Virus record (IMG/VR): IMGVR_UViG_3300003364_000021
Span: 60,839 to 80,838 of that record
Length of the DNA stretch: 20,000 bases
From: an uncultured virus (IMG/VR IMGVR_UViG_3300003364_000021)
Taxonomy: Duplodnaviria > Heunggongvirae > Uroviricota > Caudoviricetes
Reading direction: 5' to 3' (one strand)
Part shown: positions 1-20,000 of the stretch, one piece after another
Position numbering within the stretch: the first letter of the stretch is position 1
Layout of the letters: each line of letters opens with the position of its first letter
The notes under the pieces: model-generated
Database searches by the model: none
Seen by the model: only the letters and a program-made list of their open reading frames with translations
What the model was told of the DNA's origin: nothing
Made by a program: the position numbers and the translations under genes

Positions 1-240
1 CTGAAGGACGGGCGCGACCGCATGGACAGGCACGAAAGCCGGATCTCGCGGATTGAGCAGACGATCTCCAGCATGCCGGGCCGGGATGACATGCACGCGC
101 TGCAGCTCGAACTGGTCAAGCAGACCGGAGCAATGGAGAAAATGGCAGCCGTGATGGAAGGCAACGCAAAAATCACTGAGCGGCTGGAGATCATCGTCAC
201 ACGCCACGAACAACACCTGCTCGATGGAGGCAAGAAGTGA
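1..240 (+). CDS. DUF2730-like coiled-coil phage protein (Mu gp25 position), 5'-truncated
   Basis: Frame is open from base 1 (LKDGRDRMDRHESRISRIEQTISSMPGRDDMHALQLEL). The RI..IE..I..MP...D.H.L motif and the position before gp26/gp27 fit this family. Confidence 0.7.
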   Translation: MKDGRDRMDRHESRISRIEQTISSMPGRDDMHALQLELVKQTGAMEKMAAVMEGNAKITERLEIIVTRHEQHLLDGGKK

Positions 241-539
241 GCGATTATCAGACAACCCTCCGCAAGCACCGCCGTCTGGCGATCCTGCGGCATCTCGAGC
301 AGGTCTCGGGCTACACCGCCAACGCCTCGATCCTGCGCGACGTCCTGAACGGCGTGGGTGTCGGTTCCACCTTCGACCAGGTCACGACTGAGCTGGCCTG
401 GCTGCAGGAAGTCGGCATGGTGACGATGATCGATCACGGCGACTTTGTCATTGCCGAGGCGACCCGGCGCGGCATCGAGGTTGCGCGCGGTGAGGCGCCG
501 CATCCGGACGTTCAGCGCCCAAGCGCGCGGAGGCTCTGA
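237..539 (+). CDS. Mu gp26-like winged-helix protein
   Basis: RRLAILRHL..GY.AN.SIL..L.WL.E.G.V...AT.RG.EVARG...P.V.RP pattern. GTG start overlaps the upstream stop, with GGAGG upstream. Confidence 0.8.
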   Translation: MSDYQTTLRKHRRLAILRHLEQVSGYTANASILRDVLNGVGVGSTFDQVTTELAWLQEVGMVTMIDHGDFVIAEATRRGIEVARGEAPHPDVQRPSARRL

Positions 540-540
540 C

Positions 541-1113
541 ATGCCCCCGCCTCGCAAGGTCGAACTCTTGCCGCCGGAGCTACGCGCGCGGCTCCACGGC
601 TGGTGGAAGGAAAAGGGCTTTCACGGCTACGAGGAGCTGACGGATGAGCTCAATTTCTGGCTGGAGGAAGAAGGCCTCGAGCTGCGCATCGGCAAGAGCG
701 CCCTGCATGCCTACGGGCAGGAGTACGAGCAGTTCGTCAAGCTCCAGGACGAAGCCGGAGCCTGGGCACAACAATGGCTGGCCGACAATGACCTATCGGA
801 AGAGGCCGACCGCCACCGCGTCCTCTTCCAGATGATGACCAGCGTCGCCTTCAAGGTGCTCAAATCGCAGATGGGCAAGGAGGGCGAGGACATCGACCCG
901 CGCGAGCTGCATTTCCTCGGCAAGATGATGAAGGACATCATGTCGAGCGCCGGGATCCGCGAGCAGCTCTTGGTCAAGGAACGCGCCCGCATCGCCGCCG
1001 AGGAGCGGGCGAACGCCGTCGAGGCGCTGGACAGCGCCCGCGATGAGCTGGGGCTCTCGAGCGACGTCATCGGCAAGCTGCGCCGGGAGTTTCTGGGGGT
1101 GCGCGGTGGATGA
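541..1113 (+). CDS. Mu gp27-like (DUF3486) probable terminase small subunit
   Basis: MPPPRKVELLPPELR...GY.EL...IGKSALH.YG and a C-terminal GLS...LRREFLG. ATG 541 directly follows the gp26 stop and is preferred over the 445 start. Confidence 0.82.
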   Translation: MPPPRKVELLPPELRARLHGWWKEKGFHGYEELTDELNFWLEEEGLELRIGKSALHAYGQEYEQFVKLQDEAGAWAQQWLADNDLSEEADRHRVLFQMMTSVAFKVLKSQMGKEGEDIDPRELHFLGKMMKDIMSSAGIREQLLVKERARIAAEERANAVEALDSARDELGLSSDVIGKLRREFLGVRGG

Positions 1114-1345
1114 ATTGATACCGACAGCACTGGATGACCTCGCGGGAATACCGAACAAGGATCTGTCGACCGGTGGGAAAGTGATGGTGGGTGACCACAA
1201 CTGGCGTCGCGCCCCATTGTCCCACCGCGTGCGAATATTTCTGTTCGGGCGCAGGGAGCGCATCACGCATCTGGGCGTGCACTGCACCATCGCGTGGTGG
1301 CGGGAGCAGCCCTATCTGATCTGGATTGCCGAGGCGCGTCCATGA
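1106..1345 (+). CDS. Hypothetical accessory protein (79 aa)
   Basis: GTG at 1106 overlaps the gp27 end and the stop overlaps the next ATG (ATGA). It fills the operon gap; no family recognised. Confidence 0.55.
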   Translation: MDELIPTALDDLAGIPNKDLSTGGKVMVGDHNWRRAPLSHRVRIFLFGRRERITHLGVHCTIAWWREQPYLIWIAEARP

Positions 1346-1638
1346 TCCGCGCCATTGAATTCCCCAACCCGGCTGAGTTCCGCCGCCAAAAACTGCCGGG
1401 CAGTTTCCACATCGATCTGACCCAAGGCGGCCCGGACGGCGCGGCCCTCTGGTTTTACTGCCCCTGCGGCTGCGACGGTCCGTCCCGGATCATTATCGGC
1501 CTGCGCGGCAAGCCCGCGTCTACCCCGAGCTGGGATTGGAACGGGTCCATGTCCGAGCCGACGCTCACGCCGTCGGTCAATCAACTGCGTTGCGGCTGGC
1601 ACGGCTGGCTGCGCGACGGCTACTGGGAGGTTGCATAA
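1342..1638 (+). CDS. DUF6527-like Cys/His (probable Zn-binding) protein
   Basis: FYCPCGC ... WDWNGS..EPTLTPSV...CGWHGWLRDGYW pattern. ATG 1342 is coupled to the upstream stop, with GAGG upstream. Confidence 0.75.
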   Translation: MIRAIEFPNPAEFRRQKLPGSFHIDLTQGGPDGAALWFYCPCGCDGPSRIIIGLRGKPASTPSWDWNGSMSEPTLTPSVNQLRCGWHGWLRDGYWEVA

Positions 1639-1928
1639 TGTCTGAACTGGTTTTCATCTGGGCTGTTTATCTGCTGGCGCAATTCGCCGACGTGGCGTCC
1701 ACGCGCGCCGCCCTGCGCGGCGGGCTGGTCGAGGCCAACCCGCTCATGGCCCGCCTCATGGGCCTGACGGGCAATTGGTGGGCCGTCAAGCTCGGCGTGG
1801 CACTCGCTGCTGGCATTCTGCTGACGTGGCTGGGTCAAGAGCGCTGGATCATGCTGCTCGCCGCGATCACCGGCGGCGTGGCCGTGAACAACTGGCGGCT
1901 GGTCCGCAAGCATCGGGAGCGGCGCTGA
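1638..1928 (+). CDS. Small membrane protein, DUF5658-like
   Basis: Hydrophobic helices with D..ST..AL..G..EANPLM and a C-terminal V.NN motif. ATG 1638 overlaps TAA. Confidence 0.65.
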   Translation: MSELVFIWAVYLLAQFADVASTRAALRGGLVEANPLMARLMGLTGNWWAVKLGVALAAGILLTWLGQERWIMLLAAITGGVAVNNWRLVRKHRERR

Positions 1929-2200
1929 TGGCCACACCCGCCCAAATCGCCAACGACATGGCCGCGCATGCCAAATACTGGGCCGGGCGTGATTGTAACA
2001 TAGAGCGCGTTTGCCGCGACGCGGCGTGGGTGATCCGTTCGATGCTGGAGGGACCAAAGGTAGACGGCCGCACGTACGGCGGCGTTCATCGGCGGCTCTT
2101 GAGATTGGAAATGGGTCCGGGCTGGAGGGTCAAAGGCTATCCGGACCTTGTCCGTGCAAGGCTTTGTATAGAACGCCTGCGCCGGGAGGCGCGTTGTTGA
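1928..2200 (+). CDS. Hypothetical basic protein (90 aa)
   Basis: MATPAQIANDMAAHAKYW.... TGATG coupling at both ends and GGAG upstream. Confidence 0.6.
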   Translation: MATPAQIANDMAAHAKYWAGRDCNIERVCRDAAWVIRSMLEGPKVDGRTYGGVHRRLLRLEMGPGWRVKGYPDLVRARLCIERLRREARC

Positions 2201-2394
2201 TGGCCTATCGATGGAAAAGACCGGACGGCAAAACCGGCAGCTGGGTTTCGACGGAGGATGCCGCAATTCAGGACGCGGTGCAGAAGAAAAGCTCAGGTCC
2301 GGGCCTCAAGGTTACGTTCGACCTTACCATTGCTCGGCTGCTCTTCAAATCGCTCGCCCGCAACGGTTGGAGTATAGAGGAGGGTAACCCGTGA
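2200..2394 (+). CDS. Hypothetical protein (64 aa)
   Basis: MAYRWKRPDGKTGSW.... GGAGG upstream, TGATG coupling, and the stop overlaps the terL GTG. Confidence 0.6.
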   Translation: MAYRWKRPDGKTGSWVSTEDAAIQDAVQKKSSGPGLKVTFDLTIARLLFKSLARNGWSIEEGNP

Positions 2395-4040
2395 CAGCCC
2401 CCGTCCTCACCCGCGACCCGGACGCGCTCCCCGAGGAGTTGCCGCGCGGCTCGGAAATCCCCGAGAGCCTCGATCCGCTGGCCGACGGCATCCTGATGGC
2501 GCATCAACGCTCCTGGTTGGCCGACGAGAGCGACCTCAAGGTTTGCGAGAAGGGCCGCCGCACCGGCATCACCTTTGCCGAGATGCTGGGCTGTGCGCTC
2601 ATTGCCGCCGCCGCGCGCGGCGCGGGCGGGCAGAACTGCTTTTACATCGGCGACACCAAGGACAAGGGCCGCGAGGCCATTGGCTATGTGGCGCATTTCG
2701 CGCGGGTGATTGCCGGGGCGGCCCACCCCATCGAGGAGTTTCTCTTCGAGGATCAACAGCCCGATGGCACCACCAAGTTCATCAACGCCTACCGGGTGCG
2801 CTTTGCCTCCGGGTTCCGGGTTGAGGCGCTGAGTTCCAACCCGGCCAACATCCGGGGTCTTCAGGGCACCGTGGTGATCGACGAGGCGGCCTTCCACAAG
2901 GATGTGCGCGAGGTGATCGACGCCGTCAACGCGATGCTGATCTGGGGCGGCAAGGTCCGGATCATCTCGACCCACAACGGCTATCTTAACGCCTTCAACG
3001 AACTGATCCGCGAAGCGCGCTCCGGCAAGAACGGCTTCAAGGTGCATCGCTACACCTTCGGCGATGCCGTCACCAACGGGCTTTATAAGCGCGTCTGCAT
3101 GATGCAGGGCAAGGTCTGGGGTGCCGCGGCCGAAGCGGACTGGGAGAGCACCATCCGCCGCTCCTACGGCGCGCGCGAGGCCGCCATGCGTCAGGAGCTC
3201 GATGCGGAGCCCGCCGAGATGCAGGGCGCGGCCCTCACCCGCGTGCAGATCGAGGCTTGCATGGCGCAGGGCATCCCGTTCCATCGCTGGACGCAGCCCG
3301 ACAGCTTCAAAAACGCCGATGAGGCCGTGCGCAAGGCCGCCGCTTTAACATGGTGTAGAACCCACCTTGAACCGGTGCTTGAAACCCTCGATCGCACCCG
3401 GCCGCATTTCATGGGCGAGGACTTTGCGCGCTCGGGCGACGCGACCGACATCATCATCCTCGAACAGGGCGTCGATCTCACCCGGCGCACCAAGCTCATC
3501 GTCGAGCTGCGCAATATCCCCTTTGACCAGCAGCGCGACGTGCTCTTCTGGCTGCTCGACCGCCTGCCCAACTTCCAAAAAGGGGCGATGGACCGCACCG
3601 GCAATGGCGCCTACCTCGCCGAGGTCGCAGCCCAACGCTATGGGTCGCGCATTGTCGAGGTGGCTTTCACGCGGCAATGGTACGAGCTCGAGATGCCTCC
3701 CTATATCGAGGCCTTCTCGGATCGCACCATCGTGCTGCCCGCCCATGAGGACGTGCTGCGCGATCACCAGGCGCTGCAATACACGGGCGGCATCATCCGC
3801 GTGCCGGAGAACTTTCGCTTCAAAGGCTCGGACGGTCTCGACCGCCACGGCGACAGCGCCATCGCGAGCGCGCTCGCCTGGTACGCCAGCAATCAGGACG
3901 TGGTGCCGATGGAATATCAATCGACCGGGCGGCGCGCCACGTCCGGTGCGGATGACTTCACAGGCACCATGGGTGGCCGACGCATGGGCTTTGCCCGGGG
4001 CGGCGGCGGTTTGGATTTCGGAGGGTTCGGAGATGGCTAG
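2391..4040 (+). CDS. terL: Terminase large subunit (Mu gp28-like)
   Basis: Q motif (LMAHQ), Walker A EKGRRTGIT, Walker B VVIDEAAF, IISTHNG, and nuclease motifs GEDFAR / MDRTGNG / HGDSAIA. Strong SD GAGGAGG. Confidence 0.95.
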   Translation: MTAPVLTRDPDALPEELPRGSEIPESLDPLADGILMAHQRSWLADESDLKVCEKGRRTGITFAEMLGCALIAAAARGAGGQNCFYIGDTKDKGREAIGYVAHFARVIAGAAHPIEEFLFEDQQPDGTTKFINAYRVRFASGFRVEALSSNPANIRGLQGTVVIDEAAFHKDVREVIDAVNAMLIWGGKVRIISTHNGYLNAFNELIREARSGKNGFKVHRYTFGDAVTNGLYKRVCMMQGKVWGAAAEADWESTIRRSYGAREAAMRQELDAEPAEMQGAALTRVQIEACMAQGIPFHRWTQPDSFKNADEAVRKAAALTWCRTHLEPVLETLDRTRPHFMGEDFARSGDATDIIILEQGVDLTRRTKLIVELRNIPFDQQRDVLFWLLDRLPNFQKGAMDRTGNGAYLAEVAAQRYGSRIVEVAFTRQWYELEMPPYIEAFSDRTIVLPAHEDVLRDHQALQYTGGIIRVPENFRFKGSDGLDRHGDSAIASALAWYASNQDVVPMEYQSTGRRATSGADDFTGTMGGRRMGFARGGGGLDFGGFGDG

Positions 4041-5586
4041 GAAGACCAGCACGATGCGACTGCGGTCAGTGCGGATGCGCAACCCGATGGAGCTTTCGGG
4101 CATCCAGAACGGTCGTGACATCACCCGGCCGTGGATCGGCCCGCTGCTCGAGCCGACCGATCCGATCCTGCGCACGCGCGGCGGCGGCAGCTTTGATATC
4201 TACAAACCGATCCTGACCGATCCGCAGGTCAAATCGGTGATGACGCAGCGCATCTCGGCCGTGACCAGCCGGGAATGGGAAGTGGTGCCGGGCGAGGACA
4301 CGGTGGCAGGCAAACGCGCGGCCGACTGGCTGCGGGACGAGCTTTCGGCCATGAAGTTCGACCGCCTGACCGAGAAGATGCTCTGGGGGCTCTTCTATGG
4401 GTATTCCGTCGCCGAGCAGATGTATCGGCGCGACGGGCAAATCTGGGGCTGGGAGGAGATCCGCGTGCGCGACCGTGTCAGGTTTCGCTTTGACGAGGAC
4501 TGCGGCTTGCGCCTGCTGACCATGTCGAACATGCTTATGGGCGAGGAGATGCCGCCCGAGAAGTTCTGGGTCTTCTCGACCGGGGCGGATCACGACGACG
4601 AGCCCTATGGCCTCGGCCTCGCGCATTGGCTCTATTGGCCGGTCTGGTTCAAACGCAACGGCCTCAAGCTCTGGCTGATCGCCCTCGACAAGTTCGGCAT
4701 GCCGACCGGACGGGGCAAGTATCCGGCGCAAGCCACAGAAGAGGAGAAGAAGACGCTGCTCGAGGCCGTAATGGCAATCCGCTCCGAGGCGGGGATCATC
4801 ATTCCCGAAGGCATGGATATCGATCTGCTGTCGGCACCGTCAGGGTCCAGTTCACTCGATTACCAGAAGCTGCACGACGCGATGGACGCCGCCATCTCGA
4901 AGATCGTTCTGTCGCAAACCATGACGACGGACGACGGCTCCAGCCGCTCTCAGGCCGAGGTGCATGACGGCGTCGGTGATGCCGTTAAGAAGTCCGATGC
5001 GGATCTGGTCTGTCAATCCTTCAACGAGGGACCGGTGGCGCAGCTCTCCGCGTTCAACTTCCCGGGCGTTGTGCCCCCAAAGGTGTGGCGCAAGATGGAG
5101 GACCCGGAAGACACCACCGCCGCCGTGGACCGCGACGAGAAGCTGCATCGCATGGGCTGGCGCATGTCCGAGGACCGCGTACAGGAGACCTATGGCGATG
5201 GGTATGAGCGTGCCGCACCTCCGGACACCCCCCCGCCGGGTGAGGAGGCCGCACCGGAGGCCGGTTTCGCCGAGCATCGCCACGATAGCGCACTCGATGC
5301 GCTTGCGGCCGAGATTATCGCCGAGGGACATGCCGAGGCGGCCGTCGAGCCGCTATTCGCAGATATCGCGTCCCTTCTGGGCAGCATCGCACCGGGCACC
5401 ACGCTTGAGGCGCTGCGCGCCCGTATCGACGCCTTGGCGGCCGCACCGAGCGACGGACAAGCGATGACTGACCTCTTGACTGAGGCCAGTTTCGCCGCGC
5501 GTCTGGCGGGTGAGCTGGGGGCCGTGGTGGATGACAGCGAGGCGGCGGACGGGTCGGACACCCTGCCCGGCTCCGTGGCCCCATGA
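4033..5586 (+). CDS. Portal protein (Mu gp29 / DUF935)
   Basis: GYSVAE, PYGLGL..LYWPV.FK, DKFGMP..GKY, IIPEGMDI, ISKIVLSQTMTT..GSSRSQAEVH. GGAG precedes ATG 4033, and the gene follows terL. Confidence 0.93.
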   Translation: MARKTSTMRLRSVRMRNPMELSGIQNGRDITRPWIGPLLEPTDPILRTRGGGSFDIYKPILTDPQVKSVMTQRISAVTSREWEVVPGEDTVAGKRAADWLRDELSAMKFDRLTEKMLWGLFYGYSVAEQMYRRDGQIWGWEEIRVRDRVRFRFDEDCGLRLLTMSNMLMGEEMPPEKFWVFSTGADHDDEPYGLGLAHWLYWPVWFKRNGLKLWLIALDKFGMPTGRGKYPAQATEEEKKTLLEAVMAIRSEAGIIIPEGMDIDLLSAPSGSSSLDYQKLHDAMDAAISKIVLSQTMTTDDGSSRSQAEVHDGVGDAVKKSDADLVCQSFNEGPVAQLSAFNFPGVVPPKVWRKMEDPEDTTAAVDRDEKLHRMGWRMSEDRVQETYGDGYERAAPPDTPPPGEEAAPEAGFAEHRHDSALDALAAEIIAEGHAEAAVEPLFADIASLLGSIAPGTTLEALRARIDALAAAPSDGQAMTDLLTEASFAARLAGELGAVVDDSEAADGSDTLPGSVAP

Positions 5587-6914
5587 TCGACCTGCAGCGC
5601 CTGCGCCCCGAGGATGCGCTGTCCTTCTTTCGCTCCAAGGGCCTCGCCCCGCCCGATGCGCGGTTCGATTTCCGCGACGTCTGGCGCAATGAGCACGCGA
5701 GCAATTTCGTTGTCGCCAAGGCGATGCGGACTGACGTGCTCGAGACGATCCGGGGCGCGCTCGACCGTGCGCTGGCCAACGGCGGCACGCTGGGCAGCTT
5801 CATGGATGACCTCGAGCCCGAGTTGAAACGGCTCGGCTGGTGGGGCAGCGGCACGGAGCGCGACCCCCTGACCGGCGAGTTGAAGAACGTCCGGCTTGAC
5901 TCGCCGCGCCGCCTGCGGGTGATCTTCGACGCCAATATGCGCGCGGCCCATGCTGCGGGCAAATGGGCGCGCATTCAGCGCACCAAGGCGGCCTTCCCCT
6001 TCCTGCGCTACGTCCAGATCCAGCGCGACACCAAGCGCGAGGACCACGCGCGCTATCACGACCTGATCCTGCCCGTCGATCACCCGGCATGGCTTCGCAT
6101 CTTTCCCCCCAACGGCTGGCGGTGCGGCTGCACCGTTCAGCAACTCTCGCAGGGCATGCTAGAGCGGCGCGGCCTCAAGGTGACAGAGGATTTCGAGCTG
6201 GAGGAGCGCGGGGTGCTGAACCGTCGCACCGGTGAGATCGAACCCACGGCACTCGGGGTCGATCCCGCGTGGGATGGCAACCCGGGTCAGGCGTGGCTTG
6301 ACCTCGGGGCGCGCCACGCAGGCGTATCGGCCGGGCTTTCCGCCCCGGCGGCGGCGACCGAGCTTGGCTTTGTCATGCGCGCCCGGCTCATGGGCCTGGG
6401 CGATGGGCGGGAGCATCTTGGCGCATTCGATCTGAGGACCGGCGAGGAAATCGACTGGAGCGTGGGCAAGCCGAAGCGCGTCAAACTGACCCCCTCCATA
6501 ATCCAGCGGCTGGAGAGCGGCACGGCCGTCGGCCTCGTGCACAATCACCCCAGTTCCGCGCCGCTCAGCCCGGATGACATGGCGGTTATGTTCCAGCGCC
6601 AAGTTCGATCAATCATCGCCGTTGGTCACGACGGCTCACTCTACCGGGCACAGATGCTGAGACTTAGCCGTGGCGACATGCGCGAGCTTTCGGAGGTGGC
6701 GGCAGAACTCATTGACGAGTTGGCCCCGGCCTTGACCAATACAGAGCGCGACCATGCGGTGCGCCTCGCGGTCCTCGACGTCTTGCAGTCTCAGGGCCTG
6801 ATCTTATATCAAGAGAGCCTTGGCGCGCAGTCGCGAGCAATCCGGCAGCGCATAGAAGAGTCCGCCCGGGGTGTTGCCGCTGCCATTGTCAGGGCCATGA
6901 ACGGAGATCCGTGA
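5583..6914 (+). CDS. MuF (gp30) minor head protein with C-terminal JAB/MPN-like extension
   Basis: MuF core: F.VAK, LGWWG, SPRRL.VIFDANMR.A.AAGKW, H....DLILPVDHP.W....PPNGWRCGC, VDP.WD.NPG. This is followed by about 200 extra residues with E...HNHPS...LSPDD. Confidence 0.88.
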   Translation: MIDLQRLRPEDALSFFRSKGLAPPDARFDFRDVWRNEHASNFVVAKAMRTDVLETIRGALDRALANGGTLGSFMDDLEPELKRLGWWGSGTERDPLTGELKNVRLDSPRRLRVIFDANMRAAHAAGKWARIQRTKAAFPFLRYVQIQRDTKREDHARYHDLILPVDHPAWLRIFPPNGWRCGCTVQQLSQGMLERRGLKVTEDFELEERGVLNRRTGEIEPTALGVDPAWDGNPGQAWLDLGARHAGVSAGLSAPAAATELGFVMRARLMGLGDGREHLGAFDLRTGEEIDWSVGKPKRVKLTPSIIQRLESGTAVGLVHNHPSSAPLSPDDMAVMFQRQVRSIIAVGHDGSLYRAQMLRLSRGDMRELSEVAAELIDELAPALTNTERDHAVRLAVLDVLQSQGLILYQESLGAQSRAIRQRIEESARGVAAAIVRAMNGDP

Positions 6915-7132
6915 TGCGAACGTTGCTGGTTGAGCCGCCCGACGAATGGAGCCGCGAGGCTTATGAGGCCGCATTGCGCGAAGCGGAAGCATTGCCTGAC
7001 GACGATCCGGACAAGGAAGAGCTGGTCGCGGTCCGCCGCGAAGATCTGTTTGGGTATTTCGACCGCCCTAAGAGGACGCCCGAAGAGCGCCGTGCGATCC
7101 TGCGCGCATTCCTTGTCGATCCGGCCTCCTGA
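6914..7132 (+). CDS. Small acidic protein, candidate immunity/partner of the MuF C-terminal domain
   Basis: 72 aa, D/E-rich and probably helical. GGAG at 6903-6906, with ATG 6914 overlapping the MuF stop (GTG 6911 is an alternative start). Confidence 0.6.
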   Translation: MRTLLVEPPDEWSREAYEAALREAEALPDDDPDKEELVAVRREDLFGYFDRPKRTPEERRAILRAFLVDPAS

Positions 7133-7380
7133 GGCGATTTCGGGCAAATTGGCCTTGCGAGCGCACCTGCAACCGAGGCCGCGCCACGGAATACCCCGTC
7201 AGAGCGCCATTAAATACCCATTGAATACCCCCCTCGGCCCTGCGGGCCACCTTCCCCCGCCGTCAGGGGGGAGGCCATTCTGGGGGCCTCTCAGGGCCTC
7301 TTGGCATTCCGGCCTTGCCGGATGCCCGGTTGGGCGGATAGTGTGGCCACAAGGGGACCCTGCCAAAACCTCGCCTCCCC

Positions 7381-7430
7381 TGAAGCCCTTCATCTGATAT
7401 GGCACCCGCGCCCGGCCTAGTGTCGGTCGC
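7381..7430 (+). promoter_or_regulatory. Candidate activator-dependent late promoter (Mu PI-like) giving a leaderless transcript
   Basis: Dyad TGAAG-CC-CTTCA at 7381-7392 and -10-like TAGTGT at 7418-7423, 7 nt before ATG 7431. No SD and no recognisable -35. Confidence 0.55.
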
Positions 7431-8516
7431 ATGACAAAACCGCTTCACATCTTCCGCGCTGGCCGCCACACCGCCCAATCCGGGCAGAGCTTCGAATTTT
7501 CCGAGGCTGAGGTTGAGGGCATCGCCGCTGCCTATGATCCCGCCCTCCACGAGGCCCCCATTGTCGTGGGCCATCCCCGCACCGATGCCCCGGCCTATGG
7601 CTGGGTGAAATCCCTGCGCGCCGAAGGGGCCGAGCTTTTCGCCGAGCCTGACCAGGTCGAGCCTGCCTTCGCCGAGATGGTGCGCGCCGGACGCTTCAAG
7701 CGGATCAGCGCCTCTTTCTATCCCCCCAAGGCCGCCGCTAACCCGACCCCCGGCATCTATTACCTCAAGCATGTGGGCTTTCTGGGTGCTCAGCCCCCCG
7801 CCGTGAAAGGCCTCAAGGCGGCCGAGTTCTCTGAGGACGCCGAGGCCGTGACCCTTGAGATCGCCTTCTCGGAAGAAGACGCGCCTGTCGCCAGTTTCGG
7901 CGATGCCCTGAAAGGCGCGATCTCCGCCGTCCTGTCCTGGGCACGCACGCCCGCAGGCCAGGAGGCACTCCGCGACGCCGCAGGCGCGCCCGAGACCGAG
8001 CCCGCCCCATTCGCCGAAACCCAAGAAGGAGACCCCGATATGTCCGGCACGGACAAGCCAACCCCCGAAGACCGCCAAGCCGCGCTCGATGCGCGCGAGG
8101 CCGAGATTGCCGCCAAGGAGGCGGCCTTCGCCGAAGGTACGCGCGCCGCACGCCGCGCCGAAGACGCGGCCCTCCTCGACGCCCTTGCCAAGGACGGGCG
8201 CATCGCCCCCGGCCTCAAGGATGAGATGGCCGCGTTCATGGAAAACCTCGACGCGACGGACGAGGTGTCTTTTGCCGAAGGCAAGACCGCCAGCCAGCGC
8301 GACTGGTTCCGCGACCTGCTCTCAAAACGGGCCAAGCCGCTGATCGATTTCAGCGAGCGGGCGGGTGGTGACGCCCTGCCACAGGTCAAGGGAGCGGACG
8401 ACATCACCGCAGCGGCCAAGCGGCTGATCAAGGACGCCGAGGCCGAAGGCCGAACGCTGAGCTTTGCGGAGGCGGCCCGGCAGATCGAAGAAACCATGGA
8501 GAGCGACGATGCCTAA
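7431..8516 (+). CDS. Prohead protease/scaffold (Mu gpI-like)
   Basis: IFRAGRH, YDP.LHEAPIVVGHP....PAYGWV, GRFKRISASFY, YLKHVGFLGAQPPAVKGL, followed by an acidic Ala-rich scaffold half. Confidence 0.9.
   Translation: MTKPLHIFRAGRHTAQSGQSFEFSEAEVEGIAAAYDPALHEAPIVVGHPRTDAPAYGWVKSLRAEGAELFAEPDQVEPAFAEMVRAGRFKRISASFYPPKAAANPTPGIYYLKHVGFLGAQPPAVKGLKAAEFSEDAEAVTLEIAFSEEDAPVASFGDALKGAISAVLSWARTPAGQEALRDAAGAPETEPAPFAETQEGDPDMSGTDKPTPEDRQAALDAREAEIAAKEAAFAEGTRAARRAEDAALLDALAKDGRIAPGLKDEMAAFMENLDATDEVSFAEGKTASQRDWFRDLLSKRAKPLIDFSERAGGDALPQVKGADDITAAAKRLIKDAEAEGRTLSFAEAARQIEETMESDDA
8040..8516 (+). CDS. Nested in-frame scaffolding protein (Mu gpZ-like)
   Basis: AAGGAG at 8026-8031 precedes an in-frame ATG at 8040 (MSGTDKPTPE...). 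Mu I/Z uses the same internal-start arrangement. Confidence 0.65.
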   Translation: MSGTDKPTPEDRQAALDAREAEIAAKEAAFAEGTRAARRAEDAALLDALAKDGRIAPGLKDEMAAFMENLDATDEVSFAEGKTASQRDWFRDLLSKRAKPLIDFSERAGGDALPQVKGADDITAAAKRLIKDAEAEGRTLSFAEAARQIEETMESDDA

Positions 8517-8874
8517 TCCCGGTATGTTCATCAAATCCTACACCGCCGAGGCGGCGGTGCCCGGCCGCCGGATCGTCAAATTCGGCGCGGGCGGCGGCAT
8601 CCTTGTGGCCGCCTCCGCGACCAATCTCGCGATTGGCATCTCGGACCAACTGGATGCGGCCATTGGCCAGACAGCGGACGTGATCATGTCCGGCTCCGGA
8701 GAGCTCAAGCTCGCGGGCACAGTCGCCGCAGGTGCGCCCGTCGCCTCGAACGCCTCGGGCCTCGGTGTGGCCGCAGTGGCCGGAGCCGGAAACATCGCCA
8801 TCGGCTACGCGCTGCAGGCGGGCGTCGCTGGCGACATCATCGACGTGGCCATCGCCCGTCACTCTGTCACCTGA
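8509..8874 (+). CDS. Capsid cement/decoration protein (DUF2190-like)
   Basis: Small Ala/Gly-rich protein (AIGIS, V..SG, V.AGAPVAS.ASG, IGYAL.AG.AGDIIDV) between scaffold and capsid. GGAG precedes ATG 8509. Confidence 0.75.
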   Translation: MPNPGMFIKSYTAEAAVPGRRIVKFGAGGGILVAASATNLAIGISDQLDAAIGQTADVIMSGSGELKLAGTVAAGAPVASNASGLGVAAVAGAGNIAIGYALQAGVAGDIIDVAIARHSVT

Positions 8875-8893
8875 TCTTTAGGAGCGCTGATCC

Positions 8894-9853
8894 ATGAGCA
8901 CCCCCACCCCCTTTGTCGTCGATCCGGTCCTGACCGCCATCGCCGTCAATTTCCGCAACCCCGACATCTCGTTCATTGCCGACGAGGTCATGCCGCGCGT
9001 GCCGGTCATGGCTACGGATTTCAAATGGACCTATTTCCCGCCTGAGCAGATGTTCACGGTGCCCGACACGGAAGTCGGCCGCAAAGGTCTGGTCCAACAG
9101 GTTGAGTTCACCGGCGAAGAGCGCACCTCTTCGGTCAAGGACTACGGTCTCGACGACGTGGTGCCGCAGCGCGACATCGATGCCGCCCGCGCCCTGCGCG
9201 CCGCTGGCAATTCGGCTTTCGATCCCGAGGCGCGCGCCGTCGAGGGTCTGGCCCATCTGATCCAGCTCGACCGCGAAAAGCGCGTGGCCGCCATGGTGCA
9301 GGACGCGGCCAACTATGACGCGGACAAAAAAGTGGTGCTCTCGGGCGCGGGCCAGTTCAGCGATCCCACGTCCGATCCCATCGGCGTGATCTCTGCCGCC
9401 CTTGATGCCACCTTCATCATGCGCCCCAACGTGGCCGCGATGGGGCGTAAGGCCTGGACGGCGCTCTCGACCCATCCCGATATCCTGAAGGCCATCAACC
9501 GGACCTCGGGCGACAAGGGCCGCGCCGGCCGCGAGGCGGTGGCGGAGCTTTTCGAACTCTCTCAGATCCTCGTGGGCGACAGCTATATCAACTCGGCCCG
9601 CAAGGGTCAGACGGCTGCCTTCGAGAAGGTCTGGGGCGGCAATATCGCCCTGATCCATCGCAACACTCAGGCCGGTCCGGACGGCACCGCCCCCGCATGG
9701 GGCTGGACGGCGCAGTTCGACGGGCGCGTCTCGGGGCGCTTCTTTGACCCCAAGGTCGGCCTCAAAGGTTCCACCACGCTCCGCGTAGGCGAGCAGGTCC
9801 GCGAAGTCATCGCGGCTCCGGCCACCGGCTATCTGATCGAGGATGCGGCATGA
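8894..9853 (+). CDS. Major capsid protein
   Basis: 319 aa with DPVLTAIA..F.N...IADEVMPRVPV, L.REKRVA, SDPI..I and RPN...MG...W..L..HP. AGGAG SD and expected position. Confidence 0.88.
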   Translation: MSTPTPFVVDPVLTAIAVNFRNPDISFIADEVMPRVPVMATDFKWTYFPPEQMFTVPDTEVGRKGLVQQVEFTGEERTSSVKDYGLDDVVPQRDIDAARALRAAGNSAFDPEARAVEGLAHLIQLDREKRVAAMVQDAANYDADKKVVLSGAGQFSDPTSDPIGVISAALDATFIMRPNVAAMGRKAWTALSTHPDILKAINRTSGDKGRAGREAVAELFELSQILVGDSYINSARKGQTAAFEKVWGGNIALIHRNTQAGPDGTAPAWGWTAQFDGRVSGRFFDPKVGLKGSTTLRVGEQVREVIAAPATGYLIEDAA

Positions 9854-10206
9854 GCTATCTCATCAAACGCACCGTGATCGCAGCCAAGCGGCTGGAGGCG
9901 GGAACGACCGTCCCCGCGCAAAAAATCGGCGGGGAGGCGCAGATTGCGCGCCTTCTCGCCCTGGGCGCAATCGAAGAGGCCGGGGACGCGGCAGACACCG
10001 CGCCGCCGCTTGTCCTCGACGACGCGCTGCGCGTGGCCTTGACCAATGCCATCAACGCCCTGCCCGGCGACGCCTTCGACAAGAGCGGCAAGCCCAAGGT
10101 CAAGGCACTGCAGGACGCGCTTCCCGGTTTGGCCGACCAGATCACCGCCGCCGCGCGGGATTCGGTCTGGGCCGGGATGCAGGCCGCCGCCAACGCGGCA
10201 TCCTGA
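9850..10206 (+). CDS. Mu gp35/HI1506-like post-capsid protein
   Basis: LLALGAIEE N-terminal module and F.KSGKPKVKAL...ITAA.RD..W C-terminal module; immediately after the capsid gene. Confidence 0.6.
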   Translation: MSYLIKRTVIAAKRLEAGTTVPAQKIGGEAQIARLLALGAIEEAGDAADTAPPLVLDDALRVALTNAINALPGDAFDKSGKPKVKALQDALPGLADQITAAARDSVWAGMQAAANAAS

Positions 10207-10360
10207 AATTCCAGAGCGAAAGGATCAATCGCGAACCTCACGGGCACATAGGGCGACAACCAGACCCCTCCGGAGGCGATCCGAGTAGGCGCGGCCCACG
10301 CGAGTTGGAGCCTGCAACGTCTGAGGAATGGACGTGACAGCCGGGAGAGACCGGCACCAA
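10207..10360 (+). ncRNA. Candidate structured RNA / leader element upstream of the acb2-like gene
   Basis: Multiple pairings: CAGAC(10261-65)/GTCTG(10319-23), CCT-CCGG-AGG, TCCGA/TTGGA, GTAGG/CCTGC, CGCG/CGCG, and GCCGG-GAGAGA-CCGGC(10340-55). Confidence 0.45.
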
Positions 10361-10382
10361 ACACCCAACCCGGAGGCGCGCC

Positions 10383-10610
10383 ATGGCCGAGACGATCAAG
10401 AGCACCGACGACACCCGGGTCGAAAACAGCCCCGTGCGGCACAGCTACCGCAAACTGGGCGACATCGAGAAGGCCCGGGTCGAGGCGATCAAGGATATCG
10501 GCCAAAGGTTTCTCGACGAGATCGCCGCCGATCAGGGCCGCGAGTTTTCCCTCGCGCGCACCAAGATCGAAGAGGCCGTCATGTGGGCCGTCAAAGGGGT
10601 GGCCCGCTGA
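10383..10610 (+). CDS. acb2: Acb2/Vs.4-like (Acb2/Tad1 hairpin) cyclic-oligonucleotide sponge, anti-CBASS candidate
   Basis: YRKL...E......IKD.G..F and RE.SLARTKIEEAVMWAVKGV resemble Acb2 (YR.L..EEI.....KE.G..F) and T4 Vs.4 (AKTKLKEASMWA..AV) as recalled. GGAGG SD. Confidence 0.75.
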   Translation: MAETIKSTDDTRVENSPVRHSYRKLGDIEKARVEAIKDIGQRFLDEIAADQGREFSLARTKIEEAVMWAVKGVAR

Positions 10611-11035
10611 TGGCCTACCTGACTGTGCAAGACATGATCGACCGCTACGGCGAAGGCTTCCTCGCCGAAGTGACGGCGCGTGACACAATCCCCGGCGTGA
10701 TCGGTATGACCGCGCTGCAGGTGGCCGTGGACGACGCCGTGTCTGTCGCCGAGAGCTATGTCGCAGGGCTTTACAATGCAGACAATCCGCCCCGTGTCCT
10801 GACGATGCATACTGCGGCAATTGCCTGGTACCGGCTGCTCGGTGCGCGGGCCGCCGCCTTTGACGGGGCCGAAGAGGGCTATGAGGCCGCGATCAGCTTT
10901 CTGCGCGAAGTGCGCAAGGGCGAGGCCTCGCTCGGAGACGAGACGCCCGAGGACACAGGCCGGGGCAATCCCCAGCTACCCCAGATCAGCGCGCCGGAGG
11001 GCACCTTCACCCGCGACAGCCTGAAGGGGTTCTGA
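10610..11035 (+). CDS. Head-tail adaptor (Mu gp36 / DUF1320)
   Basis: MAYLTVQDMIDRYGE, A..DA....ESY..G.Y, IAWYRL, YEAAISFL..V.KG.ASLG, and a terminal F.RDSLKGF. Confidence 0.88.
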   Translation: MAYLTVQDMIDRYGEGFLAEVTARDTIPGVIGMTALQVAVDDAVSVAESYVAGLYNADNPPRVLTMHTAAIAWYRLLGARAAAFDGAEEGYEAAISFLREVRKGEASLGDETPEDTGRGNPQLPQISAPEGTFTRDSLKGF

Positions 11036-11036
11036 G

Positions 11037-11540
11037 ATGGTCACCCTCACAGTCAGCCTCGACAGTCTCGACTTTGACAGCGCCATTGCCAATGGCCTGC
11101 GCCAGTTGTCCGACCTCACCCCTTTGATGCGCCGCATCGGCACCGTTCTGGAAACCTCCGTCTCGGAGCGGTTCGAGAAGGGCGAAGGCCCGGGCGGCAT
11201 CGCGTGGCCCGTCTCGCACCGCGCGCGCGAGTTCGGCGGCAAGACGCTGGTCGACAGTACACGCCTGCGGGACAGCATCGTGACAGAGGCTGACAGCCAG
11301 TCCGCGCGCATCGGCACCAACGTGCCCTACGCCGCCACCCATCAGTTTGGCGCGTTCATCGAGCCGAAGGCCGCGGGCGGTGACGCCACGGCCAAACTCG
11401 CCTTCACCCTGCCCAATGGCCAATTCATCATGGTCGACCAGGTCGAAATTCCAGCCCGGCCCTTTCTGGGCTTTGACGACAAGGACGAGACCGACATCGT
11501 GGACACGGTCGAGACCTATCTCCGCGAGGTATTCGCATGA
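11037..11540 (+). CDS. Phage virion morphogenesis protein (Mu gpG / P2 gpS family)
   Basis: DLTPLM..IG, RF.....P.G..W, L.D..RLR.SI, IGTNVPYAA.HQFG, IPARPFLG. Confidence 0.9.
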   Translation: MVTLTVSLDSLDFDSAIANGLRQLSDLTPLMRRIGTVLETSVSERFEKGEGPGGIAWPVSHRAREFGGKTLVDSTRLRDSIVTEADSQSARIGTNVPYAATHQFGAFIEPKAAGGDATAKLAFTLPNGQFIMVDQVEIPARPFLGFDDKDETDIVDTVETYLREVFA

Positions 11541-11971
11541 ACATCTCCGATGTCATGGCCCGCCTCGCGGCTGAGGTGCCCGAACTTGGCGGTCGTATCG
11601 ACGGCGGGCGCGCCTTTGTCGATCTGATCCGCTCGAAGAAACTGCCGGCGCAATCGGTCGCGGCCTATGTCTTTCCCTCCGGCATTCAGGGGGGCCGCCC
11701 GGATGCTGCGTCGGGTGTGTTCAGCCAGATGCTGACCCACCGCACGAGCGTGGTGATCTTCGCCCAAAGTTTTGATCGCACCGGGGCCGCCTCCCTCGAC
11801 AAGATCGACCAGTTCCTGATGCGCGTGGTGCGCGCCTTGGCGGGATGGGCACCGGGCGACGAGGTCGGTGTCTTCCGGTTCGAGCGCGGCCAACTCATGT
11901 CCAGCGGTGCCGGTGTGCTCGCCTACCAGCTTGATTTCTCCATCGATGACCAACTGAGGATCCTCTCATGA
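11537..11971 (+). CDS. Tail terminator / gp37-like tail completion protein
   Basis: RL...VP.L, A.YV.P, V.RAL.GW.P, F..G.L.....G.L.YQLDF; positioned before the tail tube. Confidence 0.75.
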   Translation: MNISDVMARLAAEVPELGGRIDGGRAFVDLIRSKKLPAQSVAAYVFPSGIQGGRPDAASGVFSQMLTHRTSVVIFAQSFDRTGAASLDKIDQFLMRVVRALAGWAPGDEVGVFRFERGQLMSSGAGVLAYQLDFSIDDQLRILS

Positions 11972-12096
11972 CCAATCTTCCGACCTCCGGCGGGGCGTAC
12001 ACCCGCGATGACAAGGGCGCGCTGAAGCGCGCGGATGCGTCGCCCTCAAAGCCCGCCCCCACCCCGAAACCCGAGAAGAAGGACGCTGACAAATGA
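11968..12096 (+). CDS. Small 42-aa protein not in the ORF track (gp38 position)
   Basis: MTNLPTSGGAYTRDDKGALKRADASPSKPAPTPKPEKKDADK*. ATGA overlaps at both ends and GAGGA SD. Confidence 0.7.
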   Translation: MTNLPTSGGAYTRDDKGALKRADASPSKPAPTPKPEKKDADK

Positions 12097-13028
12097 GCCT
12101 GCTCTGGAGACGCAAGGTCCTGCTGGCCAAGCAGGAAACCACCTATGGCACCGATGCCGCCCCGACCGGCACTGATGCAATCCTCGCCACGGATGTGCGC
12201 CTGTCGCCGATGCAGGGTCAGGATCTGGACCGCAATCTCGATACGCCGCACGGCGGCCCCACCGGCACGATCCCCGTCGATCTGCACCGCACGATCTCGT
12301 TCAAGGTCGAACTGGCAGGCTCCGGTACCGTCGGCACCGCGCCCCGCTGGGGCCGTCTCCTGCGCGCCTGCGGCTGTGCCGAGACCGTGACGGCGGCCAC
12401 CTCCGTGGTCTACAACCGGGTCTATTCAAACCTCGAGAGCATCACACTCCACCTCAATATCGGCGGCACGCTCTATGCCATGGTGGGCGTGCGCGGCACC
12501 GCCGCCTTTGACGTCTCGGCCTCGGGCATTCCCTATATCGAGTTCGAGTTCACGGCCCTCTATGTGGCCCCGGCCGACGTGGTCCAGCCAACCCCGGACT
12601 TTATCGGCATTCCCGACCCGCTGGCCGCGTCGGATGCCAACACGCCGGTCTTCACGATTGATAGCACCTCGCTCGTGATGCGCAATTTCAAGCTCACCCT
12701 CGCCAACCGCATCGAGGCGCAGTTTCTGATCGGCGAGGAGGAAGTGATCCTCGACGGGCATGAGAACACCATCGAGGCGCGGGTGCGCGCCGTGACGCTC
12801 TCCACCTTCAACCCGTTCACCATGGCGGCCACCCAAGAGAAGGTCGCCGTCGAGATCGAGCACGGCAAGACGGCGGGCAACATCGTCAATATCGCGGCCC
12901 CGAATGCCCAGATGCAGCGTCCCGAGGGGCTGGAGGACGGGCAAGGCCGCAAGGAATGGCCGCTGCGCCTCGTGCCACTGCCCACCGCCTCCACCGCCGC
13001 CGACCAGTGGGCGATGACGCTCACCTGA
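12093..13028 (+). CDS. Major tail tube protein (non-contractile tail)
   Basis: LLAK.ETTYGTD..P, F.VELAGSGT.GTAP.WG.LLRACG; 311 aa, Thr-rich and beta-type. No sheath gene is present. Confidence 0.85.
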   Translation: MSLLWRRKVLLAKQETTYGTDAAPTGTDAILATDVRLSPMQGQDLDRNLDTPHGGPTGTIPVDLHRTISFKVELAGSGTVGTAPRWGRLLRACGCAETVTAATSVVYNRVYSNLESITLHLNIGGTLYAMVGVRGTAAFDVSASGIPYIEFEFTALYVAPADVVQPTPDFIGIPDPLAASDANTPVFTIDSTSLVMRNFKLTLANRIEAQFLIGEEEVILDGHENTIEARVRAVTLSTFNPFTMAATQEKVAVEIEHGKTAGNIVNIAAPNAQMQRPEGLEDGQGRKEWPLRLVPLPTASTAADQWAMTLT

Positions 13029-13077
13029 GGGGGTTCAACGCCCCCTTCAATGCCCCTTTGAAAGAGAGTTCACCCCC

Positions 13078-13407
13078 ATGTTCAAGATCGACCAGACGCC
13101 GACCTTCACCCACCCTGTCGAGATCAAGGTGCCCGCCGATGGCGGCCATGATCTCCAGACGCTCAATGCCACCTTCCGCGTGCTGCCCGATGAAGAGATT
13201 GAGGCGCTCGACATGCGCACCACGCGCGGCGAGCGCGAGTTCCTGTCGGCGGCCATCGTCAGTCTCGACGACATCGAGGACGAGAAGGGCAACAAGCTGC
13301 CTTACAGCCACGGCCTGCGCGACCGGCTGATTGGACTGGCCTATGTCCGCGTCGCCCTGGTCAACGCCTATTACGCGGCGTTGGTGGGGAAACGGGTAAA
13401 AAACTGA
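13078..13407 (+). CDS. Tail assembly chaperone (lambda gpG analogue)
   Basis: MFKI...PTF..PV.I.VP, DE.GN.LPYS, ending in R.KN*; located between tube and tape measure. Confidence 0.85.
   Translation: MFKIDQTPTFTHPVEIKVPADGGHDLQTLNATFRVLPDEEIEALDMRTTRGEREFLSAAIVSLDDIEDEKGNKLPYSHGLRDRLIGLAYVRVALVNAYYAALVGKRVKN
13398..13404 (+). other. Programmed -1 ribosomal frameshift site A AAA AAC
   Basis: X XXY YYZ heptamer in the correct phase just before the chaperone stop; the -1 frame is open to 13754. Confidence 0.8.
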
Positions 13408-13754
13408 AATGGGCCGGGCGGGCATGGGCGCGCGGCGACCTGATCGCAGATGACGCAGGCGGCGACCATGACGACGAGGCGGAATTCTGGGGGATCGACC
13501 CGGGTCACCTCCGCCGCGATCCGTCCGGCTCTGGTGTTTGGCCGCAGAATGTCCCGGCGGTGCGGGCCTTTCTCGCGGTCTGCAATCAATGGCGCACCGT
13601 CTCGGCCGGGCTGGCGGGTTTCCGCGTGGTGGGCCTTGACTACACGGCCGCGCGGGCGGGCCTGCGCATGAGCGGGGTCAAGGTCACGCCCGCGCTTTGG
13701 GCCGAGGTGCAGGTGATCGAAGGCGCGGCTGTGGCCGCGATGAGGGAGAACTGA
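13404..13754 (+). CDS. Frameshift extension of the tail chaperone (gpGT analogue, DUF1799-like)
   Basis: The -1 frame reads LKWAGRAWARGD...VWPQNVPAVRAFLAVCNQWR...GLDYTA...VQVIEGAAV; no good independent start. Confidence 0.8.
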   Translation: MKWAGRAWARGDLIADDAGGDHDDEAEFWGIDPGHLRRDPSGSGVWPQNVPAVRAFLAVCNQWRTVSAGLAGFRVVGLDYTAARAGLRMSGVKVTPALWAEVQVIEGAAVAAMREN

Positions 13755-13755
13755 G

Positions 13756-16407
13756 ATGGCATTCCGTGTCCAGGGCGAGATCCTCATGGACGCCGATCAG
13801 GCGAAGGCGGAGTTGCAGGCCACCGGCACCGCCGCGAAATCGGCCTCCCAGGACATTCGCGGCGTCGGCACCCAAGGTGCAACCGCCGCACGCGGGGTCA
13901 AGCAGCTTGAGACGGCCGCCAGAACCTCCGCTACGGGCCTTAGGGCGGCAAGCTCGGCCGCCGAGGTCAATGCAGCGGCGACCCAGAAAATGGCCTCGGC
14001 CAATCGCCTCGCCGCAGGCTCGATGGGCAACCTCGTGGCGCAGGGCAATGACGTGTTTGTCATGCTCGCGGCGGGTCAGAACCCGCTCACGCTGGCCATT
14101 CAGCAGGGCACGCAAATCACTCAGGTGATCGGGCCGCTCGGGGCGGCGGGCGCGTTCCGGGCATTGGGCGGGGCGGTTCTCGCGATGCTGAGCCCGATCA
14201 ATCTGATCACCATCGGCGCACTGGCGGCGACCGCTACCGTGGTCAATTGGTTCATGTCCTCCTCGGAAGAGGCCGAGAGTTTCGCGGACAGCGTCGAGGC
14301 GCTCGAGAACCGGATCGACAGCCTGAGGGACAAGATCGCCGAGGCCTCATCCACCCGGCTCGAACTGGCCGACCGCTTCGGCGAAGGCTTTGTGGACCGC
14401 GCCCAAGACCTGCTCGACCGGATCGTCGAGGCCGAGAAGCGTATCACCGCCCGTGAGACCGGCGAAAACATCGGAGATTTTCTGGGCGAAACCGGCGTGG
14501 ACTTTGGGCGCATCAACCGCAACCGCAACCTCCTGCCGCAATCGGTCGACGGCGGGCTCGACGTGGCCGAGGGTCAAGCGCTCTCCACGCTCGCTTCTGA
14601 GTTCGACCTCAGCGGTCTCTTTGGGCGGATGCGTGCCGGGAGCCGTGAACTTGTTCAAGACGTTCTCAACGATTTCGCCGCCCTTCAGGAGGCCGCGCAA
14701 GGCACGGTCGAAGAACAAGCCGCCGCCGTCGACGCGCTGATCGAGAGCTACACCCGCGCCGCGCTGGCCTCGGGGGAGACGTCCGAGGCAGAGCAAGACC
14801 GCCTCCTGACGCTTGACAAAATGCGTCTGACCCTGGCCGAAGTTGCCAAGCTGCAAGGGGAAGACCCCGCCCGAAACCGCCAGACCGAAGAAATGCTGAC
14901 CTTCCTCGATCTGGTGACCAAAAGCACCGGCGAGCAGCTGAAGGCCGAGGCGGCGGCGCAGGCCACGCTCTCGACCATGATCCAGCAGAATGGCGTGGCC
15001 GAGGCTATCGCGCGGGCAGGCGCGGACAGTGCCGAGGTGACGCGGTTGCGCGCGCAGTTCGCCCTCGATGCGGCGCTTGCGGAGGCCGACGCCTCTGGCG
15101 CGAGCGAAGAAACAAAAGAGGCCATGCGCGAGGCCGCACAACACACCTTTGAAATCGCGACGAGCGACATGTCCGGCAGCATCCGCGCGGCCGCCGACGA
15201 GGCCGCGCGGCTCTCGGCCGAGGTGCGCGGTGCCGTCGATGCCATGTTCGACCTGCAATCCCAAGGCCAGGTCGGGTTGGAGAACGCCCGTATCCGGGCG
15301 GAGTTTCGCGACGATCCGATTGGGCGCGCCGGAGCCTTGGCCGGTGCTAGGTTCGACCGCGAGACGGCGGTAATCCGGGGCGAGGCCAGCGGCGATACGG
15401 CAACAGTCGATGACCTAAATGCGCGCCGGGACGCCGTTGTCGAACTGGCCCGTGAGACATCCCGCCTCAACGAGCTAGCCCGGCCGACGCGGTCCGGCAG
15501 CGGCGCGCGTGGCGCATCGGCCAACGAGACCCTGCGCGAACAGCAGGCGCTCGACCGGCTGATCGAGAGCAAGCGGCGCGAGATCGAGGCGCTGCGCGAG
15601 AGCGACCCGGTGCAGCGCGAGATGATCCGCCTGCGCGACCGCCTGACCGCCGCGACGCCAAAGCAACGCGCGGAGATCGAGGCGCTCGTCGAGGCCCATG
15701 AGAACGAGCGCGTCGCCATGGAGCGCAAGGAGGAATTCAACAACGCCGTCGACGACGTGCTGCTCGAGGCCGAAAGCCTCCGGGACGTCTGGGAGGGGAT
15801 CGGCGACATGGTCATCCGCGCGGCCAAGGAAGCGCTGATCCTCGGCACCGGCCCGCTCTCCGGTCTCTTTGGGGGCAGCGGTGGCGGTGGTGGCGGCCTT
15901 GGCGATCTCTTTGGTCTCCTCTCGGGCGGGTCGCTGATCAATATTGCGTCTGGCGGCTTGCCCGGCGAGATGGCGCCCGGCTTTGCCAGTGGCGGCGATC
16001 CTCTTGTCACCCGTCCCGGCCTCCTCTTGGGCGCGGGCACAGGCCGGGGGGACAGGATCCGCGCGATGGTAAGCGCCGGGGAATTCATCATGACGGCCGA
16101 GGCCACGGCCCGCAACCGCGCGGTGCTCGAGGCCATGAACGCAGGCGCGATCATTCCAGGCTTTGCCGGGGGCGGCCTGCCCCTGCCCGCGCAGGCTGCC
16201 GGTGCGACGCGAGCCCAGAGCGGTAGCGCGGGCCCGCGCATCGAGGTCGTGGCCCGCGTCGAGAACGGCAGCATCGTCCAGGACGTGCGCCGCATATCGG
16301 GGGAAGTGGCCGTGCAGGTGACGCGGGCCGGGATTGAGCAATTCACGCGCAGCGGCCTGCCGCAGGCGGTTGATCGTATCAACAAAGACCCCCGGAGGCG
16401 CGGTTGA
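13756..16407 (+). CDS. Tail tape measure protein
   Basis: 883 aa, Ala-rich and helical. Lambda-type N-terminal motif Q.NDV.V.LA.GQNPL..AIQQG.QI, and C-terminal FASGG...G.GTGR.D.I.AM.S.GEFI..A.AT. Confidence 0.92.
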   Translation: MAFRVQGEILMDADQAKAELQATGTAAKSASQDIRGVGTQGATAARGVKQLETAARTSATGLRAASSAAEVNAAATQKMASANRLAAGSMGNLVAQGNDVFVMLAAGQNPLTLAIQQGTQITQVIGPLGAAGAFRALGGAVLAMLSPINLITIGALAATATVVNWFMSSSEEAESFADSVEALENRIDSLRDKIAEASSTRLELADRFGEGFVDRAQDLLDRIVEAEKRITARETGENIGDFLGETGVDFGRINRNRNLLPQSVDGGLDVAEGQALSTLASEFDLSGLFGRMRAGSRELVQDVLNDFAALQEAAQGTVEEQAAAVDALIESYTRAALASGETSEAEQDRLLTLDKMRLTLAEVAKLQGEDPARNRQTEEMLTFLDLVTKSTGEQLKAEAAAQATLSTMIQQNGVAEAIARAGADSAEVTRLRAQFALDAALAEADASGASEETKEAMREAAQHTFEIATSDMSGSIRAAADEAARLSAEVRGAVDAMFDLQSQGQVGLENARIRAEFRDDPIGRAGALAGARFDRETAVIRGEASGDTATVDDLNARRDAVVELARETSRLNELARPTRSGSGARGASANETLREQQALDRLIESKRREIEALRESDPVQREMIRLRDRLTAATPKQRAEIEALVEAHENERVAMERKEEFNNAVDDVLLEAESLRDVWEGIGDMVIRAAKEALILGTGPLSGLFGGSGGGGGGLGDLFGLLSGGSLINIASGGLPGEMAPGFASGGDPLVTRPGLLLGAGTGRGDRIRAMVSAGEFIMTAEATARNRAVLEAMNAGAIIPGFAGGGLPLPAQAAGATRAQSGSAGPRIEVVARVENGSIVQDVRRISGEVAVQVTRAGIEQFTRSGLPQAVDRINKDPRRRG

Positions 16408-17069
16408 TGCCCTTGGCTTTTCCCCTCGTTCTGGCCGAGTTCCAAGACCGGCTGAAAATCTCGGTCTCGCAGCTCGTGATCAACACGCCCATGCAGATCG
16501 ACCGCACGGCCAGCGGCATTCCTCTGCCTGCGCTGCTGGGTGCGCCGGTGTGGCGCGGGTCGCTTACCCTTCCCCCCATGAGCAATCGCAGCAATGCCGC
16601 GCGGATCGACGCGCTCTTGTCCGTGCTGGACACGCCGGGGGCGTCGTTTCTGGTCTACGATCCGGCAAAGACGCATCCGGCAGATGATCCGACCGGGGCG
16701 ATCCTTGGCGCGGCCACGCCCACGGTCGCACAGCTTGATGCGGCAGATGCGCGGATGATCAAGCTGCAAGGCATGCCCGGTCTCTATTGGCTGCGCGGTG
16801 GCGATTTCATGGGCGTGCAGTATGGCTCCAGCCCCGTGCGATATGGCCTGCATCGGGTGGTGAGTGATATCCAGTCCGGCGCTCCGGGCACGACCGCATG
16901 GTTTCAAGTGACGCCGCCGCTCCAGCCGGGGATTGTCGTTGGCGATCCCGTGACGCTGATCAGGCCGGTAATCAAGGCGCGGCTCGAACCAAATCCGGCC
17001 TACGGCGCACATCGCGCGGGCAGAGCCGAGGGCGCACAGTTCTCCTTTGTGCAAAGCGTGGGGGTGTAG
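16407..17069 (+). CDS. Distal tail (Dit-like) protein
   Basis: Follows the tape measure gene with TGATG coupling. Motifs G...W.G.LTL, F..YDP....P..DP.G, L..GD, V.P.L.PG, F.Q. Confidence 0.65.
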   Translation: MPLAFPLVLAEFQDRLKISVSQLVINTPMQIDRTASGIPLPALLGAPVWRGSLTLPPMSNRSNAARIDALLSVLDTPGASFLVYDPAKTHPADDPTGAILGAATPTVAQLDAADARMIKLQGMPGLYWLRGGDFMGVQYGSSPVRYGLHRVVSDIQSGAPGTTAWFQVTPPLQPGIVVGDPVTLIRPVIKARLEPNPAYGAHRAGRAEGAQFSFVQSVGV

Positions 17070-17774
17070 ATGCGCGATTACGGCACCGCCACCGAAAATA
17101 TGCTGGCCAGCCTTACGGGTGTCATATCCCGGCATCTGGTGTGGGTATCAGCGCGGCGCAAATCCACAGGGCTGATCGAGGCCGTGGGGTTCTGGAATGG
17201 GCTTGATGTTCGGCAATTCACCGTTGGCGAGACCGCGCGCAGCTATCAGGGCGCGGGCTCAATCCTTGGGCTTGATCCGATCCGGGGCGAAGTGGGCTTG
17301 AATGTACGAATGCACACAATCCGTTTTTCCGGCATTCCGGCTGCGGTGGTCAATCTGGTGAACCTCTATGACCTGCGCGGTGCGCCGGTCGAGGTGCACC
17401 GGGTGTTTTTCGATCCGGTCAAGGCGGTGCAGGTCGGCGTGCCCGTGCGGGTGATCAAAGGTTGGGTCGAAGAGATGCCCCTGCCGCGCGCCGCAGAGGG
17501 GCAATCGGCGGATGTCACCATGACGGTGGCAAGCGCCGCGCGGGCGTTGACCCGGACCTTGGCGCTCAAGAAGTCCAATTCCGCGCAGCGCCGGATCAAC
17601 GCCACGGACCGGGGGCGGGAGAATGCCGCCACCTCGGGCGCGGTGCCGGTGTTCTGGGGGTCAGGCAAGTCGCAGAACGGCGCGCCGCCGCCCACGAGCG
17701 TCACGCCGTCCACACCCACGGCAGACGAGCGCGCGGGCGGGGGCAGTACCAGCAACGGGGATAGTCGTGGATGA
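17070..17774 (+). CDS. Tail tip hub / minor tail protein
   Basis: GFW.G.D, Y.GAG, YDL..APVE.HR.FFDP, L.KS...Q...D.G, V.WG; positioned between Dit-like and NlpC-like genes. Confidence 0.6.
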   Translation: MRDYGTATENMLASLTGVISRHLVWVSARRKSTGLIEAVGFWNGLDVRQFTVGETARSYQGAGSILGLDPIRGEVGLNVRMHTIRFSGIPAAVVNLVNLYDLRGAPVEVHRVFFDPVKAVQVGVPVRVIKGWVEEMPLPRAAEGQSADVTMTVASAARALTRTLALKKSNSAQRRINATDRGRENAATSGAVPVFWGSGKSQNGAPPPTSVTPSTPTADERAGGGSTSNGDSRG

Positions 17775-18154
17775 GCCGGGCACAGATGCTGATCGCCTAT
17801 CTCGACACTGTGCGGGTGATGCGCTTTCGCCCCGGCAGCCACGATTGCGGCATGTATGTCGCCGGGTGGGTCAAGGCCGCGACGGGCGTGGATCACGGCG
17901 AGCGGTGGCGCGGGCGCTATCGCAGCATGGCGGGGCTTGCCCGCGTGATGGCCGAAGACGGCTTTGCCAGCCATGTCGATTATATCGCCAGCCTCTTCCC
18001 GGAGATCCCGCCCGCCATGGCGCAGGTGGGCGATCTGGCGGTGTGCGAGGGCAGCGCCATGGGCATCTTTGCCAGCGACCGCGTGTTCGTGCTGCGCCCC
18101 GACGGGCTGGGCCATTTATCGCGCCTCAAGGCGGCGAGGGCTTTCAAGATATGA
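17771..18154 (+). CDS. NlpC/P60-like tail-associated protein (DUF6950-like)
   Basis: F.PG.HDC..Y.AGWV.A.TGVD....WRGRY and A..GDLA...G..MGI motifs. Confidence 0.75.
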   Translation: MSRAQMLIAYLDTVRVMRFRPGSHDCGMYVAGWVKAATGVDHGERWRGRYRSMAGLARVMAEDGFASHVDYIASLFPEIPPAMAQVGDLAVCEGSAMGIFASDRVFVLRPDGLGHLSRLKAARAFKI

Positions 18155-20000
18155 TCCTGTTCTTTGCGTTCCTCGTAGGCTTTATCGTAGCACCCGGCGG
18201 AGCTATGGCCGAGCCGATTTCCACTGCGATTGCCGTTGCGCTGGCGGCATCAAGCGCCGGGGCTGGCACGTTTGCGGCGATTGCTGCGGGGTTCGGTGCA
18301 CTGGGGGCGTTTGCGACGCGGATCATCGTGGGCGTGGGCCTCTCGCTGCTCAATCAAGCCTTTGCCAAGAAGCCCAAGGTCAATGGTCAGGGCATCCAGA
18401 CCGAACAGACCACGACCGGCGACGTGACGCCGCAGAAATTCATCGTGGGCACAATGGCGGCGGAGGGCCACGCGGTTGCGCCCGCCTATAGCCGCTTCAA
18501 GAACAACGGCATCCTGACCTACATTCTCGAGGTCTCGAACATTCCTGTGCAAGGTCTGACTGGGCGGATCGTCATAAACGGCAAATATTCCGACATCGAG
18601 GCCCCCGACAATAGCGCGGGGCCGTTCAATGAGGTGCCCGAAAATTCTGGCCGTCGCATCCTGACCGAGTTCCGGCAGGACGACACAGACCCGACCGCGT
18701 GGATGTGGTTCTACGACGGGACGCAGACCGAGGCCGATCCAACGCTGGTGACATACTATGGCGCGCATCCTGACCGTCCTTGGACCACGGATCACGTCCT
18801 GCGCGGCACAGCCTATGCGGTGCTGGAATTCGCGCTGGACCCCGAGATTTATCAGGGCCTGCCCTCTGTCCGGTTCGAGGTGCAGGGCATCAAGCTCTAC
18901 GATCCGCGCAAGGATACCACCGTGGGCGGCTCTGGCGCGCATCGGTGGGACAATCCCGCAACTTGGGAGTTCTCAGAAAATCCGCAGGTGATCAATTACA
19001 ACATCTATCGTGGCATCACCCTGCCCACGGGCGACATCTGGGGCGGGCAGGTGTCTGCCGAGGATTTGCCACTCGATAACTGGTTTGCGGGCATGAACGA
19101 GTGCGACGTCGATATCGGCGGGCGCAAGCAATACGTGGCGGGCTTCGAGATCAACGTCGAGGAGATGGCCCCGGTCGATGTGATCGAGGAAATGAACCGC
19201 GCCAGCTTTGCCCAGACGGCTGAGTTCGGTGGCGTGTTCCGGGTGCGCGTGGGTGCGCCCTCGGCCCCGGTGCTGGCTCTCACCGATGCGGATTTCGTAA
19301 TCACGGAATCCTCGGAGCTCACGCCGTTCCCGGCGTTCGAGAACGTGACCAACGGCATCACCGGGACTTACGTCGAGCCGAATGATATCTGGGAGGGCCG
19401 CGAGGCCGATCTGATCCTGAACGAGGATTGGGTGGCCGAGGATGGCGGGCAGCGGGTGGCAAGCGTTGGACTGCCTGCGGTGAGCGTCAAGGCGCAGGCG
19501 CAGCACCTGCTGAATTCTCTGCTGCTGGATGCGCGCCGGTTTGTGACGTTCCAAGTGACCTTGCCGCCGAGTTTCGCGCTGGTCGAGCCGCTGGATTCGA
19601 TCAGCTTCACGTCCGAGATTTACGGCTACACGAACAAGGTGTTCGAGGTGATCGAGGTCGAGGACCGCACCGACACGTTGCTGCAAGTCGTGGTGATGCG
19701 CGAGCGCGAGGCCACGGATACAGATTGGGGGCCGGAGCTCGACGTGCCGGCACCTCTGCCCACCAATGGTCAGACACCGCCTGCGCCGCTTGTGGTGCCG
19801 CTGTCAGTGGCTGCGTTTGACCTGTCGGACGCAGGCGGCACTGCGCGCCGCCCGGCAATCCTGTTGACCTGGACGATTGAAAGCCTGCCCGCGATCCGCA
19901 ACCTGAAATATCAGGTGCGCGTGAAGGCCACGCAGGAGATCGTCGCAGAGGGCATCAAGCCGGTCGACGGGGGCCGCGTGCTGGTGCGGGGCGACATCAT
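18151..20000 (+). CDS. Tail tip / host-specificity (central fibre, gpJ-like) protein, 3'-truncated and absent from the ORF track
   Basis: Frame runs from ATG 18151 (alternative 18205) to the window end. Motifs P.KFIVG, FYDGTQT.AD, W..DH.L.G.AY, G.P..RF...GIKLYDPRKD.T.GGSG.HR...P.TWE.S.NP, N.ITG.YVEP...W. Confidence 0.88.
   Translation, partial: MILFFAFLVGFIVAPGGAMAEPISTAIAVALAASSAGAGTFAAIAAGFGALGAFATRIIVGVGLSLLNQAFAKKPKVNGQGIQTEQTTTGDVTPQKFIVGTMAAEGHAVAPAYSRFKNNGILTYILEVSNIPVQGLTGRIVINGKYSDIEAPDNSAGPFNEVPENSGRRILTEFRQDDTDPTAWMWFYDGTQTEADPTLVTYYGAHPDRPWTTDHVLRGTAYAVLEFALDPEIYQGLPSVRFEVQGIKLYDPRKDTTVGGSGAHRWDNPATWEFSENPQVINYNIYRGITLPTGDIWGGQVSAEDLPLDNWFAGMNECDVDIGGRKQYVAGFEINVEEMAPVDVIEEMNRASFAQTAEFGGVFRVRVGAPSAPVLALTDADFVITESSELTPFPAFENVTNGITGTYVEPNDIWEGREADLILNEDWVAEDGGQRVASVGLPAVSVKAQAQHLLNSLLLDARRFVTFQVTLPPSFALVEPLDSISFTSEIYGYTNKVFEVIEVEDRTDTLLQVVVMREREATDTDWGPELDVPAPLPTNGQTPPAPLVVPLSVAAFDLSDAGGTARRPAILLTWTIESLPAIRNLKYQVRVKATQEIVAEGIKPVDGGRVLVRGDI

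Follow-up and report, generated by a model that had tools for sequence, protein, structure and literature searches.

Three accessory modules lie among the late structural genes of the window (the whole 20,000-nt stretch analysed here), in the same orientation as those genes and translationally coupled to them. The first is a cassette headed by a stand-alone gene for a DUF6527 (BubE-like) protein. It fills a slot bounded upstream by the gene for a Mu gp27-like small terminase subunit (541..1113, + strand; Pfam Phage_Mu_Gp27 E 3.7e-28, PHROG 426) and downstream by that for the large terminase subunit, TerL (2391..4040, +; PHROG 2 E 6.3e-34). The second is a JAB/MPN+ domain fused to the MuF head protein and followed by a small partner ORF. 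The third is an Acb2-family gene, whose slot is bounded downstream by the gene for a Mu gp36-like head-tail adaptor (10610..11035, +; PF07030 E 4.2e-19).

The same 80.8-kb record carries a sister prophage, with 96% identity to the window in TerL, 96% in the capsid and 79% in the portal. There gp27 directly abuts TerL, orf118 directly abuts gp36, and no match was found to DUF6527, the partner ORF or Acb2. The two MuF proteins are just 32% identical (residues 24–240), and the sister MuF ends in a PBECR3 domain, not JAB. The first-pass annotation had counted three independent inserts; this describes DUF6527 and Acb2, both missing from the sister, but JAB is instead a domain and gene swap. The three modules look like counter-defence genes acquired one by one, not a single fixed kit, and would be transcribed together with the structural genes. 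The explanation that we favor as a whole, with somewhat better than even confidence, is that the window represents a Mu-like siphophage's late operon, with its head and tail genes, and that this phage is integrated in a host of the type of the marine bacterium Roseovarius.

A DUF6527 gene in the terminase slot

The DUF6527 gene (1342..1638, +), present exactly where it had first been called, encodes 98 aa matching PF20137 (61.6 bits, cut-off 23.6; E 6.4e-17) as well as PHROG 15183 (E 1.8e-31), and has a GAGG 7 nt upstream of its ATG. PF20137 was likewise found in 92 of 92 relatives, of 85–151 aa. According to the Bub study (10.1101/2024.11.21.623953), DUF6527 is BubE, the Ser-His isopeptidase of bacterial Bub operons that removes BubA conjugates; an anti-phage role for Bub is suggested there on the basis of the regulators of these operons. 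The window protein is predicted to be a zinc-finger Ser-His peptidase in which C40, C42, C44 and C84 bind zinc and S78 and H87 carry out catalysis. Ten positions (C40, G43, C44, P58, W64, P73, P77, S78, H87 and G93) are invariant across the phage copies and the BubE proteins from one Type I and one Type II Bub operon.

Phage DUF6527 shares with BubE the PF20137 domain, the CxCxC motif with a fourth zinc ligand, a similar core size, and both dyad residues, the serine of PS(V) and the histidine of (W/C)H; some phage copies have His in place of the fourth Cys. It differs in standing alone within a late operon, without E1, E2 or Ubl: none of these was found near the window gene, and no ThiF (E1) anywhere on the 80.8-kb record. 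The phage protein, at 98 aa, also lacks the hydrophobic N- or C-terminal extension of BubE, and phage copies form a lower-scoring subfamily under the Pfam model (54–64 bits, against at least 82 bits). The substrate of the phage protein may differ from that of BubE.

That the window protein is an active enzyme seems to us quite probable. More tentatively, it could be a viral deconjugase, one that cuts the host Bub modifier off its targets, or that processes or destroys the modifier. Made alongside the virion proteins, it would act on the Ubl that Bub systems of the host attach to their targets, and would represent a new element, a viral enzyme that may undo Bub tagging. A ubiquitin-like connection had been proposed for this gene; the relationship to BubE and the retention of catalytic and zinc residues bear this out, but the pathway indicated is Bub rather than type II CBASS or Bil.

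We found no description of phage copies of DUF6527 in the literature. Homologues were nonetheless detected by tblastn in 14 cultured-phage records from seven host genera. Two Mu-like roseophages, vB_ThpS-P1 and vB_RhkS_P1, also hold DUF6527 in the slot between TerS and TerL, and Microcystis phage Mae-JY30 has it inside the tail module, between tail genes.

Three further genes complete the four-gene cassette. The second gene (1638..1928, +), whose start overlaps the DUF6527 stop, encodes a 96-aa small membrane protein of family DUF5658 (PF18902 E 1.5e-8) and is limited to some of the DUF6527-positive relatives. Next, orfG (1928..2200, +) encodes a helical protein of 90 aa without an assigned family; it had no Pfam or PADLOC match, and Atlas gave weak helical-bundle look-alikes only. 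It often accompanies phage DUF6527, occurring in six of the nine types in the Roseovarius cluster that are DUF6527-positive, the partial locus L008 included. Last is orfH (2200..2394, +; 64 aa), whose stop and the start of TerL (at 2391) overlap. Family searches with it gave no match, and it was seen only in the window's own type and one other (L032).

The Acb2-family gene

The third module, again at precisely the coordinates first assigned to it (10383..10610, +), encodes a 75-aa protein that, as first proposed, belongs to the Acb2 family of nucleotide-signal sponges; its stop overlaps the adaptor start at 10610, and a GGAGG lies 6 nt upstream of its ATG. Pfam PF24729 (Acb2_Tad1_hairpin) is matched over its entire length (profile positions 1–58 of 58; E 7.2e-17, 61.8 bits, cut-off 27). 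The structural model has helices at residues 27–47 and 53–74, and a Foldseek search with it gave PaMx33 Acb2 and T4 Vs.4 in all of the top nine rows. All four residues with which PaMx33 Acb2 contacts its cyclic-nucleotide ligand (Y11, K26, R67 and T74) are retained, as Y22, K37, R53 and T60; Y22 is present in just seven of nine close homologues.

Compared with known sponges (PaMx33 Acb2, PDB 8H2J; JBD67 orf24; T4 Vs.4, PDB 7UQ2), the window protein has the same PF24729 domain and two-helix hairpin, and its gene likewise sits among Mu-like phage structural genes. At 228 bp the gene is as long as JBD67 acb2, as given by its deletion interval 23005–23232 (PMC10312549). Identity to the solved Acb2/Vs.4 members is about 20–25% in Foldseek alignments, however, and sequence E-values to PDB chains are weak, at 0.03–0.7. 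The best single-sequence PDB match (E 0.041) is Acb2 homolog 43, which binds 3'cADPR and did not inhibit CBASS (10.1101/2025.08.24.671296). The family includes Thoeris-specific members too, and because Acb2 relatives can target Thoeris rather than CBASS (10.1101/2025.08.24.671296), the ligand here is one that we infer. The protein probably forms a hexamer that soaks up CBASS cyclic di- and trinucleotides; the alternative is that it takes up another immune signal, such as 3'cADPR.

The JAB domain of the MuF protein

The MuF-JAB ORF spans 5583–6914 and encodes 443 aa. Residues 1–244 (5583..6314, +) form a MuF (Mu gp30 / SPP1 gp7-like) head-protein domain, with a PF04233 match (Phage_Mu_F, E 4.9e-10) over residues 55–185 and a PHROG 220 match (E 4.6e-72) over residues 3–241. 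Residues 245–443 (6315..6914, +) form a C-terminal JAB/MPN+ (JAMM-motif, RadC-like) domain. This domain had been noticed before and is real, but the start given for it, 6290, misses the reading frame by one base, the in-frame position being 6291. No Pfam JAB model matched the protein even at E<=10. The AlphaFold2 model of the C-terminal domain (pLDDT 93.1) nevertheless has a fold matching JAB/MPN+ enzymes, and among 16 relatives E277, H320-N-H322-P and D332 are invariant, with S329 in at least 90%. The MuF stop is overlapped by the start of the partner ORF (6911..7132, +), which encodes an acidic, conserved protein of 73 aa. The partner had also been pointed out earlier, and 21 columns invariant across 11 homologues confirm it as a real gene; family searches with it gave no match.

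We found 231 relatives of the JAB domain at E<=1e-3. Among 32 that were scanned, nine are MuF fusions, one is a portal fusion and four have polyvalent-protein marker domains; another 18 have no Pfam family, 17 of these being 161–303 aa long and one 1931 aa. Such architectures fit the view of injected effectors put forward by Iyer et al. 2017 (PMC5512222). Since JAB replaces the PBECR3 of the sister MuF, it would be swappable injected cargo, with the C-terminal cargo slot of MuF occupied by a JAB/MPN+ metalloenzyme domain of RadC-like kind where the sister has PBECR3. Virion packaging of MuF cargo comes from the literature on other phages; MuF-JAB is probably packed in the capsid in the same way, injected with the DNA, and active early in infection.

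By sequence, RadC is the clade nearest to this domain. It is argued to lack the groove for the ubiquitin tail (Iyer et al. 2017, PMC5512222), which makes the Cap3-like role originally suggested, or a BilC-like one, just one of several candidates. MuF-JAB further differs from Cap3 (type II CBASS), BilC and BubC in not being encoded with E1, E2 or Ubl, in its fusion to a virion protein, and in having no sequence-level Prok-JAB match. An isopeptide or peptide substrate and a nucleic acid or nucleotide substrate are, to us, equally plausible, and each is put forward tentatively.

With RadC-clade JABs of polyvalent proteins and MuF effectors (PMC5512222), MuF-JAB has in common the JAB fold with the HNHPS motif, the MuF fusion, relatives within the giant polyvalent proteins that phages and mobile elements encode, and presumed delivery with DNA. 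It scores below the Pfam RadC and Prok-JAB models, however; its core is flanked by ∼40 N-terminal and ∼75 C-terminal extra helical residues, its motif spacing is one residue shorter, and its structural model is as close to deubiquitinase-type JABs, or closer.

The domain might instead be an injected RadC-type enzyme that has nothing to do with ubiquitin-like tags, and that processes or protects phage DNA or degrades a nucleotide signal. RadC 2qlc, the best PDB match of the JAB profile, has the same HNHPS signature, and of the JAB-type models Pfam RadC does best with the relatives, matching two of 32, both large MuF or polyvalent proteins. Relatives also occur in giant polyvalent proteins beside ddrB-ParB, InPase, LPD38 and LPD39 domains, and for RadC domains found in polyvalent proteins Iyer et al. 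2017 (PMC5512222) predict that the substrates are nucleic acids or nucleotides. Yet the function of RadC is itself unproven (PMC5512222), nothing decisive was found in the portion of the newer literature covered, and every metal-binding and catalytic residue of the JAMM set is invariant, as in active isopeptidases. We regard this reading as rather unlikely.

Distribution of the three modules and host defences

Co-occurrence was surveyed in 19 dereplicated phages. Seven of the eight possible presence/absence combinations of DUF6527, JAB and Acb2 occur, among them DUF6527 alone, JAB alone, and DUF6527 with JAB but without Acb2 in cultured roseophages; all three are together in 7 of the 19 types. 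DUF6527 and Acb2 tend to go together (both in 8, DUF6527 only in 2, Acb2 only in 2, neither in 7; Fisher two-sided p 0.023), and within the Roseovarius cluster Acb2 is in all 8 DUF6527-positive types (p 0.007). JAB showed no association with Acb2 (p 0.30) or with DUF6527 (p 1.0) in the 19 phages. On the portal tree the minimum numbers of changes are five for DUF6527, two for JAB and five for Acb2, and the presence of JAB tracks the portal/MuF lineage, not the other two genes. In four independent pairs on that tree Acb2 never changed in the direction opposite to DUF6527, though the tree-aware sign test (median p 0.5) cannot reach significance with so few pairs.

Both CBASS and Bub systems are present in the host genus, and the relevance of CBASS assumed at the outset is upheld by its occurrence in a host species of this phage group. 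Three CBASS operons, one with NucC and two with E2, are present in R. mucosus DSM 17069, which hosts a near-identical prophage (91% identity in MuF-JAB). Among 101 host-genus genomes, SMODS was found in 13 and DUF6527 in 15. DUF6527 of at least 82 bits occurs at nine places in six genomes; of these, inspection covered two Bub operons, both intact, and a remnant flanked by IS elements. In G004, the sole related-prophage host whose Bub operons are intact, the prophage has no DUF6527, and a SMODS gene is present in just one of the five hosts whose prophages are Acb2-positive. Across six host genomes, no link was found between the three genes and CBASS or Bub content.

The first-pass annotation had gone on to propose one coordinated toolkit. 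In this reading the three genes are co-selected: DUF6527 and MuF-JAB keep a Ubl system (of the Cap2/Cap3, Bil or Bub kind) from priming or tagging, and Acb2 removes the second messenger. Location in one late operon, coupling to structural genes, the full set in seven types, the DUF6527–Acb2 association with its consistent direction of change, and the E2 genes of the two R. mucosus CBASS operons all suit such a toolkit. The variety of combinations, the sign test, the lineage-bound and otherwise unassociated JAB, its RadC-like signature and the host comparison count against it. Only the pairing of DUF6527 with Acb2 survives from the expected co-occurrence, and a toolkit of all three now seems improbable.

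MuF-JAB could also be a polymorphic toxin of the MuF type and the downstream ORF its immunity protein, a pair directed at competitors or newly infected cells and not at host immunity. A MuF N-terminal domain, a variable enzymatic C-terminal domain and an ORF of <150 aa overlapping the MuF stop, in a temperate phage, are the layout of known MuF toxins (Jamet et al. 2017, PMC5576092), and the C-terminal domain is swapped between the sister phages (PBECR3 against JAB). Some relatives do without the small ORF, however: three types with JAB lack it (L007/L037/L051, L008 and L052/L053), where the slot measures ∼300 rather than ∼500 nt and an essential antidote should be present. Many JAB relatives are, moreover, the proteins of 161–303 aa without a Pfam family. 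To our knowledge, JAB and RadC domains are not recognised toxins. The terms JAB, RadC and MPN are absent from Jamet et al. 2017 (PMC5576092), and we consider a toxin quite improbable.

Finally, it is very improbable that DUF6527, JAB or both serve phage assembly, by processing a virion or packaging protein, and not counter-defence: both are inside morphogenesis operons and DUF6527 recurs in the TerS–TerL slot and between tail genes, but assembly does not need either, because relatives with 96% identical terminase and capsid are without them, DUF6527 was gained or lost at least five times among the 19 phages, and the operon already has a gpI-type prohead protease (7431–8516, by PHROG search).

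Late operon layout and a sister prophage

The window forms the final 20 kb of an 80,838-base IMG/VR entry and carries, on its + strand, the late operon of a Mu-like siphophage (G+C 65%) whose named relatives are Roseovarius prophages. Genes for a DUF2730 protein and a phrog_436 protein come first, followed by a gp27-like small terminase (TerS, 541–1113), the large terminase (TerL, 2391–4040), a Mu-type portal (ending at 5586), MuF (5583–6914), a gpI-type protease/scaffold (7431–8516), a phrog_673 protein and the major capsid protein (8894–9853). A 118-aa ORF (9850–10206) separates the capsid gene from an Acb2-like gene (10383–10610); beyond these are a gp36-like adaptor (10610–11035), gpG (11037–11540), the tail terminator, and the tube and tape-measure genes, all on the + strand. 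A DUF6527 gene (1342–1638) lies between TerS and TerL, and MuF ends in a JAB domain (6315–6914) with a 73-aa partner ORF downstream (6911–7132). A PADLOC search with the eight accessory proteins returned no match. A promoter and terminator scan of the window gave no sign of separate transcription units: there were no promoter-like sites, and the 10 terminator-like sites did not exceed the number in shuffled sequence (7.5 ± 2.8). No gene was assigned in 1113–1341 (229 bases, upstream of DUF6527) or in 7132–7430 (299 bases, from partner ORF to protease), and neither gap holds a promoter-like or convincing terminator-like site; the second is kept, at ∼300 nt, where a relative has no partner ORF. 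The 118-aa ORF is kept in all relatives, including those without Acb2, at 59–86% identity. PHROG 2498 gave its sole match, which was weak; a role in head completion or decoration is probable.

A second Mu-like prophage on the same record, with head genes at ∼20.9–39 kb, served as a natural comparison. Identity to the window is 96% for TerL, 96% for the capsid, 87% for the protease and 79% for the portal, and tblastn found no match in this sister for DUF6527, DUF5658, orfG, orfH (the three genes that follow DUF6527), the partner ORF or Acb2. Instead, its gp27 gene abuts TerL and its 118-aa ORF abuts gp36, so DUF6527 and Acb2 are true insertions into operons that are otherwise collinear. The sister MuF is just 32% identical to the window MuF over residues 24–240, and its C-terminus is the nuclease-like domain PBECR3 (PF18812), an ending said to occur in phage Mu's own F protein too (Iyer et al. 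2017, PMC5512222). The JAB domain is thus a replacement relative to the sister, not an insertion; of the three inserts listed in the first-pass annotation, DUF6527 and Acb2 stand as such. The prophage pair cleanly shows the late-operon slots to be exchange points for putative counter-defence cargo.

The gpG gene follows MuF in the sister (locus L103: MuF at 5150–6442, gpG at 6516–7019) and follows gp36 in the window, so the MuF-to-protease segment was rearranged as well as swapped. The two closely related prophages lie ∼40 kb apart on the record (L103 at ∼20900–39000), and at least eight further IMG/VR records, 73–82 kb in length, contain this pair too. Two related prophages are likewise found together on another record (loci L032 and L035), where their accessory sets differ. 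Such pairs could reflect either double lysogeny or tandem integration of near-identical transposable phages. Four relatives (L003, L004, L005 and L008) are collinear with the window and have portals 67–72% identical to its portal, except that their large terminases are only 28–32% identical; the terminase has been exchanged as a module right beside the DUF6527 slot.

A stand-alone DUF6527 protein

The DUF6527 call at 1342–1638 is sound: PF20137 scored 61.6 bits in the Pfam search (curated cut-off 23.6) and 62.4 bits in the genome search, and both this gene and the Acb2-like gene have good ribosome-binding sites. In the bacterial ubiquitin-like (Bub) operons, formerly called 6E, the DUF6527 protein is BubE. 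This Ser-His protease, which has a C4 zinc finger, cleaves isopeptide as well as peptide bonds and takes BubA off its conjugated targets (10.1101/2024.11.21.623953). These operons are biochemically characterised, and that preprint derives an immune role for them from the CapW and CapH/CapP regulators only (10.1101/2024.11.21.623953).

The window protein retains the residues of both the C4 zinc finger and the Ser-His dyad. Its C40, C42, C44 and C84 and its S78 and H87 correspond to C57, C59, C61 and C99 and to S92 and H102 of Citrobacter BubE. All 92 relatives that we collected (85–151 aa; the named ones from Rhodobacteraceae) carry PF20137. No variation was seen among 24 phage-type sequences at C40, P41, G43, P77, S78, W86, H87 or G88, and at least 90% of them have each of C42 and C44. 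Residues C40, G43, C44, P58, W64, P73, P77, S78, H87 and G93 are common to the aligned phage proteins and the BubE proteins of Type I and Type II operons, and hhalign matched the phage and operon proteins at 95% probability. A single-sequence PDB search with the window protein gave no match.

The phage protein also differs from BubE. The hydrophobic N- or C-terminal extension of BubE, present in the host proteins P0274 and P0275, is absent from the 98-aa window protein, which stops just after the domain; a separate DUF5658 membrane protein is encoded directly after it. In addition, the gene is not in an operon with a Bub E1, E2 and ubiquitin-like protein; it is flanked by TerS on one side and by DUF5658, two small ORFs and TerL on the other, and no ThiF domain was found in the whole 80.8-kb record. 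A Multi_ubiq search gave no match either, but neither did its control, so it carries no weight. DUF6527 heads a four-gene cassette with overlapping stop and start codons (DUF6527, then DUF5658, orfG and orfH over 1638–2394), in which orfH overlaps the TerL start. Neither orfG nor orfH has a Pfam match or resembles a ubiquitin-like protein, and an Atlas search with orfG gave weak helical look-alikes at most.

Homologs were found by tblastn in 14 cultured-phage records. They occupy the same TerS-TerL slot in Thiobacimonas phage vB_ThpS-P1 and Rhodovulum phage vB_RhkS_P1, and lie near the left end in Caulobacter phage Sansa. The homolog in Microcystis phage Mae-JY30 (L105:3974–4285, 46% identical) is inside a P2-like tail module, with a tail assembly gene on one side and gpX/gpD-like genes on the other, again a position within a late operon, this time of an unrelated phage from an unrelated host phylum.

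With its catalytic residues intact, no ligase or modifier alongside, and expression together with virion proteins, the phage DUF6527 would most simply be a deconjugase turned on the host pathway. More tentatively, the stand-alone phage DUF6527s may be viral deconjugases that strip the Bub modifier off phage structural proteins, or that destroy the modifier; we put this forward as a possibility with the odds against it. From a conserved, catalytically intact BubE homolog that phages carry with neither ligase nor modifier, it can be predicted that phage proteins are tagged by Bub and that phages undo the modification. Were this true, phages would have in these proteins their equivalent of the deISGylases and deubiquitinases of other viruses, and an antiphage role of Bub operons, exerted by tagging virions, would have its first functional support; in this phage, the JAB carried by MuF would act as another isopeptidase, one delivered by injection. 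Of the three genes, it is the stand-alone phage DUF6527 that is new in its context and directly testable. In the literature searched, which did not extend to the tables supplementing the Bub and sponge preprints, neither a phage-borne DUF6527 nor a phage enzyme removing a bacterial ubiquitin-like tag was described.

The MuF-borne JAB domain and the Acb2-like protein

The JAB region of MuF is likewise real, at 6291–6911 (residues 237–443); its start had earlier been placed at 6290, one base out of frame. Residues 245–443 match 26 proteins, 25 of which have the MuF Pfam domain; for the weakest, P0031, no Pfam domain was precomputed. The named matches are from Roseovarius, plus one from Tropicimonas. 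An alignment of 16 sequences displays the E ... HxH ... S-x-x-D zinc and catalytic motif of JAB/MPN+ proteins, with E277, H320, N321, H322, P323, S325 and D332 invariant and S329 in at least 90%. The gap from H322 to S329 is six residues, one fewer than in the RadC segment 2qlc. An AlphaFold2 model (pLDDT 93.1, pTM 0.88) has the deaminase-like JAB fold, and all but one of the 50 Foldseek matches listed are JAB/MPN proteins, including CSN5, PfJAMM1, Rpn11 and its archaeal homolog, AMSH, BRCC36, BubCD, a bacterial Ubl-deubiquitinase and RadC. Both the JAB fold and the intactness of its active site are well supported.

Foldseek scores of the model do not separate the JAB subfamilies. By sequence the nearest family is RadC: the best PDB match of the JAB profile is RadC 2qlc (E 0.12), and Pfam RadC is weakly matched by two of 32 relatives (E 2e-6 and 2.6e-5), one of which also matches Prok-JAB. 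The domain alone matched no JAB-type Pfam model, RadC (PF04002) and Prok-JAB (PF14464) included, at E ≤ 10, and a single-sequence PDB search with MuF-JAB gave nothing meaningful. RadC-type JABs have been argued to lack the ubiquitin-tail groove and to act on nucleic acids or nucleotides (Iyer et al. 2017, PMC5512222). Unlike Cap3, BilC and BubC, the window JAB has no genetic linkage to an E1 or E2, ThiF being absent from the record.

An exhaustive search returned 231 relatives of the JAB domain at E ≤ 1e-3. The 32 scanned with Pfam comprised nine MuF fusions, one portal fusion, four proteins with polyvalent-protein markers (ddrB-ParB, LPD38, InPase, LPD39) and 18 with no Pfam family (17 of 161–303 aa and one of 1931 aa). 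Such architectures are those described for polyvalent proteins and MuF cargo (Iyer et al. 2017, PMC5512222). MuF-JAB could instead be the toxin of a toxin-immunity pair, with the 73-aa ORF as its partner (Jamet et al. 2017, PMC5576092). The window does have the layout of MuF polymorphic toxins, a MuF domain followed by a small ORF that is acidic and conserved, but no known toxin corresponds to the C-terminal domain, and the partner ORF, for which an Atlas search gave no match, is missing from three JAB-positive types, which weakens the pairing. We place MuF-JAB in the described class of injected multidomain proteins; delivery by injection would follow by analogy with the literature on that class. 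The fusion offers a way to get at what RadC-like JAB domains do, a question of long standing, since the sister phage supplies a natural PBECR3-for-JAB swap.

The Acb2-like gene at 10383–10610 is also genuine, matching PF24729 (Acb2_Tad1_hairpin) over profile positions 1–58 of 58 at 61.8 bits, against a cut-off of 27. A model built with nine homologs (pLDDT 79.9) predicts the two long antiparallel helices of the Acb2 family, at 27–47 and 53–74 with pLDDT >90, and a poorly defined N-terminus. Foldseek against the PDB ranked PaMx33 Acb2 and T4 Vs.4 (8h2j, 8h2x, 7uq2) in places 1–9, with probability 0.72–0.97 and TMq 0.49–0.59, and Tad1 after them; the E-values are weak (0.5–1), as expected for a 75-residue hairpin query.

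In PaMx33 Acb2, Y11 and K26 contact cyclic dinucleotides and R67 and T74 contact cA3 (PMC10312549). The mutagenesis primers of that study place the first two in the contexts G-Y-R-D-L and V-K-E-L-G, 15 residues apart (PMC10312549); the window protein has Y22-R-K-L and K37-D-I-G, also 15 residues apart. Its R53 and T60 align with D61 and T68 of T4 Vs.4, assuming a one-residue offset between the PDB chain index and the numbering, and these T4 residues have been equated with R67 and T74 of PaMx33 (PMC10312549). K37 is invariant among nine close homologs, Y22 is present in seven, and R53 and T60 in eight. By alignment, equivalents of all four PaMx33 contacts (Y22, K37, R53, T60) are present. The best single-sequence PDB match, however, is Acb2 homolog 43 (E 0.041), one of several in the family for which binding of 3'cADPR but no inhibition of CBASS is reported (10.1101/2025.08.24.671296). 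Members of the family sequester immune nucleotide signals as hexamers, with varying specificity. On balance the protein is probably a CBASS-signal sponge, and it is an ordinary new member of the known anti-CBASS/Thoeris sponge family.

Distribution of the three genes and host defense content

The first-pass annotation had tentatively joined the three genes into a single coordinated toolkit against CBASS and ubiquitin-like defenses. We scored the TerS-TerL, MuF and capsid-gp36 slots in 53 IMG/VR loci (found via the capsid protein), eight genome loci (via MuF), the window and the sister, and added three cultured roseophages; the Acb2 scan of vB_ThpS-P1 covered bases 12056–34343. Counts exclude 27 fragmentary loci that do not span all three slots (including L008, L029 and L061–L062), and identical copies were merged (portal, MuF, capsid and TerL 100% identical, one portal 99.9%), leaving 19 types.

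All three genes occur together in seven types and JAB alone in five. Two types have JAB and Acb2 without DUF6527, two have none of the three, and single types have DUF6527 and Acb2 without JAB, DUF6527 alone, and DUF6527 and JAB without Acb2. Seven of the eight possible combinations were therefore seen. Judged by the refuting condition that the first-pass annotation set for its toolkit, the three genes are largely independently distributed, and JAB is associated with neither Acb2 nor DUF6527 (p 0.30 and 1.0; 19 types). A DUF6527-Acb2 link is possible. Across the 19 types both were present in eight, DUF6527 only in two, Acb2 only in two and neither in seven (naive Fisher p 0.023); for the 16 Roseovarius-cluster types the counts were 8, 0, 2 and 6 (naive Fisher p 0.007). 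A rule that DUF6527 always comes with Acb2 holds in 8/8 DUF6527-positive Roseovarius-cluster types and is broken by two cultured roseophages. On the portal tree, where long branches make the placement of the three cultured phages unsure, the minimum numbers of changes were five for DUF6527, five for Acb2 and two for JAB. Four independent pairs differ in DUF6527, fewer than the six informative ones that would be needed; Acb2 differed the same way in ∼2.2, the opposite way in 0 and not at all in 1.8 (median sign-test p 0.5). The genes themselves are as first described and their interpretation is partly supported, but these distributions do not support one multi-layer kit.

Nor was any association with host CBASS or Bub content visible among the six host genomes of related prophages, far too few for such a comparison: one of them had SMODS, and the only host with intact Bub operons carried a prophage lacking DUF6527. 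Roseovarius mucosus DSM 17069 has a prophage with all three genes (MuF 91% identical to the window) and three CBASS operons, one TRIP13-cyclase-NucC and two with a phospholipase effector, cyclase, E2 and capH/capP. These lie at L100 and L101 (contig C15) and L102 (contig C16), two of them ∼15 kb apart on one contig, which has an IS-flanked DUF6527 remnant at its start (L069:1808–2068); the phospholipase-type operons have E2 only.

Across 101 sampled genomes of the genus, SMODS domains were found in 13 and DUF6527 in 15. The DUF6527 matches fall into two score classes, a low one of six places at 54–64 bits, which includes the prophage copies, and a high one of nine places in six genomes at ≥82 bits. 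Three high-class places were inspected: the R. mucosus remnant and two complete Bub operons in one Roseovarius MAG (G004). The first of these encodes Multi_ubiq+Prok-E2_E, Prok-JAB+ThiF and DUF6527, and the second DUF6791+ThiF, DUF6527 and an HTH-M78 regulator. The MAG has both Type I (L071:2220–8447) and Type II (L070:3683–8410) Bub operons; the Type I operon adjoins a 1172-aa UvrD-helicase/PD-(D/E)XK protein with an M78 peptidase domain, and the Type II operon adjoins an HTH-M78 (CapH/CapP-like) regulator.

What the first reader, a model, noticed from the sequence alone, without database searches (positions are those of the whole stretch)
6290..6914. MuF head protein carries a C-terminal JAB/MPN metallo-isopeptidase-like domain
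Seen: after the MuF core ends (WDGNPG, about 6287) there is a ~200-aa extension. It has Glu at 6411 (REHLGAFD) and HNHPSSAPLSPDD from 6540, matching the JAMM signature E-x(n)-HxH-x7-S-x2-D with a slightly shorter spacing. Known: long MuF proteins carry variable C-terminal toxin domains, and JAB peptidases (Cap3, BilC) process or remove ubiquitin-like conjugates in antiphage systems. Inference: this could be a virion-delivered deconjugase that reverses CD-NTase or Ubl conjugation, or alternatively a RadC-like or polymorphic toxin.
Basis: partly seen in the sequence, partly recalled or inferred. Interest (0 to 1): 0.8.

Follow-up and report, generated by a model that had tools for sequence, protein, structure and literature searches.

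The report
Phage head protein carrying JAB enzyme
A Mu-like phage's minor head protein ends in a zinc-hydrolase domain of the JAB/RadC type that probably rides into the next host with the DNA, and the tiny gene right behind it is predicted to plug the enzyme's active site.

Summary
ORF 5583-6914 (443 aa) is a MuF minor head protein whose last ~200 residues fold, with high confidence, as a JAB/MPN domain. Glu277, His320-Asn-His322-Pro, Ser329 and Asp332 sit on the expected strands and helix and are almost invariant in the relatives examined.

No Pfam or NCBIfam model covers the domain. Its only sequence link to a solved JAB protein is weak and is to RadC, not to Cap3, BilC or Rpn11.

Relatives are common: 406 representative clusters at E <= 0.001. 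They are mostly fused to MuF, minor-capsid-protein-2 or portal proteins, or embedded in giant "polyvalent" phage proteins.

MuF-RadC fusions are already listed as putative MuF toxins (Jamet 2017), and RadC domains are described in polyvalent proteins (Iyer 2017). The kind is therefore known. This clade is a divergent, unmodelled variant.

What is new is the partner. A translationally coupled 72-aa gene (6914-7132) is conserved behind the fusion. It is predicted to bind the catalytic cleft through its N-terminal strand (score 0.89, best control 0.00).

Best reading: a virion-delivered hydrolase effector with a cognate inhibitor or immunity protein. The Ubl or CD-NTase deconjugase idea is not supported. 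The substrate is unknown.

The parts
5583..6914 (+). Gene for the 443-aa MuF-JAB fusion protein. Its ATG overlaps the stop codon of the portal gene.
   Evidence: ORF list and translation. 26 homologues of 393-445 aa carry the same architecture, in Roseovarius genomes and metagenomes.
5745..6137 (+). MuF (Phage_Mu_F) core, residues 55-185.
   Evidence: Pfam PF04233, E 4.9e-10, above the cut-off. PHROG 220 extends over residues 3-241.
6291..6911 (+). C-terminal domain, residues 237-443. It has two leading helices, a JAB/MPN core (about residues 254-358) and a helical extension with one added strand (about residues 366-439).
   Evidence: AF2 model with pLDDT 90.8 and pTM 0.87. Secondary structure in order: H18-37, E41-47, E53-59, H68-75, E80-85, H94-103, E107-111, E117-122, then H130-144, H150-167, E171-176, H179-203.
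6411..6413 (+). Glu277, the predicted general base, at the start of strand 1.
   Evidence: Kept in 98 of the 100 family sequences that cover the column. Aligned with the Glu of RadC 2qlc. Lies in the predicted partner interface.
6540..6578 (+). H320-N-H322-P-S-S-A-P-L-S329-P-D-D332: the predicted zinc ligands (His, His, Asp) and the oxyanion Ser.
   Evidence: Near-invariant. [quoted passage not shown]
6624..6638 (+). G348-H349-D350-G351-S352, a motif specific to this family, in the strand 4-strand 5 hairpin.
   Evidence: Of 147 sequences: G 134, H 125, D 109 (N 22), G 136, S 117. Its role is unknown.
6914..7132 (+). Translationally coupled small gene of 72 aa from the ATG, which overlaps the TGA stop as TGATG. 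A GTG lies at 6911. The product is acidic and is the predicted cleft-binding partner (inhibitor or immunity candidate).
   Evidence: Sequence. Conserved in all 9 related loci examined (alignment A4). A positional counterpart of 60 aa exists in Pelagibaca phage vB_PeaS-P1. Complex prediction.
4051..5586 (+). Context: Mu gp29-type portal gene immediately upstream.
   Evidence: PHROG 113, E 5.3e-118.
7431..8516 (+). Context: Mu gpI-type head maturation protease, so the JAB domain is not the capsid protease.
   Evidence: PHROG 976, E 2.6e-91.

Best explanation
The gene encodes the minor head / DNA-pilot protein (MuF) of a Mu-like siphophage of Roseovarius. Its usual C-terminal domain has been replaced by a zinc-hydrolase domain of the JAB/MPN superfamily. 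This domain belongs to a divergent, RadC-related clade that no Pfam model covers.

Shown here: the fold; the catalytic Glu, HxH, Ser and Asp on the right structural elements; their conservation; and the repeated fusion of this domain to head-internal proteins (MuF, minor capsid protein 2, portal) and to giant polyvalent proteins.

Inferred from what the cited papers say of MuF proteins: the MuF part places a few copies in the capsid at the portal, so the enzyme enters the next cell together with the DNA and acts there as an early effector.

Predicted, not shown: the 72-aa product of the overlapping downstream gene lays its N-terminal strand (M-R-T-L-L-V-E-P-P) into the catalytic cleft. It would keep the enzyme silent in the cell that produces the phage, as an immunity or inhibitor protein does.

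My commitment on chemistry: a metallo-(iso)peptidase that cuts a cytoplasmic host protein (about 50%). The alternative is the nuclease or nucleotide-processing activity proposed for RadC (about 25%). The substrate is unknown.
For: Fold:
- AF2 model pLDDT 90.8.
- Best Foldseek PDB hits are all JAMM/MPN proteins, E about 3e-3 with probabilities up to 1.00.

Clade:
- Family profile A3 against PDB sequences gives only RadC 2qlc (E 1.1e-3), aligned over the Glu, HNHPS and S..D.
- hhalign of the family against four Roseovarius RadC proteins gives probability 94.7% over 47 columns.
- Pfam RadC passes its whole-protein cut-off only in three multi-copy relatives: P0073 at 28.1 bits, P0103 at 24.6 and P0109 at 23.5, against 22.1.

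Spread:
- 406 representative clusters at E <= 0.001.
- MuF is present in 27 of 79 hits and 19 of 46 hits. That is 125 of the 150 listed hits scanned; the 25 left out are all 250 aa or shorter.
- Portal fusions are P0069 and P0133. Polyvalent-protein domains (ddrB-ParB, LPD38/39, InPase) occur in six giants.
- A motif scan of viral contigs gave 70 of 80 loci with the domain, in 42 clusters: 16 MuF, 9 Phage_min_cap2, 10 giants (7 with polyvalent-protein domains), 2 weak VG15 and 5 with no Pfam family.
- The cultured Pelagibaca phage vB_PeaS-P1 has the same gene order.

Partner:
- The small ORF is conserved in 9 of 9 related loci.
- 30 of 37 assessable cluster representatives have an ORF of 40-80 aa starting 30 nt before to 15 nt after the stop codon. 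That is 29 of 32 non-giant fusions.
- Complex prediction: score 0.89, best of 3 controls 0.00. The mark was reached by 116 of 157 solved complexes and 2 of 215 mismatched pairs. Runs agree in at least 89% of contacts and partner pLDDT is at least 86. The interface includes domain residues 41, 84, 86, 93 and 96 (E277, H320, H322, S329, D332) and partner residues 1-12.

Literature:
- MuF fusions as injected effectors, and RadC in polyvalent proteins (passages read in PMC5512222).
- MuF-RadC listed as a toxin, 'putative nuclease', and 89.4% of MuF toxin genes followed by a small ORF (passages and Tables S5 and S7 of PMC5576092).
Against: No activity, packaging, toxicity or binding has been measured.

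The RadC link is weak (E 1e-3; 47 columns). Pfam RadC does not match the window's own domain.

I could not inspect model coordinates. That the catalytic residues cluster rests on their shared contact with one peptide in the complex model.

The complex used my own shallow alignments (9 and 8 rows), so the calibration counts hold only roughly.

In a leave-one-out test the window-type small ORF is not significantly similar to the 'IDPP-type' small ORFs of other phages (E 0.18 and 1.3). The partners may therefore be several unrelated families, and a short ORF after a gene is common in GC-rich DNA.

About 240-aa stand-alone relatives carry signal-peptide-like N-termini, which does not fit a purely cytoplasmic target.

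One lineage (P0027) has lost E277 and H320.
Confidence: 0.55

Rival explanations
1. RadC-type nuclease or nucleotide-processing toxin. The domain cuts or processes host nucleic acid (or a nucleotide signal) after injection, as Iyer et al. proposed for RadC and as Jamet et al. list for MuF-RadC toxins. The small gene is its immunity protein.
For: The nearest sequence relative is RadC. RadC-clade JAB domains were predicted to be nucleases from fusions to HhH, primase, ArdC and DinG (passages in PMC3239186 and PMC5512222). PF04002 is listed as 'putative nuclease' among MuF toxin domains (Table S7 of PMC5576092). In giant relatives the domain co-occurs with nucleotide and DNA-directed domains (ddrB-ParB, InPase, SNF2).
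Against: No JAB domain has been shown to be a nuclease. A 2025 review found only metalloproteases, and no nucleases, as structural neighbours of RadC-like domains, and calls the function open (passages in PMC11981726). The full peptidase catalytic set, including the Ser, is kept. The predicted partner occupies the cleft as an extended peptide.
Confidence: 0.25
2. Counter-defence deconjugase. The injected JAB domain removes ubiquitin-like or CD-NTase conjugates made by CBASS Cap2 or Bil-type systems.
Confidence: 0.1
3. Processing or maturation peptidase acting in cis or inside the capsid. The domain trims MuF, the small protein or other head proteins, or releases cargo domains from polyvalent proteins, and is not a host-directed effector.
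For: Several giant relatives hold 3-4 copies of the domain (P0033, P0035, P0073, P0109). Peptidases of polyvalent proteins were proposed as releasing agents (passage in PMC5512222). The small protein could be a substrate rather than an inhibitor (cannot tell the two apart).
Against: The phage has its own Mu gpI-type head protease. The N-terminal motif of the small ORFs is not enriched in giant relatives: 1 occurrence in 25 giants, no more than in shuffles. In the simple two-domain fusion there is no other cargo to release.
Confidence: 0.1

Closest known systems
MuF polymorphic toxins with a C-terminal RadC (PF04002) domain (Jamet et al. 2017, PMC5576092, Tables S5 and S7)
   Same: A MuF N-terminal part, a JAB-type C-terminal domain, a small ORF directly downstream and a (pro)phage packaging-module context.
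   Different: The listed examples are from Staphylococcus and Slackia prophages and match Pfam RadC. The domain here does not match Pfam RadC, has one residue less between HxH and Ser, carries a GHDGS motif and has a roughly 80-residue helical extension. I did not test whether the listed examples belong to this clade.
RadC domain of polyvalent proteins (Iyer et al. 2017, PMC5512222) and bacterial RadC/YicR (solved homologue 2qlc)
   Same: The HNHP motif, the Glu, and the Ser and Asp. It is the closest sequence relative. Relatives occur in giant proteins with LPD, ddrB-ParB, InPase and ART-PolyVal domains.
   Different: There is no HhH domain. Similarity is confined to about 50-60 core residues. 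I could not see Figure 4H or the FTP supplement of that paper, so I cannot say whether a MuF-RadC architecture of this clade is drawn there.
Cap3 (CBASS) and BilC (Bil) JAB deconjugases
   Different: There is no sequence-level link. The gene lies in a phage head module, not a defence operon. No E1, E2 or Ubl partner is present. Its partner is a helical 72-aa protein.
Phage Mu gpF and RcapMu gp37 (MuF plus Ct_MAD / PBECR-like C-terminal domain)
   Same: The same length class (439-493 aa), the same MuF core and the same place after the portal gene.
   Different: Their C-terminal domains have no HxH and do not match the family profiles (E 0.029 to 0.56). In them gene G (Neck1) follows, not a 60-73-aa ORF. 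The C-terminal domain has therefore been swapped.

Membership tests
JAB/MPN+ (JAMM) superfamily | Deaminase-like alpha/beta fold: helix, strand 1-2 hairpin, helix, strand 3, helix, strand 4-5 hairpin. | tested here: met
JAB/MPN+ (JAMM) superfamily | [quoted passage not shown] | tested here: met
   E277, H320/H322, S329 and D332 are on these elements and near-invariant. The spacing is HxH-x6-S-x2-D, against x7 in the RadC proteins read here.
JAB/MPN+ (JAMM) superfamily | Bound zinc and hydrolase activity. | not testable with these tools
   Needs metal analysis and enzyme assays.
RadC family (Pfam PF04002) | A match to the Pfam RadC model above its gathering score. | tested here: not met
   No RadC hit at E <= 1 for the protein or its C-terminal part. 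No hit in 42 viral relatives at E <= 1e-4. Only three multi-copy relatives pass on summed score.
RadC family (Pfam PF04002) | Profile-level kinship with RadC and a shared HNHP signature. | tested here: met
   hhalign probability 94.7% over 47 columns. PDB search reaches 2qlc at E 1.1e-3 as the only JAB hit. HNHP is present in the Roseovarius RadC proteins. The link is weak, so I treat the clade as a sister group and not as a member.
MuF / SPP1 gp7 minor head proteins | A Phage_Mu_F domain above its cut-off, with the gene placed directly after the portal gene in a head module. | tested here: met
MuF polymorphic toxin systems (Jamet 2017) | A MuF protein with a C-terminal extension that carries a toxin-type domain. 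| tested here: inconclusive
   The extension and a JAB-type domain are present, and RadC is on that paper's toxin list. Toxicity of this clade is untested.
MuF polymorphic toxin systems (Jamet 2017) | A small ORF (<150 aa) immediately downstream as immunity candidate. | tested here: met
   A 72-aa ORF overlaps the stop codon. It is conserved and predicted to bind the catalytic cleft.
Cap3 / BilC-type Ubl deconjugases | Sequence kinship with Cap3 or BilC, or an operon with E1/E2, CD-NTase or Ubl genes. | tested here: inconclusive
   Only fold-level likeness was found. There is no sequence hit at E <= 10. The neighbouring genes are head and tail genes.
Polyvalent proteins (Iyer 2017) | Two or more effector or anchor domains in one polypeptide, encoded with virion packaging genes. 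| tested here: met
   A two-domain MuF-JAB protein lies between the portal and protease genes. Giant relatives carry LPD, ddrB-ParB, InPase and ART-PolyVal domains.

The most novel reading that the evidence does not exclude
The fusion and the small gene form a conserved two-gene module found across very different phages. It would be a virion-delivered peptidase of the RadC-related JAB clade plus a pseudo-substrate inhibitor. The inhibitor's N-terminal hydrophobic-acid-Pro-Pro strand would fill the catalytic cleft. If true, this would be the first concrete biochemical handle on the long-unexplained RadC branch of JAB domains (peptide-binding, not nuclease). It would also define a new class of injected phage effector with its own antidote.
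Probability: 0.3. Interest if true: 0.75.

Novelty: new variant of a known kind. Interest (0 to 1): 0.5.

Why it matters
RadC-type JAB domains are among the most widespread bacterial and phage domains still without a known reaction.

This clade is large, invisible to Pfam, and almost always tied to proteins that travel inside the phage head. That gives a clear biological setting: an enzyme delivered with the DNA.

The predicted cleft-binding partner offers a simple experimental pair (toxin and antidote, or enzyme and inhibitor) with which to find the substrate.

For annotation, hundreds of 'minor capsid' or 'head morphogenesis' proteins could be relabelled as carrying a JAB-type hydrolase.

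Tried and rejected
- Single-sequence and narrow-profile (A2) searches of PDB sequences gave no JAB hit. Only the broader profile A3 reached RadC.
- Foldseek against the PDB gave no match at E <= 0.001.
- The genome search by family kinship was not possible for a virus record.
- The search for related loci with alignment A3 failed for lack of a conserved stretch. With the stand-alone relatives P0047 and P0062 it found nothing in viral contigs, so the genomic context of stand-alone and secreted-looking forms is unknown.
- Cluster look-up gave almost no names.
- Is the domain the 'Ct_MAD' domain of Jamet 2017? Rejected. Mu gpF and RcapMu gp37, both labelled Ct_MAD in that paper's Table S4, have no HxH and do not match the family profiles.
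- Are all small downstream ORFs one family? Not shown. Iteration from the window type stayed within close relatives (21 hits). In the leave-one-out test, 9 of 12 'IDPP-type' members were recovered at E <= 0.0063 and 8 of 8 'PDY-type' members at E <= 0.012. The window type was not recovered (E 0.18 and 1.3).
- Is the small-ORF N-terminal motif a processing site repeated in giant relatives? No enrichment was found.
- P0051 and P0056 in the profile search are chance hits of beta-propeller repeats to the AVGHDGS stretch.
- Earlier notes of this scan held nothing for this place or sequence.

Full report
**1. What is there.**
The window is the structural module of a Mu-like siphophage. It holds:
- small terminase, 445-1110
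- large terminase, 2391-4037
- Mu gp29-type portal, 4051-5586
- the gene in question, 5583-6914
- a small ORF, 6911/6914-7132
- gpI-type protease, 7431-8516
- scaffold
- major head protein, 8894-9853
- connector proteins
- tape measure, 13756-16407
- tail fibre

The window is the last 20 kb of an 80.8-kb virus record. The ORF has 443 residues. Pfam finds Phage_Mu_F at residues 55-185. PHROG 220, 'minor head protein and DNA pilot', covers residues 3-241.

**2. The C-terminal domain is a JAB/MPN fold with an intact catalytic set.**
Residues 237-443 have no Pfam or NCBIfam match.

An AF2 model built on ten homologues is confident (pLDDT 90.8, pTM 0.87). Its elements follow the JAB plan as described in PMC3239186 (passages read). 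E277 opens strand 1. H320-x-H322 ends strand 3. S329 and D332 open the next helix. Strands 4 and 5 form a hairpin. About 80 further residues follow as helices plus one strand.

- Foldseek against the PDB gives only JAMM/MPN proteins at the top: AMSH, Sst2, PfJAMM1, Rpn11, CSN5, RadC 2qlc and BubCD. E-values are only about 3e-3.
- In the viral structure library the best matches are phage 'minor capsid proteins' and unnamed phage proteins (E down to 2.5e-11, TM 0.70). RadC and MPN proteins come further down.

**3. Conservation.**
In 20 full-length homologues, N321, H322, P323, S325, P327 and D332 are invariant. Only P0027 has lost E277 (Ala) and H320 (Gln).

A profile search of 1.84 billion representatives found 406 proteins at E <= 0.001. 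In the 149 domain sequences taken from the listed hits, the Glu, HNHP, Ser and Asp are each kept in about 97-100% of the sequences that cover the column. A further motif, A-x-G-H-D-G-S (residues 346-352), is also conserved.

Caveat: these hits were chosen by a profile that contains these motifs.

**4. Which JAB clade.**
- A 35-member profile (A3) searched against all PDB sequences reaches one JAB protein only, the RadC homologue 2qlc (E 1.1e-3). It is aligned from the Glu through HNHPS to S..D. No Cap3, BilC, Rpn11, AMSH or CSN5 chain appears at E <= 10.
- hhalign against four RadC proteins taken from Roseovarius genomes gives probability 94.7% over 47 columns.
- Pfam RadC passes its cut-off only on summed score, in three relatives that hold several copies.
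- The protein atlas lists only unnamed clusters as nearest. The nearest named ones are Phage_min_cap2, Prok-JAB, RadC and DUF4329, all below 0.9 and therefore leads only.

I conclude that this is a RadC-related but separate clade. It is one residue shorter between HxH and Ser than RadC, and it has its own GHDGS motif and helical extension.

**5. Where the domain occurs.**
Of the 125 listed hits scanned with Pfam, 46 carry MuF: 27 of 79 and 19 of 46. The 25 not scanned are all 250 aa or shorter. Other architectures among the hits:
- Two are portal fusions (P0069, P0133).
- Two carry Phage_min_cap2.
- Six giants carry polyvalent-protein domains (ddrB-ParB, LPD38, LPD39, InPase).
- Some giants hold three or four copies of the domain.

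It required one His codon and the GHDG motif. It gave 80 loci with DNA, 70 of them with the domain, in 42 clusters. Pfam sorts the clusters as follows:
- 16 MuF fusions
- 9 Phage_min_cap2 fusions
- 2 weak VG15 matches
- 5 of 567-601 aa with no family
- 10 giants, 7 of them with polyvalent-protein domains

The cultured Pelagibaca phage vB_PeaS-P1 has the same portal / MuF-JAB / small ORF / protease order. It is 28.7% identical in the domain, and its motif reads HSHL...S..D.

Mu gpF and RcapMu gp37 have the same size and position but an unrelated C-terminal domain, followed by gene G. The C-terminal domain has therefore been exchanged.

**6. What is already in print.**
- Iyer et al. 2017 (PMC5512222, passages read) describe MuF as a head protein fused to effector domains that are probably injected. 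They describe RadC as a JAB clade found in polyvalent proteins and predict it to act on nucleic acids.
- Iyer et al. 2011 (PMC3239186, passages read) give the nuclease argument.
- Jamet et al. 2017 (PMC5576092, passages and Table S1 and S3-S5 rows and Table S7 seen through a search of supplement 2) list five MuF proteins with a RadC C-terminal domain as toxins. They list RadC as 'putative nuclease'. [quoted passage not shown]
- A 2025 review (PMC11981726, passages read) states that the function of RadC-like domains is still open. It also states that structural neighbours are metalloproteases, not nucleases.

A MuF protein with a JAB-type end is therefore a known kind. I could not see Figure 4H or the FTP tables of PMC5512222, nor the HMM files of PMC5576092.

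**7. The small gene.**
The stop codon of the fusion overlaps the start of a 72-aa ORF as TGATG. The ORF is conserved at protein level in all nine related loci examined. Pelagibaca phage has a weak counterpart (E 0.002 pairwise).

Across the viral clusters, 30 of 37 assessable representatives have an ORF of 40-80 aa starting within 30 nt before to 15 nt after the stop. That is 29 of 32 non-giant fusions. Many of these begin with a short hydrophobic run, an acidic residue and Pro-Pro or Pro-Asp-Tyr, followed by an aromatic-acidic helix.

Leave-one-out profiles support two families:
- 9 of 12 'IDPP-type' members recovered at E <= 0.0063
- 8 of 8 'PDY-type' members recovered at E <= 0.012

They do not link the window's ORF to these families (E 0.18 and 1.3).

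A complex prediction of the domain with the small protein scored 0.89. The best of three controls scored 0.00. The mark was reached by 116 of 157 solved complexes and 2 of 215 mismatched pairs. The runs agree in at least 89% of contacts, and partner pLDDT is at least 86. My own shallow alignments were used, so these counts hold only roughly.

The confident interface joins partner residues 1-12 to domain residues 61-66. It also joins them to residues 41, 84, 86, 93 and 96, which are E277, H320, H322, S329 and D332. Partner Leu5 touches H320 and D332. This also shows indirectly that the catalytic residues form one patch. The model supports binding; it does not show it.

**8. Reading.**
The best-supported account is a virion-carried hydrolase with a cognate cleft-binding protein. 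MuF would place the enzyme in the head. The enzyme would enter the next host with the DNA. The small protein would silence it in the producing cell.

I lean towards peptidase chemistry for three reasons. The full JAMM peptidase set is kept. The only known JAB reactions are (iso)peptide hydrolysis. The predicted partner lies in the cleft as an extended strand whose Pro residues would resist cleavage. The last point is inference.

The nuclease reading remains open. The deconjugase reading has only fold-level support. A processing role in cis found no support in a motif count over 25 giants.

Points against my reading:
- There are no measurements.
- The clade assignment is weak.
- The alignments behind the complex are shallow.
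- Some stand-alone relatives look secreted.
- One lineage has lost two catalytic residues.

**9. Verdict.**
This is a new variant of a known kind. Interest is moderate. It would rise if the enzyme-inhibitor pair is confirmed, because that would open the RadC branch of JAB domains to experiment.

Noticed in passing
window 7133-7430: A 298-nt stretch with no convincing ORF lies between the small gene and the protease gene. In phage Mu the annotated strong gyrase cut site lies in the equivalent gap between genes G and I. RcapMu has a 268-nt gap and Pelagibaca phage a 176-nt gap at the same place. This may be a central gyrase site. The simple scan found no promoter there.
   Followed up: partly
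P0062, P0063, P0067, P0072, P0079, P0083, P0086 (alignment A3): Stand-alone family members of about 240 aa start with signal-peptide-like hydrophobic N-termini. Part of this JAB clade may therefore act outside the cytoplasm. Their genomic context could not be fetched.
   Followed up: partly
P0033 (1931 aa), P0035 (3937 aa), P0073, P0109: Giant phage proteins carry three or four copies of this JAB-like domain in one chain. Some also carry ddrB-ParB or MuF.
   Followed up: partly
P0043 (832 aa), P0154 (818 aa): These MuF-JAB fusions have a MuF domain interrupted by an intein (Hint / Intein_splicing matches).
   Followed up: no
P0027 (Roseovarius sp. homologue): This full-length homologue has the catalytic Glu replaced by Ala and the first His by Gln, so it is probably an inactive copy.
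   Followed up: no
window 11037-11537: The Mu gene G equivalent (tail completion / Neck1, PHROG 26) lies about 4 kb downstream of the MuF gene. In Mu and RcapMu it lies directly after it.
   Followed up: no
P0051, P0056; PDB 9ifo: The family's AVGHDGSxY stretch resembles the repeat unit of NHL/YD-type beta-propellers. This produces chance multi-stretch hits in profile searches.
   Followed up: yes

Follow-up and report, generated by a model that had tools for sequence, protein, structure and literature searches.

The lambda nut site consists of boxA and a boxB hairpin that is read by N together with Nus factors, and the boxB loop is GNRA-like and 5 nt long. Hairpins that stabilise or process messages include 5' stem-loops of the ompA type, intercistronic 3' hairpins after capsid genes, and the PeSL cassettes of T4. 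In Rfam, the RNA motif Mu-gpT-DE (RF03012; named in PMC7657543) lies downstream of Mu-like gpT capsid genes. Theta ribozymes, which are minimal HDV-like ribozymes, form nested double pseudoknots and have a cleavage site that abuts a tRNA, with 3'-end processing being stressed (PMC10879173). We describe here a phage RNA element whose nearest catalogue entry by position is Mu-gpT-DE. As a concept, the closest relative would be boxB of the lambdoid nut sites or the put RNA of HK022, from which the element differs in loop size, in lacking boxA and in host range.

The window, a stretch of 20,000 nucleotides, corresponds to bases 60839-80838 of an 80.8-kb IMG/VR virus record. Within it, a Mu-like head/neck module surrounds a 176-nt non-coding gap at 10207-10382. 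The head module contains genes for a head maturation protease (7431-8516), a scaffold-like protein (8464-8874) and the major capsid protein (8894-9853; phrog_1005, E 8e-94), the last being followed on the + strand by a 118-aa ORF (9850-10206; phrog_2498, E 2.7e-5) whose stop codon lies 6 nt 5' of the structured element. On the other side of the gap is a 75-aa Acb2-family gene (10383-10610, + strand), which belongs to the Acb2/Tad1 sponge family by virtue of a PF24729 hairpin domain that scores above the Pfam gathering score (61.8 bits, the cutoff being 27; E 7.2e-17). The TGA of acb2 overlaps at 10610 with the ATG of a gene for a Mu gp36-type head-tail adaptor (10610-11035, + strand; PF07030, E 1e-19; phrog_195, E 3e-33). 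Genes of the gpG-like and tail-terminator types lie 3' of gp36. The gap itself ends in a 26-nt leader (10357-10382, + strand) that carries a Shine-Dalgarno sequence, GGAGG at 10373-77, ahead of the acb2 ATG at 10383. ARAGORN detected no tRNA in the window. The RNA data comprise one RNA run among 21 listed, in which 6% of words matched and which is stored as contigs that cannot show ends.

The preliminary description of this DNA had called the gap highly structured. By folding energy it is not: the minimum free energy (MFE) of the + strand is -61.3 kcal/mol with a z-score of -1.12, and 29 of 200 dinucleotide shuffles fold equally well, while the - strand (z -0.38) shows no excess over shuffles. 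No Rfam 15 family had a match anywhere in the window at the gathering score. The search suggested in that description likewise yielded nothing relevant at E<=10 between 10000 and 10600, and no match in five homologous loci; over the window and further loci (38 in all) Rfam 15 returned just tRNAs, a weak RprA-like match and chance matches. Sigma-70-like promoters (-35 and -10 hexamers with 16-18-nt spacing) were absent between 9500 and 11000, and no intrinsic terminator was found in the gap. A reading of the element as a promoter or terminator was dropped, there being none in the gap and only a weak enrichment of -10 hexamers around the hairpin.

Comparison among phages gave a different picture of the degree of structure. 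The 5' 126 nt of the element are 87-98% identical to the window in five relatives (L338, L339, L341, L343 and L345), and the flanking capsid, ORF118, acb2 and gp36 segments of the same relatives are 62-91% identical, making the 5' 126 nt the best-conserved stretch of the locus. Distant copies were sought with two anchored pattern scans, from which chance matches, lying mostly inside coding DNA, were dropped (20 of 31 distinct sequences in the first scan and 4 of 21 in the second). The same architecture with quite different sequence occurs in L351, L352/L400, L406/L425, L409, L416, L417, L424 and L427. Covariance model R2, which scored L005 at 175 bits and L065 at 92, also found L006 at 40 bits. 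L005 is a prophage of Roseovarius mucosus DSM 17069, and its element has 96% identity to that of the window. The element is common to at least eight lineages, mainly alphaproteobacterial phages.

In alignment A4, which holds 18 distinct elements, and the smaller alignment A3, the whole conserved structured RNA spans ~146 nt on the + strand (10213-10358). Its 5' edge is marked by a GCGAAA block (10216-10221) that is present in 18 of 18 aligned elements and lies outside the search patterns. The long-range helix P1 (10222-10282) follows, in which GGAUC at 10222-26 pairs with GAUCC at 10278-82 and encloses a variable inner domain (10227-10277). P1 is succeeded by the joiner GAGUAGGCGC (10283-10292), which is partly fixed by the search pattern; the GCG(M) that follows is conserved in A4. 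Hairpin H2 (10293-10312) consists of GGCCCA at 10293-98, the loop CGCGAGU, and UGG(A)GCC at 10306-12, such that 10293-98 pair with 10306-08 and 10310-12 and A10309 is bulged. A UGCA joiner then leads into hairpin Y (together 10313-10335), formed by ACGUCUG at 10317-23 and UGGACGU at 10329-35; AACGUCUGA in this region is kept in 16 of 18 sequences and is absent from the second anchored scan pattern. Y pairs as ACGUC/GACGU and ACGUC/GGCGU, and other stems, as read by eye, are found in L351 and L400. The last base of Y (10335) is the U of UGACA, with which the terminal hairpin begins (10335-10356, + strand): UGACA at 10335-39, stem Z of GCCGG and CCGGC (10340-44/10351-55), the loop GAGAGA (10345-50) and A10356. 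Because the search patterns themselves contained GAGUAGG, CCUGC, UGACA and part of the loop, these blocks are invariant by construction. An RNAalifold helix of GUAGGC with GCCUGC and an inner GCG/CGC was considered and dropped, since further lineages show the covarying H2 instead.

Helices P1, H2, Y and Z are supported by the comparison, varying in sequence while keeping their pairing. P1 occurs in five variants (GGAUC/GAUCC, GCAUC/GAUGC, GCAAC/GUUGC, GGCUC/GAGCU and CCGUG/AGCGG), four of which pair along their whole length; none of the 20 non-cognate combinations does. Nine of the ten H2 stem variants are fully paired (non-cognate combinations, 7/80), as are four of the five variants of Z (0/14). 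In A3, compensatory changes affect 10 of 37 consensus pairs, a level reached by none of 500 shuffles. Within the inner domain, A10250-U10269 is replaced by C-G in three close relatives. For the window copy, the covariation-supported fold has an energy of -39.8 kcal/mol, whereas the MFE of -48.3 belongs to another structure; this explains why energy alone failed to flag the element. On this comparative evidence we conclude that the gap in all probability encodes a new structured RNA of phage operons. The preliminary proposal of a phage non-coding RNA is borne out in that the comparative data define a conserved, structured and strand-specific non-coding element.

The individual pairings first proposed fared less evenly. 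All of the complementary segments are present where they had been placed, namely CAGAC (10261-65) with GTCTG (10319-23), CCT-CCGG-AGG (10267-76), TCCGA (10280-84) with TTGGA (10305-09), CGCG (10290-93) with CGCG (10299-302), GTAGG (10285-89) with CCTGC (10311-15), and the succession of GTGACA, GCCGG, GAGAGA and CCGGC (10334-55). As helices, the terminal hairpin is supported by covariation and the rest are not, three of them being contradicted by relatives, so that the element is structured mostly in a different fold from the one envisaged. In the CAGAC/GTCTG helix, C10261 is changed to G in L361 and L397 with an unchanged partner. T10269 of the CCUCCGGAGG palindrome (10267-76) is changed to G and is compensated at 10250 instead; the substitution that breaks the palindrome is the same one that turns A10250-U10269 into C-G. 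For the CGCG/CGCG helix, L417 has GGAG opposite CCCG. The GTAGG and CCTGC segments are invariant in relatives, and the pseudoknot that they were proposed to form gained no support.

The genomic contexts of the long element were compared. In the window and L450, a capsid gene and a 118/119-aa ORF lie upstream and acb2, then gp36, downstream. In L448 the element follows a PF10124 gpT capsid gene (E 5e-125) and a 118-aa ORF, and precedes 555 nt without an ORF of at least 55 aa and then a tail terminator gene. Elsewhere it stands between a 219-aa ORF and gp36 (L454/L440), between a tail-tube FII gene and a 123-aa ORF (L442), between an HTH regulator gene and a 63-aa ORF (L456), or, in an early-type region, between a small ORF and GapR-like and VRR-NUC genes (L447). 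Thus the element is directly 3' of a highly expressed structural gene in about half of the lineages examined and not in the others. The L448 copy, after gpT and a small ORF, and the window copy, after a capsid gene and the 118-aa ORF, occupy the same niche as Mu-gpT-DE (RF03012). In contrast to that motif, the long element is also found after tail-tube and regulator genes, and no Rfam 15 model matches the window or the five homologues at the gathering score or at E<=10.

We examined how the element relates to acb2. A second Mu-like head module, a paralogue of the first, is present in the same record (L053, in a prophage) and has gp36 without acb2; there, nothing but an 84-nt gap separates the homologue of the 118-aa ORF from gp36. 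Window positions 10333-10378, in which the hairpin and the Shine-Dalgarno leader lie, share 91% identity with L053:1501-1547, the gp36 leader, and this identity to a gap without acb2 indicates that the last 46 nt of the window gap are the ancestral gp36 leader. As judged from these alignments, acb2 is a passenger that appears to have been slotted ORF-precise between the pre-existing leader and gp36. In 32 of 35 gp36-related viral loci, the distance from the hairpin to the next ATG is exactly 48 nt (the other three are truncated or distant). The gene that follows is acb2 in 17 of the 32 (7 distinct) and gp36 without acb2 in the remaining 15 (6 distinct). The hairpin is present in only 6 of 51 acb2-encoding loci from prokaryote genomes. 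Its occurrence before gp36 alone and its scarcity at acb2 loci show that the element is not tied to acb2 and lend no support to the first suggestion, in which it accompanies or controls the sponge gene.

These observations bear on the idea that the element is a ligand-sensing leader, a riboswitch tuning acb2 by cyclic nucleotides, which we consider the least probable of all the readings. Its multi-helix fold with invariant joiners is placed directly 5' of the acb2 Shine-Dalgarno sequence, as a riboswitch would be, but the same element precedes gp36, an ORF in the tail-chaperone position and other genes in loci without acb2. Conversely, four close relatives (L001, L002, L004 and L043) keep acb2 with the hairpin and a 33-42-nt spacer only. 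No expression platform, be it a terminator or a helix sequestering the Shine-Dalgarno sequence, was seen, and the riboswitch families of Rfam (GEMM-I/Ib, c-di-GMP-II and others) gave no match at E<=10 in the window region or the five homologues. The idea of a sponge-specific riboswitch is thus corrected for the window, where acb2 uses a pre-existing leader.

The precise junction of acb2 raises another explanation, a DNA-level site that serves as a cassette junction or recombination hot spot for accessory genes such as acb2. It would account for the very diverse cargo directly downstream, for acb2 being present or absent exactly at the leader/ATG junction, and for the sharp edges of the conservation. 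This explanation is highly unlikely in view of the one-strand covariation of the stem with G-U wobbles and of an orientation that always follows transcription; moreover, the acb2 junction lies 26 nt 3' of the hairpin and not at the hairpin.

The terminal hairpin has a distribution far beyond the long element. The preliminary description had placed it in other phage intergenic regions as well, and scans of viral contigs agree. Its consensus reads UGACA, followed by a 5-bp stem that has a closing G-C pair and a GARAGA loop, with A as the last base; it is unique in the window, where none is expected by chance. Among the matches listed, more than 119 viral contigs contain the exact pattern TGACAGCCGGGARAGACCGGCA, and two scans together gave more than 220 viral contigs with the hairpin. 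In a stem-unbiased scan, which fixed UGACA and GGAAAGAC only and, at one position of the stem, left out the C-G pair that is most common there, at least 106 matches were obtained in 103 loci. All five pairs can form in 60 of these 106 and four in 20, with ~35 different stem sequences among the matches listed, against ~2% full pairing expected by chance. An alignment of 63 sequences, chosen for pairing, has compensatory changes at four of the five pairs and a covariation score of 0.97 versus 0.19 for shuffles. The loop has 6 nt (GAAAGA or GAGAGA) and rarely 7-8 nt. The flanks of the hairpin are unrelated to one another: in 96 non-redundant contexts no position beyond the 22-nt motif exceeds 0.43 bit, information falling to about zero at both edges. 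T is depleted before UGACA. In 74 near-perfect stems, G-U wobbles outnumber A-C mismatches by 18 to 8, which, together with the uniformly same-strand tRNAs described below, indicates that the hairpin folds on the given strand.

The hairpin occurs in Mu-like, T1-like, N4-like and cyanobacterial phages, and it is carried by cultured phages of Ralstonia, Cronobacter, Pseudomonas, Stenotrophomonas, E. coli (mEp390), Klebsiella, Acinetobacter, Phaeobacter, Planktothrix, Microcystis and Synechococcus. BLAST retrieved 47 INPHARED records with the hairpin; it is unannotated in all 11 of the cultured-phage records inspected, where it sits in 300-770-nt gaps. In contrast to phages, it is rare in chromosomes, as a loose pattern gave 40 matches in 401 Pseudomonadota genomes versus ~31 for the reversed control, and 6 of 30 loci fetched from such genomes have a fully paired stem. 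No rRNA was near the hairpin at the eight genomic copies checked. ORF-orientation statistics were set aside as too noisy in high-GC DNA. Motif strings of 14-22 nt occur in none of the 8.4 million non-subscription main texts searched. From its sequence distribution, the terminal hairpin is best described as a cosmopolitan phage RNA signal, uncatalogued and apparently a free-standing module of hundreds of unrelated phages.

The hairpin has a marked relation to tRNA genes. All 24 tRNAs within 150 nt of it are on the same strand and none on the opposite one, and the distance from the hairpin to the start of a downstream tRNA on that strand is 2-10 nt in 20 of 149 non-redundant contexts. In L064 it heads an array of at least eight tRNAs. 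L096 and L105 carry two copies with different stems that end exactly where an RprA-like sRNA seed begins (37.9 bits with the Rfam RprA model, which falls short of its gathering score, 70). Elsewhere the hairpin stands 15-45 nt before a Shine-Dalgarno sequence and ATG, sometimes as tandem copies. Hexamers of the -10 type are at ~1.5-2x background both just 5' and just 3' of the hairpin, and a promoter at the hairpin is disfavoured because the start site would fall inside the adjacent tRNAs.

The tight spacing to the 5' ends of tRNAs and of the sRNA, together with the conserved unpaired joiners, could suggest a self-cleaving ribozyme near the hairpin that frees the downstream RNA, a proposal that we regard as highly improbable. 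The hammerhead, HDV-like, twister, pistol and hatchet models of Rfam gave no match in the window or the loci scanned; most hairpin copies stand alone without a conserved flank, and 22 nt are too few for known ribozymes. Like theta ribozymes, the hairpin is a small phage RNA tightly associated with tRNA genes, but it is single-stemmed and placed 2-10 nt 5' of them, whereas theta ribozymes have their cleavage site at tRNA 3' ends, on the opposite side (PMC10879173).

The resemblance to lambda nut and HK022 put lies in a small nascent hairpin with a purine-rich invariant loop, a 5-bp stem and a conserved single-stranded block alongside, and in the presence of one or two copies per phage genome in the orientation of the operon that they precede. 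Among 16 phage records of 35-233 kb, the hairpin is present once in 11 and twice in 5. It may accordingly be asked whether the nascent boxB-like hairpin and UGACA modify the elongation complex such that terminators or Rho sites are read through. Besides the copy number, which recalls nutL/nutR or putL/putR, and an invariant loop on a varying stem in strict co-orientation with the downstream genes, this would fit the hairpin heading a tRNA array and, in lambdoid mEp390, lying just 3' of the repressor operon. If the partner were as well conserved as RNA polymerase or the Nus factors, it would also be clear why loops are identical between phages of Alpha-, Beta- and Gammaproteobacteria and those of cyanobacteria. 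We nevertheless hold read-through to be doubtful. The phage hairpin has a GARAGA hexaloop closed by G-C and not a GNRA-like pentaloop, and it has UGACA directly 5' of the stem where nut has boxA; no boxA-like block is present, positions beside the motif being uninformative. Many copies abut tRNAs, for which a 2-10-nt spacing has no antitermination rationale, and the window element is in mid-operon with no terminator-like site nearby. To our knowledge, Mu-like phages do not use N-type antitermination, and we know of no N protein in the Mu-like, T1-like, N4-like or cyanobacterial phages that bear the hairpin.

Another possibility is that the locus makes the hairpin, or the whole 146-nt RNA, as a small RNA in its own right, freed when RNase P or another activity cuts at adjacent tRNAs or hairpins. 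It would act in trans as a decoy or regulator, possibly an RNA counter-defence located in accessory islands together with tRNAs, sRNAs and acb2. Its gene-like occurrence at one copy per genome, its position in cultured phages in 300-770-nt gaps without an annotated gene, and its neighbours (tRNAs, an RprA-like sRNA and the anti-CBASS sponge) are in keeping with such a role. The loop also resembles RNase P RNA CR-I and the sarcin-ricin loop, these being short matches that are broken by the GAGAGA variant. Loop and closing pair, GGAAAGAC, equal positions 2056-2063 of 23S rRNA (rRNA sequence from PMC12887398), an 8-mer match that could be due to chance. We treat these likenesses as leads only, the matches being short and the GAGAGA loop of the window not agreeing with the rRNA. 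Together with a window copy that is not bracketed by a promoter or terminator and -10-like hexamers that are not clearly enriched upstream, this makes a product RNA quite unlikely.

We favour, with a probability of about 0.4, a reading in which the element is a factor-recognised RNA module for punctuation, processing or stability of the transcript. A cis-acting RNA of ~146 nt (10213-10358) would be transcribed within the late head operon and would have two parts, a 5' domain (GCGAAA, P1 with the inner domain, the joiner GAGUAGGCG, H2 and Y) and the terminal hairpin. The module may mark and protect the boundary between an abundant upstream message, such as that for capsid or tail tube, and a downstream unit, which would be acb2-gp36 here and a tRNA, sRNA or ORF elsewhere. 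By directing or blocking RNase action, it would give the downstream RNA a defined, protected 5' end. Stabiliser hairpins likewise stand between cistrons, behind structural genes with high expression and where accessory units begin, but they are not known to be conserved in sequence across phyla. The phage hairpin, by contrast, keeps an invariant single-stranded UGACA pentamer and an invariant loop on a freely varying stem, from which we infer sequence-specific recognition; the breadth of hosts suggests that the putative factor is probably conserved and encoded by the host.

Immediately 3' of the hairpin lie RNAs whose starts must be defined, and processing is the better explanation for a spacing of 2-10 nt to tRNAs. 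On the other hand, a general punctuation signal would hardly be expected just once per genome, yet phages with many operon boundaries carry a single copy, and this one-copy rule is better matched by the nut-like and product-RNA readings. Also against punctuation, the elements after the HTH regulator gene (L456) and in the early-type region (L447) are not behind an abundant structural gene. The 5-bp stem is weak in AT-rich versions and so cannot by itself block exonucleases, and the MFE of the gap is no better than that of shuffles.

A more far-reaching proposal, which we consider rather unlikely, is that the UGACA/GARAGA hairpin docks a single host machine that is conserved everywhere, for instance the ribosome, an RNase, or RNA polymerase together with Nus factors, and that phages of at least Proteobacteria and cyanobacteria converged on or exchanged it. 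If this were true, the hairpin would be a pan-phage cis-regulatory or decoy RNA of an undescribed kind, of which the 146-nt alphaproteobacterial element would be an elaborated form. With tRNAs, sRNA mimics and acb2 right behind it, the hairpin may then mark accessory or anti-defence expression units. For the locus studied here, the insertion of acb2 between leader and gp36 illustrates how counter-defence genes would plug into late operons. More generally, a 22-nt signal with the same loop and 5' pentamer across very different hosts and lifestyles implies a shared, undescribed partner, and its pattern of occurrence would point to a general rule in how phages express their genes, one that annotation at present misses.

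The cosmopolitan phage RNA hairpin (window 10335-10356) also occurs within or beside conserved RNAs other than the long element. In alignment A2, around position 400, five comparison loci (L180, L185, L191, L212 and L255) share a second type of conserved non-coding RNA, about 250 nt long, with the hairpin embedded midway; repeats of the form TAGGATGNNTTCAGCAA flank this RNA on both sides, and it had no Rfam match. Another conserved module lies 5' of the hairpin in L101 (1406-1524) and L171 (299-417, minus strand), where two covarying hairpins and a long-range CCCY/GGGG pairing all precede the cosmopolitan hairpin and a tRNA follows 3 nt further downstream. Five phage contigs (L096:1669-1800, minus strand; L105:1231-1361; L124, L126 and L155) each carry three hairpin copies with differing stems. 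Directly 3' of two of the three lies an sRNA similar to the 3' portion of RprA, with a terminator after it; this sRNA scored 37.9 bits with the Rfam RprA model, below the gathering score of 70. In Ralstonia phage Eline, two hairpin copies are followed by an unannotated gap (L176:2080-2370), the translation of which, read by eye, resembles a TnpB C-terminal remnant with a CxxC ... DRDxNAA motif; a putative IS-end-like repeat comes after this remnant.

The hairpin loop was compared at window 10344-10351 and in its GAAAGA variants. In the GAAAGA form, the loop with its closing pair, GGAAAGAC, is identical to E. coli 23S rRNA 2056-2063, the A2058 Erm/macrolide site (rRNA sequence as given in PMC12887398), and the first hairpin of the Rfam Flavi_CRE consensus reads CCGGGAAAGACCGG. 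Both likenesses may be coincidence.

Between the capsid gene and the long element lies a small ORF (window 9850-10206; L448:2643-2999, minus strand; L454:2655-3314, minus strand), which falls into phrog_2498 and phrog_27280, families without an assigned function, has a weak FluMu_N match and recurs just 5' of the element in several lineages. The 80.8-kb virus record itself contains two paralogous Mu-like head modules with a DNA identity of 85-89%, only one of which has acb2, the sponge gene, and the long element. When compared with window 8894-11971, the second module (L053; G000:C1, about 28.7-31.7 kb) lacks both and carries the hairpin leader alone. This pair of modules probably stems from two neighbouring prophages that are related to each other, or from two strains assembled into one record.

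In four close Roseovarius relatives (L001, L002, L004 and L043), both acb2 and the hairpin are retained, but the 126-nt 5' domain (window 10207-10332) is replaced by no more than a spacer of 33-42 nt, in which a small hairpin directly abuts the UGACA. The 5' domain of the long element is thus optional.

Follow-up and report, generated by a model that had tools for sequence, protein, structure and literature searches.

Small phage proteins of the Acb2 family assemble into homohexamers, with three sites for cyclic dinucleotides and two for cyclic trinucleotides, that sequester the cyclic oligonucleotides of CBASS and keep its effector from being activated; members of the family bind their ligands and release them intact, and rescue phage from CBASS. 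In the late genes of an uncultured Mu-like phage, a 75-aa open reading frame has been proposed (in what is referred to below as the sequence-only reading) to encode a compact anti-CBASS sponge of this kind, inserted between a capsid-associated gene and the head-tail adaptor. The locus raises the questions of whether this frame is a gene of the Acb2 family, in what sense it can be called an insertion, and which signals its product may capture.

Gene model and late-region context

The window analysed here (a whole stretch of 20,000 nucleotides, corresponding to bases 60839-80838 of the 80,838-base virus record G000) is the late region of a Mu-like siphophage, carrying genes for Mu Gp27, Portal_Mu, Mu F, the head protease, scaffold, major head protein and Gp36, as well as for a virion morphogenesis protein, tail terminator, tube, chaperone and tape measure. 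Together with a Mu-type transposase (Mu-transpos_C, 38.4 bits in a 713-aa frame, G000 53959-54135, approximately 7 kb upstream of the window), the Mu-type head genes (Mu Gp27, Portal_Mu, Mu F and Mu Gp36) bear out the earlier view of the phage as transposable. Right after the Mu Gp27-like gene (window 1294-1928) we observed two overlapping frames with matches to DUF6527 (61.6 bits) and DUF5658 (34.8 bits).

The small frame itself (Table 1) is real and conserved in database relatives. The motifs quoted for it are present in the translation (YRKL at residues 22-25, IKDIGQRF at 36-43 and REFSLARTKIEEAVMWAVKGV at 53-73), and it has, as claimed, its own GGAGG Shine-Dalgarno sequence and a stop coupled to gp36, the last base of its TGA (10608-10610) being the first base of the gp36 ATG (10610-10612). 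Almost all protein-database candidates (168/171) match the 75-aa protein at E <= 1e-3, the family domain is found in all 120 homologs among the matches listed, 256 stretches of the viral collection are related to the gene, and its dN/dS against four related prophages amounts to 0.16-0.47; by its homologs, its viral relatives and its dN/dS, the frame is more than a chance occurrence. As the Phage_Mu_Gp36 Pfam match begins at gp36 residue 3, we take the gp36 start at 10610 to be correct, and the long frame at 10328-11035 (an upstream extension of gp36) therefore gives no ground against the small one.

Table 1. Window coordinates of the acb2-family gene, its parts and its neighbours (pocket and arm conservation counted over 120 cluster representatives of relatives)
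Feature	Position	Strand	Basis or remark
Major head protein	8894..9853	+	phrog_1005, 315 bits
118-aa ORF, upstream neighbour	9850..10206	+	no Pfam family; phrog_2498 (function not known), weak, E 2.7e-5
Leader common to acb2 and sibling gp36	10333..10388	+	blastn, G000 71171-71226 = 30169-30224, 57 nt, 87.7%
Shine-Dalgarno GGAGG	10372..10376	+	6 nt 5' of the acb2 ATG; read from the sequence
acb2-family gene	10383..10610	+	ATG start, 75 aa plus stop
N-terminal arm, residues 1-21	10383..10445	+	S7, D10, R12, N15, R19 and H20 kept in 110-119/120
Cassette absent from the sibling, ~242 nt	10389..10630	+	gap between blastn blocks 71171-71226 and 71469-71880; borders approximate
Y22 codon	10446..10448	+	= PaMx33/JBD67 Y11 (hhalign, hmmsearch); kept in 117/120
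K37 codon	10491..10493	+	= K26 (hhalign, hmmsearch); kept in 120/120
R53 codon	10539..10541	+	= R67 (HMMER to 8ixz/7uq2, MAFFT with JBD67 Acb2); kept in 120/120
T60 codon	10560..10562	+	= T74 (HMMER to 8ixz/7uq2, MAFFT with JBD67 Acb2); kept in 120/120
TGATG, acb2 stop/gp36 start overlap by one base	10608..10612	+	read from the sequence
gp36, Mu gp36-type head-tail adaptor	10610..11035	+	PF07030, 71.3 bits; phrog_195
Virion morphogenesis (Phage_tail_S)	11037-11540		follows gp36

Scanning of positions 9800-10700 yielded no promoter-like site and a single terminator-like site (minus strand, within chance expectation), and Rfam gave no match in the window. One metatranscriptome run contained 6% of the sampled words, and since its contigs are 85-95% alike to the window they derive from relatives and are uninformative on expression; one of them skips 10358-10530.

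With regard to the neighbours, the earlier placement of the gene is right for the adaptor on its downstream side, while the label 'capsid-associated' is not supported for the 118-aa frame upstream (no Pfam family and a weak PHROG match), the major capsid gene lying one gene further upstream. This 118-aa frame is kept in all Mu-like relatives and is fast-evolving (dN/dS 0.21-0.41). The same slot is occupied by acb2 (gp34) of JBD67, which, like the phage of the window, is a transposable siphophage, and in which acb2 lies between the capsid region (major head gene plus one small frame) and the head-tail adaptor; according to the 2022 preprint (10.1101/2022.03.30.486325), JBD67 needs acb2 against CBASS.

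Family assignment, fold and ligand pockets

Residues 21-75 of the protein match the Pfam family PF24729 (Acb2/Tad1 hairpin) over the whole profile (positions 1-58 of 58; E 7.2e-17, 61.8 bits against a curated cut-off of 27), and JBD67 Acb2 (gp34, NC_042135) matches it at 59.6 bits. Searched against solved PDB chains, a profile of 25 relatives recovered PaMx33 Acb2 (8ixz and 8h2j, E 2e-4), Acb2 homolog 43 (9ptq, E 2.4e-4), T4 Vs.4 (7uq2, E 2e-3) and Tad1 chains (E 0.027), and the best match of the single sequence in the PDB was homolog 43 (E 0.041). The alignment by hhalign with 17 JBD67-type Acb2 proteins reached a probability of 94.2% (E 1.2e-7) and covered the first helix only; BLASTP against JBD67 Acb2 was not significant (E 0.86). 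The AF2 monomer model (pLDDT 87.9) is a two-helix hairpin (helices 27-46 and 53-74), as the sequence-only reading had described it. In the VIA structural alignment T4 Vs.4 ranked first (Z 6.4, rmsd 2.1 A over 59 residues, 29% identity), followed by PaMx33 Acb2 (Z 6.0, rmsd 1.5 and 1.8 A over 57 and 58 residues); unrelated hairpins scored up to Z 5.8, yet with an rmsd of about 6 A. Of the comparison by HMM and Foldseek that had been put forward as a check, the HMM side was positive (the Pfam match above, and Acb2, Vs.4 and Tad1 chains in the profile search); Foldseek against the PDB gave no match at E <= 0.001, its first eight rows being Vs.4 and Acb2 chains with weak E-values. We consider that the fold, a plain helical hairpin, is insufficient alone and is sufficient in combination with the sequence profiles, and that by Pfam, profiles and fold the protein is a short single-domain member of the Acb2 family. 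The proposed Acb2/Vs.4-like identity is therefore upheld, with Pfam, the PDB-chain profile search, hhalign and the fold all in agreement.

As an annotation this is unsurprising: UniRef/NCBI name close homologs 'Acb2/Tad1 domain-containing protein' or 'DUF7681 family protein', and current domain databases would already label this new member. NCBIfam gave no family for the 75-aa protein, PADLOC returned no match, and PHROGs matched only families of function not known. PF24729-type proteins are numerous, with 2,626 representatives at E <= 1e-3 and 847 at E <= 1e-10. Many of the best 150 of these 2,626 representatives (P0243-P0391) are 100-285 aa long with the whole 75-aa unit at their C-terminus, and may be N-terminal fusions or the outcome of start calls placed too far upstream in GC-rich DNA. 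A 47% identical homolog is present in Dunaliella viridis virus SI2 (HQ332136.1 / NC_023841.1, 17428-17649), a record with an algal host as written that may represent a phage of an associated bacterium.

The ligand pockets of the family are known from PaMx33 Acb2 (PMC10312549). There, two protomers grip the cyclic dinucleotide with Y11, which stacks on a base, and K26, which forms a salt bridge, and the cA3 phosphates are contacted by R67 and T74 from adjacent protomers; mutation of Y11/K26 to alanine costs the protein its cGAMP binding, and that of R67/T74 its cA3 binding. The counterparts in the window protein are Y22, K37, R53 and T60, with the spacing found in PaMx33 (15 residues from Y22 to K37 and 7 from R53 to T60). 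Across the Acb2 family as a whole, the trinucleotide-pocket pair is variable. Because hhalign aligned the first helix only, the equivalence of R53/T60 relies on the weaker HMMER and MAFFT alignments together with the shared full Pfam profile. L25 is invariant and corresponds to L14 of PaMx33, which that protein sets, along with P90, against the adenine (10.1101/2025.08.24.671296); the C-terminal QP tail that carries the P90 contact is absent from the 75-aa protein. As judged from these alignments, the residues lining both ligand pockets of PaMx33 Acb2 are conserved here.

The likeness to the Acb2 proteins of PaMx33 (8h2j, 8ixz) and JBD67 accordingly extends from the Pfam domain to the Y/K and R/T residues and L25, and the PaMx33 fold superposes on the model within 1.5-1.8 A; unlike both, the window protein (75 aa, versus 94 aa in PaMx33 and 108 aa in JBD67) is devoid of the middle region and of the QP tail, its conserved arm before the tyrosine is 11 residues longer, and the likely host of its phage is an alphaproteobacterium instead of Pseudomonas. 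T4 Vs.4, with which it has the C-terminal helix motif in common, has a middle region and belongs to a lytic phage. HMMER places R53 on Asp 62 and T60 on Thr 69 of the 7uq2 chain, which would be the published D61 (in place of R67) and T68 (in place of T74) if the chain numbering is offset by one; Vs.4, with Asp where the window protein has R53, is reported not to bind cA3 (PMC10312549). In Tad1 (7uav, 8kbb-8kbh) a C-terminal hairpin with the same R/T pair binds cyclic trinucleotides at a trimer interface and supports the hexamer (PMC10680739), and the earlier remark that Tad1 shares the C-terminal hairpin motif holds, both for the PF24729 domain and for the R/T pair in Tad1 chains.

Compactness in itself is common in the family. 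It is correct that the protein is shorter than the Acb2 with which it was compared, lacking both a central insertion and a QP tail, but this is nothing unusual, as 27 of the 44 tested Acb2 homologs covered here from Table S2 of Hadary et al. (44 rows out of the 46 Acb2 proteins stated; 10.1101/2025.08.24.671296) are <= 80 aa. One of these rows (26), a 74-aa JBD67-like short form, is given there as blocking both tested CBASS systems (10.1101/2025.08.24.671296). The nearest tested relative that we found, picked by eye among these 44 Table S2 rows, is Acb2 homolog no. 13 (locus L084; 39% identity over 64 aa, E 5e-9), an 80-aa protein of a different phage that shares with the window protein the arm features, Y-R-K-L, the Lys and the Arg, and that differs from it in an arm longer by 4 residues and in two Thr in place of R59-T60. 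Its row reports blocking of type I Thoeris, cUA CBASS and cGAMP CBASS (10.1101/2025.08.24.671296); we read the entry 'n, N/A, y' as plaque-validated, since 10 of the 44 Acb2 rows then count as Thoeris inhibitors, as many as the text states. The last-helix motif of the subclade to which the window protein belongs was found in 0 rows of the Table S1 homolog lists (10.1101/2025.08.24.671296), and hence the subclade seems not to have been sampled in the 2025 survey.

A cassette behind the adaptor leader and its alleles

G000 contains two matches to Mu-type transposases (at 14960 and 53959, ~39 kb apart), from which we conclude that it comprises two collinear tandem Mu-like elements; their DNA identity is 67-89% (blastn). 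An acb2 homolog is found only in the second element, to which the window belongs, and the first (the sibling) is without it. In the sibling, the same leader and GGAGG run straight into gp36 (alignment by eye), with 108 nt separating the 118-aa frame from gp36, and the stretch absent from it (i.e. the cassette of Table 1) spans acb2 from codon 3 to codon 75 together with the initial 7 codons of gp36. The term 'inserted' is thus apt insofar as the sibling has the leader and Shine-Dalgarno sequence leading into gp36 and lacks the gene, and inapt insofar as the site is not a new one, being the acb2 slot of JBD67. The gene is a portable accessory cassette that draws on the adaptor gene's leader and Shine-Dalgarno sequence and is coupled to that gene in translation; the two siblings differ by the presence or absence of these ~242 nt. 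The intergenic DNA that precedes the shared leader (10207-10332, ~126 nt) has no sibling counterpart, promoter-like site or Rfam match. After gp36, where the window has Phage_tail_S, the sibling has nothing, and a 35% identical copy (G000 26516-27016) lies upstream of its protease, an arrangement also seen in L024, L025, L170, L176 and JBD67.

Presence and absence of the gene recur across related phages. A scan with the major head protein returned 53 loci, 46 of which reach gp36 and were scored (the other 7 being not scorable): the gene is present in 30 (including 11 copies of the phage in the window) and missing from 16 (9 of them copies of the sibling element), where the gap measures 70-109 nt. 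On a second viral contig (79.6 kb; L164, L167), an element with acb2 is likewise paired with one that lacks it. Searching by the C-terminal motif instead, we found 80 loci, comprising 30 of the Mu-like type (12 identical, 18 at 68-77%) and 50 in which the homolog is 49-59% identical and no flank resembles the head/tail genes of the window; 62 neighbours collected in 23 of these 50 loci include Sak4-like, SSB, ParB/methylase, DNA polymerase, terminase, endolysin and other genes. That the position of acb2 varies was already pointed out in the 2022 preprint (10.1101/2022.03.30.486325).

The gene also varies in sequence among phages that are otherwise close. In comparison with three relatives whose major head protein is 95-97% identical, Acb2 is 69-73% identical and has the highest dN (0.22) and dN/dS (0.36-0.47) among the 7-8 genes compared, the three counting as one observation since they share one allele group; in comparison with a fourth, more distant relative (L022), its dN/dS of 0.16 is not the highest. 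Positive selection was considered as an explanation for these ratios and rejected, as all values are below 1, the comparisons in which acb2 ranks highest involve one allele group, and L022 does not follow the pattern. Across 15 distinct alleles of the Mu-like lineage, 32 of the 75 sites are invariant and K37, R53 and T60 never change, while position 22 is occupied by Tyr (11 alleles), Pro (3) or Cys (1); the closest sister phages have Pro instead of Y22, and a Pro-22 allele is also found in the prophage of the L089 genome.

Predicted signals, competing readings and host defences

On the analysis as a whole, the 75-aa protein is predicted to be a signal sponge, a reading to which we assign a probability of roughly 0.85, and the conserved pocket residues make cyclic dinucleotides and, to the same degree, cA3-type trinucleotides probable ligands. 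The protein would be made from the head-gene transcript by means of the adaptor gene's own leader and would assemble into a hexamer, in which the Y22/K37 pocket may bind 3'3'-type cyclic dinucleotides and the R53/T60 pocket cA3-type trinucleotides; with the cyclic di- and trinucleotides of the host CD-NTase sequestered, effectors of the phospholipase or NucC type would stay off. Production would go along with that of the late head genes, presumably at the stage when CBASS is thought to fire.

The ligand is nevertheless not fixed by family membership, as Acb2 homolog 43 (a 76-residue chain of two long helices with no middle region, in this respect like the window protein, and without the Tyr of the Y-R-x-L motif that is Y22 here) binds the Thoeris signal 3'cADPR through an N-terminal strand and does not block CBASS (10.1101/2025.08.24.671296). 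A sponge of the same fold could accordingly target 3'cADPR, alone or with CBASS signals, if the arm of the window protein built a pocket in the way this strand does. Ten tested Acb2 homologs block type I Thoeris (10.1101/2025.08.24.671296), and homolog no. 13, which blocks it along with both CBASS systems, shares with the window protein the D-x-R and R-x-x-Y-R-x-L of the arm. Moreover, the arm (pLDDT 62-68 in the monomer model) is conserved as tightly as the pocket residues among the 120 representatives, and two of the five lysogen genomes have TIR-domain frames. Against this stand the intact Y/K and R/T pockets of the 75-aa protein, and the observation that the 3'cADPR residues T4, H5, L6 and V7 of homolog 43 have no clear counterpart in it, with K19 set on K37 (by-eye alignment). 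Furthermore, PaMx33 Acb2 does not bind gcADPR (PMC10680739), and the TIR frames of the lysogens gave weak matches to the ThsB model, with no ThsA among the 4 frames scanned. We consequently regard a Thoeris-directed sponge as improbable in comparison with the CBASS-directed one. A further form of the idea, which we advance tentatively, is that the arm may stand in for the absent C-terminal tail, either altering an existing pocket or creating another, by which the alphaproteobacterial subclade would sequester a third class of signal (e.g. Thoeris 3'cADPR, as its nearest tested relative seems to do) besides cyclic di- and trinucleotides.

The position of the gene amid structural genes and its translational coupling to the adaptor gene could also be taken to mean that the product is a small factor serving the structure or assembly of the head-tail joint, with a likeness to Acb2 that extends to the shared helical hairpin only; helical hairpins are common, and the homolog of Sinorhizobium phage Aussie likewise lies amid connector genes. 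We judge this to be very unlikely, given that 16 of the 46 related loci (the sibling element included) are without the gene, that its neighbours in the 23 sampled distant loci are replication, terminase, lysis and other genes, that the Pfam score exceeds the curated cut-off more than twofold, and that the ligand residues are nearly invariant (117-120/120). That the protein is Tad1, with which it has the Pfam hairpin domain and the R/T pair in common, is scarcely credible, as its residues 21-75 out of 75 are already hairpin and leave no place for the extra N-terminal domain that forms the gcADPR pocket, the hairpin begins at about residue 87-102 in solved Tad1 chains, the Tad1 proteins in the Table S2 rows covered here measure 98-148 aa, and the 25-relative profile matches Tad1 chains at E 0.027 versus 2e-4 for Acb2 chains.

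For the preferred reading, a sponge of CBASS signals, the defences of the hosts are of interest. Among genomic copies of the gene, those in Roseovarius records come closest (68-81% identity), and the majority of the remainder are from Alphaproteobacteria. Of 81 genomes sampled within the nearest named host genus, to which the L089 genome belongs, 9 contain a CD-NTase domain that scores above the cut-off, as does one of the five lysogen genomes; SMODS was absent from the 80.8-kb virus record, as expected for such a record. The L089 lysogen genome has three CBASS-like operons (L136, L137, L138), one with HORMA, cyclase and NucC beside an AAA ATPase fragment, one with phospholipase, cyclase and E2, and one with E2 and cyclase near CapP. 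The prophage Acb2 of this same genome has Pro at the position of the base-stacking Tyr. In type III CBASS, NucC is switched on by cA3. As this is the ligand of the R/T pocket, a sponge with two pockets is plausible in these hosts.

With these results the range of the anti-CBASS sponge family widens to Mu-like prophages of Alphaproteobacteria from marine and soil settings, for which we found no discussion of Acb2 in the literature searched. The new points are modest, i.e. the cassette polymorphism between siblings, the conserved arm and the Tyr/Pro alleles. The first is a natural example of gene travel, in which a ~240-nt cassette appropriates the adaptor gene's leader and ribosome site, one sibling prophage having it and the other not. 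The others, with alleles that differ at the base-stacking Tyr among phages whose capsids are 95-97% identical, offer a compact system for studying how sponge specificity evolves; should the reading of the arm as a route to a third signal be true, the Tyr, Pro and Cys alleles at position 22 in near-identical phages would represent ongoing specificity switching.
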